Part shown: in pieces, positions 1 through 45,259 of the stretch
Layout of the letters: each line of letters opens with the position of its first letter
Position numbering within the stretch: the stretch's first letter is position 1
NCBI GenBank assembly: GCA_964630895.1
Contig: CAZVYE010000006.1
Span: 1 to 45,259, forward strand
DNA: 45,259 nucleotides
Source: an uncultured Gammaproteobacteria bacterium
GTDB taxonomy: Bacteria; Pseudomonadota; Gammaproteobacteria; Xanthomonadales; SZUA-38
Direction: 5' to 3'
The notes under the pieces: model-generated
The model's database searches: none
What the model was told of the DNA's origin: nothing
What the model saw: only the letters and a program-made list of their open reading frames with translations
Position numbers and translations under genes: made by a program

Positions 1-518
1 AGATCAGCAGGTGCGAGGTCGTCCGCAACCAGTATCATTCCCGTCATGTGTGCAGCGTCTGCATCTCTGTCATTCTTGCCAGTTTGCAACACGCGCAAAA
101 TCCGTGAAACCACCTGGTCCACGTCTTGAATTCTGGACGCAAGATAGGGGTCGTCCATTTCACTGAAGGCTTGTGCCAGTCGGTCTCGCTGTGTCTGTAA
201 TGCCCACTCTGCGTTGCAATGTTGCTCACGAATGATTTCGACGGGCGCTTCAGTAAGCATGTCATCTTGCATCATCAAGACATGCGCATCGACAAACTCC
301 AATATTTCCGCTGGTGTGCCACTAGGTATTTTTGCGCGTATCTCCGCGAGTTCCTGCTGCGCGCTGCGAACTGCACGCCGGAACCGCTTTACCTCGTGAT
401 TGATTTGCTCATCTGCAATTTGTTGTTCGGTAATATCCAGGCGATTCCTTGCAGCAAGATGCGCTTTGCCAATCGCAATTCCCGGAGCAACGCCGGTACC
501 GAACATTGTTAGAGCCAT
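1..518 (-). CDS. ptsI: Phosphoenolpyruvate-protein phosphotransferase (PTS enzyme I), 5' part; runs off the left edge of the window
   Basis: Not in the ORF track; my translation of the reverse strand from ATG at 518 gives MALTMFGTGVAPGIAIGKAH...ILEFVDAHVLMMQDDML...NAEWAL...MDDPYLASRIQDVDQV...ILVADDLAPAD, the enzyme I N-terminal domain. AGGGAAG lies upstream of the start. Confidence 0.93.
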   Translation of the reverse strand, partial: MALTMFGTGVAPGIAIGKAHLAARNRLDITEQQIADEQINHEVKRFRRAVRSAQQELAEIRAKIPSGTPAEILEFVDAHVLMMQDDMLTEAPVEIIREQHCNAEWALQTQRDRLAQAFSEMDDPYLASRIQDVDQVVSRILRVLQTGKNDRDADAAHMTGMILVADDLAPAD

Positions 519-865
519 TACAGTAATGCTTCCCTAATATGTGACGGTTTAATCTGGCGTATATTCAACCGCAATGCAAATTGCTTTTTGCGCTGCCAAC
601 GAATTTTCTTGTTTATTGCGCCAGCGCTGCGTTTGCTTGCTACGCTTCGCCGCCGGGTGCATCGGTGGGCTCGTCGCGTAAGCGCGAACTTGCCCAGACG
701 ATAAGCCAGCAGTCGTTGGCAAGTCTCTTCATGCATTTGAATATGTGGGATTAGCAGCTCACTGCATTTACAAGCAACGCCCAGCGGGCCAGTGAAAACT
801 TGCGGTTTGTGAAGTGGTTGCCCAATATGATGCCGTCCAAATCTCTTTTAACTGTCTGTAATCCT

Positions 866-1483
866 ATGGTCGAAGTTCTTCAGTCCATTTCCTTGTTGCT
901 CGCCCTGTTGAATCCGTTTTTGCTGGTGGTCTATCTGACTGGGCCCATGAAAGATCTGGATCGCTCGCAATTTGGTCGAGTCGTTGCCCGTGGTGGAATC
1001 ATTGCGAGTTTGGTCTTTTGCAGTTTTGCCGTGCTTGGAGACGCAATTTTTTCCAGCGTCATTCAGGCCGAATTTGCATCATTCCAAATATTTGGTGGTT
1101 TGGTGTTTGTACTCATCGGCCTGCAGTTTGTTTTTCGAGGGCCTGCAGCCATTGAAATGTTGCGCGGGGAGCCGTCCCACATTTCTGGTGCCATCGCAAT
1201 GCCAGTACTGATTGGACCGGGCACGATTAGCGCTAGCGTAATAATCGGCAAACGACTCGATACCTTCGCCGCATGTTTTGCTGTGCTGGGAGCTGTGTTT
1301 TTGTCACTTGCGATTGTACTGGGACTAAAGGCGTTGCACGATTATGCGTTGCCAAGGAATGAGGCGCTGATTGATCGATATATCGAAGTGGCCGGTCGCA
1401 TCACCGCCTTATATGTTGGAACGATTGCTGTGGAAATGATCATGCGGGGTATCGGCACATGGTTGAATCGTTTCACGGCTTAA
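866..1483 (+). CDS. MarC family integral membrane protein
   Basis: About 6 hydrophobic segments with MarC motifs LLNPF, FQIFGG, AIAMPVLIGPGTISA and C-terminal R..AL....IAVEM...GI. Start moved to ATG 866; the ORF-track start at 800 is likely a 5' extension. Confidence 0.88.
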   Translation: MVEVLQSISLLLALLNPFLLVVYLTGPMKDLDRSQFGRVVARGGIIASLVFCSFAVLGDAIFSSVIQAEFASFQIFGGLVFVLIGLQFVFRGPAAIEMLRGEPSHISGAIAMPVLIGPGTISASVIIGKRLDTFAACFAVLGAVFLSLAIVLGLKALHDYALPRNEALIDRYIEVAGRITALYVGTIAVEMIMRGIGTWLNRFTA

Positions 1484-1586
1484 GTACGCAGTGGTTGCAG
1501 TTGGTTGCATCGGGCGAAGACGCCCTCCTAGTGGTAAGCACTCCTTCACCAAATTTCATTCAAGCGATAATCATGCATAGTTGACC

Positions 1587-1628
1587 TTGACGCCGATCAA
1601 GGATCGATAGGCTGAGCAACCGCAGAAT
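1587..1628 (+). promoter_or_regulatory. FNR/ANR-type box with class II promoter geometry upstream of the decarboxylase
   Basis: TTGACgccgATCAA at 1587-1600 (9/10 match to TTGAT-N4-ATCAA) inside the palindrome CCTTGA-N6-TCAAGG. Centring it at -41.5 puts a -10 hexamer CAGAAT at 1623-1628. Confidence 0.7.
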
Positions 1629-1660
1629 AACCATATCGCACGCATAATTGGTTGTAGACA

Positions 1661-3595
1661 ATGACGAAGAACTATCTCTACCCGCTGTTTCTCGGGCCAT
1701 ACGGCGAGAACAATGATCTACTGGAAAAAGTCTTAACGGAGTTTATGCGCGATCACGTCTACTGGCGTCGTAACTTTCACCCGGAAGACCCGCCTGCGAT
1801 TCCGACGATGGCCAGCAATGATCCGGAATATCAGCAATTTGTCGGGCGGATGACGCATGAACTGCACAAGCTCAGTGCTGCGCTGAAGCGCTCAGTGCCG
1901 TTTTCAAGCCCTCGCTATATTGGCCATATGGCTTCTGACACTTTGCTGCCTGCCCTTATTGCGCAGCTGATGACGGTACCTTACAACCCCAATAACGTGG
2001 TCGATGAAGCTGCGCCTGTAACGCTGGATATGGAATTATCCGCGGGCCTTCAATTGGCGCGTATGGTGGGTTACGAGGATAACGAATCCAAAGAAGATTG
2101 CGCCTTTGGCCATCTTACCGGTGGCGGCACGGTGGCAAACTACGAGTCGCTACACATGATGCGGGCGCTGCGTCATTATCCGCTGGCACTGTCTGCTGCT
2201 TTGCGTAAGGCCAACGAGGGGTTGGATATTCGACTTGATGACGGCTTGGCAGTTGTAGACGCCGACACATGGCGGCTTGCCAATGTGCAAGCTACCGAAG
2301 TGTTCTCCATTCACGAGCAGTTGTTGGCACAACTGGAGTTGTTACCCAGTGAGGAGGCCAAGCTTTGGCTGCAGCGAGTTGCTGCCGAACGATTGGAAAG
2401 CCTGGGTTGGATAGAGTTTCAGCGGCGCCATCCGGACTGGAATCCGCCGGTGATTCTTGTCCCGGTTACTGCGCACTATTCATGGGCCAAGGGCGCAAAA
2501 TTGATTGGCTTGGGCACGGCGAATTTGCAGGTTGTTCCCGAGCGCGGGATGCGTATGGATATGCAGGCGCTGCGCGACCAACTGGATGAGCTTGCCGAGC
2601 GGCGTATTCCGGTTTTGCAAACGGTTGGTGTGTTGGGTACTACCGAGTTTGGCACCATAGATCCGATTGATGAAATTGTTGCGGAGCGCAATGATCGGCT
2701 GACACGGGGTCAGTACGTGCCGATCCATATCGACGCAGCTTGGGGAGGGTACCTGACCAGCATCTTTCGTAAATCCGACGGTGGATTGGGCTCGCAACAG
2801 GAAGTTAGACGTGGATTCAAATACTTCCCCAGCGACAGGGTGCACGCCGCCTTTAGCGCGCTGGCCGAAACAGAGTCCATTACGATAGACCCTCACAAGC
2901 TTGGTTTTGTGCCGTTCGGTGCAGGCGCAATCGTTTTTCGCGATCAGCGCATGATGGAGTTTGTGGCCCAGTCTGCCGATTACGTGTTTGACCCCGCACG
3001 CGATCAGCCGGGTTTCCGTGAGAAATTCCGCGCCCTGGGGCGCTACATTCTTGAGGGCTCAAAGCCTGGTGCTGCGGCCGCGGGCGTTTATGTGAGCCAG
3101 AAAGTCGTACCGCCAGATCTTGAGAATCTTGGACGTGTTATTGCAGAAACTGTTCGTGCAACCGAGTATTTTTATGACCGTATACCGGCTTTGGCGGAGC
3201 AAGTGAGCGACGTGGCGCGGCTGGTTATCCCATTTGAGCCGGACAGCAACCTCATCTGCCTTGCGCTGAATCCGAAAGGTAACGAGTCATTAAAGCAGTT
3301 GAACCGGTTTGCACGCGAAGTGTTTGCGCAGATGAAGGTAGACGCGTCAAGGCCAGTTCAGGATCGGGATTTCTTCGGATCCTATACCACACTGACGCGC
3401 AGCGGCCTGGGTGACAAGGACTTTCAGCGCTGTTTGGATTTGCTTGGTATCACCGATACCGATGGCGAGGACAGAATCTTCATACTGCGACACACATTGA
3501 TGAACCCATGGTTGATCGACAGTGAAAACGGAATTAACTACATTGATCGCTACTGTCAATTCCTTGCTGGAGTTATTCGAAAGCAGAGCGCCTAA
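1661..3595 (+). CDS. Group II PLP-dependent amino acid decarboxylase, tyrosine decarboxylase (TyrDC)-like
   Basis: 644 aa. Motifs LFLGPYGEN, SVPFSSPRYIGHM, YNPNNV, HYSWAKGA, HIDAAWGGY, PLP lysine in TIDPHKLG and LGRYILEGSKPG parallel the long TyrDC subfamily. Substrate not proven. Confidence 0.85.
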   Translation: MTKNYLYPLFLGPYGENNDLLEKVLTEFMRDHVYWRRNFHPEDPPAIPTMASNDPEYQQFVGRMTHELHKLSAALKRSVPFSSPRYIGHMASDTLLPALIAQLMTVPYNPNNVVDEAAPVTLDMELSAGLQLARMVGYEDNESKEDCAFGHLTGGGTVANYESLHMMRALRHYPLALSAALRKANEGLDIRLDDGLAVVDADTWRLANVQATEVFSIHEQLLAQLELLPSEEAKLWLQRVAAERLESLGWIEFQRRHPDWNPPVILVPVTAHYSWAKGAKLIGLGTANLQVVPERGMRMDMQALRDQLDELAERRIPVLQTVGVLGTTEFGTIDPIDEIVAERNDRLTRGQYVPIHIDAAWGGYLTSIFRKSDGGLGSQQEVRRGFKYFPSDRVHAAFSALAETESITIDPHKLGFVPFGAGAIVFRDQRMMEFVAQSADYVFDPARDQPGFREKFRALGRYILEGSKPGAAAAGVYVSQKVVPPDLENLGRVIAETVRATEYFYDRIPALAEQVSDVARLVIPFEPDSNLICLALNPKGNESLKQLNRFAREVFAQMKVDASRPVQDRDFFGSYTTLTRSGLGDKDFQRCLDLLGITDTDGEDRIFILRHTLMNPWLIDSENGINYIDRYCQFLAGVIRKQSA

Positions 3596-3596
3596 A

Positions 3597-3613
3597 TGGC
3601 GAAGCGTTCGCCA
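3597..3613 (+). terminator. Short stem-loop directly after the decarboxylase stop (no U-tract; weak terminator or stabiliser)
   Basis: TGGCGAA-gcg-TTCGCCA. Confidence 0.35.
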
Positions 3614-3725
3614 CTGTAGCTCATTTTCAACCTGCAGGGCCAAATTGTCTGCCCCGCTATATGTATATCACCCGGAGTGCTTGCGCTAATATCTGTCTGG
3701 TTATGCTTTTAACTTGAGGTTTTGA

Positions 3726-5135
3726 GTGTACGTTATGATCGTTTTCAGCACTAAATGTTTTGGGAAGAGTAGATCCGTTGCATTGCGCTTTGGGAATGCT
3801 GTGATGTTGCTCTTGTTTGTGGTGACGCAGGCCTACGCCCAGACACACGACCTCGCAATTTCCGATGTTACGCTCATAGATGGCAACGGGGGTGTCGCGC
3901 GCCATGGCGTAACAGTGCTCGTTGATGCAGGGCGGATTGTGGACATTGTCTCTGGACAGGACGTTAAAGCTGCAAAAACTAGGGTGAATGGTTCTGGCAA
4001 GTATCTGATACCCGGTTTGATAGATGCGCATGCGCACCCGTTTCCAATCGAAGAGAACTTTCCGCGCTTTGTCCACTTTGGTGTTACCTCAATCCTCATA
4101 CCTGGCTGTAGTGACTGCACAAATGATAACTTGCGTCGGGCTCGAGAGATGGCTAGAGACCCCTTAGTGAAGTCGCCACGGGTGTTCCATACCAGTCAGC
4201 ATTTCACAATGGAGGGCCGTCACCCAGTAAAAACCTACCCTAGCCCTAAGTGGGTGGAGGGTGAAACTGTGTACTATATGCGGGAGCCAAGCGACGCAGC
4301 GCGATATGTGGAAGCAGCGGCGCAGCAGCCAATTGTAGGCATCAAAGTTACTATCGAAGATGGCCCAGCACCGCCGTTTGTAGAGATGATTTCGGAAGAG
4401 TTGGTTGCTGCGATCGTCGATGCGGCGCATGCGCGAGACCTAAACGTTCTTGCTCACGTTAGTACTATTGAAGGCGTTCGAGTCGCGGAGGCTGCTGGCG
4501 TAGATGACTTGCTTCATTTTGTTGGAGTTGATATTGACTGGGATCGGGATGAGGCAGTGATTGAGCGTCTTCGCGGGCGCGACCCAATGTGGGTTACCAC
4601 GCTTATGGTAGACAAGCGGTTTTTTTACCCTGCACATCCTGAGTGGCTGCGCGAAATCGTGCAAAGCGGTGTGTTTGATCAAGCGCAGATCCAAAAGCTG
4701 AAAAAAGACAATCCGCCCGAACAATGGCTAAAGCGATTGGAGCGGATTTACGGCGTGAGTGAGCCAACGCTACACGGTATCCTGCGACCGCAGGTCGAAG
4801 ATCTCAAAGAACTGCATCGAAGAGGTTTCAAGCTGGTCGTAGGTACGGACACGACCAATCAATTCATCTTTCCTGGGTTTAGCATTCACGAAGAAATGGA
4901 ACTGCTGGCAATGGCTTTCACGCCAGCAGAAATACTGCCGATGGCAACAAGAAACGCGGCCCAATTGCTTGGCGTAGTTGAAGAGCTGGGGACTTTGGAG
5001 ATCGGCAAGCGAGCAGATATGGTGTTGCTTGCCGAAGACCCATTAGTCGATATCCGTCACACCAGATCTATTTTAGCGGTTTTCAAAGACGGACGAGAAT
5101 TGCCCAGGGTGTTAATACCAAGCTCAAAACAATGA
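3726..5135 (+). CDS. Secreted metal-dependent amidohydrolase family protein
   Basis: PGLIDAHAH (HxH), GIK lysine, AHV, LLHF, VGTDT, ATRNAA and GTLEIGKRADMVLL..DPL.DI. Signal-peptide-like segment ends ...TQAYA. True start uncertain (3726 to 3804). Confidence 0.85.
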   Translation: MYVMIVFSTKCFGKSRSVALRFGNAVMLLLFVVTQAYAQTHDLAISDVTLIDGNGGVARHGVTVLVDAGRIVDIVSGQDVKAAKTRVNGSGKYLIPGLIDAHAHPFPIEENFPRFVHFGVTSILIPGCSDCTNDNLRRAREMARDPLVKSPRVFHTSQHFTMEGRHPVKTYPSPKWVEGETVYYMREPSDAARYVEAAAQQPIVGIKVTIEDGPAPPFVEMISEELVAAIVDAAHARDLNVLAHVSTIEGVRVAEAAGVDDLLHFVGVDIDWDRDEAVIERLRGRDPMWVTTLMVDKRFFYPAHPEWLREIVQSGVFDQAQIQKLKKDNPPEQWLKRLERIYGVSEPTLHGILRPQVEDLKELHRRGFKLVVGTDTTNQFIFPGFSIHEEMELLAMAFTPAEILPMATRNAAQLLGVVEELGTLEIGKRADMVLLAEDPLVDIRHTRSILAVFKDGRELPRVLIPSSKQ

Positions 5136-5353
5136 CATATGACTAGCAGTTATTTGGAATAAACGACTCAATATTTCAAGTTCTCCTAAGGCGTTGATAG
5201 CTTTTGGGTGAAATTGGTTTCGTAGTTGGATGGTGTTTTGCTACGGGCCTTATTGCGCACCGCGGTCTGCGTTTGTAACCAGTTGGAAATGTTTAACCGC
5301 TTAGAAGTGAACGTAAAATATGGTGAATGCCGCTTCCTAACGATGAAAGAAGC

Positions 5354-5623
5354 CTATTCCCCTTCACCAAACTTATCTGCGACGAGTTCTGCTATGGCTG
5401 CTACTGCTTCATCTTCATCCACTCCGGTGGCGCGCACAGTGACCATGCTGCCCTTGGCTGCGGCAAGCATCATCACGCCCATGATGCTTTTGGCGTTAAT
5501 TTCCCGGCCTTGCTTCTCCAACATAATCTTGGATTGAAAGCCGGAAGCCAGATTGACCAGTTTTGCTGCTGCTCGTGCGTGCAGCCCTAGACGATTTACG
5601 ATTTCTATTTCTTTTTCAGTCAT
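5354..5623 (-). CDS. ptsH: Phosphocarrier protein HPr
   Basis: NRLGLHARAAAKL (His15) and NAKSIMG (Ser46); 89 aa. Confidence 0.96.
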   Translation of the reverse strand: MTEKEIEIVNRLGLHARAAAKLVNLASGFQSKIMLEKQGREINAKSIMGVMMLAAAKGSMVTVRATGVDEDEAVAAIAELVADKFGEGE

Positions 5624-6015
5624 CCGGGATTGTCGCCTGCAAAAATAGATTGCTCCGCGCCGGACACCATCTTCTTGACCAATTCGTCCGCGGCCAGGTC
5701 AGCGTAGTTGTGCGCGCGGGTGAGCATCGCGAGATTGAGCCCGTGTACAAATCTCACCTTGTCTGAATGCAGCTGCATGTGTGCGAGATTACTGGGAGTG
5801 GCGCCAAATAGGTCGGTCACTACAAGGATTTCTGCACCTTCACCAAACGACTGTATGGCGGCCGCAATGGCGCGTTCGGTTTTGCTGGCGTGGTCGTCTG
5901 GATAAACCGCAACGCTGCGCCAGTCAAATGCCGGCTCACCCACGTTGGCCATCAGCGCGCGCATCAGCATGGTGCCGACTTCTTGATGGGTTACCAGGAG
6001 CAGACAGGCGCTCAT
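5620..6015 (-). CDS. PTS EIIA component, mannose/fructose family
   Basis: LLLVTH, VVTDLFGATPSN and GLNLAML motifs; 4-nt overlaps with rapZ and ptsH. Confidence 0.92.
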   Translation of the reverse strand: MSACLLLVTHQEVGTMLMRALMANVGEPAFDWRSVAVYPDDHASKTERAIAAAIQSFGEGAEILVVTDLFGATPSNLAHMQLHSDKVRFVHGLNLAMLTRAHNYADLAADELVKKMVSGAEQSIFAGDNPG

Positions 6016-6884
6016 ATCAGCTCTCGATGATAGGTCATAATCTGCCGCCCAGACTCGCGCAAACGTTCTGCAATCTGTTCGGTCACATAAACCGATCGGT
6101 GCTTGCCGCCGGTGCAGCCAATACCAATGGTGAGATAGCTGCGCTGGTCTGATTCAAAACAGGCAATCCAGCGGTCTAGGAAGCCATAGATATCGTCCAC
6201 CATGGCACAGACCGTCCTGTCGCTGCCCAAGTATTTTGCAACGGGCTCTTCACGGCCTGTCAATGACCGCAATTCGGGTACCCAATGGGGATTGGGAAGG
6301 CAGCGTACATCGAAAGCAAAATCCAGGTCAGAGGGGACGCCTCGTTTAAATGCAAATGACTCCACCAAGGTGACCAGGGGTTGGTCCCCCAAATTGAGCG
6401 TATTCACGATCTCTCGGCGCAATTGGTGGATGCTTAAATTTGATGTGTCGAGAGCCAGGTCAGCAATGTCCTGCAGCGGCGCCAGCCAGCCTCGTTCCGA
6501 TGCAATGGCATGGGCCAGGGGATTGTCTGATCCCGCTAACGGATGTCGGCGTCTCGTTTCACTGTAGCGCTTGATGAGGGTGTCGTCAGACGCAGACAGA
6601 CAGAGTATCTGCATTTGTGGATATTTGCTTTTTAGACCTTCCAACAGTGCCGGGATATCTGTGGATTGATGTTTGAGCCTACTGCGAATATCCAAACCTA
6701 GCGCAATGTGATGCTGGGCGTCTGGGTCCTGTGCGAACTGCTGCATAAACTCTTCCAGCAGGCTGGATGGCAGGTTGTCGACGCAGTAGTAGCCCAGGTC
6801 TTCCAGGGTTTTTAGTGCTACCGATTTGCCCGACCCTGACATGCCGGTGACGATAACCAGTTCGGCGAAGCCTTGTTGACTCAT
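6012..6884 (-). CDS. rapZ: RNase adapter protein RapZ (YhbJ)
   Basis: VTGMSGSGKS P-loop, YCVDNLP, RYSETRRRHPL, DVRCLPNPHW, IGCTGGKHRSV. Confidence 0.96.
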   Translation of the reverse strand: MSQQGFAELVIVTGMSGSGKSVALKTLEDLGYYCVDNLPSSLLEEFMQQFAQDPDAQHHIALGLDIRSRLKHQSTDIPALLEGLKSKYPQMQILCLSASDDTLIKRYSETRRRHPLAGSDNPLAHAIASERGWLAPLQDIADLALDTSNLSIHQLRREIVNTLNLGDQPLVTLVESFAFKRGVPSDLDFAFDVRCLPNPHWVPELRSLTGREEPVAKYLGSDRTVCAMVDDIYGFLDRWIACFESDQRSYLTIGIGCTGGKHRSVYVTEQIAERLRESGRQIMTYHRELI

Positions 6885-7843
6885 GGCTCTTTTTTGTCGT
6901 CCTGCTCTAGCTTGCTGTTGTGACGCCGTAGAAACTCGTCTGCTGCATCATAACCACGCAGTTTAAGGCTATAGTTTCTCACGGCTGCCTCTACGATGAC
7001 CGCGATATTTCGACCTGGCGCGACTGGAATGGTGATGCTTGGGATGGTTACGCCCAGTACATCCCTGGACGCCGTATCTCCATGCAGTCTATCCATGGGA
7101 GCTTTGCGGATACCTTCTGCGTCCAACAATTCCAAATTCACAATCAACTTTAAATACTTATTGGGTTTCACTGCGCTATCGCCAAACATGGCGCGCACAT
7201 TCAAAACGCCTAGACCGCGTACCTCCAGACAATCTTGCAAAATATCAGGGCACGTCCCGTCCACTACGTCGGGAGCAATGATAGTCATAAGTGGAGCATC
7301 ATCTGCAATGAGTCGATGCCCTCGGGTCATGAGCTCTAACGCCAATTCGCTCTTACCCGATCCGCTATCTCCGGTAATCAGTACGCCGATACTGAATACC
7401 TCCATAAACACCCCATGTACTGTGGTGCTGCGTGCCAGCGCGCGCGATAAGTGGTGCTGAAGGTGACTCACCAGCTCGACGCCAGAGAGCTTTGACACCC
7501 ACAATGGGGTGCTGGATTCATTGGCGGTTTCGACTAAATCGTCTGGAGCGATGATCCCGTCCGAAACGATCAATACACAGGGCTTGTTAGAAAAAATTTC
7601 GGCGACCGTTTCCCAACGTTTGCGGGAATCCAACGCATCCAGGTACGCAAGCTCTTCGCTGCCCAATATTTGAATGTTGTTGGGATGGACGAGATTGAGA
7701 AAACCGGCCAATGCGGGTCGCAGGTGTTGGGTCTCACTAGACTCGATAGAGCGTTTGTTGCCCGCTTTGCCTGCTAGATAGCGAATGTCTAGACGATCGG
7801 ATACCTGATCAAATAATTCCTGCGCCGATATGGATTGATTCAT
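6881..7843 (-). CDS. hprK: HPr(Ser) kinase/phosphorylase
   Basis: HGVFMEV, GDSGSGKSELALEL, LIADD, LEVRGLGVLN, PVAPGRN. Start at ATG 7843, overlapping the ptsN stop. Confidence 0.96.
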   Translation of the reverse strand: MNQSISAQELFDQVSDRLDIRYLAGKAGNKRSIESSETQHLRPALAGFLNLVHPNNIQILGSEELAYLDALDSRKRWETVAEIFSNKPCVLIVSDGIIAPDDLVETANESSTPLWVSKLSGVELVSHLQHHLSRALARSTTVHGVFMEVFSIGVLITGDSGSGKSELALELMTRGHRLIADDAPLMTIIAPDVVDGTCPDILQDCLEVRGLGVLNVRAMFGDSAVKPNKYLKLIVNLELLDAEGIRKAPMDRLHGDTASRDVLGVTIPSITIPVAPGRNIAVIVEAAVRNYSLKLRGYDAADEFLRRHNSKLEQDDKKEP

Positions 7844-8310
7844 TCGGTGACCTGGTGGGCGTGCCAATCCTGCAGCAGTCGTAGTGTTGCAACAGAGTCG
7901 TTCGCGCTTCGAAGCGCTCCGCGACGAGCCTCGTCCGACACCAATTCCGCAAGCTGTGAAAGCATACGTAAATGCTCATCATGGCGTTGATCAGGAACGG
8001 CTAAAGCAAAGAATAAGTCAACCGGCTCTGCATCTGGTGCTTCAAATTCGATGGGGTCACGGGTGCGAATGAGGGCTCCACGAACACGATCTAAGTCGGA
8101 CAAGCGGCCATGGGGCAGGGCGACGCCGTGACCCAGGGCGGTACTGCCCAGACGCTCCCGTGTACAGAGCGCCATAAAAATGCTGCGACAGTCTGGTCCG
8201 TCTGCGTCCCGCCCAAGAATCTCGCTGGCTAATTCCAGCAGCCGCTTCTTCGTGCGTACGGTCACACCAATGTGGACGCTGTCAACCGTTAGCAAGTCAA
8301 TAAAGTGCAT
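7840..8310 (-). CDS. ptsN: PTS IIA-like nitrogen regulatory protein
   Basis: RERLGSTALGHGVALPHGR, D.EPVDLFFALAVP, HL.MLSQLA; located in the rpoN operon. Confidence 0.93.
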   Translation of the reverse strand: MHFIDLLTVDSVHIGVTVRTKKRLLELASEILGRDADGPDCRSIFMALCTRERLGSTALGHGVALPHGRLSDLDRVRGALIRTRDPIEFEAPDAEPVDLFFALAVPDQRHDEHLRMLSQLAELVSDEARRGALRSANDSVATLRLLQDWHAHQVTE

Positions 8311-8462
8311 AATTGCGTCTCAACGACGAGATGGTTTCATGCAAATGCGCCAGTCTGGCTGGTAGCCAAATGCCCGGCGGCGGATACTATCATAATCCAT
8401 TGTGAAGGCCATGGGATGAGACAGAATTTATCGTGACAAGAAGTAACATGTGTTGGCCGCAC

Positions 8463-8486
8463 TGGCGCAGCGGGCCCGCTGCGCCA
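8463..8486. repeat. Perfect 24-bp GC-rich palindrome downstream of hpf
   Basis: TGGCGCAGCGGG|CCCGCTGCGCCA, with no U-tract on either strand. Confidence 0.8.
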
Positions 8487-8510
8487 ATGGGGTTTCAATT
8501 TGATTGCGGG

Positions 8511-8843
8511 TCAACCACTAATATGCATGGTTTTATGGGGAACTTCGTGCTGATGATCCCGCAGCTTTTCTTTGTGCTTCAGTACCTGGCGATCTAACTT
8601 GTCGATCATGGCGTCGATCGCCGCATACATGTTTTCGTTGCGCGCTTCGGCAAAAATGGTTTTGCCGCGGGTGCTGATAGTCGCTTCCGCATGGTGATCA
8701 ATCTTTTCCACGTCCAGAACAACCTGAACGTCTATCAGGTGATCGAAATGCCGCTTTACGCGATCGAACTTTCCGTGCACATACTCCCGCAGTGCCTCCG
8801 TGATTTCGATATTCTGACCGGTAAGACTGATTTGCATAGTCAT
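8511..8843 (-). CDS. hpf: Ribosome hibernation promoting factor (short HPF / RaiA family)
   Basis: MQISLTGQNIEITEALREYV...MYAAIDAMIDKLDRQVLKHKEK; AGGAG ribosome-binding site; follows rpoN. Confidence 0.95.
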   Translation of the reverse strand: MTMQISLTGQNIEITEALREYVHGKFDRVKRHFDHLIDVQVVLDVEKIDHHAEATISTRGKTIFAEARNENMYAAIDAMIDKLDRQVLKHKEKLRDHQHEVPHKTMHISG

Positions 8844-8985
8844 TCTCCTATTGGGGCCGCGCTCTCTGACGCGGCGCGAAAAATCGAACGTCCATTCGAC
8901 TTGGGTTGATGTCGTCTATGGGGTCGGCCGTTCGCAGACCCCTGCGACCTACTTACACTAGTCATGGGCATTAGCCATGACGTTT

Positions 8986-10470
8986 TCAAATAATTCTCTT
9001 ACGTTTTGACGATGATGGGATACCTAAGTTCTCACGATACTTGGCAACCGTGCGTCTTGCCACATCTATGCCCTCTTTATTGAGGATGTTAGCTATTTTG
9101 CTGTCACTTAATGGCTTTTCTGGAGGCTCTTCGTCCAGCAGCTTTTTGATTTTGGCCTGGATTGCTGTGGCAGAGCATTCGCCACCGTCGCTGGTTCCAA
9201 CGTGGCTGGAAAAAAAGTACTTCAGTTCAAACACGCCTCTGGGCGTTAGCATGAACTTGCGATTGGTTACGCGAGAAACGGTGGACTCATGCATTTCAAT
9301 GGTTTCGGCTACTTCACGCAATATTAGCGGCTTCATGTGCTCTGGGCCGTGCTCAAAGAATTCGTGCTGAAATTTCACAATGGTGCTGGCCACTTTCAAC
9401 AACGTCTCATTACGTGTTTCCAAGCTCTTGATAAGCCAGCGGGCCTCCTGCAGCTGGCCACGCATGTAGCTCGCATCTTCAGACTTGGCCGTTGAAATCA
9501 TGTCCGCATAAACGTTGTTAATGGTGATTTTTGGCGACGTTGAGTCGTGCAAAGAAACTTGCCAAACGCCATCACGCTTTCGGACCACTACGTCGGGCTG
9601 CACGTATTCAGTGGTGCCGCTTGCTATGGAACTGCCGGGCCTTGGATCCAGGCTGCGGACCAAATCGATTGCGTCGCGAATCTTTGCTTCCGGGCATTTC
9701 AAAGATCGCTTTAGCTTCGCGATGTCTTGATTGCCCAGTGCCTCAAGGTGCTCTTGGATGATGGTCTTCGCTAGCGCTTTTGATTCGTCGGACTGATCAA
9801 CTGCCTGCAGTTGAATTAATAAGCACTCGTCAACGCCACGCGCGCCGCAGCCCAGCGGGTCCAGGTGTTGAATACGATGCAGCATGGCTTCCACTTCATC
9901 CAGTTCAAGCTCTACATCGGGGCCCAAATCTGCACAAAGTTCTGCGTGAATTTCTTCAATGCTGTCCTGCAAATAGCCGTGTTCGTTAATGGCGTCTATC
10001 AGGGCAAAGCCTATGGTCCGGTCGGTGTCAGATAGCGGGGTAAGGTGCAGTTGCCATAGCAGGTGGTCTTTTAAGTCTTCTTCGTCCGGGTCGGCCATTT
10101 CCTGGGTTCGGTCAAATCCATCGCTTGGCGCTTTGCCATTGACTGAACCCGTGCCAGCGCTATACATGGAGTCCCAATCTTCCACGTTCTCCAGATCGAC
10201 ACTGTCGTCGTTGGCCGCTTGGGATTCTTCCTTTTGATCCTTGGAAGGCTTGTCCTCTTTGTCGGACTTATCTTGATCGCCGTTGGGAGCAGCATCGACT
10301 TCCTGATGCGCGAGCTCCTCTTCCCGTTCTAGCAGGGGATTGCTTTCCAGCGCTTCGATTATCTGGGTTTCTAGTTCTTGCGCAGACAGCTGCAGCAGTT
10401 TGATCGCCTGCTGTAACTGCGGCGTCATTTTGAGCTGCTGACTTAATGTGAGCTGGAGCGATGCTTTCAC
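8986..10470 (-). CDS. rpoN: RNA polymerase sigma-54 factor
   Basis: QQLKMTPQLQQAIKLLQLS, MHESTVSR, ELKYFFS and the RpoN box ARRTVAKYRE; GTG start. Confidence 0.98.
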   Translation of the reverse strand: MKASLQLTLSQQLKMTPQLQQAIKLLQLSAQELETQIIEALESNPLLEREEELAHQEVDAAPNGDQDKSDKEDKPSKDQKEESQAANDDSVDLENVEDWDSMYSAGTGSVNGKAPSDGFDRTQEMADPDEEDLKDHLLWQLHLTPLSDTDRTIGFALIDAINEHGYLQDSIEEIHAELCADLGPDVELELDEVEAMLHRIQHLDPLGCGARGVDECLLIQLQAVDQSDESKALAKTIIQEHLEALGNQDIAKLKRSLKCPEAKIRDAIDLVRSLDPRPGSSIASGTTEYVQPDVVVRKRDGVWQVSLHDSTSPKITINNVYADMISTAKSEDASYMRGQLQEARWLIKSLETRNETLLKVASTIVKFQHEFFEHGPEHMKPLILREVAETIEMHESTVSRVTNRKFMLTPRGVFELKYFFSSHVGTSDGGECSATAIQAKIKKLLDEEPPEKPLSDSKIANILNKEGIDVARRTVAKYRENLGIPSSSKRKRII

Positions 10471-10665
10471 GGAAACAAAGACCCTCTAATGGACTTATCA
10501 TAGACCCGCAGGGCGGGCTTGCATAGTAAATTTAAACTAATTGTACGTTAGCAAAACTATGGAACATGATGCGTGCACAGCGCGCGTTTGCCATGCGCCG
10601 AAAGTATGCCGATGGATAAGTGAAAGGGGCCTAAAGTTTTAGTTAGCTCTGCAAAGCCTGCGAGG

Positions 10666-11385
10666 CTACATGCGAAAGTCGTCGCCCAGATACACTTTTC
10701 GCACTCGTTCGTCAGCAAGGATTTCTCCAGGTGCGCCGGCTTTTAAGATTTGCCCTTCTGCCAGAATATAGGCGTGGTCACATATCCCCAGGGTTTCGCG
10801 CACATTGTGGTCTGTGACCAAGACGCCGATGCCTCGGTCTTTGAGGTGAGTTACGATGCGCTGAATTTCCCCAACCGAGATCGGGTCGACGCCAGCAAAT
10901 GGCTCGTCGAGCAAGATAAAGCGTGGATTGGCAGCTAGAGCACGAGCAATCTCTACTCTGCGGCGTTCTCCGCCTGACAGGCTGATGCCTTTTTGATTGA
11001 TCAGGTGGCCCACCTGCAGTTCGTCAAGCAAGTGTTCTAACTCGGACAGGCGCTGTTGTCGATTTAAGTCTTTGCGCAGTTCCAAGACCGCTAAAATGTT
11101 GTCCCGTACCGACAGCTTTCTAAACACCGACGCTTCCTGGGGCAGGTAGCCAATGCCCAATCGTGCTCGAATATGCATGGGCTCGTTAGTGATGTCACGA
11201 CCATCGACTGCAATGGTGCCTTCGTCACAGGGCACCAAACCTACAATCATGTAGAAACACGTGGTCTTGCCCGCACCGTTGGGGCCCAGCAAACCGACCA
11301 CTTCCCCCTGCTCAACGGCAACCGTGCACTCGTCAATAACCTGGCGGCCTTTGTAGGCCTTGCTCAAGCCTTCGGCTTTTAGCAT
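10666..11385 (-). CDS. lptB: LPS export ABC transporter ATPase
   Basis: [56 protein letters not shown]. Confidence 0.97.
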
Positions 11386-11389
11386 CTGG

Positions 11390-11917
11390 CTAGCAGTCCT
11401 TTTCTGGGCTGTTACTTGCAGGGGCTGATTCGGAGGGCGGCGCTATACGCATGCTAACCCTGCCGTTTTCCCCGCCACCTCCAGAAAAGCTGCGCGCATT
11501 GAGATCGTAAATAATGGTATCTCCGGAATATTGATCCTGTCCTTTGTCGATAAGAACATTGCCCGCAAGACTGACCTTAGCCGAGGCCAAGTCATAGTTG
11601 ATCTCCCTGGCGTTAGCATCAACTCGCTCACAAGTGTCCATTACTTCTTGCCATCGAACTGGGGAGCCTGTGAGTTCAATTTTGCCAATGCCGGCTGCAC
11701 CACCACCACGATGAACTACAGCTTTTTGCGCCTCGATATGGAGTGAGCCTTGATCAATCACAACATTTCCTGTGCAAATGGTTGTGTTACCTGCGGTTTC
11801 CCAATGATCGCATGCAATATTGGCCGGTAAGCTGCGATCGGTGCTTTTAGCCAGGGCTGATTGCGAGGCAAGTGCCGACGCAAGTAAAACAAAAATAATC
11901 GAGGCTTTAGGGTGCAT
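11390..11917 (-). CDS. lptA: LPS transport periplasmic protein LptA
   Basis: Signal peptide; [36 protein letters not shown]; lies between lptC and lptB. Confidence 0.88.
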
Positions 11918-12476
11918 AAACGGCTTGAACCTGTTTCAAAATTTCGTAGTGTTGGCTAGTCAGATCGGCTTGTAGTCCAATTCCGGCCACTTTTAGTCCA
12001 GTCTGCTCCATGCGCACTGGAGACGGTGTTTGAGCAGTTTTTAAATCTGGATCGAGTAGCATGTGATTCGCATAAAAACTACGAGGGCGGACCGAGCCCT
12101 GTTCAATAAGTTCCACGTTTTGCGCTAATTCTACCGCAGATCCATTGCGTGCGATGCGGCCAGCCTGCGCGGACAAATGCCAAATTGGTTGGCCTTGTTC
12201 ATACATGATCACATCGGGTTGTTGTAGCGTCAGATCTTCGGTTTGTGGAATTTGTTCTAAGTATGGCGCGCTAATTTCAAATTGAACCAGTCCATCTTCT
12301 CCAATGATAGAGAGGTCCAGGTCATTTACGCTGTAATCACTGCGTGCCTGGGGCAAGGTTTCATCACGCGCATTTTCGGTCTTTGATTGTAGCAAGAAGC
12401 GCACGCCAGCCACCGTGGCGATCAGGCAAATAATCGCAAGCCATTGGCCCGCTGAGATAAAGCGATGACTGGCCAC
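11907..12476 (-). CDS. lptC: LPS export periplasmic protein LptC
   Basis: Single N-terminal TM followed by RSDY and a beta-jellyroll-like region (W.LSAQAG, T.SPV, GIGL.ADL); syntenic position. Confidence 0.85.
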   Translation of the reverse strand: MASHRFISAGQWLAIICLIATVAGVRFLLQSKTENARDETLPQARSDYSVNDLDLSIIGEDGLVQFEISAPYLEQIPQTEDLTLQQPDVIMYEQGQPIWHLSAQAGRIARNGSAVELAQNVELIEQGSVRPRSFYANHMLLDPDLKTAQTPSPVRMEQTGLKVAGIGLQADLTSQHYEILKQVQAVYAP

Positions 12477-12484
12477 AGTAGCGT

Positions 12485-13009
12485 CTAACCACTAACCCCA
12501 ATAGGACCAACGCACTGGCCGCGAGATTCAAGCAGCAAATCACAAACATCTCGCGCGGCGCCAAATCCGCCAGCTCGTGGCGTTTCCCAGTGGGATTTTG
12601 ATTTGACGTGTGGGTGTGCGTTGGGGACGCAAATAGCCAGACCTACTTGTTCCATTACCGGGAGATCAATGACATCGTCACCGGCATAGCAAACTTGATC
12701 GTCAGACAGTTGCAATTTCTCTCGCAGCTCGGCATATGCTGCAAGCTTATCGTCCCGCCCCTGGTAAACATGCTCAATACCCAGCTCCTGCATACGTCGT
12801 GCAACAATTTGGGATGAGCGCCCCGTAATGATGGCAATTTGTACGCCGTGCTTTTGCAGGTGTTTCATGCCCAGACCATCCTGGGCATAAAAGGCTTTAA
12901 TCTCATCACCATTCTCGGTGAACATCAGTTGCCCAGTGGTCAGTACGCCATCTACGTCAAAGATGACCAGCGCAATTTGTTGCGCACGAGCGCGTAACTG
13001 ATCGTTCAT
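12485..13009 (-). CDS. kdsC: 3-deoxy-D-manno-octulosonate 8-phosphate phosphatase (HAD)
   Basis: FDVDGVLT, AIITGRSS, YAGDDVIDLP, GGFGAARDVCD; start corrected to ATG 13009. Confidence 0.95.
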   Translation of the reverse strand: MNDQLRARAQQIALVIFDVDGVLTTGQLMFTENGDEIKAFYAQDGLGMKHLQKHGVQIAIITGRSSQIVARRMQELGIEHVYQGRDDKLAAYAELREKLQLSDDQVCYAGDDVIDLPVMEQVGLAICVPNAHPHVKSKSHWETPRAGGFGAARDVCDLLLESRGQCVGPIGVSG

Positions 13010-13010
13010 A

Positions 13011-14036
13011 TCAAACGACACCCGAACGCAGCAGGTCGTGAATGTTGAATGCCCCCACAACCTTTTGGTCGTCTGCAACAACTAGCAGGGCATGAATCTT
13101 ATAATCTTCCATTAGGCTAGCCGCCTCCACTGCCAGTGCGTCCGGACCGATGGTTTTGCTGTTACGGGTCATGACTTCGCTAACTTCCGTATTGGCAAAA
13201 TGTGTCCCGGCGTCCAATGTCCGGCGCAAGTCACCATCGGTAAATACGCCAAGGAGCCGGTTCTCTGCGTCCACGACGGCAGTCATGCCAAGTCCCTTCT
13301 GGGTCATCTCAACCAGCACTTTGTCCAGTGTGTCCTTAGGTCCAACCTGGGGAATCTGAGCTCCGGTATGCATGATGTCACTGATGTGCATCAGTAGCCG
13401 ACGTCCCAACTGGCCGGCGGGGTGGGATCGAGCAAAATCTTCTTCGGTAAAGCCTCGAGCCTGCAGTAGTGAAATAGCCAGTGCGTCGCCCATGACCAGA
13501 GCGGCAGTGGTGCTGGCCGTCGGTGCCAAATCTAACGGGCAGGCTTCTTTCTCTACGCTGACATCAATGTGTGCGGTGGCGTTGCGGGCCAAAGTTGAGT
13601 TGGGTTTGCCGGTTAGCGCAATTAGCGGTACACCAAGCCGCTTTATAACCGGTAAAATCGTCAAGAGCTCTTCGGTTTCGCCAGAATTGGATAACGCCAA
13701 TACCACGTCCTTGGGTGTGATCATACCCAGGTCGCCGTGACTCGCTTCGCCGGGATGAACGAAAAAAGCAGGCGTGCCGGTGCTGGCCAAGGTCGCCGCG
13801 ATCTTGGAACCGACATGCCCAGACTTACCCATGCCAACCACAACGATACGCCCCTCGCACGCGATCATGAGCTGGCAAGCTTTTACAAAGGTGTCATCAA
13901 TACGCGCATTCAGCGCGTCTACGGCGGTTCTTTCGATATCAACGACGGCGCGAGCTAACTCGATTACCTTTTCCGAGTCCAGCGCCGGACTGGCTTTGGG
14001 GTGGTGGTTAAACAATGTGGACTCTTGTGCGCTCAT
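13011..14036 (-). CDS. kdsD: Arabinose 5-phosphate isomerase (KpsF/GutQ family)
   Basis: GMGKSGH, STGTPAFFVHPGEASHGDLG, EACPLDLAPTASTT and two CBS domains; start corrected to ATG 14036. Confidence 0.96.
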   Translation of the reverse strand: MSAQESTLFNHHPKASPALDSEKVIELARAVVDIERTAVDALNARIDDTFVKACQLMIACEGRIVVVGMGKSGHVGSKIAATLASTGTPAFFVHPGEASHGDLGMITPKDVVLALSNSGETEELLTILPVIKRLGVPLIALTGKPNSTLARNATAHIDVSVEKEACPLDLAPTASTTAALVMGDALAISLLQARGFTEEDFARSHPAGQLGRRLLMHISDIMHTGAQIPQVGPKDTLDKVLVEMTQKGLGMTAVVDAENRLLGVFTDGDLRRTLDAGTHFANTEVSEVMTRNSKTIGPDALAVEAASLMEDYKIHALLVVADDQKVVGAFNIHDLLRSGVV

Positions 14037-14109
14037 GTAGTTTTGGTCTCTTGGGCATTTACGTGTTGCTGAGATTGTATAGCAGGTTGCTGCAGGAAAA
14101 CTGAATATT

Positions 14110-15090
14110 CTAGCCGTGTCCGCGCGCCGTGCTGAATACCAGTATCTGATAGCCGACAAAAATAGTCAGAAGTAGGGCACCTTCCCAGCGTTTTATCCTG
14201 CTTGGGCCTCTAAATCCATAGGCCAGCAGGAACAGCAAAATGGTGAGGCCGCCCATGGTGGCGTAGTCCCGATACAGCACCAGGCTGTCTACTCGAGTAG
14301 GCGTAATAATGGATGCAATCCCCAGAACGCCCAACAAATTAAACATATTGGATCCGATGATATTGCCAATCACCAGTTCATGTTCTCGTTTCAGTACGCT
14401 GGCAATTGCCGCAGCAAGTTCCGGCAGGCTGGTGCCAATGGCAACAATGGTCAAGCCAATAACCAAATCCGGAACGCCCAAGAACTCTGCTATGTCTACA
14501 GCGCCCATTACCAGCAGCCTGGAACTTACTGGAAGCACAATCATGCCAATAACCAGCCACGCAAGCGCAACGGCAGTGGACATGTCTGTTGGGATTTCGG
14601 AAGCAAATTCGGCTGCCATTGGGTCGGGCTCCGCTCGCTGCATGCCCAGCCAAGCCATCCAGGTGGTCATTCCAATTAGCCCGAGCAGCAATATTATCCC
14701 GTCCAGAAATAATAGCTTTCCATCCAGCATAAACAGCAATGTGGCGCCGGTGACAACCATCAGGATGGGAAACTCTCGCTTTAATGTGCCTGAGTGGATT
14801 TGCAGAGGGTAGATGAGGGCGGCAACGCCAAGAATCAGGGCAATGTTGGCAATGTTGGACCCAATGGCGTTACCAACGGCCAGACCCGGATTGCCTTGCA
14901 AAGATGCGACGCCAGATACGACCATCTCTGGGGCACTGGTACCAAAACCTACCACCGTGAGGCCGATGATCATGGGCGATACGCCAAAGTTCCTGGCAGT
15001 CGCCGACGCACCAGCCACAAATCGGTCCGCACCCCAAACCAGGAATACGAACCCAAATACTACATAGCAACTGGCGATCAGTAAGGTCAT
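14110..15090 (-). CDS. yrbG: Calcium/sodium:proton antiporter (YrbG family)
   Basis: Two alpha repeats, GTSAPE...GNAIGSN and GTSLPE...GNIIGSN; about 10 TM segments. Confidence 0.93.
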   Translation of the reverse strand: MTLLIASCYVVFGFVFLVWGADRFVAGASATARNFGVSPMIIGLTVVGFGTSAPEMVVSGVASLQGNPGLAVGNAIGSNIANIALILGVAALIYPLQIHSGTLKREFPILMVVTGATLLFMLDGKLLFLDGIILLLGLIGMTTWMAWLGMQRAEPDPMAAEFASEIPTDMSTAVALAWLVIGMIVLPVSSRLLVMGAVDIAEFLGVPDLVIGLTIVAIGTSLPELAAAIASVLKREHELVIGNIIGSNMFNLLGVLGIASIITPTRVDSLVLYRDYATMGGLTILLFLLAYGFRGPSRIKRWEGALLLTIFVGYQILVFSTARGHG

Positions 15091-15439
15091 TTACACTCGT
15101 TCTCTTTTGTTCACGCACATCACCGGCGCATCGGCGCACATTGCGCAGGCCGATAAGCATGCATCAACAGAGGCAAATATTGAGTCAATCCCACAACTGC
15201 AACGTCTTATCGTCTGACGTTTTATTGCCGCGGACCCGTCAAAACAGACTAATTTGACATTTATTTCGGGCAATTCCAAGTATCTTTTTTGCTCAAACTT
15301 CTTCGTACGACTGTTTCCACAATACGAACCGTGCGATTATTCCAAACTTTTTCGAACATTGGCTGTGCCAAATGGCCCGTTCAATGTCAGAAAACTGACA
15401 TATTTGAGCGCGGAATCGGTCACAGCCCAAAGGCAATAT

Positions 15440-15685
15440 ATGGACGCACATACAATTCAAAGCATGATTCAAGCCGGTATGCCTGACGCTATAGTTCAGG
15501 TTGATGGGGACGATGGCGTGCATTTCTCGGCAGTAGTTATTAGCGACGAATTCGAGGGAAAGCGAAAACTCGCTCGGCATCGCGCTGTCTATGCGACCCT
15601 GGGCGACGCCATGGGTGGCGACATTCATGCATTGGCACTCACCACAGTAACCCCTGCAGAATGGGAAGAGCGTAAGGCACAATAA
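15440..15685 (+). CDS. BolA/IbaG family protein
   Basis: GDDGVHFSAVVISDEFEGK..LARHRAVY, IHALAL.T.TP.EW; directly upstream of murA; start corrected to ATG 15440. Confidence 0.92.
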   Translation: MDAHTIQSMIQAGMPDAIVQVDGDDGVHFSAVVISDEFEGKRKLARHRAVYATLGDAMGGDIHALALTTVTPAEWEERKAQ

Positions 15686-16957
<1,272 letters not shown>

Positions 16958-16965
16958 CGTTCAGG

Positions 16966-17688
16966 CTAATGACATTGGCGCTGCTCATACCGCTTCAGGG
17001 TGAGCAGTAGTTTGCGGCCGTCCTCCTGGCTCGCGATGGTGGTGGCAACGCCTTGGCGAGACAAGTCATGTGTTGACCTGGTACTAAGCGCCTTGTCTAG
17101 TCGTCGTTGAACGATCTGTACCGTATTGTCGCTTCCAGCCCCGCCATCCGTGAAAACCATTTCCACCGGCCTGGCGCGGCCACGATTGATCACACGGTAG
17201 TTTGCCGAAGCTGTGTGGTCGCTTTTTGCAAACTGCATGGCGGTGAGGATCAGACCCAGAGGATCTATTTGGTCGCTTCCAACAGGTAACTCCCAGGATT
17301 TACCATCTTTACGTCCAGAAACCCTATCCTTGCTGAAATTCACAGAACTCTTTTTTTCTTTCAGCAAATAGGACTTCTCTTCGTCGAAATGAATCGGAGC
17401 GATGCGATTGTTGTGCCAGCGAAACCTGTTCGACTGCACATGACGATAGCCCACCAGGCTTGCCAGACCTTTGGTCGCCTCTAAGTCAAATTCGGCGAAT
17501 TGTTCTGCACCGCGAGATGCAAGCTCAAGCCGAGCCTGTCCGACCTGGTCGCCATCTATCGCCACCGTGTATTCAGCCACGAAGGGCGCGATAGGTTCTA
17601 GACACTTAGATTGGCGCGCCAGCCCGTTACTGGGTCCGAGTTGCGCTAAGCTGGTCAGCAGAATAAACAAGAATATCTTTAGTGGCAT
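16966..17688 (-). CDS. Exported protein, probably DUF3108 family
   Basis: Signal peptide after MPLKIF; PF.AEY, AT.GLA.L.G, DPL.L pattern; position downstream of purN. Confidence 0.65.
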   Translation of the reverse strand: MPLKIFLFILLTSLAQLGPSNGLARQSKCLEPIAPFVAEYTVAIDGDQVGQARLELASRGAEQFAEFDLEATKGLASLVGYRHVQSNRFRWHNNRIAPIHFDEEKSYLLKEKKSSVNFSKDRVSGRKDGKSWELPVGSDQIDPLGLILTAMQFAKSDHTASANYRVINRGRARPVEMVFTDGGAGSDNTVQIVQRRLDKALSTRSTHDLSRQGVATTIASQEDGRKLLLTLKRYEQRQCH

Positions 17689-18274
17689 GATCTGATGATT
17701 TTGTGTCGTCAGGCAGTTGGAGGGTGCCATCGCCCAATTGGTTCACTGTTGTAACCAATAATCTGTGTTCTAACGGCAATAATCGCTCTGCCAGAGACTG
17801 AGCAGTATCGTCCGGCAGTATGGGAATTACGACTTGAGCGATGGACTGACCGGCGTCCAATTCGTTGGACACCCAGTGTACGGTCGCGCCATGCTGGGTG
17901 TCCGAACTTGCCAGGGCTCGGTTGTGGGTATCCAAACCGCGGTACTTGGGCAGCAGTGAAGGATGGATGTTGAGCATTCTTCCTACATAGCGTTCTACAA
18001 ACCAGCGGCTCAAGATGCGCATGAAACCCGCTAAGACAATTAAATCTGGCTGCAGCGCATCAATGCGTGCTGATAATTCGCGATCAAACGCTTCTCTATC
18101 TGAAAATTGCCGATGATCGACTACAACGCATGGAATTTCGTGTGCCTTCGCTACGTTAATGCCATGAGCTTGGGGACGGTTGGTCAGTGCCCCAACGATT
18201 TCGAATGTTTGCTGATTTTCGGCCAGTGCCGCCAGGTTCGTGCCGCGGCCAGAAAAAAGCACCACAACCCGCAT
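17627..18274 (-). CDS. purN: Phosphoribosylglycinamide formyltransferase
   Basis: FSGRGTNL, LAGFMRIL, NIHPSLLPKYRGL, GATVHWV..ELDAG. Confidence 0.96.
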   Translation of the reverse strand: MRVVVLFSGRGTNLAALAENQQTFEIVGALTNRPQAHGINVAKAHEIPCVVVDHRQFSDREAFDRELSARIDALQPDLIVLAGFMRILSRWFVERYVGRMLNIHPSLLPKYRGLDTHNRALASSDTQHGATVHWVSNELDAGQSIAQVVIPILPDDTAQSLAERLLPLEHRLLVTTVNQLGDGTLQLPDDTKSSDHATKDILVYSADQLSATRTQ

Positions 18275-18277
18275 GAG

Positions 18278-19333
18278 CTATAGCGATTCCAGATTGTGAA
18301 ATTGTACTGCTTCGGCGTCTCCGCTGGGCTCGGTTATATTTCCAATCTTGCTGGCAGCGATGCCATCGGCAGACAGTTGCGCCACGATGTCCGCGACGTC
18401 AGATTCGGGTGCAATAACAGTGAAACCGATGCCGCAATTAAAGGTGGTTAGCATCTCCAATGGTTCCACATTACCGTGCTCTGCGAGCCAGCGGAAAATC
18501 GCAGGGGTGGACCAGCTAGCGCAATCTATCTCAACGCCCAACCCTTTCGGTACGACCCGAATAATGTTTTCCTTGAGCCCACCGCCAGTGATGTGTGCCA
18601 GACCGTGAATACTCTGAGATTCCAGCAGCCGCAGGATGGCTTTGACATAGATTCGTGTGGGCGCCAGAAGGGCAGTACCTAAGGTGGTTTGCTCGAAGGG
18701 TGCGCTTAGATCGGCATTACTACGCTCAATGATCTTTCGAATCAGTGAATACCCATTGGAGTGGGGCCCGGAGGATGCCAGGCCAATGATTGCATCTCCA
18801 GCATTGATGCCACTGCCGTCCACTAGCTTGGATCGATCGACAACACCCACATTAAACCCAGCCAGATCGTACTCGCCGTCTGCGTACATATCCGGCATTT
18901 CAGCCGTTTCACCCCCGATCAAGGCGCAACCTGCGTCCTTACAACCTTTGGCGATGCCGCTGATTACTGCTGCAGCCTGCTCCTCGTCCAGTTTGCCGCA
19001 GGCAAAGTAGTCCAGAAAAAACAGTGGCTCGGCACCTTGAACTACTACATCGTTTACACACATGGCAACTAAATCCATGCCGATGGTGTCGTGACACTGC
19101 ATCTGCTGAGCAAGCTTAAGCTTGGTGCCAACGCCATCGGTACCGGAGACTAATACGGGTTCGTCGTATTTCGACGTATCCAGACCGAACAGGCCACCGA
19201 ACCCGCCAAGACCGGTCAACACCTCTTTGCGCAGGGTTTGCTGCACCATCGGCTTGATACGTTCGACCAGGCGGTTGCCTGCTTCGATGTCTACGCCTGC
19301 CTGTTTGTAGCTGAGCGAATCAGAATTACTCAA
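18278..19333 (-). CDS. purM: Phosphoribosylformylglycinamidine cyclo-ligase (AIR synthetase)
   Basis: [48 protein letters not shown]; likely TTG start at 19333 behind CAGGAG. Confidence 0.97.
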
Positions 19334-19506
19334 GTAAGGCTCCTGTTTGCCTGATAATATCCACTGTTTGCACACGCACACCTGCTATATCATTCACCCT
19401 AGGAATGGGACGCGCAGTAGCGGTTGCGAAGGGCCGTTATGGTAACTTAAGCGGCGTTTCCGAGAAACCTTGAGATTGCCACAAATTCAGCGAGGATGAT
19501 TTAGGA

Positions 19507-20574
19507 ATGTCACGAATATGTGTTTGGTTCGGATTGTTGGTTTTGATCCTGACTTGGGTAGGCGAAACAGCGGCCGAACGAGTGGATCCTTTTGTGGCAA
19601 GTGTTCCTATTAGTGATCGCACAGAATCGGCCCGTCTGGCGGGGTTTTCAAGAGCTCTGGAGCAGGTGCTTATTAAGGCGTCAGGTGACCCAGCGGCAGT
19701 CCGCAGCAGTGGCATAGATTTTGGGCAGGCACGCGAATCGGTTCTTCAGTTCAGCTATACCAGCCTGCCAGATCCGGGTGATCCAGAGTCCGAGCAGCTT
19801 CGGTTAGAGACGCGATTTGATCCAAATGCCGTTAATCGACTGATGCAGCAAGCGGCGCTCCCTGTCTGGCCCTTGGAACGGCCCACCACCATTATCTGGG
19901 TAGTGGTTAACGACACGGGTCAGCGACGTCTGCTAAGTCAGCGCAACGACGATAGACTCCTGGCCGAGGCCTTGCAGCAAGTAGCCAAAGACAGAGGAGT
20001 GCCAATTGTTCTTCCGCTGTTGGATTTGTCTGACCAGCAGGCGGTAGATATCGCTGATATCTGGGGCGGATTTCCAGAACAGCTACAGCAAGCGTCTGCG
20101 CGTTACGGCGCGAACGCAGTAGTCACGTTGCGCGTCGATGGCACGTCTAATGTATGGCGAACTCGTTGGGCACTGGACGGTGCAGGCCAGTCAGGTCGCT
20201 GGTCTACCGAAGACGAATCCTTGTTAACCGCGGTGCGCCAGGGCATGGATCGCTTTGCTGGAGAGTTGGCAGCAAATCAGCGCGTAGTGTCGCGTCCGTC
20301 CACTGACAATTCAGGCGAGCTGCGCTTACGTATCTATGGCATTGATTCTGTAACTGCATATGCGCAAGTTCAGAATTATCTCCAGGGGCTTTCCGTGGTG
20401 AAATCGGCAACGCTATCCGAAGCGCAGGGCGAAGTAGCTGACTTTGTGGTAAGCGGTGTTCAAAGTACTGAAGCCCTGACTCAGGTAATTTCTTTGGACG
20501 ATATACTGGTGGCCTATTCTGATCCGATCCAAAACCGCTTAGAATCTAGACTTTCATATCGCTACAACAGGTAA
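19507..20574 (+). CDS. DUF2066 family exported protein
   Basis: Signal peptide; AL.QVLIK.SG, RFDP.AV, W..ERP...W, RG.P..LPL.DL.D, ASARYGA; divergent from purM as in many Gammaproteobacteria. Confidence 0.85.
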   Translation: MSRICVWFGLLVLILTWVGETAAERVDPFVASVPISDRTESARLAGFSRALEQVLIKASGDPAAVRSSGIDFGQARESVLQFSYTSLPDPGDPESEQLRLETRFDPNAVNRLMQQAALPVWPLERPTTIIWVVVNDTGQRRLLSQRNDDRLLAEALQQVAKDRGVPIVLPLLDLSDQQAVDIADIWGGFPEQLQQASARYGANAVVTLRVDGTSNVWRTRWALDGAGQSGRWSTEDESLLTAVRQGMDRFAGELAANQRVVSRPSTDNSGELRLRIYGIDSVTAYAQVQNYLQGLSVVKSATLSEAQGEVADFVVSGVQSTEALTQVISLDDILVAYSDPIQNRLESRLSYRYNR

Positions 20575-20577
20575 ATC

Positions 20578-21171
20578 ATGCATTCTGCGCCAGCTTCAGA
20601 GCGCAAATCTCACTGGCGCCACTTGCCTAATGCCATCACTCTGGCCCGCATTGCTGCGGTCGGTCCGCTAGCCTATTTACTGGCGAATTTTCGCTATGAA
20701 GCAGCACTTTGGTTGACCTTTGTGGCGGGTGCGTCGGACGCGCTTGACGGTTATCTGGCAAAGCGTTTTGACTGGCATACTGCTCTGGGTGGCATGCTGG
20801 ACCCGCTGGCAGACAAGCTCTTGCTGGTGGTTTGCTACATGATGTTCGGCTTCAACGAAGTGCTGCCCTGGTGGTTGTTTTGGTTGGTCGTGGGCCGGGA
20901 CGCAGTAATAATTGCCGGCGCTACGGCTTATCATAATCTGGTCGCACCAGTGAGTAGCGAACCAACACTACTATCCAAGCTCAACACGTTTATGCAGATT
21001 TCTCTGGTGCTATGGATGTTGCTTGCGTTGACCTGGTTGGACGGCTTTGGCTGGTTGAGTGAGCTGTTGATTTGGGTGGTCACCGCAACTACTGTAGGCA
21101 GTGGGCTGCAATACGTTTGGATTTGGGGGCGTCGGGCTATACGGACTGGCGCAAAAACAGCAAAGGGCTGA
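20578..21171 (+). CDS. CDP-alcohol phosphatidyltransferase family protein
   Basis: LPNAITLAR and the family motif SDALDGYLAKR...LGGMLDPLADK. Confidence 0.93.
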   Translation: MHSAPASERKSHWRHLPNAITLARIAAVGPLAYLLANFRYEAALWLTFVAGASDALDGYLAKRFDWHTALGGMLDPLADKLLLVVCYMMFGFNEVLPWWLFWLVVGRDAVIIAGATAYHNLVAPVSSEPTLLSKLNTFMQISLVLWMLLALTWLDGFGWLSELLIWVVTATTVGSGLQYVWIWGRRAIRTGAKTAKG

Positions 21172-21172
21172 C

Positions 21173-22336
21173 ATGGTTTTTACAGAATCACAAAAATGGA
21201 TGACGCTGGCATTGTTCGTGCTGACCGGGTATTTGCTTTACCTGCTGGCACCGGTGCTAACACCGTTTGCGTTTGCGGCAGTGCTTGCATACCTGGGCGA
21301 TCCTGCTGTGGATTGGCTGGAAGAAAGGGGGCTAAGCCGAACGCTAGGCGTGGTGGTGGTATTTCTTATCATTACGCTAATCACTGTTATTGGCTTACTG
21401 GTCATAGTGCCGCTGCTGGAAGAGCAAATCCGCAGTCTGGTGCGCTTGCTGCCAAAATTTGTCGAATGGGCAAAGGGACATGTAGGACCGCTACTGGAGC
21501 GTGTGCAGTCGCCGGATGGTGAGCCTTGGAATGTAGATAAGCTGATTGTAGTCGTGCAAGACCATCTCAAGGAAGCTGGCGGATTCGCGGCTGGTTTGCT
21601 GGGTTCTTTGTCCAAATCTGGACTGGCGATGATCGCCTGGGTGATGAATATGCTGCTGGTTCCAGTAGTAGCATTCTACTTGTTGCGCGACTGGGACATT
21701 TTGGTTGGCAGAGTTCGGGAGCTGTTGCCGAGAAAAATCGAACCCACGGTGATTCATCTGACAAGAGAATCGGATTCGGTGCTTGGTGCGTTTATGCGCG
21801 GTCAGCTAACCGTCATGATCGCTTTGGGTGTCATCTACTCATTGGGACTATGGTTTGTCGGGATCGAGCTATCCCTTCTCATCGGCATGGGAGCCGGACT
21901 GGTCAGTTTTGTGCCATATCTTGGTGCGATCGTTGGTATGGCTGTTGGCGTAATTGCCGCTTTGTTCCAGTTTGGAGACTGGACTCATGTTCTCATGGTG
22001 TTGGCCGTATTCGGGGTCGGGCAGCTGCTGGAAGGTATGATCTTGACGCCCTTGCTGGTTGGTGACCGCATCGGGCTGCACCCGGTAGCAGTGATATTTG
22101 CGGTACTTGCTGGCGGACAGTTGTTTGGATTTCTGGGCGTATTGTTGGCTTTGCCGGTGGCGTCTGTGGCAATGGTGCTGCTGCGATATGCGCATGAGAG
22201 ATACAAACAAAGCGCCATTTATGACACGGCCAAACCGCCAGATGAACAGGTAGAAGCTGAACCGGCTGCGCTGGAGGCTGGAGAGGATTCTGGAGAAGAC
22301 GGGCTAGAGACGAATCCAAGGCCGACTGAACCGTGA
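21173..22336 (+). CDS. AI-2E (PerM) family transporter
   Basis: PVLTPF, FYLLRDW, AFMRGQL, FVPYLG, LTP.LVGDRIGLHPV; start corrected to ATG 21173. Confidence 0.92.
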   Translation: MVFTESQKWMTLALFVLTGYLLYLLAPVLTPFAFAAVLAYLGDPAVDWLEERGLSRTLGVVVVFLIITLITVIGLLVIVPLLEEQIRSLVRLLPKFVEWAKGHVGPLLERVQSPDGEPWNVDKLIVVVQDHLKEAGGFAAGLLGSLSKSGLAMIAWVMNMLLVPVVAFYLLRDWDILVGRVRELLPRKIEPTVIHLTRESDSVLGAFMRGQLTVMIALGVIYSLGLWFVGIELSLLIGMGAGLVSFVPYLGAIVGMAVGVIAALFQFGDWTHVLMVLAVFGVGQLLEGMILTPLLVGDRIGLHPVAVIFAVLAGGQLFGFLGVLLALPVASVAMVLLRYAHERYKQSAIYDTAKPPDEQVEAEPAALEAGEDSGEDGLETNPRPTEP

Positions 22337-23070
22337 ACGCCGTCAGGGACTTGACCCATCAAGGCGTGCTGGATTTGGCGATCCAGCGCGGACAAAGCTT
22401 TGATCACTACGTGTCTGGGCCTAATGGGCTGGCAGTTGCTGCTCTGCGCGAATTGCCTGCGCAGCACGCCGCGAGATATTTCATATATGGCGCGTCCGGA
22501 ACCGGTAAAACCCATCTGCTCAATGCCATGTGCAAACAGCAGCAGGATATGGGTCAAACTGCCATGTTGGTCACGCCTTCCTTGCTGGCAGAGCAAGCCG
22601 CCGCGTTGGTTGAGTGTATCGACACGTTGTCACTGATCGCTTTTGACGACATTCATGAAATCGCTGGGCTTGCAGCGCAGGAAGAGGCCCTTTTCCACAT
22701 CTATAATCGGGCTAAACGAAGCAACGTACATTTCATCGCGGCCGCTCGAGAAAAACCCGCGAACGTCGGCTTTGCGCTGCCGGATCTGCAATCCCGCTTA
22801 AATTGGGGCAATTTGTTCCAACTGCGTAGTCTAGACGATGCTGGACGCAAAGAGCTGTTGCGTAATCGGGCAGCTGACAGAGGTATCATTCTCAGCGATC
22901 AGGTCATCGATTATGTATTGCGACGAGCGGACCGGGATACCTCCAGTCTTATGGAGCTAATTCGACAACTGGATGAGCTGAGTTTGTCGCAAAAGCGCAG
23001 AATTACAGTACCGCTTGTCCGTGCAGTATTGGCTGCGCCTACTGAAAGCGCCCACTCACGCAGCGAGTAG
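22333..23070 (+). CDS. hda: DnaA regulatory inactivator Hda
   Basis: SFDHYV.GPN, GASGTGKTHLL, EEALFHIYNR, LPDLQSRLNWG, RRITVPLVR; synteny with purM and AI-2E. Confidence 0.92.
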   Translation: MNAVRDLTHQGVLDLAIQRGQSFDHYVSGPNGLAVAALRELPAQHAARYFIYGASGTGKTHLLNAMCKQQQDMGQTAMLVTPSLLAEQAAALVECIDTLSLIAFDDIHEIAGLAAQEEALFHIYNRAKRSNVHFIAAAREKPANVGFALPDLQSRLNWGNLFQLRSLDDAGRKELLRNRAADRGIILSDQVIDYVLRRADRDTSSLMELIRQLDELSLSQKRRITVPLVRAVLAAPTESAHSRSE

Positions 23071-23079
23071 CTAGGCCCA

Positions 23080-23769
23080 CTAATCACACTGGTCTCTCGT
23101 TTGACTTCGAAAATACGATCTTGCAGCGTCTAATCGAGCCCAGTTGCCGGTATCGTGCCAGACGCCATGATGCAGCTCCCCTGAAATTTGTCTCTGATCT
23201 ATCGCCGCGCGCAGCAAAGGCACAATAGAGAACGCTTTTTCCCGGTGGTGTCGGACAAGCTCTGGTCGATACAGACCAATCCCCGCAAAGGTGAATCCTG
23301 GTTGCGCCGACTGTGTCACCAGGTGCTGTTCCAATCCAAAATCGCCGGTGGATTTCCAACCTGGATTATTGATCAATATAAGATGTGCCAAAGCATTTTT
23401 GAGGTCCAGCTGAGTAAGCGGGGAAAAATCAAAATCCGTGACGATGTCAGAATTGACCACTATGAAGGGCTCATCATGGAAGTAGTCCAAGGCGTGCGCC
23501 ATGGCGCCGCCCGTGTCGAGTGGGATTGGCCCTTCATAAGAATGGCGGATTCTGACACCCCAGCTACGGCCAGAGCCCACATACCGTTGAACTTGCGCGG
23601 CCAAATGCGCTGAGTTAATCACAATGTCCTGGCAACCTGCGTCTGCGAGTTGACTTATCAGGCGGCTAATTAACGGCTCGCCACCTACGTGTACCAGCGG
23701 CTTTGGTACATAGTGAGTGGTAGGTTGTAGGCGCTTTCCGTAGCCCGCTGCGAGAATTAAAGCGCGCAC
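23080..23769 (-). CDS. murU: N-acetylmuramate alpha-1-phosphate uridylyltransferase
   Basis: RALILAAGYGKRL.P.T..VPKPL, LDTGG, VNSDI, GDF, FAGIGLYRP, W.D.G; GTG start overlapping amgK. Confidence 0.88.
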   Translation of the reverse strand: MRALILAAGYGKRLQPTTHYVPKPLVHVGGEPLISRLISQLADAGCQDIVINSAHLAAQVQRYVGSGRSWGVRIRHSYEGPIPLDTGGAMAHALDYFHDEPFIVVNSDIVTDFDFSPLTQLDLKNALAHLILINNPGWKSTGDFGLEQHLVTQSAQPGFTFAGIGLYRPELVRHHREKAFSIVPLLRAAIDQRQISGELHHGVWHDTGNWARLDAARSYFRSQTRDQCD

Positions 23770-24773
23770 AGGGAATGCTTGAACCTGGGTAGAATTTCTT
23801 GGTCGACCCATTCACCGAACGCGTTCAGCTCGGGATATTTGGCGCTGGAATCCACCACATAGGACAGCGTGCGTGGAACGTCTTGCAGGTAGCTCGACTT
23901 GCCGTCACGATGATTGAGGCGGCAGAAAATTCCAGCAGCCTTGAGGTGCCGCTGAATCCCCATCAGGTCAAACCAGCGATCCCAGTCGTCCACCGAGATT
24001 TCCTCGCTCCGATGACCGTTCACCATATCCAGGAACATGTGCGACCAGGTGTTTACCTGCTCGTCTGGCCATCGGACATAACAGTCTCGCAGCAGCGAGA
24101 CCGCATCATAGGTGACAGGTCCTTTCACCGCGTCTTGAAAATCAATAATGCCGGGATGGTCAGGATTGTCCGGGTTGTACATCAGGTTTCTGGAATGATA
24201 GTCGCGATGCACAAATACCTGTTGTTGGTTTATTGCATTTTGGACGAGTCGCTGTTGTATGGTCTGCCAGTCAGAAAACTGATCTGTGGCCAGATGCCTG
24301 TCTACCAGCCAATCTGAGAACAATGCAAGTTCATTTAGCAGCAGCGCCTCGTCGTACTCGGGCAGGCCATCAGGGTTGATTTGTTGCATCGTGATTAACG
24401 CGCGCAGCGCCGACTCGTACAGATCGTTCGCGGTCTCTTGGTCAAGCAGCGATGCCAGCTGGGTGTCCCCCAGATCTTCTAGCAACAAGTACCCGGCGTC
24501 TAAATCGGAAGCAAAAATTTGTGGGGCAAATAAGCCCGCGCCACGCAGCTTGCGATCGACGTAGATAAACGGTTTGCTGTCTTCTTTGTCCGGTGGAGCA
24601 TCCATCAGAATGTAACTGGGGTGGTCTGGATGGCTCAGTCGCCAATAGGAACGAAAGCTGGCATCACTGCTTGCAGGTGATAGCGACCAGGCTTCGCCGA
24701 GCTTGGACTTAACCCATCTCTGACGGGCTTGGGCAGGGTTGAACTCTTCTGGAGTGGCCAACGGATAATCCAA
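23757..24773 (-). CDS. amgK: Anomeric MurNAc/GlcNAc kinase (aminoglycoside phosphotransferase fold)
   Basis: ASSDASFRSYWR, MDAPP, LLLEDLG, VHRDYHSRNLM, IDFQDA, YDAVSLLRDCY, QRHLKAAGIFCRL..RDGK..Y. Confidence 0.93.
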   Translation of the reverse strand: MDYPLATPEEFNPAQARQRWVKSKLGEAWSLSPASSDASFRSYWRLSHPDHPSYILMDAPPDKEDSKPFIYVDRKLRGAGLFAPQIFASDLDAGYLLLEDLGDTQLASLLDQETANDLYESALRALITMQQINPDGLPEYDEALLLNELALFSDWLVDRHLATDQFSDWQTIQQRLVQNAINQQQVFVHRDYHSRNLMYNPDNPDHPGIIDFQDAVKGPVTYDAVSLLRDCYVRWPDEQVNTWSHMFLDMVNGHRSEEISVDDWDRWFDLMGIQRHLKAAGIFCRLNHRDGKSSYLQDVPRTLSYVVDSSAKYPELNAFGEWVDQEILPRFKHSLCAL

Positions 24774-24832
24774 CGTTTGTTTTGTAGTAGTTTATCGAAA
24801 GCCGGACTCAGAGGGCACCCAGCTATAAAGCT

Positions 24833-25306
24833 TTAATTTGTCTCTTGGCCGTTTGTGATTTCCACACGTCCAGTGAGCGACGATTCATCGGGAATCAAAT
24901 TTCCTTCCTCATCCATATAGTCATGATCACCCACTACAATGCGCGCCAAGTCCGGTGATCGGGCATCTGATCGTATGTTTACGTTCAGCGTGCCGATGCT
25001 AAAGTTTGGTAGCGGTCCATCGCCGGAAGCGGTTAAAACAATGCTGTCGTCGCCGTTGGTCTGGCAGGTCAACGAGACTCCGTTGATATCGCTGCAGTTG
25101 CTCACAGTAACTTCCATTTGTGAGTTATCAAAGTCTAGCTGTACCGTAAAAGTCTGCACGTTTCCGGTCTGGTTTTGAAACGTCATGTCTAGAATGATTT
25201 CTTCCCCAGGATTGCCGCCGCCAGAAGTAACCATAACGCCTGCGATGGTGGGCAAAGACAGGCAGACTGCCAATAGTGCTGCTCCGAATTGGGTTAGTGA
25301 ACGCAT
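24833..25306 (-). CDS. Secreted single-domain protein, cohesin-like beta-sandwich
   Basis: Signal peptide; G.PGE.I.L...F, V..F...L.FD...M, IGTL.V.I and terminal G.VEI follow the cohesin strand pattern; one Cys pair. Confidence 0.55.
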   Translation of the reverse strand: MRSLTQFGAALLAVCLSLPTIAGVMVTSGGGNPGEEIILDMTFQNQTGNVQTFTVQLDFDNSQMEVTVSNCSDINGVSLTCQTNGDDSIVLTASGDGPLPNFSIGTLNVNIRSDARSPDLARIVVGDHDYMDEEGNLIPDESSLTGRVEITNGQETN

Positions 25307-25356
25307 AGCTTATCTCCAAGATTTGTTGATCGGATGCTAGCAGCTTCGGCATCTAC

Positions 25357-26739
25357 TCAAAGTGGAGGCAGCGGCGGAACGCAGGGGTACTCGCGTATGG
25401 CGTGTCGCATGAGCCACTTTTCACCCTGAACTACAGGCAATCCGGAATGCAGTGATTTCGGGTCTGCCGCGCCGTCTTCGGTAACGTTGCGATGCACTAG
25501 GCCCTGGCCGTCCTGCCAGGACAGTTTCAACCCGGCCGCGGGGTACTCGGTTTGACCGCCAACTTCAGGTGCAAGCAAGCAGCCCAGTACCGTGTGAGTC
25601 CTTTGACCACCAGGGTCTCCTAGAACCTGCTCATTGTGCTGGAGTTGTGCTTCGTTAAAGGCGTCAATGTGCGGCTCGTACTTTTCTTCATGCTGGTAGC
25701 GAATGATAGAGCCTGGCTCAAATTGTGAAACAGACACGCCCATACGGTCGGCAATATCGTGCATGAATCGCGCGGAAACCAAATTGGACTCTGCTTGCAA
25801 CATATCCAAGCCCTGTCCGGTAAATAGCAATGCGTCGGCGTACGCATGACCCGTTCGGTAAGATTCTGGTAGAGCCAGTTCTGCGCTAACCAGATGAATT
25901 AGGTAGGCGCAATCGACAATATCCAAGGCGTTGTCTATGACTATCACTTGCGGAGACTCACTCACAGTCCGGCTGCTCGCGCTGGTGGGCCGACTTGGAA
26001 CAATGTTGGCAAACAGAGACGCGCAACTGGTTTCTTCTTCGAGTTGATTCAGGGAGCTTAGTAATTGTTCTCCGATGCGGTTGGCAGTGACGTCATCATG
26101 AGCGCTCGCGAGCTGTTCTCTAAGCGGCCGATTGTCGGCAAACCATTGTTTTAGTGCAGCGTACGCAGCATTGGACTGGGCAAGTCGATCCGCCGGCCAG
26201 TTGGCCTTGATATAGCTGGCTAAATAGACGCCCGCGTCGGACGCTCGCAACAAGAGTGCGTCGCGAAGCTCAGTAGATTCCAAAGGCAATTGGGACAGGA
26301 AGAAATAAGATTGCGCATGACCCAGGGCCAGGTTGTATTTCAATAATTGCCCGGCTTTCTCCCATTGATATGCTGAGGCATTGGCCTCGTGAGCTAAATG
26401 GTAGGCAATATTCCAATTGATACTGGGGAATGGCACCAACCCAAAGTTGTCGCGCATGGATTGCAGGTTTTCGCGACGTTGAGGAGTGCCACCTTGCAAC
26501 ATATCCAGCTCCAACAGGCTGTCCAAAGCGCCCGGATGGTCATGCTGAGCAGCTTGAATTAACCAGTCCCATGCTGATTCCATGGCCGCCTCGTCCCGGC
26601 TTCGAGCGAGCATAGTACCCAATTGCCAGCAGGCCTGTGGATCACCTTCACTAGCAGCCTTGTGCAACGCTACCAAGTCTGGTGTTGCCAACTGGTTTGT
26701 ATCGTTGTCCTGTTCGCGGATTGTGGAGCTGTGCACCAT
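25357..26739 (-). CDS. Sel1-repeat / prolyl 4-hydroxylase-like 2OG-Fe(II) dioxygenase
   Basis: N-terminal Sel1-like AA..GDPQACWQLG...W..QAA; C-terminal RY...EKYEPHID, GGQR..T...L, GGQT.YP, SLHSGLPV..GEKW (HxD...H triad). Confidence 0.85.
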   Translation of the reverse strand: MVHSSTIREQDNDTNQLATPDLVALHKAASEGDPQACWQLGTMLARSRDEAAMESAWDWLIQAAQHDHPGALDSLLELDMLQGGTPQRRENLQSMRDNFGLVPFPSINWNIAYHLAHEANASAYQWEKAGQLLKYNLALGHAQSYFFLSQLPLESTELRDALLLRASDAGVYLASYIKANWPADRLAQSNAAYAALKQWFADNRPLREQLASAHDDVTANRIGEQLLSSLNQLEEETSCASLFANIVPSRPTSASSRTVSESPQVIVIDNALDIVDCAYLIHLVSAELALPESYRTGHAYADALLFTGQGLDMLQAESNLVSARFMHDIADRMGVSVSQFEPGSIIRYQHEEKYEPHIDAFNEAQLQHNEQVLGDPGGQRTHTVLGCLLAPEVGGQTEYPAAGLKLSWQDGQGLVHRNVTEDGAADPKSLHSGLPVVQGEKWLMRHAIREYPCVPPLPPL

Positions 26740-26896
26740 ACGGGTTCCTGTTCTATTCGCACGTTGTGACAAAATGATCACTATGAGACCTTACATTAGC
26801 GCCAGCAGTTGTCAGAGTCCTCTGCGGGCCTTTGTGTGACCAAGATTTGACTGGCAGCAATACGTTCAACGCTAATTCGGGAGCGGAATTCAATTT

Positions 26897-27478
26897 ATGG
26901 CAACCCAAGAACTCACGGAAATGCTCGACCAACTCGATGACATCGATGGTAACGAAGTCACCATGCAGGAAATTTTGAAAACCTTTTCGCATCGAGGTTT
27001 TGGTGCCCTGATTTTGATACCAGCGCTGATTGTCTTGCTGCCTACCGGTATTTTGCCAGGGGTGGCAACCATATGTGCGATTTTTATTGTGCTAGTAATG
27101 TCCCAACTGCTTTTTGGGCGGGATCATCCTTGGTTGCCAGAACAACTGAGAAACTTGAGCCTGCCCCATGACAGGGTGAGCCGGTCTGTTGAGCGGGCCC
27201 GGCCAGTAACAAAGAGGATAGATAGAATAATCAAACCGAGATTGTCTTACCTAGACAACACGATGTCTCGAAGAATAGTAGCGCTGCTTTCCATGTTCAT
27301 CGCCATTACCATGATACCGCTGGAACTCGTCCCATTCGCGGTCGTCATTCCAGCTGGATTGTTGGTGATACTTTCACTCGCCTTGGTAGCAGACGACGGC
27401 GTGGTGCTTGTTGTTGGCTTTGTATTAACGCTGATGGCGCTTTGGTTCGGAGTCGCCCAGTGGCCTTGGCTTGAATAA
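26897..27478 (+). CDS. exoD: Exopolysaccharide synthesis ExoD family membrane protein
   Basis: RGFGALILIPAL, P.G.LPG, QLLFGR.HPWLP, IKPRL, PLELVPF, DDG. Confidence 0.9.
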   Translation: MATQELTEMLDQLDDIDGNEVTMQEILKTFSHRGFGALILIPALIVLLPTGILPGVATICAIFIVLVMSQLLFGRDHPWLPEQLRNLSLPHDRVSRSVERARPVTKRIDRIIKPRLSYLDNTMSRRIVALLSMFIAITMIPLELVPFAVVIPAGLLVILSLALVADDGVVLVVGFVLTLMALWFGVAQWPWLE

Positions 27479-27638
27479 TCTCCGCGCTGTTGATTGATCG
27501 AATTTCTGTTAACTCGGGTTAATGATAAATGTGATTTTCATTCTGCATGAGAGAATTTCCGCCTAGACGGCACTAATTACACAACTGGTAGCTTTTGGGA
27601 GGTGCTGCCGTAGTCGGTGCTTAGGTGGAGATGTTGAT

Positions 27639-29222
27639 ATGACACTGCTGAGCCGGCTCATCATGGCAATTTTAGTCGTCTTAATTGCGGCTGGATTTTG
27701 CGGGTGGGCAGTTCATTCCCAATGGTTGCAAACAACCCCTGCGTTGTTTCTATTGACCACCACAATTTGTGCTGTCTTGGTTTTCCTTTTTGCGCTACCT
27801 GCGTGGCGTTTGACGCGTCTGCGACAAGAGCTGAAAGATATAGACGTAGCCAACGCTCATATTGACCCAGAATGGGCGGAGAAATTTAGCGGCGATCTTG
27901 CCGTGGTCGTAGAAGGCATCACCAAATTAAATCACGAGGTGGAGCAGCGCCGACAACTTCTTGCCGAGCATATGCAGGATTTGGAGTTCACCGTCGAACG
28001 ACGCACCGCTGAACTAAGCACCGAATTGGAAAAGATCAATTCGGGTATTGCCCATTTGCCTGCTCCTGTTCTCCATTTCAATACCTGGGGCGGACTCGAA
28101 TATGTAAATCAGGCTGCGCGTGAATTACTGGGTATAGCGGAAGACCAGCAAGTAGACGACTTTGCTGAGGAAATTCTCGACCCGGAGTCAGCAGACATAC
28201 TGCAAAATGCCATGGCCAATCTGCGCGAAGGCGATACCGTAAGCGGTCAACAAATCAATTTGTGCCGCCCTAGTGGTCGTGTCGTTGAGTGCATTGGGGC
28301 TTTTGACTTTGACGAGACAAACCCTGGGGCTGAAGTCCGTTTGGTTTTAATGGATATCACCAGTTTGCAGTGCAAGCGCCGAGCGCTGAAGAGCCGTGTG
28401 GCGATGGCTAGCACCTTTGTAGAGCATAGCCCGGCACCGGTAGCGATTCTGGATAATCGATTGCGCTGTGTCACGGCCACCGAGGCCTGGTGTCGTTTGG
28501 TTGGAAAGACCAGCAAGAACATCAAGGGATACAAGCTTTTAGAATCCCTTAGCCCCCCAGTAGCGAAAATATTTGAAGGCGCCTTGCAAGGGCGCGAGGG
28601 TCAGGTGGAGTGCGAGTTCGTTACCGCCAAGGGCGTCGCGGAGACGGTGCGCTGGATGGTGCGGCCATGGCGTCGCCACACCGAAGAAATAGCTGGCGTG
28701 GTTGCGGTTATGGAAGTAATGACGCTGCGCCGCCAGCATGAACGCCAGCTCAGGAGGCTAGCGGATGTGGATGCGCTCACTGACCTGCCAAATCGACGCA
28801 AGCTGTATGAAACGTTGGAAAAACTCATTGCGGAGCAGAAGACTTTTGGGATGGTTTTTGTCGATCTGGATGGCTTTAAGAGCGTCAACGACGAACACGG
28901 TCATTTGGTGGGTGATAAAGTGCTTTGCCGAGTCGCCGCACGACTGCGGGAGTTTGCTAATCGGGAAATGTTTACGGCGCGACTGGCAGGTGATGAGTTC
29001 GTTCTGATTGACGAATCTACCACCACCGAAAAACAGCTGGATTCGTTGGTCGGACAGGTAGAAAACTTCATGACACAAACCTACCGTATCAATGGTACGT
29101 CTGTCCTGCTGGGTGCAAGTGTAGGTGGCTCTCTGGCGGGACAGGACGACGATCCAGAATCGCTATTACAACGCGCCGATAAGGCAATGTATTCCCAAAA
29201 ACTCTTGCATCGCACGGCGTAA
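27639..29222 (+). CDS. Membrane-anchored PAS-PAS diguanylate cyclase (AGDEF variant)
   Basis: Two N-terminal TMs, coiled coil (VERRT.EL), two PAS-like regions, D.LT.LPNRR, FVDLDGFKSVND.HGH.VGD, RLAGDEF, ADKAMY. Confidence 0.92.
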   Translation: MTLLSRLIMAILVVLIAAGFCGWAVHSQWLQTTPALFLLTTTICAVLVFLFALPAWRLTRLRQELKDIDVANAHIDPEWAEKFSGDLAVVVEGITKLNHEVEQRRQLLAEHMQDLEFTVERRTAELSTELEKINSGIAHLPAPVLHFNTWGGLEYVNQAARELLGIAEDQQVDDFAEEILDPESADILQNAMANLREGDTVSGQQINLCRPSGRVVECIGAFDFDETNPGAEVRLVLMDITSLQCKRRALKSRVAMASTFVEHSPAPVAILDNRLRCVTATEAWCRLVGKTSKNIKGYKLLESLSPPVAKIFEGALQGREGQVECEFVTAKGVAETVRWMVRPWRRHTEEIAGVVAVMEVMTLRRQHERQLRRLADVDALTDLPNRRKLYETLEKLIAEQKTFGMVFVDLDGFKSVNDEHGHLVGDKVLCRVAARLREFANREMFTARLAGDEFVLIDESTTTEKQLDSLVGQVENFMTQTYRINGTSVLLGASVGGSLAGQDDDPESLLQRADKAMYSQKLLHRTA

Positions 29223-29263
29223 AGGTATCGGTTAGGTCTAGGCCGCATCTAAGCAACTGCGAC

Positions 29264-29773
29264 TCAATCTTGCACCTTGGGCTGAATGTTGTGGACGACT
29301 CGGCGAATGGTAGTGAAAAGCATCAGTACCGTACTGATTAACACCCCGGTTAAAAACGCTTCTAGAAAAACCAAAACGTGATAGAGCACGGGATAGTAAT
29401 TTTCCGGAATGTTTTCGAACTCGCCAATAGGCAGGCTCAGCGCCATCAATAACATGATCGCCGTGCACAAAGTAACCGTGCTCAACAATCCAATGATGTT
29501 GATACGTTCGTAAATGCCTTTGTCAAAATTGTCTTCGGTCTTATGCGTCAGTCCGGTTAATGTGAGCATAAGTGCAAGAATCGTGGCAGAAGCTGTCGCT
29601 ACTGCCGCCCCAAAATACAAGCCCGAATCTGCTAGTGCATTAATAAGTTGTTCGGCTTTTGCACTGCTGTATACATTGCCTACGAGATAGCGGCCGATGA
29701 GGCTTGTGACGATCACAAACCCGCCCGCAAACCATATCCAGCGATCTTGCAGCAGTCTCCTGGTCCAACTCAT
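29264..29773 (-). CDS. Hypothetical membrane protein (about 4 TM)
   Basis: 169-aa ORF with four hydrophobic segments filling the gap; no family recognised. Confidence 0.7.
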   Translation of the reverse strand: MSWTRRLLQDRWIWFAGGFVIVTSLIGRYLVGNVYSSAKAEQLINALADSGLYFGAAVATASATILALMLTLTGLTHKTEDNFDKGIYERINIIGLLSTVTLCTAIMLLMALSLPIGEFENIPENYYPVLYHVLVFLEAFLTGVLISTVLMLFTTIRRVVHNIQPKVQD

Positions 29774-29971
29774 GCCAAGGGTCTAAATTTTAAGGGGCCT
29801 CGTATCTTAAAGGCCGCTATGTGAATGAAAAATCAGTAAGTTTTTATATTTTTTGCGTTAGCCGAAGAGTGCGTCCAATGTACGAGCAGCGGTCCAAGGC
29901 TGAAACCACATTTTCCAGGTTGGAGAGTTTGGCAAAATGAGTTTGATTTACTGCTGAAGCTATACAAGCCG

Positions 29972-31306
29972 CTATTGCGATGCCACGCTAATGCGCCGTT
30001 GCAAAGACTCCACAAACTCCCAGTTAGCGATCCGTTTCGCATACTTGCTTTGATTTAATAGCTCGGTGAGTGACAAGTTGGGGAATCGCTGATCGCGCAG
30101 GAAATGAACGAATTGACGCGTACGTAGTGCATCAAACCAGGCATGAACGTGTCTTATGAATTGATCTACGTTTGTAGAGTTTGCCTTGGCATGGTCAAGG
30201 GCGGTAAGCATGCCGATTTTTTCCAGACCGCCTGTAATCAAATCCAATTCCACATCACTCTTGTGGTTCAAAAGAGTCTTTCTAATTTGGCCTGGGTCAT
30301 CGAACAGGTCCGGAATAATGCTGATTACGGTCTGCAGCTGATCGAATACGCGCGGATCATAGTAGTCTTGTACGTACTGGCTACTTTTTGTGGCTTGCAC
30401 GTCGGCAGTGCGAAGCGCCTTGTTTACCGCAGCGCCGGTGCCGAATGGAACACGATCCGATGTTCGGGAGCGAATTTCTATAGGTGCACACCTGGCGTGT
30501 GCGAACGGGCCCACTTTGGCGAGTTTGTTGAGCATGTAAAAATCTTCCGCCGCCTGACGTTTGGGGAATCCCCGAACTTGCGCGTATGCCTGCACGTGAA
30601 CCGCAAACGCGCTGCCGACGGTCTGGAACGCATAAGGCGATCGCGCCCATGCCAGTCCCTCTTCGTACAATCTGATGAATAGCTCATAGCGCATGGTGGC
30701 CAAGTCGACCGCTGCATCGCCACAGTCGATATGCGTGAACGGGAAAAGCAGCGCGGTAAACGAGTCATCGAATGAGTCAACAGCCTCAAAATATTGCTCA
30801 GGCAATTTCGTGTCTGCATCGGTATTACATATCCAGGGACTGCTTAGTGCTCCACTGACGTACAAACCGGCAGCCATATCCGCGCCGAGCTTGCGGGCCA
30901 GGCCTACGCCCTGCTTATTTGGTAACTGAAGATGTTCACGGGTTCGATTAATCAGCACTAGCTCTACGCTAGGAGATATTCGGCTGTCTGTAGTGGGTGT
31001 TCCGATCATGACGCCGGTCCGATCACATACTGTTGAGAGATTGAACAAGCCAGCAACATCCTGCAAGAATGCCAGATTGGCCACCTTTACTTGTTCGCTG
31101 GCGTCCATCTGATGATTCACCACCACGATTAATAAGAGCCGCTGAGTGACACCGGGTAAGCGCTGCAGAAAATCTACTGTTTCTTTGTGTACCGGAATAA
31201 CAAGGCAATGAGCACAAGGCGCAATCTTCTCAGCAACAGTCGCATAGGGCAGGGCTTCGGCGTAGCTCTTTAGGTACTTATCTAAATGTGGTTTGGAGGG
31301 CTTCAA
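29972..31306 (-). CDS. Uncharacterised GT-A fold (family 2-like) glycosyltransferase
   Basis: LVIPVHKE, GVGLARKLGAD, DxD in NTDADT, QTVGS, RGFPKRQAAEDFY.LNKL.K, RTSDRVPFGTG; likely TTG start 4 nt after the miaE stop. Confidence 0.75.
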   Translation of the reverse strand: MKPSKPHLDKYLKSYAEALPYATVAEKIAPCAHCLVIPVHKETVDFLQRLPGVTQRLLLIVVVNHQMDASEQVKVANLAFLQDVAGLFNLSTVCDRTGVMIGTPTTDSRISPSVELVLINRTREHLQLPNKQGVGLARKLGADMAAGLYVSGALSSPWICNTDADTKLPEQYFEAVDSFDDSFTALLFPFTHIDCGDAAVDLATMRYELFIRLYEEGLAWARSPYAFQTVGSAFAVHVQAYAQVRGFPKRQAAEDFYMLNKLAKVGPFAHARCAPIEIRSRTSDRVPFGTGAAVNKALRTADVQATKSSQYVQDYYDPRVFDQLQTVISIIPDLFDDPGQIRKTLLNHKSDVELDLITGGLEKIGMLTALDHAKANSTNVDQFIRHVHAWFDALRTRQFVHFLRDQRFPNLSLTELLNQSKYAKRIANWEFVESLQRRISVASQ

Positions 31307-31310
31307 CGGT

Positions 31311-31886
31311 TTAATGCAGCGCAGCTCTAATGGGTAAGTTGGCAACAATATCCGCTTCAGATTCTAGTAATTCTTCTAAGCGAGGGGCGATAGTATCTTC
31401 AGGAAAATAAAGTTTCGCCAGGTCGATAAACAGCTGGTGATGGTTTTGCTCGGATCGAGTGATGGAGACGTAGAATCTTTTCAGGCTCTCGTCTTCTAAT
31501 GCGGCGGCGACTAGCCCGAATCGTTCGGCGCCACGGGCCTCGATAATGCCCGCGATCAGCAGCCGATCCAGAAGGTACGCATCGCGCCCCTGGCGCATGA
31601 GTTTGCGCACCGCGTTGACGTATGGATCTTTTTCATCTGCGCCCATAATCAGGTTGCGCTCCATTAAGAGCTTTACTACGGCGCGAAAATGGGTCAGTTC
31701 CTCCAGCGCGAGATCTACCATTGCCCGCACCAATTCCGTTCGATCGGGGTAGTGGGCAACCATGGTCATTGCCATGCTGGACGCCTTTTTCTCCGCTGCG
31801 GCATGGTCTAGCAAGAACTTGTTAAAGTCGGCGAGCACACATTCGGTCCACGACCGGGGTGTCTCAAACCCAAGTTTAATATTCAT
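31311..31886 (-). CDS. miaE: tRNA-(ms2io6A37) hydroxylase, di-iron carboxylate family
   Basis: LLDHAAAEKKAS, EELTHF, DPYV, LLDRLL..GIIEARGAERF, SE.NH. Confidence 0.88.
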   Translation of the reverse strand: MNIKLGFETPRSWTECVLADFNKFLLDHAAAEKKASSMAMTMVAHYPDRTELVRAMVDLALEELTHFRAVVKLLMERNLIMGADEKDPYVNAVRKLMRQGRDAYLLDRLLIAGIIEARGAERFGLVAAALEDESLKRFYVSITRSEQNHHQLFIDLAKLYFPEDTIAPRLEELLESEADIVANLPIRAALH

Positions 31887-31977
31887 CTATGTCGGATTGC
31901 TTTTGGCAGCGCGCATCATACCGCAGATCAGACTCTGTGGAAGCTAGCCCGGCCAGGCCATATTCAGGGCGCTCGTA

Positions 31978-32019
31978 TTGACGTTAGTGACACTAATCCG
32001 TACCATATCGGTACTGTTT
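31978..32019 (+). promoter_or_regulatory. Sigma70 promoter of the suf operon overlapped by a 25-bp Rrf2-type operator
   Basis: TTGACG (31978-31983), 17-nt spacer, TACCAT (32001-32006); imperfect inverted repeat AATCCGTACC-N5-GGTACTGTTT (31995-32019). Confidence 0.7.
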
Positions 32020-32037
32020 AACGTGGTCCCACCTATC

Positions 32038-32502
32038 GTGCTGCGCATCGCAAAATTAACCGACTATGCTTTACTGATTGCTACTGCCATGGCAGAGCAG
32101 CCGGAGCGCCGTTTTTCTGCTTCCGAGTTGGCCGCAGAGGTGCACTTAGAGCCTCCTACGGTTAGCAAGGTGCTTAAGTTACTGGCAAAGGCCGGTGCAA
32201 TCCGTTCGTTTCGTGGGGCTCAGGGTGGCTATCAAATGGACCACTCACCGGAAAAAGTAAGTGTTGCAGATATTATCGTGGCTATTGAAGGCCCAATCGG
32301 CATGACTGAATGCAGTCAGCATAAAGGTCTGTGTAGTCAGGAGTCTCGCTGCCGACTTCGCCGACATTGGCGGCGCATTAGTGGCGCTGTTGGTGACGCT
32401 TTAGGAGCGATTACGCTGGCGGATATGTTGCAACCAGACTTGCCAATGCCCACCTTGGCAAAGATTGAGGTAAGTGCTCTTTCGAGCAAAAAATCATTAT
32501 GA
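32038..32502 (+). CDS. SUF system Fe-S cluster assembly regulator (Rrf2/IscR family)
   Basis: [39 protein letters not shown] with C-X6-C-X5-C; GTG start at 32038. Confidence 0.93.
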
Positions 32503-33995
32503 GTACACTGGAACAAGAACATAAAACTGCAAGCGAGCAGGAAGCGGTGCACAAGCGCAACGCGGAACAAAATCTGGATGAGCTCGTAGATCGCCGCTAT
32601 GAGCATGGTTGGTCTACTGACATTGAATCGGACACGCTTCCGCCGGGTTTGGACGCCGATGTCGTTCGTGCGATTTCGCAGAAAAAAGACGAGCCGGAGT
32701 GGCTCACGGACTGGCGTCTGAAGGCATTCGAACACTGGAGCAACATGCGCGAGCCCAATTGGGCGCACGTGAACTTTCCCAAGATCGATTACCAGGCAAT
32801 TTCATATTATGCGGCACCAAAAGGTCCAAAGTACGAAAGTTGGGATGAGGTTCCAGCGGAACTCATTGAAACCTATGACAAGTTAGGTGTGCCGCTGCAC
32901 GAGCGAGCGAAATTGGCTGGTGTGGCCGTCGACGCAGTGTTTGACTCGGTGTCTGTGGGCACAACTTTTAAAGAAGAGTTGGCCAAGGCGGGCGTAATTT
33001 TCTGCTCTTTCTCTGAAGCAGTAAAGGACCATCCTGAGCTGGTGCGAGAGTATCTTGGCTCGGTAGTTCCGTACAGCGACAATTACTTCGCAGCGCTTAA
33101 TTCGGCTGTCTTTTCCGACGGATCGTTTGTGTTTATCCCCAAGGGTGTTAAGTGTCCTATGGAGCTATCCACCTATTTCCGTATAAACGCAATTAATACG
33201 GGACAATTTGAGCGCACCCTGATTATTGCGGAAGAAGGCAGCCAGGTTAGCTATCTCGAGGGCTGCACGGCGCCTATGCGCGACGAGAATCAGTTGCATG
33301 CGGCTGTTGTTGAGCTGGTCGCGTTGGAGCGAGCCAATATCAAATACTCCACCGTGCAGAACTGGTATCCCGGAGATGAAGACGGTGTGGGCGGCATCTA
33401 CAATTTCGTAACCAAGCGCGGCGACTGTCGTGGCGACGATTCAAAAATCTCTTGGACGCAGGTGGAGACCGGATCGGCGATTACCTGGAAGTACCCTTCC
33501 TGCATTTTGCGCGGTGACCGATCAAGCGGCGAATTTTATTCAGTGGCGCTAACCAACAATCATCAGCAAGCCGATACCGGCACCAAGATGATTCACGTGG
33601 GCAAGAATACGAAGAGCTATATCGTCTCCAAAGGAATATCCGCAGGCAAAGGGCAGAACGCTTATCGTGGTTTGGTGCAAGTGCATGCGGGCGCGGACGA
33701 TGCGCGAAACTTTACCCAATGTGACTCACTGTTGATTGGTAAAGAATGCGGTGCTCACACCTTTCCCTACATAGAAGCGAAAAATCCAAGCGCCGTAATA
33801 GAGCATGAGGCAACCACCTCAAAAATTAGTGATGATCAGCTGTTTTATTGCTTACAGCGTGGTATCCCGGAAGAGGATGCCGTATCCATGATCGTGGACG
33901 GTTTCTGTAAAGAGGTGTTCAAAGAGTTGCCCATGGAGTTTGCGGTAGAGGCGAAGAAATTATTGGAAGTCAGCCTGGAAGGCGCGGTTGGCTAA
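32499..33995 (+). CDS. sufB: Fe-S cluster assembly protein SufB
   Basis: [67 protein letters not shown]. Confidence 0.98.
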
Positions 33996-34041
33996 TCGCG
34001 GCTGCTGAAGCGCGATTAATAAACCCAAAAGAAAATACATT

Positions 34042-34797
34042 ATGACAATGCTTAAGATTGAAAATTTACACGCCGAAGTAGAAGGCAAAAAGATTCTGAA
34101 AGGCCTGAACCTGGAAGTGGCTGCCGGCGAAGTTGTGGCAATTATGGGGCCCAACGGCTCCGGCAAAAGCACCCTGGCTAATGTGCTGGCTGGACGGCCA
34201 GGCTATGAGATAACCGAAGGCTCAATAAGCTATCAGGGGGCGGACTTGATGGAGTTAAGCCCCGACGAGCGAGCCTGCGCCGGCGTGTTTTTGGCGTTTC
34301 AGTATCCAGTTGAGATTCCAGGTGTTAATAACACGTATTTTTTGCGAACCGCATTGAACGCTCAGCGCAAGGAGCGTGGCGAGACAGAATTGAACTCGAT
34401 GGAGTTTCTAAAGTTGGTGCGGGAGAAACTCAAGATTCTGCACATTCGAGACGATTTGCTGCATCGTGCCGTTAACGAAGGTTTTTCTGGCGGCGAGAAA
34501 AAACGCAATGAAATTTTTCAAATGGCTGTCTTGGAGCCACAGTTGGCTATTCTGGACGAGACTGACTCTGGGCTGGATATTGATGCTTTGAAGATCGTTT
34601 CGGATGGCGTAAATCAGCTCCGCGACACCAATAGAAGTTTTATTGTGGTAACGCATTATCAGCGTCTGCTGGACCACATTGTTCCCGACTCGGTTCACGT
34701 ACTGTCGGATGGCCAGATAATTAAATCTGGTGATAAAGATTTGGCGGTCAAACTAGAACAAGAAGGGTACGGTTGGTTAGAAGAGACCGCGGCATAG
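34042..34797 (+). CDS. sufC: Fe-S cluster assembly ATPase SufC
   Basis: GPNGSGKSTL, FLAFQYPVEIPGV, GFSGGEKKRNE, LDETDSGLDIDAL, THYQRLL. Confidence 0.98.
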   Translation: MTMLKIENLHAEVEGKKILKGLNLEVAAGEVVAIMGPNGSGKSTLANVLAGRPGYEITEGSISYQGADLMELSPDERACAGVFLAFQYPVEIPGVNNTYFLRTALNAQRKERGETELNSMEFLKLVREKLKILHIRDDLLHRAVNEGFSGGEKKRNEIFQMAVLEPQLAILDETDSGLDIDALKIVSDGVNQLRDTNRSFIVVTHYQRLLDHIVPDSVHVLSDGQIIKSGDKDLAVKLEQEGYGWLEETAA

Positions 34798-34799
34798 AC

Positions 34800-36080
34800 A
34801 TGAAAGCAGCTATTCATCAAGACCATGATACTTCGGTCAGCACCGACGCATTGCGTCAGTCATTTGATCAACACGGCATTCCGCAATCCAGGTTGGAATC
34901 TTGGAAGTATACCAATCTGCGTAGTCTGACCCTGGAAAAATTTCCGCGTGCCGACAAATCTTCCGTGGTGCTGGAACCTGAAGACCTGGCGGATTTATTA
35001 CCCCAAAGTGGCGACGGTAGTCGACTCGTGTTGGTAAACGGTCAGGTCTCTGATCAATTGAGCATACTGCCAGAATCTGGTGTGACAATACGCAAAGAGA
35101 CAATTACCACGCTGGAACATCCGGCGTTGGCTCATCTGGATCTAAATGATGCGGCGAACAGTCTGGCTGCACTGGCAGTAACGGAGATGGGTCAATCGGT
35201 TGTAATTGACGTAGATGCCCGTTCGAATTGCGATAATCTCCTGGAGATTGTCCACGTCGCGGTGGGCGGAGAGTCTAACCAGCGCATTGCTACTGGCCTT
35301 ATGGTAAATGTTCAAGAGGGCGGCTCGCTACAGATTTCGGAGTCTTTCCATGACTTTGGTGAAGTTGGCCAATGGCATAACTATGTGAGTCTGGTCGCGC
35401 TGGATGCGCATTCACGCCTGGACTGGCTGCGTGTTCAAGCTGCTTCTGCGAAACACTATTTGTACTGCAGTTCTACCGTATCGCAAAAGCAAGGCAGCAA
35501 TTTCTCTCTACACGGCTTTGATGTGGGTGGACGCATTACCCGTCACGATACCAAAGTCGCTCTCGTGGGAGAGGGCGCTCATTGTGATCTACACGGGGTG
35601 TATGCCTTAGATAAGCGCCGCCATGTGGATCACCAGGTATGTGTAGATCATATTTCAGCTAATGCCAGCAGTAGCCAAGTCTACAAAGGGATCGTAGACG
35701 CAGGCGCTCGTGGAATCTGGAACGGGAAGGCGGTTGTGCGTAAAGGTGCGGATGGCACTGATGCCAGACAAAAGAACGCCAACCTGCTGCTATCAGACAA
35801 GGCGGAAATTGATGCCAAGCCAGAGCTGGAAATTTACGCGGATGATGTGAAATGCGCCCACGGTGCCACGATAGGGCAACTAGATGCCCGGCAGCTTTTC
35901 TACCTGCAATCAAGGGGTATTGAAGAGTCTGAGGCGAGGCTGCTACTAACCCACGCATTTTGTCGCGAAGTTGTAGAAATGGTACCGATGTCCTCGGAAC
36001 ATGATCGCATCAATGCGTTGTTGGCAGAACATTTGCCGCGCAACGAAGCGCTCCAAGACGTTGTGGAAGATGATCTGTAA
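34800..36080 (+). CDS. sufD: Fe-S cluster assembly protein SufD
   Basis: E.WKYT.L, QVYKGI, NANLLLS, IDAKPELEIYADDVKCAHGAT, LFYL.SRGI; start corrected to ATG 34800. Confidence 0.95.
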   Translation: MKAAIHQDHDTSVSTDALRQSFDQHGIPQSRLESWKYTNLRSLTLEKFPRADKSSVVLEPEDLADLLPQSGDGSRLVLVNGQVSDQLSILPESGVTIRKETITTLEHPALAHLDLNDAANSLAALAVTEMGQSVVIDVDARSNCDNLLEIVHVAVGGESNQRIATGLMVNVQEGGSLQISESFHDFGEVGQWHNYVSLVALDAHSRLDWLRVQAASAKHYLYCSSTVSQKQGSNFSLHGFDVGGRITRHDTKVALVGEGAHCDLHGVYALDKRRHVDHQVCVDHISANASSSQVYKGIVDAGARGIWNGKAVVRKGADGTDARQKNANLLLSDKAEIDAKPELEIYADDVKCAHGATIGQLDARQLFYLQSRGIEESEARLLLTHAFCREVVEMVPMSSEHDRINALLAEHLPRNEALQDVVEDDL

Positions 36081-36176
36081 CGACTCCTCAGAGTTTTAGG
36101 CTGCTCTCGAAGTCGCCGCAAAATCAAATGAGTCAACAATTGAAAATGACCGGAATAACCATCTGAAGGATTTCTC

Positions 36177-37424
36177 ATGAGCGCAGTCTCTAGAACCAAT
36201 GATACGGCTTTTGATGTCTTCAAGATTCGCCAGGACTTTCCGATACTAAGTCGAGAAGTACATGGAAAGCCACTGATATATTTCGATAATGCGGCGTCTG
36301 CTCAAAGGCCCTTGGCAGTGATCGAAGCCACTGACAACTTCTATCGCAATATCAATGCCAATATTCACCGCGGCGTGCATACATTGAGTGAGACCGCCAC
36401 CGAAGCCTTTGAAAGCGCGCGTGACACCATGCGGGACTTTTTAGGTGCCGCAGAATCTGCCGAGATCGTTTGCACTCGAGGAGCTACCGAAGGCGTCAAT
36501 CTGGTGGCCCAGGCATTTGTGCGTCCGCAGGTGGGTGAGGGTGATGAAATACTCATTACCCACATGGAGCACCATTCAAACATCGTGCCCTGGCAATTGG
36601 TTTGTGAGCAAACTGGTGCGACCCTCAAAGTGGCACCGGTCAATGATCGCGGCGAGCTCATTGTTGATGAGTTCAAAGCCTTGCTGAGTGACCGAACCAA
36701 GATGGTTGCCATGATTCATGTGTCCAATGCGCTGGGCACCATAAACCCCATCAAAGAGTTGATAGCAGCGGCACACGAACGTGACATTCCCGTCCTTATA
36801 GATGGCGCTCAATCAACGCCCCATATGGCCATTGATGTACAGGATCTGGACTGCGATTTTTTCTGCGTCGCTGGCCACAAAATGTTTGGACCCACCGGCA
36901 TTGGTGTGTTGTACGGAAAGCGCAAATACCTAGATGCAATGCCACCGTACCATGGCGGCGGCGAGATGATTAAGCACGTTACGTTTGAAAAGACGATTTA
37001 TAACGATTTACCGGCGAAGTTTGAGGCAGGCACGCCCAACATTGCTGGCGGGATCGGTCTTGGTGCAGCTGCAGAGTATTTGATGCAGCTGGGCCTGGAT
37101 AACATAGCGGCCTATGAGAACGAATTATTGCAGTACGCAACGCATGCCTTTGAAAGTATCGATGGACTTACTTTAGTCGGGACCGCCGCCAACAAAGCCG
37201 CAGTGCTTTCATTTACTTTGGATGGAATCCATCCTCACGACCTGGGCACTATTCTGGATCATTCAGGGATTGCCATTCGTACTGGACACCATTGCACCAT
37301 GCCGCTGATGCAGCGCTTTGGTTTGCCAGCGACAGCTCGCGCGTCACTCGCTTTTTATAACACGTTCGATGAGATTGATCAGTTTGTTGAGGCGGTGAAA
37401 AAAGCGCGGGATATGCTTGCTTAA
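36177..37424 (+). CDS. sufS: Group II cysteine desulfurase SufS
   Basis: YFDNAAS, ANIHRGVH, MEHHSNIVPW, DGAQ, GHKMFGPTGIG, FEAGTP, IRTGHHC. Confidence 0.97.
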   Translation: MSAVSRTNDTAFDVFKIRQDFPILSREVHGKPLIYFDNAASAQRPLAVIEATDNFYRNINANIHRGVHTLSETATEAFESARDTMRDFLGAAESAEIVCTRGATEGVNLVAQAFVRPQVGEGDEILITHMEHHSNIVPWQLVCEQTGATLKVAPVNDRGELIVDEFKALLSDRTKMVAMIHVSNALGTINPIKELIAAAHERDIPVLIDGAQSTPHMAIDVQDLDCDFFCVAGHKMFGPTGIGVLYGKRKYLDAMPPYHGGGEMIKHVTFEKTIYNDLPAKFEAGTPNIAGGIGLGAAAEYLMQLGLDNIAAYENELLQYATHAFESIDGLTLVGTAANKAAVLSFTLDGIHPHDLGTILDHSGIAIRTGHHCTMPLMQRFGLPATARASLAFYNTFDEIDQFVEAVKKARDMLA

Positions 37425-37438
37425 GTCAGGCCGGGAAC

Positions 37439-37903
37439 ATGCAGCCTGAAGCTAGCGCCGCTTTGCAGTCGCTGTATCGGGATTCGGTTCTCGAACATAA
37501 TCGCAATCCGCGCAACCATGGGCAGCCAAGCGAGTTTACGCATAGTGCTCGCGGTCTAAATGCGCTGTGTGGCGACGACATTACGGTGTTCGCTCAGGTA
37601 GACGCTGATACGATTATTTCTTTGCATTTTATCGGTGAACCTAGCGCCATTACCATGGCGTCCGCTTCCATGATGTGTGAGGTCGCATCGGGAAAGTCTC
37701 GAGATTTTCTGCTGGCGACCAAGCGCGCGCTGGAGAACATGCTTGCCCAGCCGCCAGACCAGGCTCCTTCGCACGAAGAACTTGGAAATCTAGTGGCATT
37801 TGCTGGGGTTAAGGCCTACCCATCAAGGATACGTGCTGTGTTATTGCCGTGGGCGGCGCTAGAGGCTGCGCTGAATGAAAAACATGAAGCGACCACAGAA
37901 TAA
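37439..37903 (+). CDS. sufU: SufU (NifU_N/IscU family) protein with degenerate cysteine set
   Basis: LY...VLEH.RNPRN.G, N.LCGD.I, ASASMM, GV..YP.R....LPW; the second and third conserved Cys are absent. Confidence 0.85.
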   Translation: MQPEASAALQSLYRDSVLEHNRNPRNHGQPSEFTHSARGLNALCGDDITVFAQVDADTIISLHFIGEPSAITMASASMMCEVASGKSRDFLLATKRALENMLAQPPDQAPSHEELGNLVAFAGVKAYPSRIRAVLLPWAALEAALNEKHEATTE

Positions 37904-37912
37904 GGACGAATA

Positions 37913-38233
37913 ATGACTGAGTGGACCAAAGTTGCATCTGTCGATGGTTTCGAGAACGGTAGCTACAGAGTGGTCGATGTGGATGATGTGTTGATTGCAG
38001 TGTTCAACGTGGACGGCAAGTTTTATGCCATTGAAGATGTGTGCACGCACGATGGTGGAGAGCTTACCGGTGGGCGTTTTGAAGGCTGCGAGGTGGAGTG
38101 TCCTCGCCACGGTGCTCGATTTGATGTGACCACAGGTGAGGCACTATGTGCGCCTGCGTTTGTGCCGACGGCGGTATTCCCAGTGAAGCTAGAAGATGGC
38201 TTCGTTTACACGCGGGATGACCGCTGGGATTAG
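37913..38233 (+). CDS. Rieske [2Fe-2S] ferredoxin
   Basis: CTHD...CPRHGARFD..TG; 106 aa at the end of the suf operon. Confidence 0.95.
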   Translation: MTEWTKVASVDGFENGSYRVVDVDDVLIAVFNVDGKFYAIEDVCTHDGGELTGGRFEGCEVECPRHGARFDVTTGEALCAPAFVPTAVFPVKLEDGFVYTRDDRWD

Positions 38234-38592
38234 CCAGCGGTTGCGGCGCGATTTATCTTGCAAGACTTCCTATCTATTTGCCCTTTATCCCAGAGTTGCA
38301 ATGATCTTTCAGCGTGTCACCAGATTGTTGACGGCAAGAAACGCTTGCTGGATTTGACTGGTAATTAGCGCAACAGCCCAGCCTTGCTGATGCCTCTGTC
38401 AACGGTCGGTCGGGCAGTCTTACTGCCAACCTGTAAACATTTCTCGCTCAAATTGCCCAAGACTTAACATAGGTAAAGCGCTTGGGTTGGGGTATGACCA
38501 GCTGTCGGAAAATGCTGCATCTGGTCGTGGCAGAATAGACAATAGCGTTCAGTTTGATATTCTAGTAACTTCTAGGTTATCAGGGTATCTAT

Positions 38593-39192
38593 TTGAAAAA
38601 GCTGCTTTTAATTGTTTTCATATTTGGCGCATTGATTGCTCTAATTGCGCCGACGTATGTTGGTGCGCAGGTATTTGTGCGGCCGCTTGACTGGTCAATA
38701 TGCCAGAGTGTGCCGATTAGCCAACAACCTATTGGATGCGAAGGATTTAATGTTCGGCTGCGGATGATAGCGGAAAAGTATCCCCGATTGGCGCAAGGGG
38801 TGGCAGACGCATTTAGGGAAATGGGCGGTGCCCCCAGTTGGGGTGGTTATAAGACATTGAAGGGTGGGCACTTTGCAGGTGCGCCGGATCTTGTTTTGGA
38901 TACTTATGGCTACGATAACGTAGCCAGTGCATCCTATGATCCTGTGAATAAGGTGCTAATTGTCGACTCTCACAATGGTTCGCTGAATTGTCAGCCTGTC
39001 GGTGCTACTGCTGACTTGCCTCCATCAAACGATGTGGCCTTCGTTGATGGTCGCCTGGTGATTTTAACTGGCCCAATTATCTTTGATCCCACACCGGGCA
39101 AATCCACAATAAAAATATTGTCCAGTCATGGCAATAACGTTTGTTCGGCAAGCGCAAACCAACTGCCTTTGTTTACAAGTTCTTTCGAATAG
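38593..39192 (+). CDS. Hypothetical secreted protein
   Basis: TTG start with MKKLLLIVFIFGALIALIA signal peptide; four Cys; ends PLFTSSFE; no family recognised. Confidence 0.7.
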   Translation: MKKLLLIVFIFGALIALIAPTYVGAQVFVRPLDWSICQSVPISQQPIGCEGFNVRLRMIAEKYPRLAQGVADAFREMGGAPSWGGYKTLKGGHFAGAPDLVLDTYGYDNVASASYDPVNKVLIVDSHNGSLNCQPVGATADLPPSNDVAFVDGRLVILTGPIIFDPTPGKSTIKILSSHGNNVCSASANQLPLFTSSFE

Positions 39193-39273
39193 AGTTTTGG
39201 TGACACACTGATACTTAGGCAGAAACGTTGGACCGGTCCCGTAAACAGGTAAACGCTGAATCAATTCTGACTC

Positions 39274-39307
39274 AAAAAAAAGGCTGCCCTCCATGGCAGC
39301 CTTTTTT
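39274..39307. terminator. Bidirectional intrinsic terminator between the orphan secreted gene and comEA
   Basis: A8-GGCTGCC-ctccat-GGCAGCC-T6. Confidence 0.92.
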
Positions 39308-39352
39308 CATATTCACACTGATGTGTTTTAGATAGCGTTTTTACACCTCAGG

Positions 39353-39652
39353 TCAGCCTTTCTGCTCAGTTTCGGCAACCTGAATAAACTCTCGATTTTT
39401 CTCCACCGTTTTCAAGCCAATTCCTTTTACATTGACCAACTCGTCGGCATGCTTGAATCCGCCGATCTCCTCGCGGAGTTCGACTATAGCTTGCGCTTTT
39501 TTCATGCCCACTCCGTCTAATGCCTCTGCAAGTTCCTCTGCGGTAGCGGTGTTCACGTTCACGGGTTGACCTGCATGAGCTGGCAAACTAACGATGCTGG
39601 CCGCAATGATCATGGCAAACAGAATGGCACTGATTTTGGTTTTGATATTCAT
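39353..39652 (-). CDS. comEA: ComEA family periplasmic helix-hairpin-helix DNA-binding protein
   Basis: Signal peptide, then VNVNTATAEELAEAL.GVG.KKAQAIV..RE..G.FK..DEL..VKGIG.KT; ATG 39652 behind GGAGGA. Confidence 0.93.
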   Translation of the reverse strand: MNIKTKISAILFAMIIAASIVSLPAHAGQPVNVNTATAEELAEALDGVGMKKAQAIVELREEIGGFKHADELVNVKGIGLKTVEKNREFIQVAETEQKG

Positions 39653-39684
39653 AGATATTCCTCCATTGAAAATATAATTAATTA

Positions 39685-39830
39685 CCGGCTTCCTGCCGGA
39701 GTGACGAGGTGGCATCCTGCCACCTCCCCACGTTCGCGGACCCCTTGTCCACGTCGCGCTTCCTTGCGCTATTGATCCAAACCGTTCTTCCTTGAACCTG
39801 GCTTGATCCGGCCGCTCATCCTTAAGCGAC
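39685..39830 (-). ncRNA. Putative CsrA/RsmA-sequestering RNA (CsrB/RsmY/RsmZ-like) forming the 5' leader of comEA
   Basis: Minus-strand hairpins GTCGCTT-AAGGAT-GAGCGGC, GTTC-AAGGAA-GAAC, GCGC-AAGGAA-GCGC, GTGGAC-AAGGG-GTCCGC, GAGGTGGC-AGGAT-GCCACCTC and CCGGC-AGGAA-GCCGG, plus unpaired GGA in two linkers. Confidence 0.8.
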
Positions 39831-39837
39831 GGAGGAA

Positions 39838-39904
39838 ATCATACGGGCGTTTGAAAGGTTAAAGTATTGTTAATGTCCTAATAGCGTGTAGGAAATATCC
39901 TATA
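39838..39904 (-). promoter_or_regulatory. Promoter of the Rsm-like RNA: -10 TATGAT plus GacA/UvrY-type upstream palindrome
   Basis: TATGAT on the minus strand at 39843-39838 with no recognisable -35; 18-bp inverted repeat TGTAGG-AAATAT-CCTATA at 39887-39904 (compare TGTAAG-N6-CTTACA), followed by a partial half-site CGTAGGA. Confidence 0.7.
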
Positions 39905-40024
39905 GCTACGTAGGACGTTCAGTTGAACAGTCACGGATTAGCGCTAATGTTCATCCGTCATTTAGGTGCGGCCCGAGAATGTGGGTATAATCGCCGCCCT
40001 TTGAGACCAATAAGAGAAAGTTCG

Positions 40025-40954
40025 GTGGAATTTGAAAACTACAGTAGCTTCTGGAACAAACAAGCTGCGACCGAAGAAGGTGCGTTTGCTGGCGTAGATG
40101 GCAGTGCCAGTGAAGATATTGTGCGGATGACCGGAGAATGGACCGCCAATCAAGTACGTCAGGCGTTGCAGTTGGATGGGAGCCAAAGCGTCGTTGAACT
40201 CGGATGCGGTGTTGGCCGGATTGGTCGCGAGCTCATGCATGATTGCGCCAAATGGACTGGCACTGACATCTCAGGCGCGATGCTCAAGGTTGCCAAGGAG
40301 CGGCTGCAGGACTTCTCTCACACTGAGTTTGTTGAATTAGAGCGCACCAGCCTGGACATGCTGCAAGATGCTTCCCTGGATCGGGCCTACTCGGTGGCCG
40401 TGCTTTGTCATATGGATAAGGAGGATTTGTATCTTTATCTGCAAGAGCTACATCGCATCCTTAAAGATGGCGGCATGGCGTATATCGAAACCTGGAATCT
40501 CTCCCACCCCATGGGTTGGAAGCGCTGGGAATTCGAAGTAGCCAACTGGGCAAGATCGGATCACTCCAAGCGTAAGGACGTAGCCAGAAATCAGTTCTGT
40601 GCGCCGGATGAGCTCAGACTCTACCTCGAACATGCCGGTTTTGACGTTATTTCTTTATATGATGATTCCGCATGGAATCAAGCGACGGTTGCCAAGGGTT
40701 TGTCACCAGAAGAATTGGCATCTCAGCAAGAACGCATGGCCAGGCTTCGTCCAGAGCTTGAGCATTCCCAATTGTGGTCGACGCTCTTTGGCGAACTGCT
40801 GGATGTCATTTATGGCGTGGTTCCTCCGCAAACCATGCTGGAAGCCCTGGAGCAACGTGAGCCGTCCATCGAAGTCGATGTCTATCGCAAATACCTACTA
40901 GCGCTGTGGCGCCAGGGCGAAGCCCACTGGGGCCCGGCTCCGACGAAATCCTAA
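40025..40954 (+). CDS. Class I SAM-dependent methyltransferase
   Basis: VVELGCGVGRIG, GTDIS..ML, D.SLD..YS.AVL.H, E.HRILK.GG; likely GTG start at 40025 with TATAAT at 39986-39991. Confidence 0.88.
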   Translation: MEFENYSSFWNKQAATEEGAFAGVDGSASEDIVRMTGEWTANQVRQALQLDGSQSVVELGCGVGRIGRELMHDCAKWTGTDISGAMLKVAKERLQDFSHTEFVELERTSLDMLQDASLDRAYSVAVLCHMDKEDLYLYLQELHRILKDGGMAYIETWNLSHPMGWKRWEFEVANWARSDHSKRKDVARNQFCAPDELRLYLEHAGFDVISLYDDSAWNQATVAKGLSPEELASQQERMARLRPELEHSQLWSTLFGELLDVIYGVVPPQTMLEALEQREPSIEVDVYRKYLLALWRQGEAHWGPAPTKS

Positions 40955-42129
40955 GATTCGTCTTTAGGTGAGTACAGCATGCCGGGCCAGGATTGTGGCC
41001 CGGTTACAACAAAGTCCCGGGTAACCGTATCAAATAATCGTAGACCTTCAGGGTCCATTGCGTGGGCAGTCACGAAATAGTCCCCGGGTGCCAGTGGCAG
41101 GTGCTGCAGATGCAGGTCGAAGTGGTAGCGCTGTGCCGCTACTTTTCTCGGTGTTACGTTGTCCATTTCCGAAGTAACGCCAAATACCGCGTTTGAATGC
41201 GCATCTTTGATTCCCAACGCAATAACAGGTGGGCGATCATCAGGTGAGAAGACGGCGACTGAAATCTTCAAGTCTGCGCCGGTTGCTATGGTTATTTCGC
41301 TGTTTTCGGGCAGTCCGTTGAGCTGGACGCTTTCTGTTCTATAGGCCGTTCCATCAAACTGCGCGGGGGTGTGGCGGTTCGTCTGATTCTTTTTCTCGTG
41401 ATAAGCCAAATAGCGGTCTACCACTGTCTGGCTTTCGCCCTGCTCGACAATCTTCCCTTCTTGTAGCCAATAAGCGCGCTGACATAGTCGCGTGACTTGG
41501 TCCATGCTGTGGGAAACCAGCAGCAACGTCCCGCCCTGGTCAATATACTGATCAATCCAGCGCAAACATTTGCGTTGAAAGGCCTCATCGCCAACGGCCA
41601 AAACTTCGTCAGTAATTAGGACCTCTGGTTTGGCTACTGTCAGGGCTGCAAAGCCAAGTCGCATGACCATCCCAGAAGAATAATGCTTAATGGGCTTGTC
41701 CAGGGCGTGATCGATATCTGCAAACTTATAAACGGCGGGCAGGGCTTGCGCGATTTGACGAGGACTAAATCCCTGCAGGGCCAAGTTAAATTTGACGTTC
41801 TCGCGACCAGAGTAGTCAGGATGGAATCCCGCGCCCAGTTCCAGCAACGCCCCAACTCTTGCCCGCAGCTTGAGTTTCCCATAGGTGGGGTTTAGGACCC
41901 CTGCGAGGATTTTTAGCAGCGTTGATTTTCCTGCGCCATTCTCGCCAATCAATCCGACTGATTCGCCTCGCCTGATTTCCAGGCTAATATCTGCTAGCGC
42001 GGTTTTGCCATCTGCTGTGCTTTTGCCCCTAAGTGATTGCGCCAAGCCAACCCATCGCTGCGATGAGCGCTGAGTGTCAGGGAACACTTTTGTGACGTCT
42101 TGCAGTTGGACCAGTGGGGAGTCTGGCAT
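40951..42129 (-). CDS. wzt: Polysaccharide ABC exporter ATP-binding subunit (Wzt) with C-terminal carbohydrate-binding domain
   Basis: GENGAGKSTLLK, ALLELGAGFHP..SGREN, YSSGM.MRLGFA, DEVLAVGD.AFQ.KC, VSHS; C-terminal beta domain with L.PG.Y. Confidence 0.9.
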   Translation of the reverse strand: MPDSPLVQLQDVTKVFPDTQRSSQRWVGLAQSLRGKSTADGKTALADISLEIRRGESVGLIGENGAGKSTLLKILAGVLNPTYGKLKLRARVGALLELGAGFHPDYSGRENVKFNLALQGFSPRQIAQALPAVYKFADIDHALDKPIKHYSSGMVMRLGFAALTVAKPEVLITDEVLAVGDEAFQRKCLRWIDQYIDQGGTLLLVSHSMDQVTRLCQRAYWLQEGKIVEQGESQTVVDRYLAYHEKKNQTNRHTPAQFDGTAYRTESVQLNGLPENSEITIATGADLKISVAVFSPDDRPPVIALGIKDAHSNAVFGVTSEMDNVTPRKVAAQRYHFDLHLQHLPLAPGDYFVTAHAMDPEGLRLFDTVTRDFVVTGPQSWPGMLYSPKDES

Positions 42130-42156
42130 TGCTAGAGTATGAACCAGTAGCGTGTC

Positions 42157-42178
42157 GGGCTGGCGATTATGCCAGCCC
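42157..42178. other. Stem-loop between the EF-G paralog and wzt (no U-tract)
   Basis: GGGCTGGC-gattat-GCCAGCCC. Confidence 0.5.
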
Positions 42179-42198
42179 TCTATGCAAATACCAGTAAA

Positions 42199-44244
42199 TC
42201 AGGCTTCTTCTTCTTTTGGTTTCCAGGCCGCCTGCAGATCCTTTTGCACATTTCCGGGAACCGGATCGTAGTGGCTAAATTCCATCGCATAACGGCCTTG
42301 CCCACCGGTAACCGACTTCAGTTCTGTCTGATAATCCGATAGCTCGGACAGCGGTGCCGCTGCTTTGATCTCCAGCAGTCCACCTTTGAGTGAGTCCGTT
42401 CCGTTGATACGTGCGCGTTTGCTGGCCAGGCTGCCGGTGACATCGCCCATAAACTGATCTGGCACGATAATGCTGAGATCTACAACCGGTTCAAGAATTT
42501 GAGCTTTAGCATTAGAGATTGCGTCGAGAAAAGCTTTTTTGCCCGCCATCACAAAGGCAACTTCCTTAGAGTCGACTGGATGATGCTTGCCGTCGTATAC
42601 GGTTACCGCAACGTCCTGCATCTTGTAGCCAGCCACCGCTCCCTCTTCAAGAACCTGGCGCACGCCTTTTTCAACTGCGGGTATCAGGCCGGTAGGAATG
42701 GCACCTCCAACGACTTTGTTATGAAACTCAAATCCCGTGCCTCTGGGCAACGGTGCGATGCGCAGGAACACTTCACCGAACTGGCCCGCTCCGCCGGTTT
42801 GCTTCTTATGGCGATAGTGACCTTCGGCTGCACTGGTTACAGTTTCGCGATAGGGGATTCGGGGTGGACGGGTATCTACCTCCACATTAAAGCGCTTTTC
42901 CATGCGCTCCAGCATGATCCGGAGATGCAGGTCACCCAGACCGCGAATTACGGTTTCGTTTAGTTCGGCAGAATGCTCAACTTCAAAGCAGGCGTCCTCT
43001 TCGGTGAGCTTATGCAGCGCGGTAGAAAGTCTTTGCTCGTGTCCCCGACTCTTCGGTTCGATGGCTAATCCAAACATGGGCTGGGGTAAGTCTAGCGGTG
43101 CCAGATGGTAGTGATCCTCGTCATGGGAATCATGCAGTACCGCGTCGTACTCGATATCTTCTACCTTGGCTACCGCGCAAATATCGCCTGGCAGGCCGCG
43201 ATCCACCTCTATGTGATCTTTGCCCTGCAGCCGAAACAGATGGTTTACCTTAAATGGCTTGCGGCCATCGCCAATGAAAAGTTCTGTGTCCTTGTTAACC
43301 GTACCTTGATACACCCGGAACACGCTGAGTTTTCCAACAAAAGGGTCATTAGTGATCTTAAATACGTGGGCCAATACGTGCGCGTCAGGGTCCGGTTCTG
43401 ACTGTACCGGTTGTGCCTGGCTGCCTTCCCCTTTCAAAAACGGTGGTGGATTACCTTCGGATGGATTGGGCATCAATTTATGTACCAACTTGAGGAACTC
43501 TGGTACGCCCACATTGGTACGCGCAGACACAAAACAGATCGGTACCAGGTGCCCTCGTCGCAGGGCCTTTTCAAACGCGTCATGCAGCTGCTGCGGCTCC
43601 AGCTTGCCCTGTTCCAGGTATTGTTCCATCAGGGCTTCGTCCATTTCCACGACCTGATCGGTAATTTCCGTGTGGGCTGCCTGTACCGAGAAGATGTCGG
43701 AATCTCCGTCTGGATTAAAAAATACGTCGACCACTTCGGTGCCATTGTTTGCTGGCAAATTTATCGGCAAGCACTCGTCGCCGAACGTCTCGCGTATTTC
43801 TCGCACTAAACCTTCTAGGTCAATTTCTTCTGCGTCAATTTTATTGATGACGATCAGGCGGCAGAGGTCTCTTTGTCTGGCGCGTTCCATCATTCGGTGG
43901 GTGTTGAGTTCGATACCCGCCTGGGCGTTGATAACGATGGCGGCAGTTTCAACGGCGCCCATGGCGGTCATGGTGGGGCCGCGGAAATCGGGATATCCAG
44001 GGCAATCAATCATGTTGACGCGGATGCCCTCATAATCCAAATGGCACACTGCAGAATCTAGTGAGTGTTGGTGTTCCTTTTCCATCGGATCGAAATCGGC
44101 GACGGTACTGCCGCGCTCCACCGTACCAGTCGTGTTAATCATATTGCTCTGGGCCAATAGCGATTCCAGCAAGGTGGTTTTGCCGGAGCCACTGTGGCCC
44201 ACTAGGGCCAGGTTGCGAATGTCGTCAGCGGTTTTTCTACTCAT
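42199..44244 (-). CDS. Elongation factor G paralog (EF-G2-like), outside the str operon
   Basis: GHSGSGKTT, DCPGYPDF, NKID, GLGDLHL, PYRET, KKQTGGAGQFG, HPVDS.E.AF; switch I reads EKEHQHSL instead of E.ERGITI. Confidence 0.92.
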   Translation of the reverse strand: MSRKTADDIRNLALVGHSGSGKTTLLESLLAQSNMINTTGTVERGSTVADFDPMEKEHQHSLDSAVCHLDYEGIRVNMIDCPGYPDFRGPTMTAMGAVETAAIVINAQAGIELNTHRMMERARQRDLCRLIVINKIDAEEIDLEGLVREIRETFGDECLPINLPANNGTEVVDVFFNPDGDSDIFSVQAAHTEITDQVVEMDEALMEQYLEQGKLEPQQLHDAFEKALRRGHLVPICFVSARTNVGVPEFLKLVHKLMPNPSEGNPPPFLKGEGSQAQPVQSEPDPDAHVLAHVFKITNDPFVGKLSVFRVYQGTVNKDTELFIGDGRKPFKVNHLFRLQGKDHIEVDRGLPGDICAVAKVEDIEYDAVLHDSHDEDHYHLAPLDLPQPMFGLAIEPKSRGHEQRLSTALHKLTEEDACFEVEHSAELNETVIRGLGDLHLRIMLERMEKRFNVEVDTRPPRIPYRETVTSAAEGHYRHKKQTGGAGQFGEVFLRIAPLPRGTGFEFHNKVVGGAIPTGLIPAVEKGVRQVLEEGAVAGYKMQDVAVTVYDGKHHPVDSKEVAFVMAGKKAFLDAISNAKAQILEPVVDLSIIVPDQFMGDVTGSLASKRARINGTDSLKGGLLEIKAAAPLSELSDYQTELKSVTGGQGRYAMEFSHYDPVPGNVQKDLQAAWKPKEEEA

Positions 44245-44492
44245 TGGATCCCCTCCAAATGGATGTGAGACTGCACATTGCCATCTGCCTAGGTCCTGAC
44301 AGGAACATATTTGGGGTGGACAATGCTACAGACCGGAAAGATACTCGGAGAATTCCGAAAATATGATGACGCCGAGAATGGGCGATACGTTTCACTGATG
44401 ATAAATCCCTCTGCCGCTAATCTCCCAGCAAATGGGTTCAAGGTCAAGCCATCCCAGGACTTGCATCCCAATCTGAGGAGCTTTTACCAATA

Positions 44493-45188
44493 ATGCGGGC
44501 TATTTTTGTGCACGGAGCAGGCGGTGGAGGCTGGCAATGGCAGATTTGGGCGCGAGTCTTAGCTACCCACGGCCTGACTCCAGTTTTGTTGACTCTTAAG
44601 CAACGCAAAGATGTCGGGTCAACACGACTCGCTGATTACCGCGACCAGCTTCAAGCGCTAATCGTTGGGGCGTATTCCAATTGCGTGGTGATTGGCGCCT
44701 CAATGGGCGGTGCATTAGCGCTGGACGTTCCGGGTGGAGACCAACTGGCGGCGCGAATTGCGATAAATCCGCCCCTGGATACGAACATTCTGTCGCAGAA
44801 ATATTCGCAGAAGTCGGGCATAAAGCCGTGGTCCAAGGGGCTAACCCGTAGCACCTGGCAATCCCTGCAGTCTGATTTTTTCAGCAGGCAGTATGCCCAC
44901 GCTCGGTGGCGCGATGAATCAAATGCAGTGTTATATGATTTAGCTCACTGGCAGCTAGATTCTCGACCCGACCAACCAAGCCTTATATTGCACGGAGCCA
45001 ATGATTCGGGCTGCCCCATGAACGCCGTACAGGATCTGCAAATGCGTTTCTTTTGTGATGCGTTGCTAGTGCCCGAGGCTGGTCACCTGGAGCCAGTCTT
45101 AGGTGCGCAGGCGTTGGTCTGTGCACGACGCGTGGCAGGTTGGATTGACGCCCGGATAAGCGCGCGGGTAGGCGCATCGATCAGTTAA
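44493..45188 (+). CDS. Alpha/beta fold hydrolase
   Basis: FVHGAGGG oxyanion loop, GASMGG nucleophile elbow, HGAND acid, AGHL histidine. Confidence 0.85.
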   Translation: MRAIFVHGAGGGGWQWQIWARVLATHGLTPVLLTLKQRKDVGSTRLADYRDQLQALIVGAYSNCVVIGASMGGALALDVPGGDQLAARIAINPPLDTNILSQKYSQKSGIKPWSKGLTRSTWQSLQSDFFSRQYAHARWRDESNAVLYDLAHWQLDSRPDQPSLILHGANDSGCPMNAVQDLQMRFFCDALLVPEAGHLEPVLGAQALVCARRVAGWIDARISARVGASIS

Positions 45189-45259
45189 GTAGAAGTGTTG
45201 ATCGGTATGTGCCAAACAGTTTGAGTTCAGGAGTGATTCAGCTACCAAGGCATAGTCTT

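What the first reader, a model, noticed from the sequence alone, without database searches (positions are those of the whole stretch)
39653..39830. CsrA/RsmA sponge-like RNA built into the comEA transcript
Seen: six consecutive hairpins on the minus strand, five with AGGA in the loop and one with AAGGG, further GGAs in linkers and ATGGAGGA at the Shine-Dalgarno. The last hairpin is followed by TAATTAATT rather than a U-tract, so transcription should continue about 30 nt into comEA. Known: hairpin-loop A(N)GGA arrays define CsrB/RsmY/RsmZ sRNAs, which are normally stand-alone and self-terminated. I recall an mRNA-derived RsmA sequester (RsmU) in Xanthomonas campestris that may be a relative; this needs checking. 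Inferred: a dual-function RNA that titrates the global regulator and encodes the DNA-uptake protein, coupling competence to Csr status. This is the strongest non-coding signal in the window.
Basis: partly seen in the sequence, partly recalled or inferred. Interest (0 to 1): 0.85.

Follow-up and report, generated by a model that had tools for sequence, protein, structure and literature searches.

The report
CsrA-binding hairpin array in comEA leader
The leader of a DNA-uptake gene (comEA) in an uncultured Xanthomonas-order bacterium carries six hairpins of the kind that soak up the global regulator CsrA, so one RNA probably both titrates the regulator and encodes the protein, a mirror image of the known Xanthomonas RNA RsmU.

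Summary
On the minus strand, 39830-39685 folds into six hairpins with A(N)GGA/AAGGG loops. It is the only cluster of three or more strict AGGA-loop hairpins in the 4.13-Mb assembly.

It matches no Rfam family. The genome encodes CsrA and a UvrY/GacA-type regulator next to a uvrC-like ORF.

An 18-bp palindrome resembling the GacA box, and a -10 hexamer at a fixed offset from it, lie upstream of comEA in 14 of 15 genomes of the family. Relatives have about 115 nt from box to ATG and the window has about 245. The array is therefore a roughly 130-nt insertion inside the comEA 5'UTR. No intrinsic terminator separates it from comEA.

Relatives carry their GGA hairpins mainly in the comEA 3'UTR. Thirteen of 15 have a terminator with a conserved ANGGAN loop and covarying stem. 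That is the layout of RsmU, the RsmA-binding RNA cut from the comEA 3'UTR in X. campestris (PMC7694677).

Verdict: a 5'UTR variant of a comEA-embedded CsrA sponge, probably Gac-driven. Binding, transcript ends and sponge activity are untested.

The parts
39887..39904 (.). 18-bp palindrome TATAGGATATTTCCTACA (dyad 39895.5), a GacA/UvrY-box-like upstream activating site. It matches 9 of the 12 specified positions of TGTAAG-N6-CTTACA. It is the core of a 42-bp palindrome whose outer arms are 39916-39911 and 39880-39875.
   Evidence: The consensus is quoted from PMC3171408. The same box type lies upstream of comEA in 22 of 81 loci, against a mean of 2.74 in shuffles.
39838..39843 (-). Predicted -10 hexamer TATGAT. 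The inferred transcription start is near 39830 (plus or minus 3).
   Evidence: a TAnnnT hexamer sits at the same offset (+53 to +58 from the box dyad) in 14 of 15 family loci. The start site itself is inferred, not measured.
39811..39830 (-). Hairpin 1, 8-bp stem with AGGA loop. It is the 5'-terminal hairpin, and relatives have a hairpin at the same position.
39778..39805 (-). Hairpin 2, inner stem 39797-39784, loop AAGGAA
39756..39769 (-). Hairpin 3, GCGC stem, loop AAGGAA
39735..39753 (-). Hairpin 4, 7-bp stem, loop AAGGG
39701..39731 (-). Hairpin 5, inner 39726-39706, 8-9-bp stem, loop (A)GGA(U)
39685..39699 (-). Hairpin 6, CCGGC stem, loop AGGAA. Not predicted to act as a terminator.
   Evidence: terminator score -32.9, against +43.4 for the comEA terminator
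39653..39684 (-). A/U-rich spacer followed by the Shine-Dalgarno GGAGGA (39664-39659). The spacer is a candidate single-stranded processing site. The SD is a candidate CsrA site overlapping the ribosome binding site.
   Evidence: The processing and repression roles are inferred.
39353..39652 (-). comEA, 99 aa, with a signal peptide and a helix-hairpin-helix DNA-binding region
   Evidence: TIGR00426: 85.2 bits, cut-off 53.1
39274..39301 (-). comEA terminator: GGCUGCC / AUGGAG loop / GGCAGCC followed by U8. The ANGGAN loop is conserved across the family.

Best explanation
The six hairpins form a CsrA/RsmA-binding array inside the 5' untranslated region of the comEA mRNA.

Proposed mechanism:
1. 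A GacA/UvrY-type response regulator binds the palindrome centred about 65 nt upstream of the start site. It drives a transcript of about 557 nt (about 39830 to 39274).
2. Each transcript offers six high-affinity A(N)GGA hairpin loops, a GGA-containing Shine-Dalgarno sequence and a GGA-loop terminator. It can therefore hold several CsrA dimers and titrate the regulator, as RsmY/RsmZ/CsrB do.
3. CsrA bound on the leader can reach the Shine-Dalgarno sequence and hold down ComEA translation. DNA-uptake capacity is thereby tied to Gac/Csr status.
4. The A/U-rich spacer after hairpin 6 may allow cleavage that releases an array of about 150 nt as a separate small RNA.

This is the 5'UTR counterpart of RsmU, the RsmA-binding RNA processed from the comEA 3'UTR in Xanthomonas campestris.

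Shown here: the structure, its uniqueness in the genome, csrA and a gacA-like gene, the conserved promoter architecture, the insertion of the array into the leader, and conserved GGA hairpins on comEA transcripts of relatives.

Inferred: binding by CsrA and by GacA, transcript ends, titration, translational control and processing.
For: - **Anatomy and uniqueness.** (the only cluster in 8.26 Mb scanned).
- **Protein partners.** CsrA is present (PF02599 91.6 bits; NF002469 115.2 bits, cut-off 73). A UvrY/SirA/GacA-family regulator is present (275.9 bits against a cut-off of 280; next family 147). It is followed by a GIY-YIG ORF, the uvrY-uvrC arrangement.
- **No other sponge found.** No RsmZ, RsmY or CsrB match above cut-off anywhere in the assembly.
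- **Box.** GTARG-N6-CYTAC with at most one mismatch lies within 400 nt upstream of comEA in 22 of 81 loci. Shuffles gave a mean of 2.74 and a maximum of 9 in 200. The rest of the same loci gave 4 hits in 173,520 nt against 22 in 31,141 nt.
- **Promoter.** The right half-site and a TAnnnT hexamer at a fixed offset occur in 14 of 15 family loci. The box-to-ATG distance is 111-120 nt in the 13 relatives that have the anchor and 245 nt in the window.
- **No terminator before comEA.** One search found 0 sites. One search gave H6 a score of -32.9 and the comEA terminator +43.4.
- **Relatives.** GGA-loop hairpins, sense versus antisense control, number 27 versus 8 in 3'UTRs and 17 versus 8 in 5'UTRs over 15 genomes. 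The 3'UTR arrays fold as predicted.
- **Terminator hairpin.** An ANGGAN loop is kept in the 13 rows I aligned. Of 9 stem pairs, 7 show changes on both sides, and 98.1% of cells are paired against 77.5% in shuffles.
[quoted passage not shown] A comEA-like mRNA is listed among Rsm-bound RNAs in P. putida (PMC7937890, one passage).
Against: - No RNA data exist for this organism. Start, end, read-through and abundance are therefore unknown.
- The array has no close relative anywhere I searched. Its own hairpins could not be tested for covariation.
- The box differs from the canonical GacA box at 3 of 12 positions. Similar boxes stand upstream of ordinary protein genes in the same genome (ECF sigma factor, Ig-domain protein, DUF1232). 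The binding protein is therefore not certain.
- Only 7 of 15 family loci have both half-sites.
- The GacS/BarA candidate is far below its cut-off (440 against 890 bits).
- The assembly is 95% complete in 443 contigs, so another sponge RNA could be missing.
- For the terminator alignment I dropped the 2 of 15 genomes that lack a GGA-loop terminator (G002, G006). The rows were thus chosen partly by the feature.
- Outside the family, 3'UTR GGA hairpins are not clearly enriched over the antisense control.
- In Xcc, deleting RsmU gave no phenotype, and mutating its four GGAs neither abolished binding nor changed the overexpression phenotype (PMC7694677, section 2.5).
Confidence: 0.6

Rival explanations
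1. The array is a purely cis-acting CsrA-responsive leader. The hairpins recruit CsrA to repress or modulate ComEA translation, or leader termination, as in multi-site CsrA-controlled leaders. The RNA has no meaningful effect on the free CsrA pool.
For: A GGA overlaps the Shine-Dalgarno sequence. Relatives place their SD inside a small GGA hairpin, for example in L194 and L195. The array is upstream of, and co-oriented with, the gene. From recall, not from a call: E. coli pgaA and glgC leaders carry four to six CsrA sites.
Against: Six stable short hairpins with 4-6-nt A(N)GGA loops at regular spacing are typical of sponge RNAs rather than target leaders (my knowledge). In relatives the hairpins sit in the 3'UTR, where they cannot block initiation. 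RsmU acts in trans when overexpressed (PMC7694677). No other sponge was found in the assembly. The promoter is of the Gac-box type.
Confidence: 0.2
2. The array is a stand-alone Rsm-type small RNA that mostly ends at or just after hairpin 6, by weak intrinsic termination, Rho or processing. It merely lies upstream of comEA, which is expressed by minor read-through or from a cryptic promoter in the A/T-rich spacer.
For: Hairpin 6 is followed by a tail with 10 T in 16 nt. TATATT (39676-39671) could serve as a -10. In L014 a GGA-rich stretch upstream of comEA ends in a run of seven T. In a Marinobacter MAG (L070) a GGA array with its own box lies about 130 nt upstream of comEA.
Against: No terminator is predicted. 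The only promoter architecture conserved in the family is the one upstream of the array. A start downstream of TATATT would leave almost no leader ahead of the Shine-Dalgarno sequence. The promoter scan reports no site in the spacer.
Confidence: 0.15
3. The hairpins are unrelated to CsrA. They could be a chance GC-rich structured leader, a repeat element, a binding platform for another protein, or part of an N-terminally extended ComEA reading frame.
For: An in-frame ATG at 39715 with GGAGG 7 nt upstream gives a 120-aa ORF. Rfam gives only a 12.8-bit RsmZ hit.
Against: It is the only such cluster in 8.26 Mb and is single-copy. All six loops carry GGA or GGG in A-rich loops. The extension would bury the signal peptide, and relatives start at the signal peptide. 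The ATG lies inside hairpin 5.
Confidence: 0.05

Closest known systems
RsmU (sRX061) of Xanthomonas campestris pv. campestris (Tang et al. 2020, PMC7694677)
   Same: It belongs to the same bacterial order and the same host gene, comEA. It is co-transcribed from the comEA promoter, carries GGA motifs including one in the terminator, and binds RsmA. The window's comEA terminator keeps a GGA loop, and relatives in the window's family have RsmU-like 3'UTR hairpin sets.
   Different: RsmU is cut from the 3'UTR, is 117 or 77 nt long and has 4 or 3 GGAs. Here the array is in the 5'UTR, spans about 146 nt and has six canonical hairpins. The authors reported RsmU only in Xanthomonas and do not mention GacA (0 occurrences). 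Sequence homology could not be tested because the RsmU sequence is in a figure and supplements I could not read.
RsmY/RsmZ/RsmX and CsrB/CsrC sponge sRNAs (Rfam clan CL00106)
   Same: They have repeated A(N)GGA hairpin loops, an upstream palindromic box of the GacA/UvrY type (TGTAAG-N6-CTTACA, quoted in PMC3171408), and act alongside csrA and a gacA-like gene.
   Different: The window RNA is not stand-alone. It has no terminator of its own and is followed by an ORF. There is no match at gathering score (best PrrB_RsmZ 12.8 against 44 bits). The box differs by one base per half-site plus one flanking base.
mRNAs that titrate CsrA while encoding a protein: C. jejuni flaA (PMC4894983, title and abstract listing only) and the Salmonella fim leader (recalled, not checked)
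   Same: One RNA both encodes a protein and sequesters CsrA through its 5' region.
   Different: Those leaders carry few sites and are not driven by a Gac-type box. Here the leader has the full anatomy of a dedicated sponge.
Multi-site CsrA-repressed leaders (E. coli pgaA, glgC; recalled)
   Same: Several GGA sites are present, with one over the Shine-Dalgarno sequence.
   Different: In those leaders the sites are mostly weakly structured. They serve cis-repression, not titration.

Membership tests
Csr/Rsm sponge sRNAs (CsrB/RsmY/RsmZ class) | Several A(N)GGA motifs presented in hairpin loops | tested here: met
   Six hairpins appear in the MFE and centroid folds. It is the only such cluster in the assembly.
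Csr/Rsm sponge sRNAs (CsrB/RsmY/RsmZ class) | Match to a curated covariance model (Rfam RF00018, RF00166, RF00195 and others) at gathering score | tested here: not met
   No hit at gathering score. The best hit is PrrB_RsmZ at 12.8 bits, E = 2, with gathering score 44.
Csr/Rsm sponge sRNAs (CsrB/RsmY/RsmZ class) | GacA/UvrY box upstream of the promoter | tested here: inconclusive
   The palindrome at 39904-39887 matches 9 of 12 positions of TGTAAG-N6-CTTACA, with its dyad about 65 nt before the inferred start. The box type is enriched upstream of comEA and stands at a fixed distance from a -10. Binding by GacA is not shown, and similar boxes precede protein genes.
Csr/Rsm sponge sRNAs (CsrB/RsmY/RsmZ class) | Stand-alone non-coding transcript with its own Rho-independent terminator | tested here: not met
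   No terminator-like site lies between the array and comEA. The H6 score is -32.9 against +43.4 for the comEA terminator (formula recalled).
Csr/Rsm sponge sRNAs (CsrB/RsmY/RsmZ class) | Cognate CsrA/RsmA and GacS/GacA encoded in the genome | tested here: met
   CsrA scores 115.2 bits against a cut-off of 73. The UvrY/GacA-family regulator scores 275.9 against a cut-off of 280 and has a uvrC-like neighbour. The BarA/GacS candidate is only weak.
Csr/Rsm sponge sRNAs (CsrB/RsmY/RsmZ class) | Binds and titrates CsrA | not testable with these tools
   This needs a gel shift, co-immunoprecipitation or reporter assays.
RsmU (comEA-mRNA-derived RsmA sequester) | Part of the comEA transcription unit, dependent on the comEA promoter | tested here: met
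   This holds at the level of genome architecture only. The conserved box and -10 lie upstream of the array, and no terminator stands before comEA. The transcript itself was not observed.
RsmU (comEA-mRNA-derived RsmA sequester) | Lies in, and is processed from, the 3'UTR and includes the terminator | tested here: not met
   The array is in the 5'UTR. Only the GGA-loop terminator (39301-39274) lies 3' of comEA. Relatives G008, G004, G009 and others do have 3'UTR arrays.
RsmU (comEA-mRNA-derived RsmA sequester) | Sequence similarity to sRX061 (over 90% within Xanthomonas) | not tested
   The RsmU sequence is in a figure and supplements that are not held, and no tool fetches the Xcc 8004 record. 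Rfam has no family matching any of the 12 loci I tried.
CsrA-repressed mRNA leaders | GGA site overlapping the Shine-Dalgarno sequence plus upstream sites | tested here: met
   AAUGGAGGAAU ends 7 nt before the AUG, with six hairpins upstream. Repression itself is not testable here.

The most novel reading that the evidence does not exclude
The comEA mRNA is the primary Gac-controlled CsrA/RsmA sponge of a whole branch of Xanthomonadales, not only of the genus Xanthomonas. On this reading comEA is an old direct target of GacA-type regulators in many gammaproteobacteria, and box-comEA pairs also occur outside the order. The GGA-hairpin modules are mobile within the transcript. Most relatives carry them in the 3'UTR, as RsmU does. 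This lineage has rebuilt a full RsmZ-grade six-hairpin array in the 5'UTR, so every sponge molecule is also a CsrA-gated competence mRNA.
Probability: 0.4. Interest if true: 0.75.

Novelty: new variant of a known kind. Interest (0 to 1): 0.62.

Why it matters
Xanthomonadales have RsmA but lack the classical RsmY/RsmZ/CsrB RNAs. The only known antagonist, RsmU, was described as a Xanthomonas-specific curiosity cut from the comEA 3'UTR, and its upstream control is unknown.

This locus and its relatives suggest three things:
- **A wider system.** GGA-hairpin modules sit on comEA transcripts throughout a distant family of the order.
- **A likely input signal.** A GacA-type box stands at a fixed distance from the promoter.
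- **Mobility within one mRNA.** The modules can sit at either end of the same transcript.

If this is right, it connects the Gac two-component system, the Csr network and DNA uptake in one transcript. It also gives a clean natural pair (5' array versus 3' array on the same gene) for asking how the position of sponge sites affects titration and translation.

Tried and rejected
- **Rfam.** The window at gathering score gave nothing. The region at E up to 10 gave only a 12.8-bit RsmZ hit. RsmZ, RsmY and CsrB run on the whole assembly gave nothing above cut-off. A weak full-length hit at C195:6636-6754 looked by eye like a small terminator-bearing intergenic stretch with three GGAs and no box, and I did not pursue it. 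Twelve related loci gave nothing at gathering score.
- **Hairpin scans.** The first loose scan gave hundreds of clusters and was useless. I replaced it with the strict scan.
- **DNA similarity to relatives.** Only the comEA coding part matched (5 of 40 other genomes); the array matched nothing.
- **Metagenome scan with ComEA.** The best hit had 75% identity over a partial match, so no close relative exists. Covariation of the six hairpins could therefore not be tested.
- **Sequencing runs.** No RNA holder is listed. One DNA run holds a third of the sampled words.
- **Anti-SD pairing.** In one search the fold paired UUUCCUCC (39838-39831) with the Shine-Dalgarno sequence. That stretch overlaps the -10 and the inferred start and is probably not transcribed, so I set the pairing aside.
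- **Longer ComEA start.** The 120-aa in-frame start at 39715 was rejected, because it lies inside hairpin 5 and would bury the signal peptide.
- **3'UTR hairpins outside the family.** Among the 80 loci, there is no clear excess over the antisense control.
- **BarA/GacS model.** Only a sub-threshold candidate was found.
- **Literature.** Searches for a published link between GacA and comEA or RsmU listed nothing by title or abstract. The RsmU paper has no occurrence of GacA or GacS. Its supplements are closed and may hold the RsmU sequence and the mapped start site.

Full report
**Observation.** On the minus strand the stretch 39830-39685 reads as six consecutive hairpins:
- H1 39830-39811, loop AGGA in an 8-bp stem
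- H2 39805-39778, inner stem 39797-39784, loop AAGGAA
- H3 39769-39756, loop AAGGAA
- H4 39753-39735, loop AAGGG
- H5 39731-39701, inner 39726-39706, loop AGGAU
- H6 39699-39685, loop AGGAA

H6 is followed by TAATTAATTATATTTT. The Shine-Dalgarno region AAUGGAGGAAU comes next, and then the ATG of a 99-aa ORF (39652-39353).

All six hairpins appear in the MFE and centroid structures of 39830-39630 (-76.8 kcal/mol, z = -5.95, 0 of 200 shuffles as stable). One search, with more upstream sequence, gave z = -6.6.

I scanned the whole assembly on both strands for AGGA in a 4-8-nt loop closed by at least four Watson-Crick pairs. The scan found 729 hairpins in 8.26 Mb. Exactly one place has three or more within 180 nt, and it is this one, with five. 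The stretch is single-copy.

**The gene and the organism.** The ORF is ComEA. It scores 85.2 bits on TIGR00426 (cut-off 53.1) and has a signal peptide that aligns with relatives. The nearest ComEA loci in named genomes are MAGs labelled Lysobacterales, Wenzhouxiangellaceae, Rhodanobacteraceae and Xanthomonadaceae. The window therefore comes from an uncultured member of the Xanthomonas order. The assembly has 443 contigs and is 95% complete.

It encodes the following:
- **CsrA.** PF02599 scores 91.6 bits. NF002469 scores 115.2 bits against a cut-off of 73.
- **A UvrY/SirA/GacA-family response regulator.** It scores 275.9 bits, just under the 280 cut-off, and the next family scores 147. It is followed by a GIY-YIG ORF, the classical uvrY-uvrC arrangement.
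- **A BarA/GacS candidate.** This is weak, at 440 against 890 bits.

**Known RNA families.** Rfam gives nothing at gathering score. At E up to 10 the only hit is PrrB_RsmZ at 12.8 bits, with gathering score 44. RsmZ, RsmY and CsrB models find nothing above cut-off anywhere in the assembly.

**Promoter and box.** Upstream lies the palindrome TATAGGATATTTCCTACA (39904-39887). It matches 9 of 12 specified positions of the UvrY/GacA box TGTAAG-N6-CTTACA (consensus quoted in PMC3171408).

The same box type recurs upstream of comEA elsewhere. GTARG-N6-CYTAC with at most one mismatch occurs within 400 nt upstream of comEA in 22 of 81 loci. Composition shuffles gave a mean of 2.74 and a maximum of 9 in 200. 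The remainder of the same loci gave 4 hits in 173,520 nt, against 22 in 31,141 nt upstream. These loci are kin, so the counts are not independent.

I then anchored all 15 genomes of the window's family on the right half-site. Fourteen have the anchor, and G012 has none. All fourteen show a TAnnnT hexamer at the same offset, +53 to +58 from the dyad; in the window it is TATGAT at 39843-39838. The inferred start is therefore near 39830, the first base of H1, with the box centred near -65.

The dyad-to-ATG distance is 111-120 nt in the 13 relatives and 245 nt in the window. The hairpin array is thus an insertion of about 130 nt into an otherwise short comEA leader. H1 sits where relatives also have a 5'-terminal hairpin, and in G008, G004, G002 and G003 that hairpin also has a GGA loop.

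**Is comEA on the same RNA?**
- The terminator scan finds no site between array and gene.
- A d'Aubenton-Carafa-type score (formula recalled) is -32.9 for H6 and +43.4 for the hairpin after comEA.
- That hairpin is GGCUGCC-AUGGAG-GGCAGCC-U8 at 39301-39274.
- The promoter scan sees nothing in the spacer. A start after the only -10-like hexamer there would leave almost no leader.

The architecture therefore predicts a transcript of about 557 nt carrying both the array and comEA. No RNA run holding this sequence is listed, so this remains a prediction.

**Relatives.** All 15 family genomes have comEA. Most of them (11 of the 14 relatives, by eye) have the same divergent methyltransferase neighbour.

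| Region (200 nt, 15 genomes) | GGA-loop hairpins, sense | Antisense control |
|---|---|---|
| 3'UTR | 27 | 8 |
| 5'UTR (5 of the 17 are the window's) | 17 | 8 |

The two genomes with the most similar ComEA (G008 and G004, 61-67% identity) carry four to six GGA hairpins after the stop codon. G009 has a hairpin with a CAAGGAUG loop and a terminator with an AGGGAA loop.

By eye, 13 of 15 genomes end comEA with a terminator whose hexaloop is A-N-G-G-A-N. I aligned those 13. The 9-bp stem is 98.1% paired, against 77.5% in shuffles and 35-46% in slid controls. Seven of 9 pairs change on both sides, and the GGA is kept in every row. I left out G002, whose terminator loop has no GGA, and G006, which has no clear terminator. 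The rows were therefore chosen partly by the feature.

Outside the family the 3'UTR signal is not clearly above the antisense control.

**What is known.** [quoted passage not shown] It starts 25 nt after the stop codon of comEA (XC1332), includes the 40-nt terminator, and disappears when the comEA promoter is deleted. RsmA stabilises it. The authors found no Rfam match and reported it only in Xanthomonas (PMC7694677; abstract, sections 2.4 and 2.5 and discussion passages). The paper does not mention GacA or GacS.

Other relevant reports:
- A comEA-like mRNA (PP_1813) is listed among Rsm-bound RNAs of P. putida (PMC7937890, one passage).
- In a species of another order, a transposon-sequencing study found that the GacS/GacA-homologous two-component system is needed for competence (PMC7811196, passages).
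- A dual-function flagellin mRNA titrates CsrA in C. jejuni (PMC4894983, listing only).

**Interpretation.** The window holds a positional variant of the RsmU arrangement. The gene, the order, and the logic of GGA hairpins riding on the comEA mRNA are the same. Here, however, the modules sit in the leader and form a complete array of RsmZ-like quality, and only the GGA-loop terminator remains at the 3' end.

The most likely mechanism has three steps. A GacA-type regulator activates the promoter. The transcript binds several CsrA dimers and lowers free CsrA. CsrA held on the leader also gates ComEA translation through the GGA in the Shine-Dalgarno sequence. The A/U-rich spacer could be a cleavage site that frees the array.

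I put 0.6 on this reading. The alternatives are a purely cis-acting leader (0.2), a stand-alone small RNA with incidental read-through (0.15), and something unrelated to CsrA (0.05).

**Weak points.**
- There is no RNA evidence.
- There is no close relative of the array for covariation.
- The box is a variant, and it also precedes ordinary protein genes in this genome.
- Only 7 of 15 family loci keep both half-sites.
- The assembly is incomplete.
- In Xcc, loss of RsmU had no phenotype, and mutating its GGAs did not abolish binding or function.

**Novelty.** The concept of a comEA-embedded RsmA sequester is published. Three things appear to be new, as far as my searches show:
- the 5'UTR location with a canonical six-hairpin array;
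- conservation of GGA hairpins on comEA transcripts in a family far from Xanthomonas;
- a Gac-type box at a fixed distance from the comEA promoter.

I rate it a new variant of a known kind.

Noticed in passing
G000:C32:16050-16320 (+), held as L211: An intergenic tandem repeat of a 15-nt unit containing AAGGAA. At least eight copies are visible and it is interrupted by a run of N. It could be another GGA-rich RNA or simply a variable repeat.
   Followed up: no
window 39875-39916: The 18-bp box is the core of a 42-bp palindrome. The outer arms GTCCTA (39916-39911) and TAGGAC (39880-39875) share the dyad 39895.5, which suggests four half-sites.
   Followed up: no
G000: C59:11732, C108:5307, C54:1490 (and 1327), C48:1381, C47:1391: Box-like palindromes (GTAGGA-N4-TYCTAC, at most one mismatch) stand upstream of protein genes: a 587+ aa protein without a Pfam hit, a He_PIG Ig-domain protein, a DUF1232 protein and an ECF sigma factor. 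This is a possible small regulon of the same regulator.
   Followed up: partly
L070:330-590 (Marinobacter sp. MAG, NZ_JAWVYN010000049.1): A GacA-box-like TGTAAGCTTTATCTCACA is followed about 70 nt later by an array with about 12 GGAs, on the same strand and about 130 nt upstream of comEA. It has no Rfam hit. The link between a sponge RNA and comEA may extend beyond Xanthomonadales.
   Followed up: partly
L119:590-700 and L120 (metagenome contigs): A canonical TGTAAG-N6-CTTACA box is centred 107 nt before the comEA ATG, downstream of pyrF. One GGGAU-loop hairpin and a GGA in the Shine-Dalgarno region follow it.
   Followed up: no
window 39923-40954 (+): A divergent class I SAM-dependent methyltransferase (Methyltransf_11, 65.8 bits) shares the intergenic region and the box with comEA. 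The pairing is conserved in most genomes of the family.
   Followed up: partly
G000:C74:14669-14773 (+), L002: A second, weak CsrA-domain match (28.5 bits, just over the Pfam cut-off of 27) lies in a 101-aa frame. It may be a divergent paralogue.
   Followed up: no
G000:C195:6636-6754 (+): A weak full-length match to both the RsmZ (17.1 bits) and RsmY (18.8 bits) models. The stretch is intergenic, has three GGAs and a terminator, and no box was seen upstream.
   Followed up: partly
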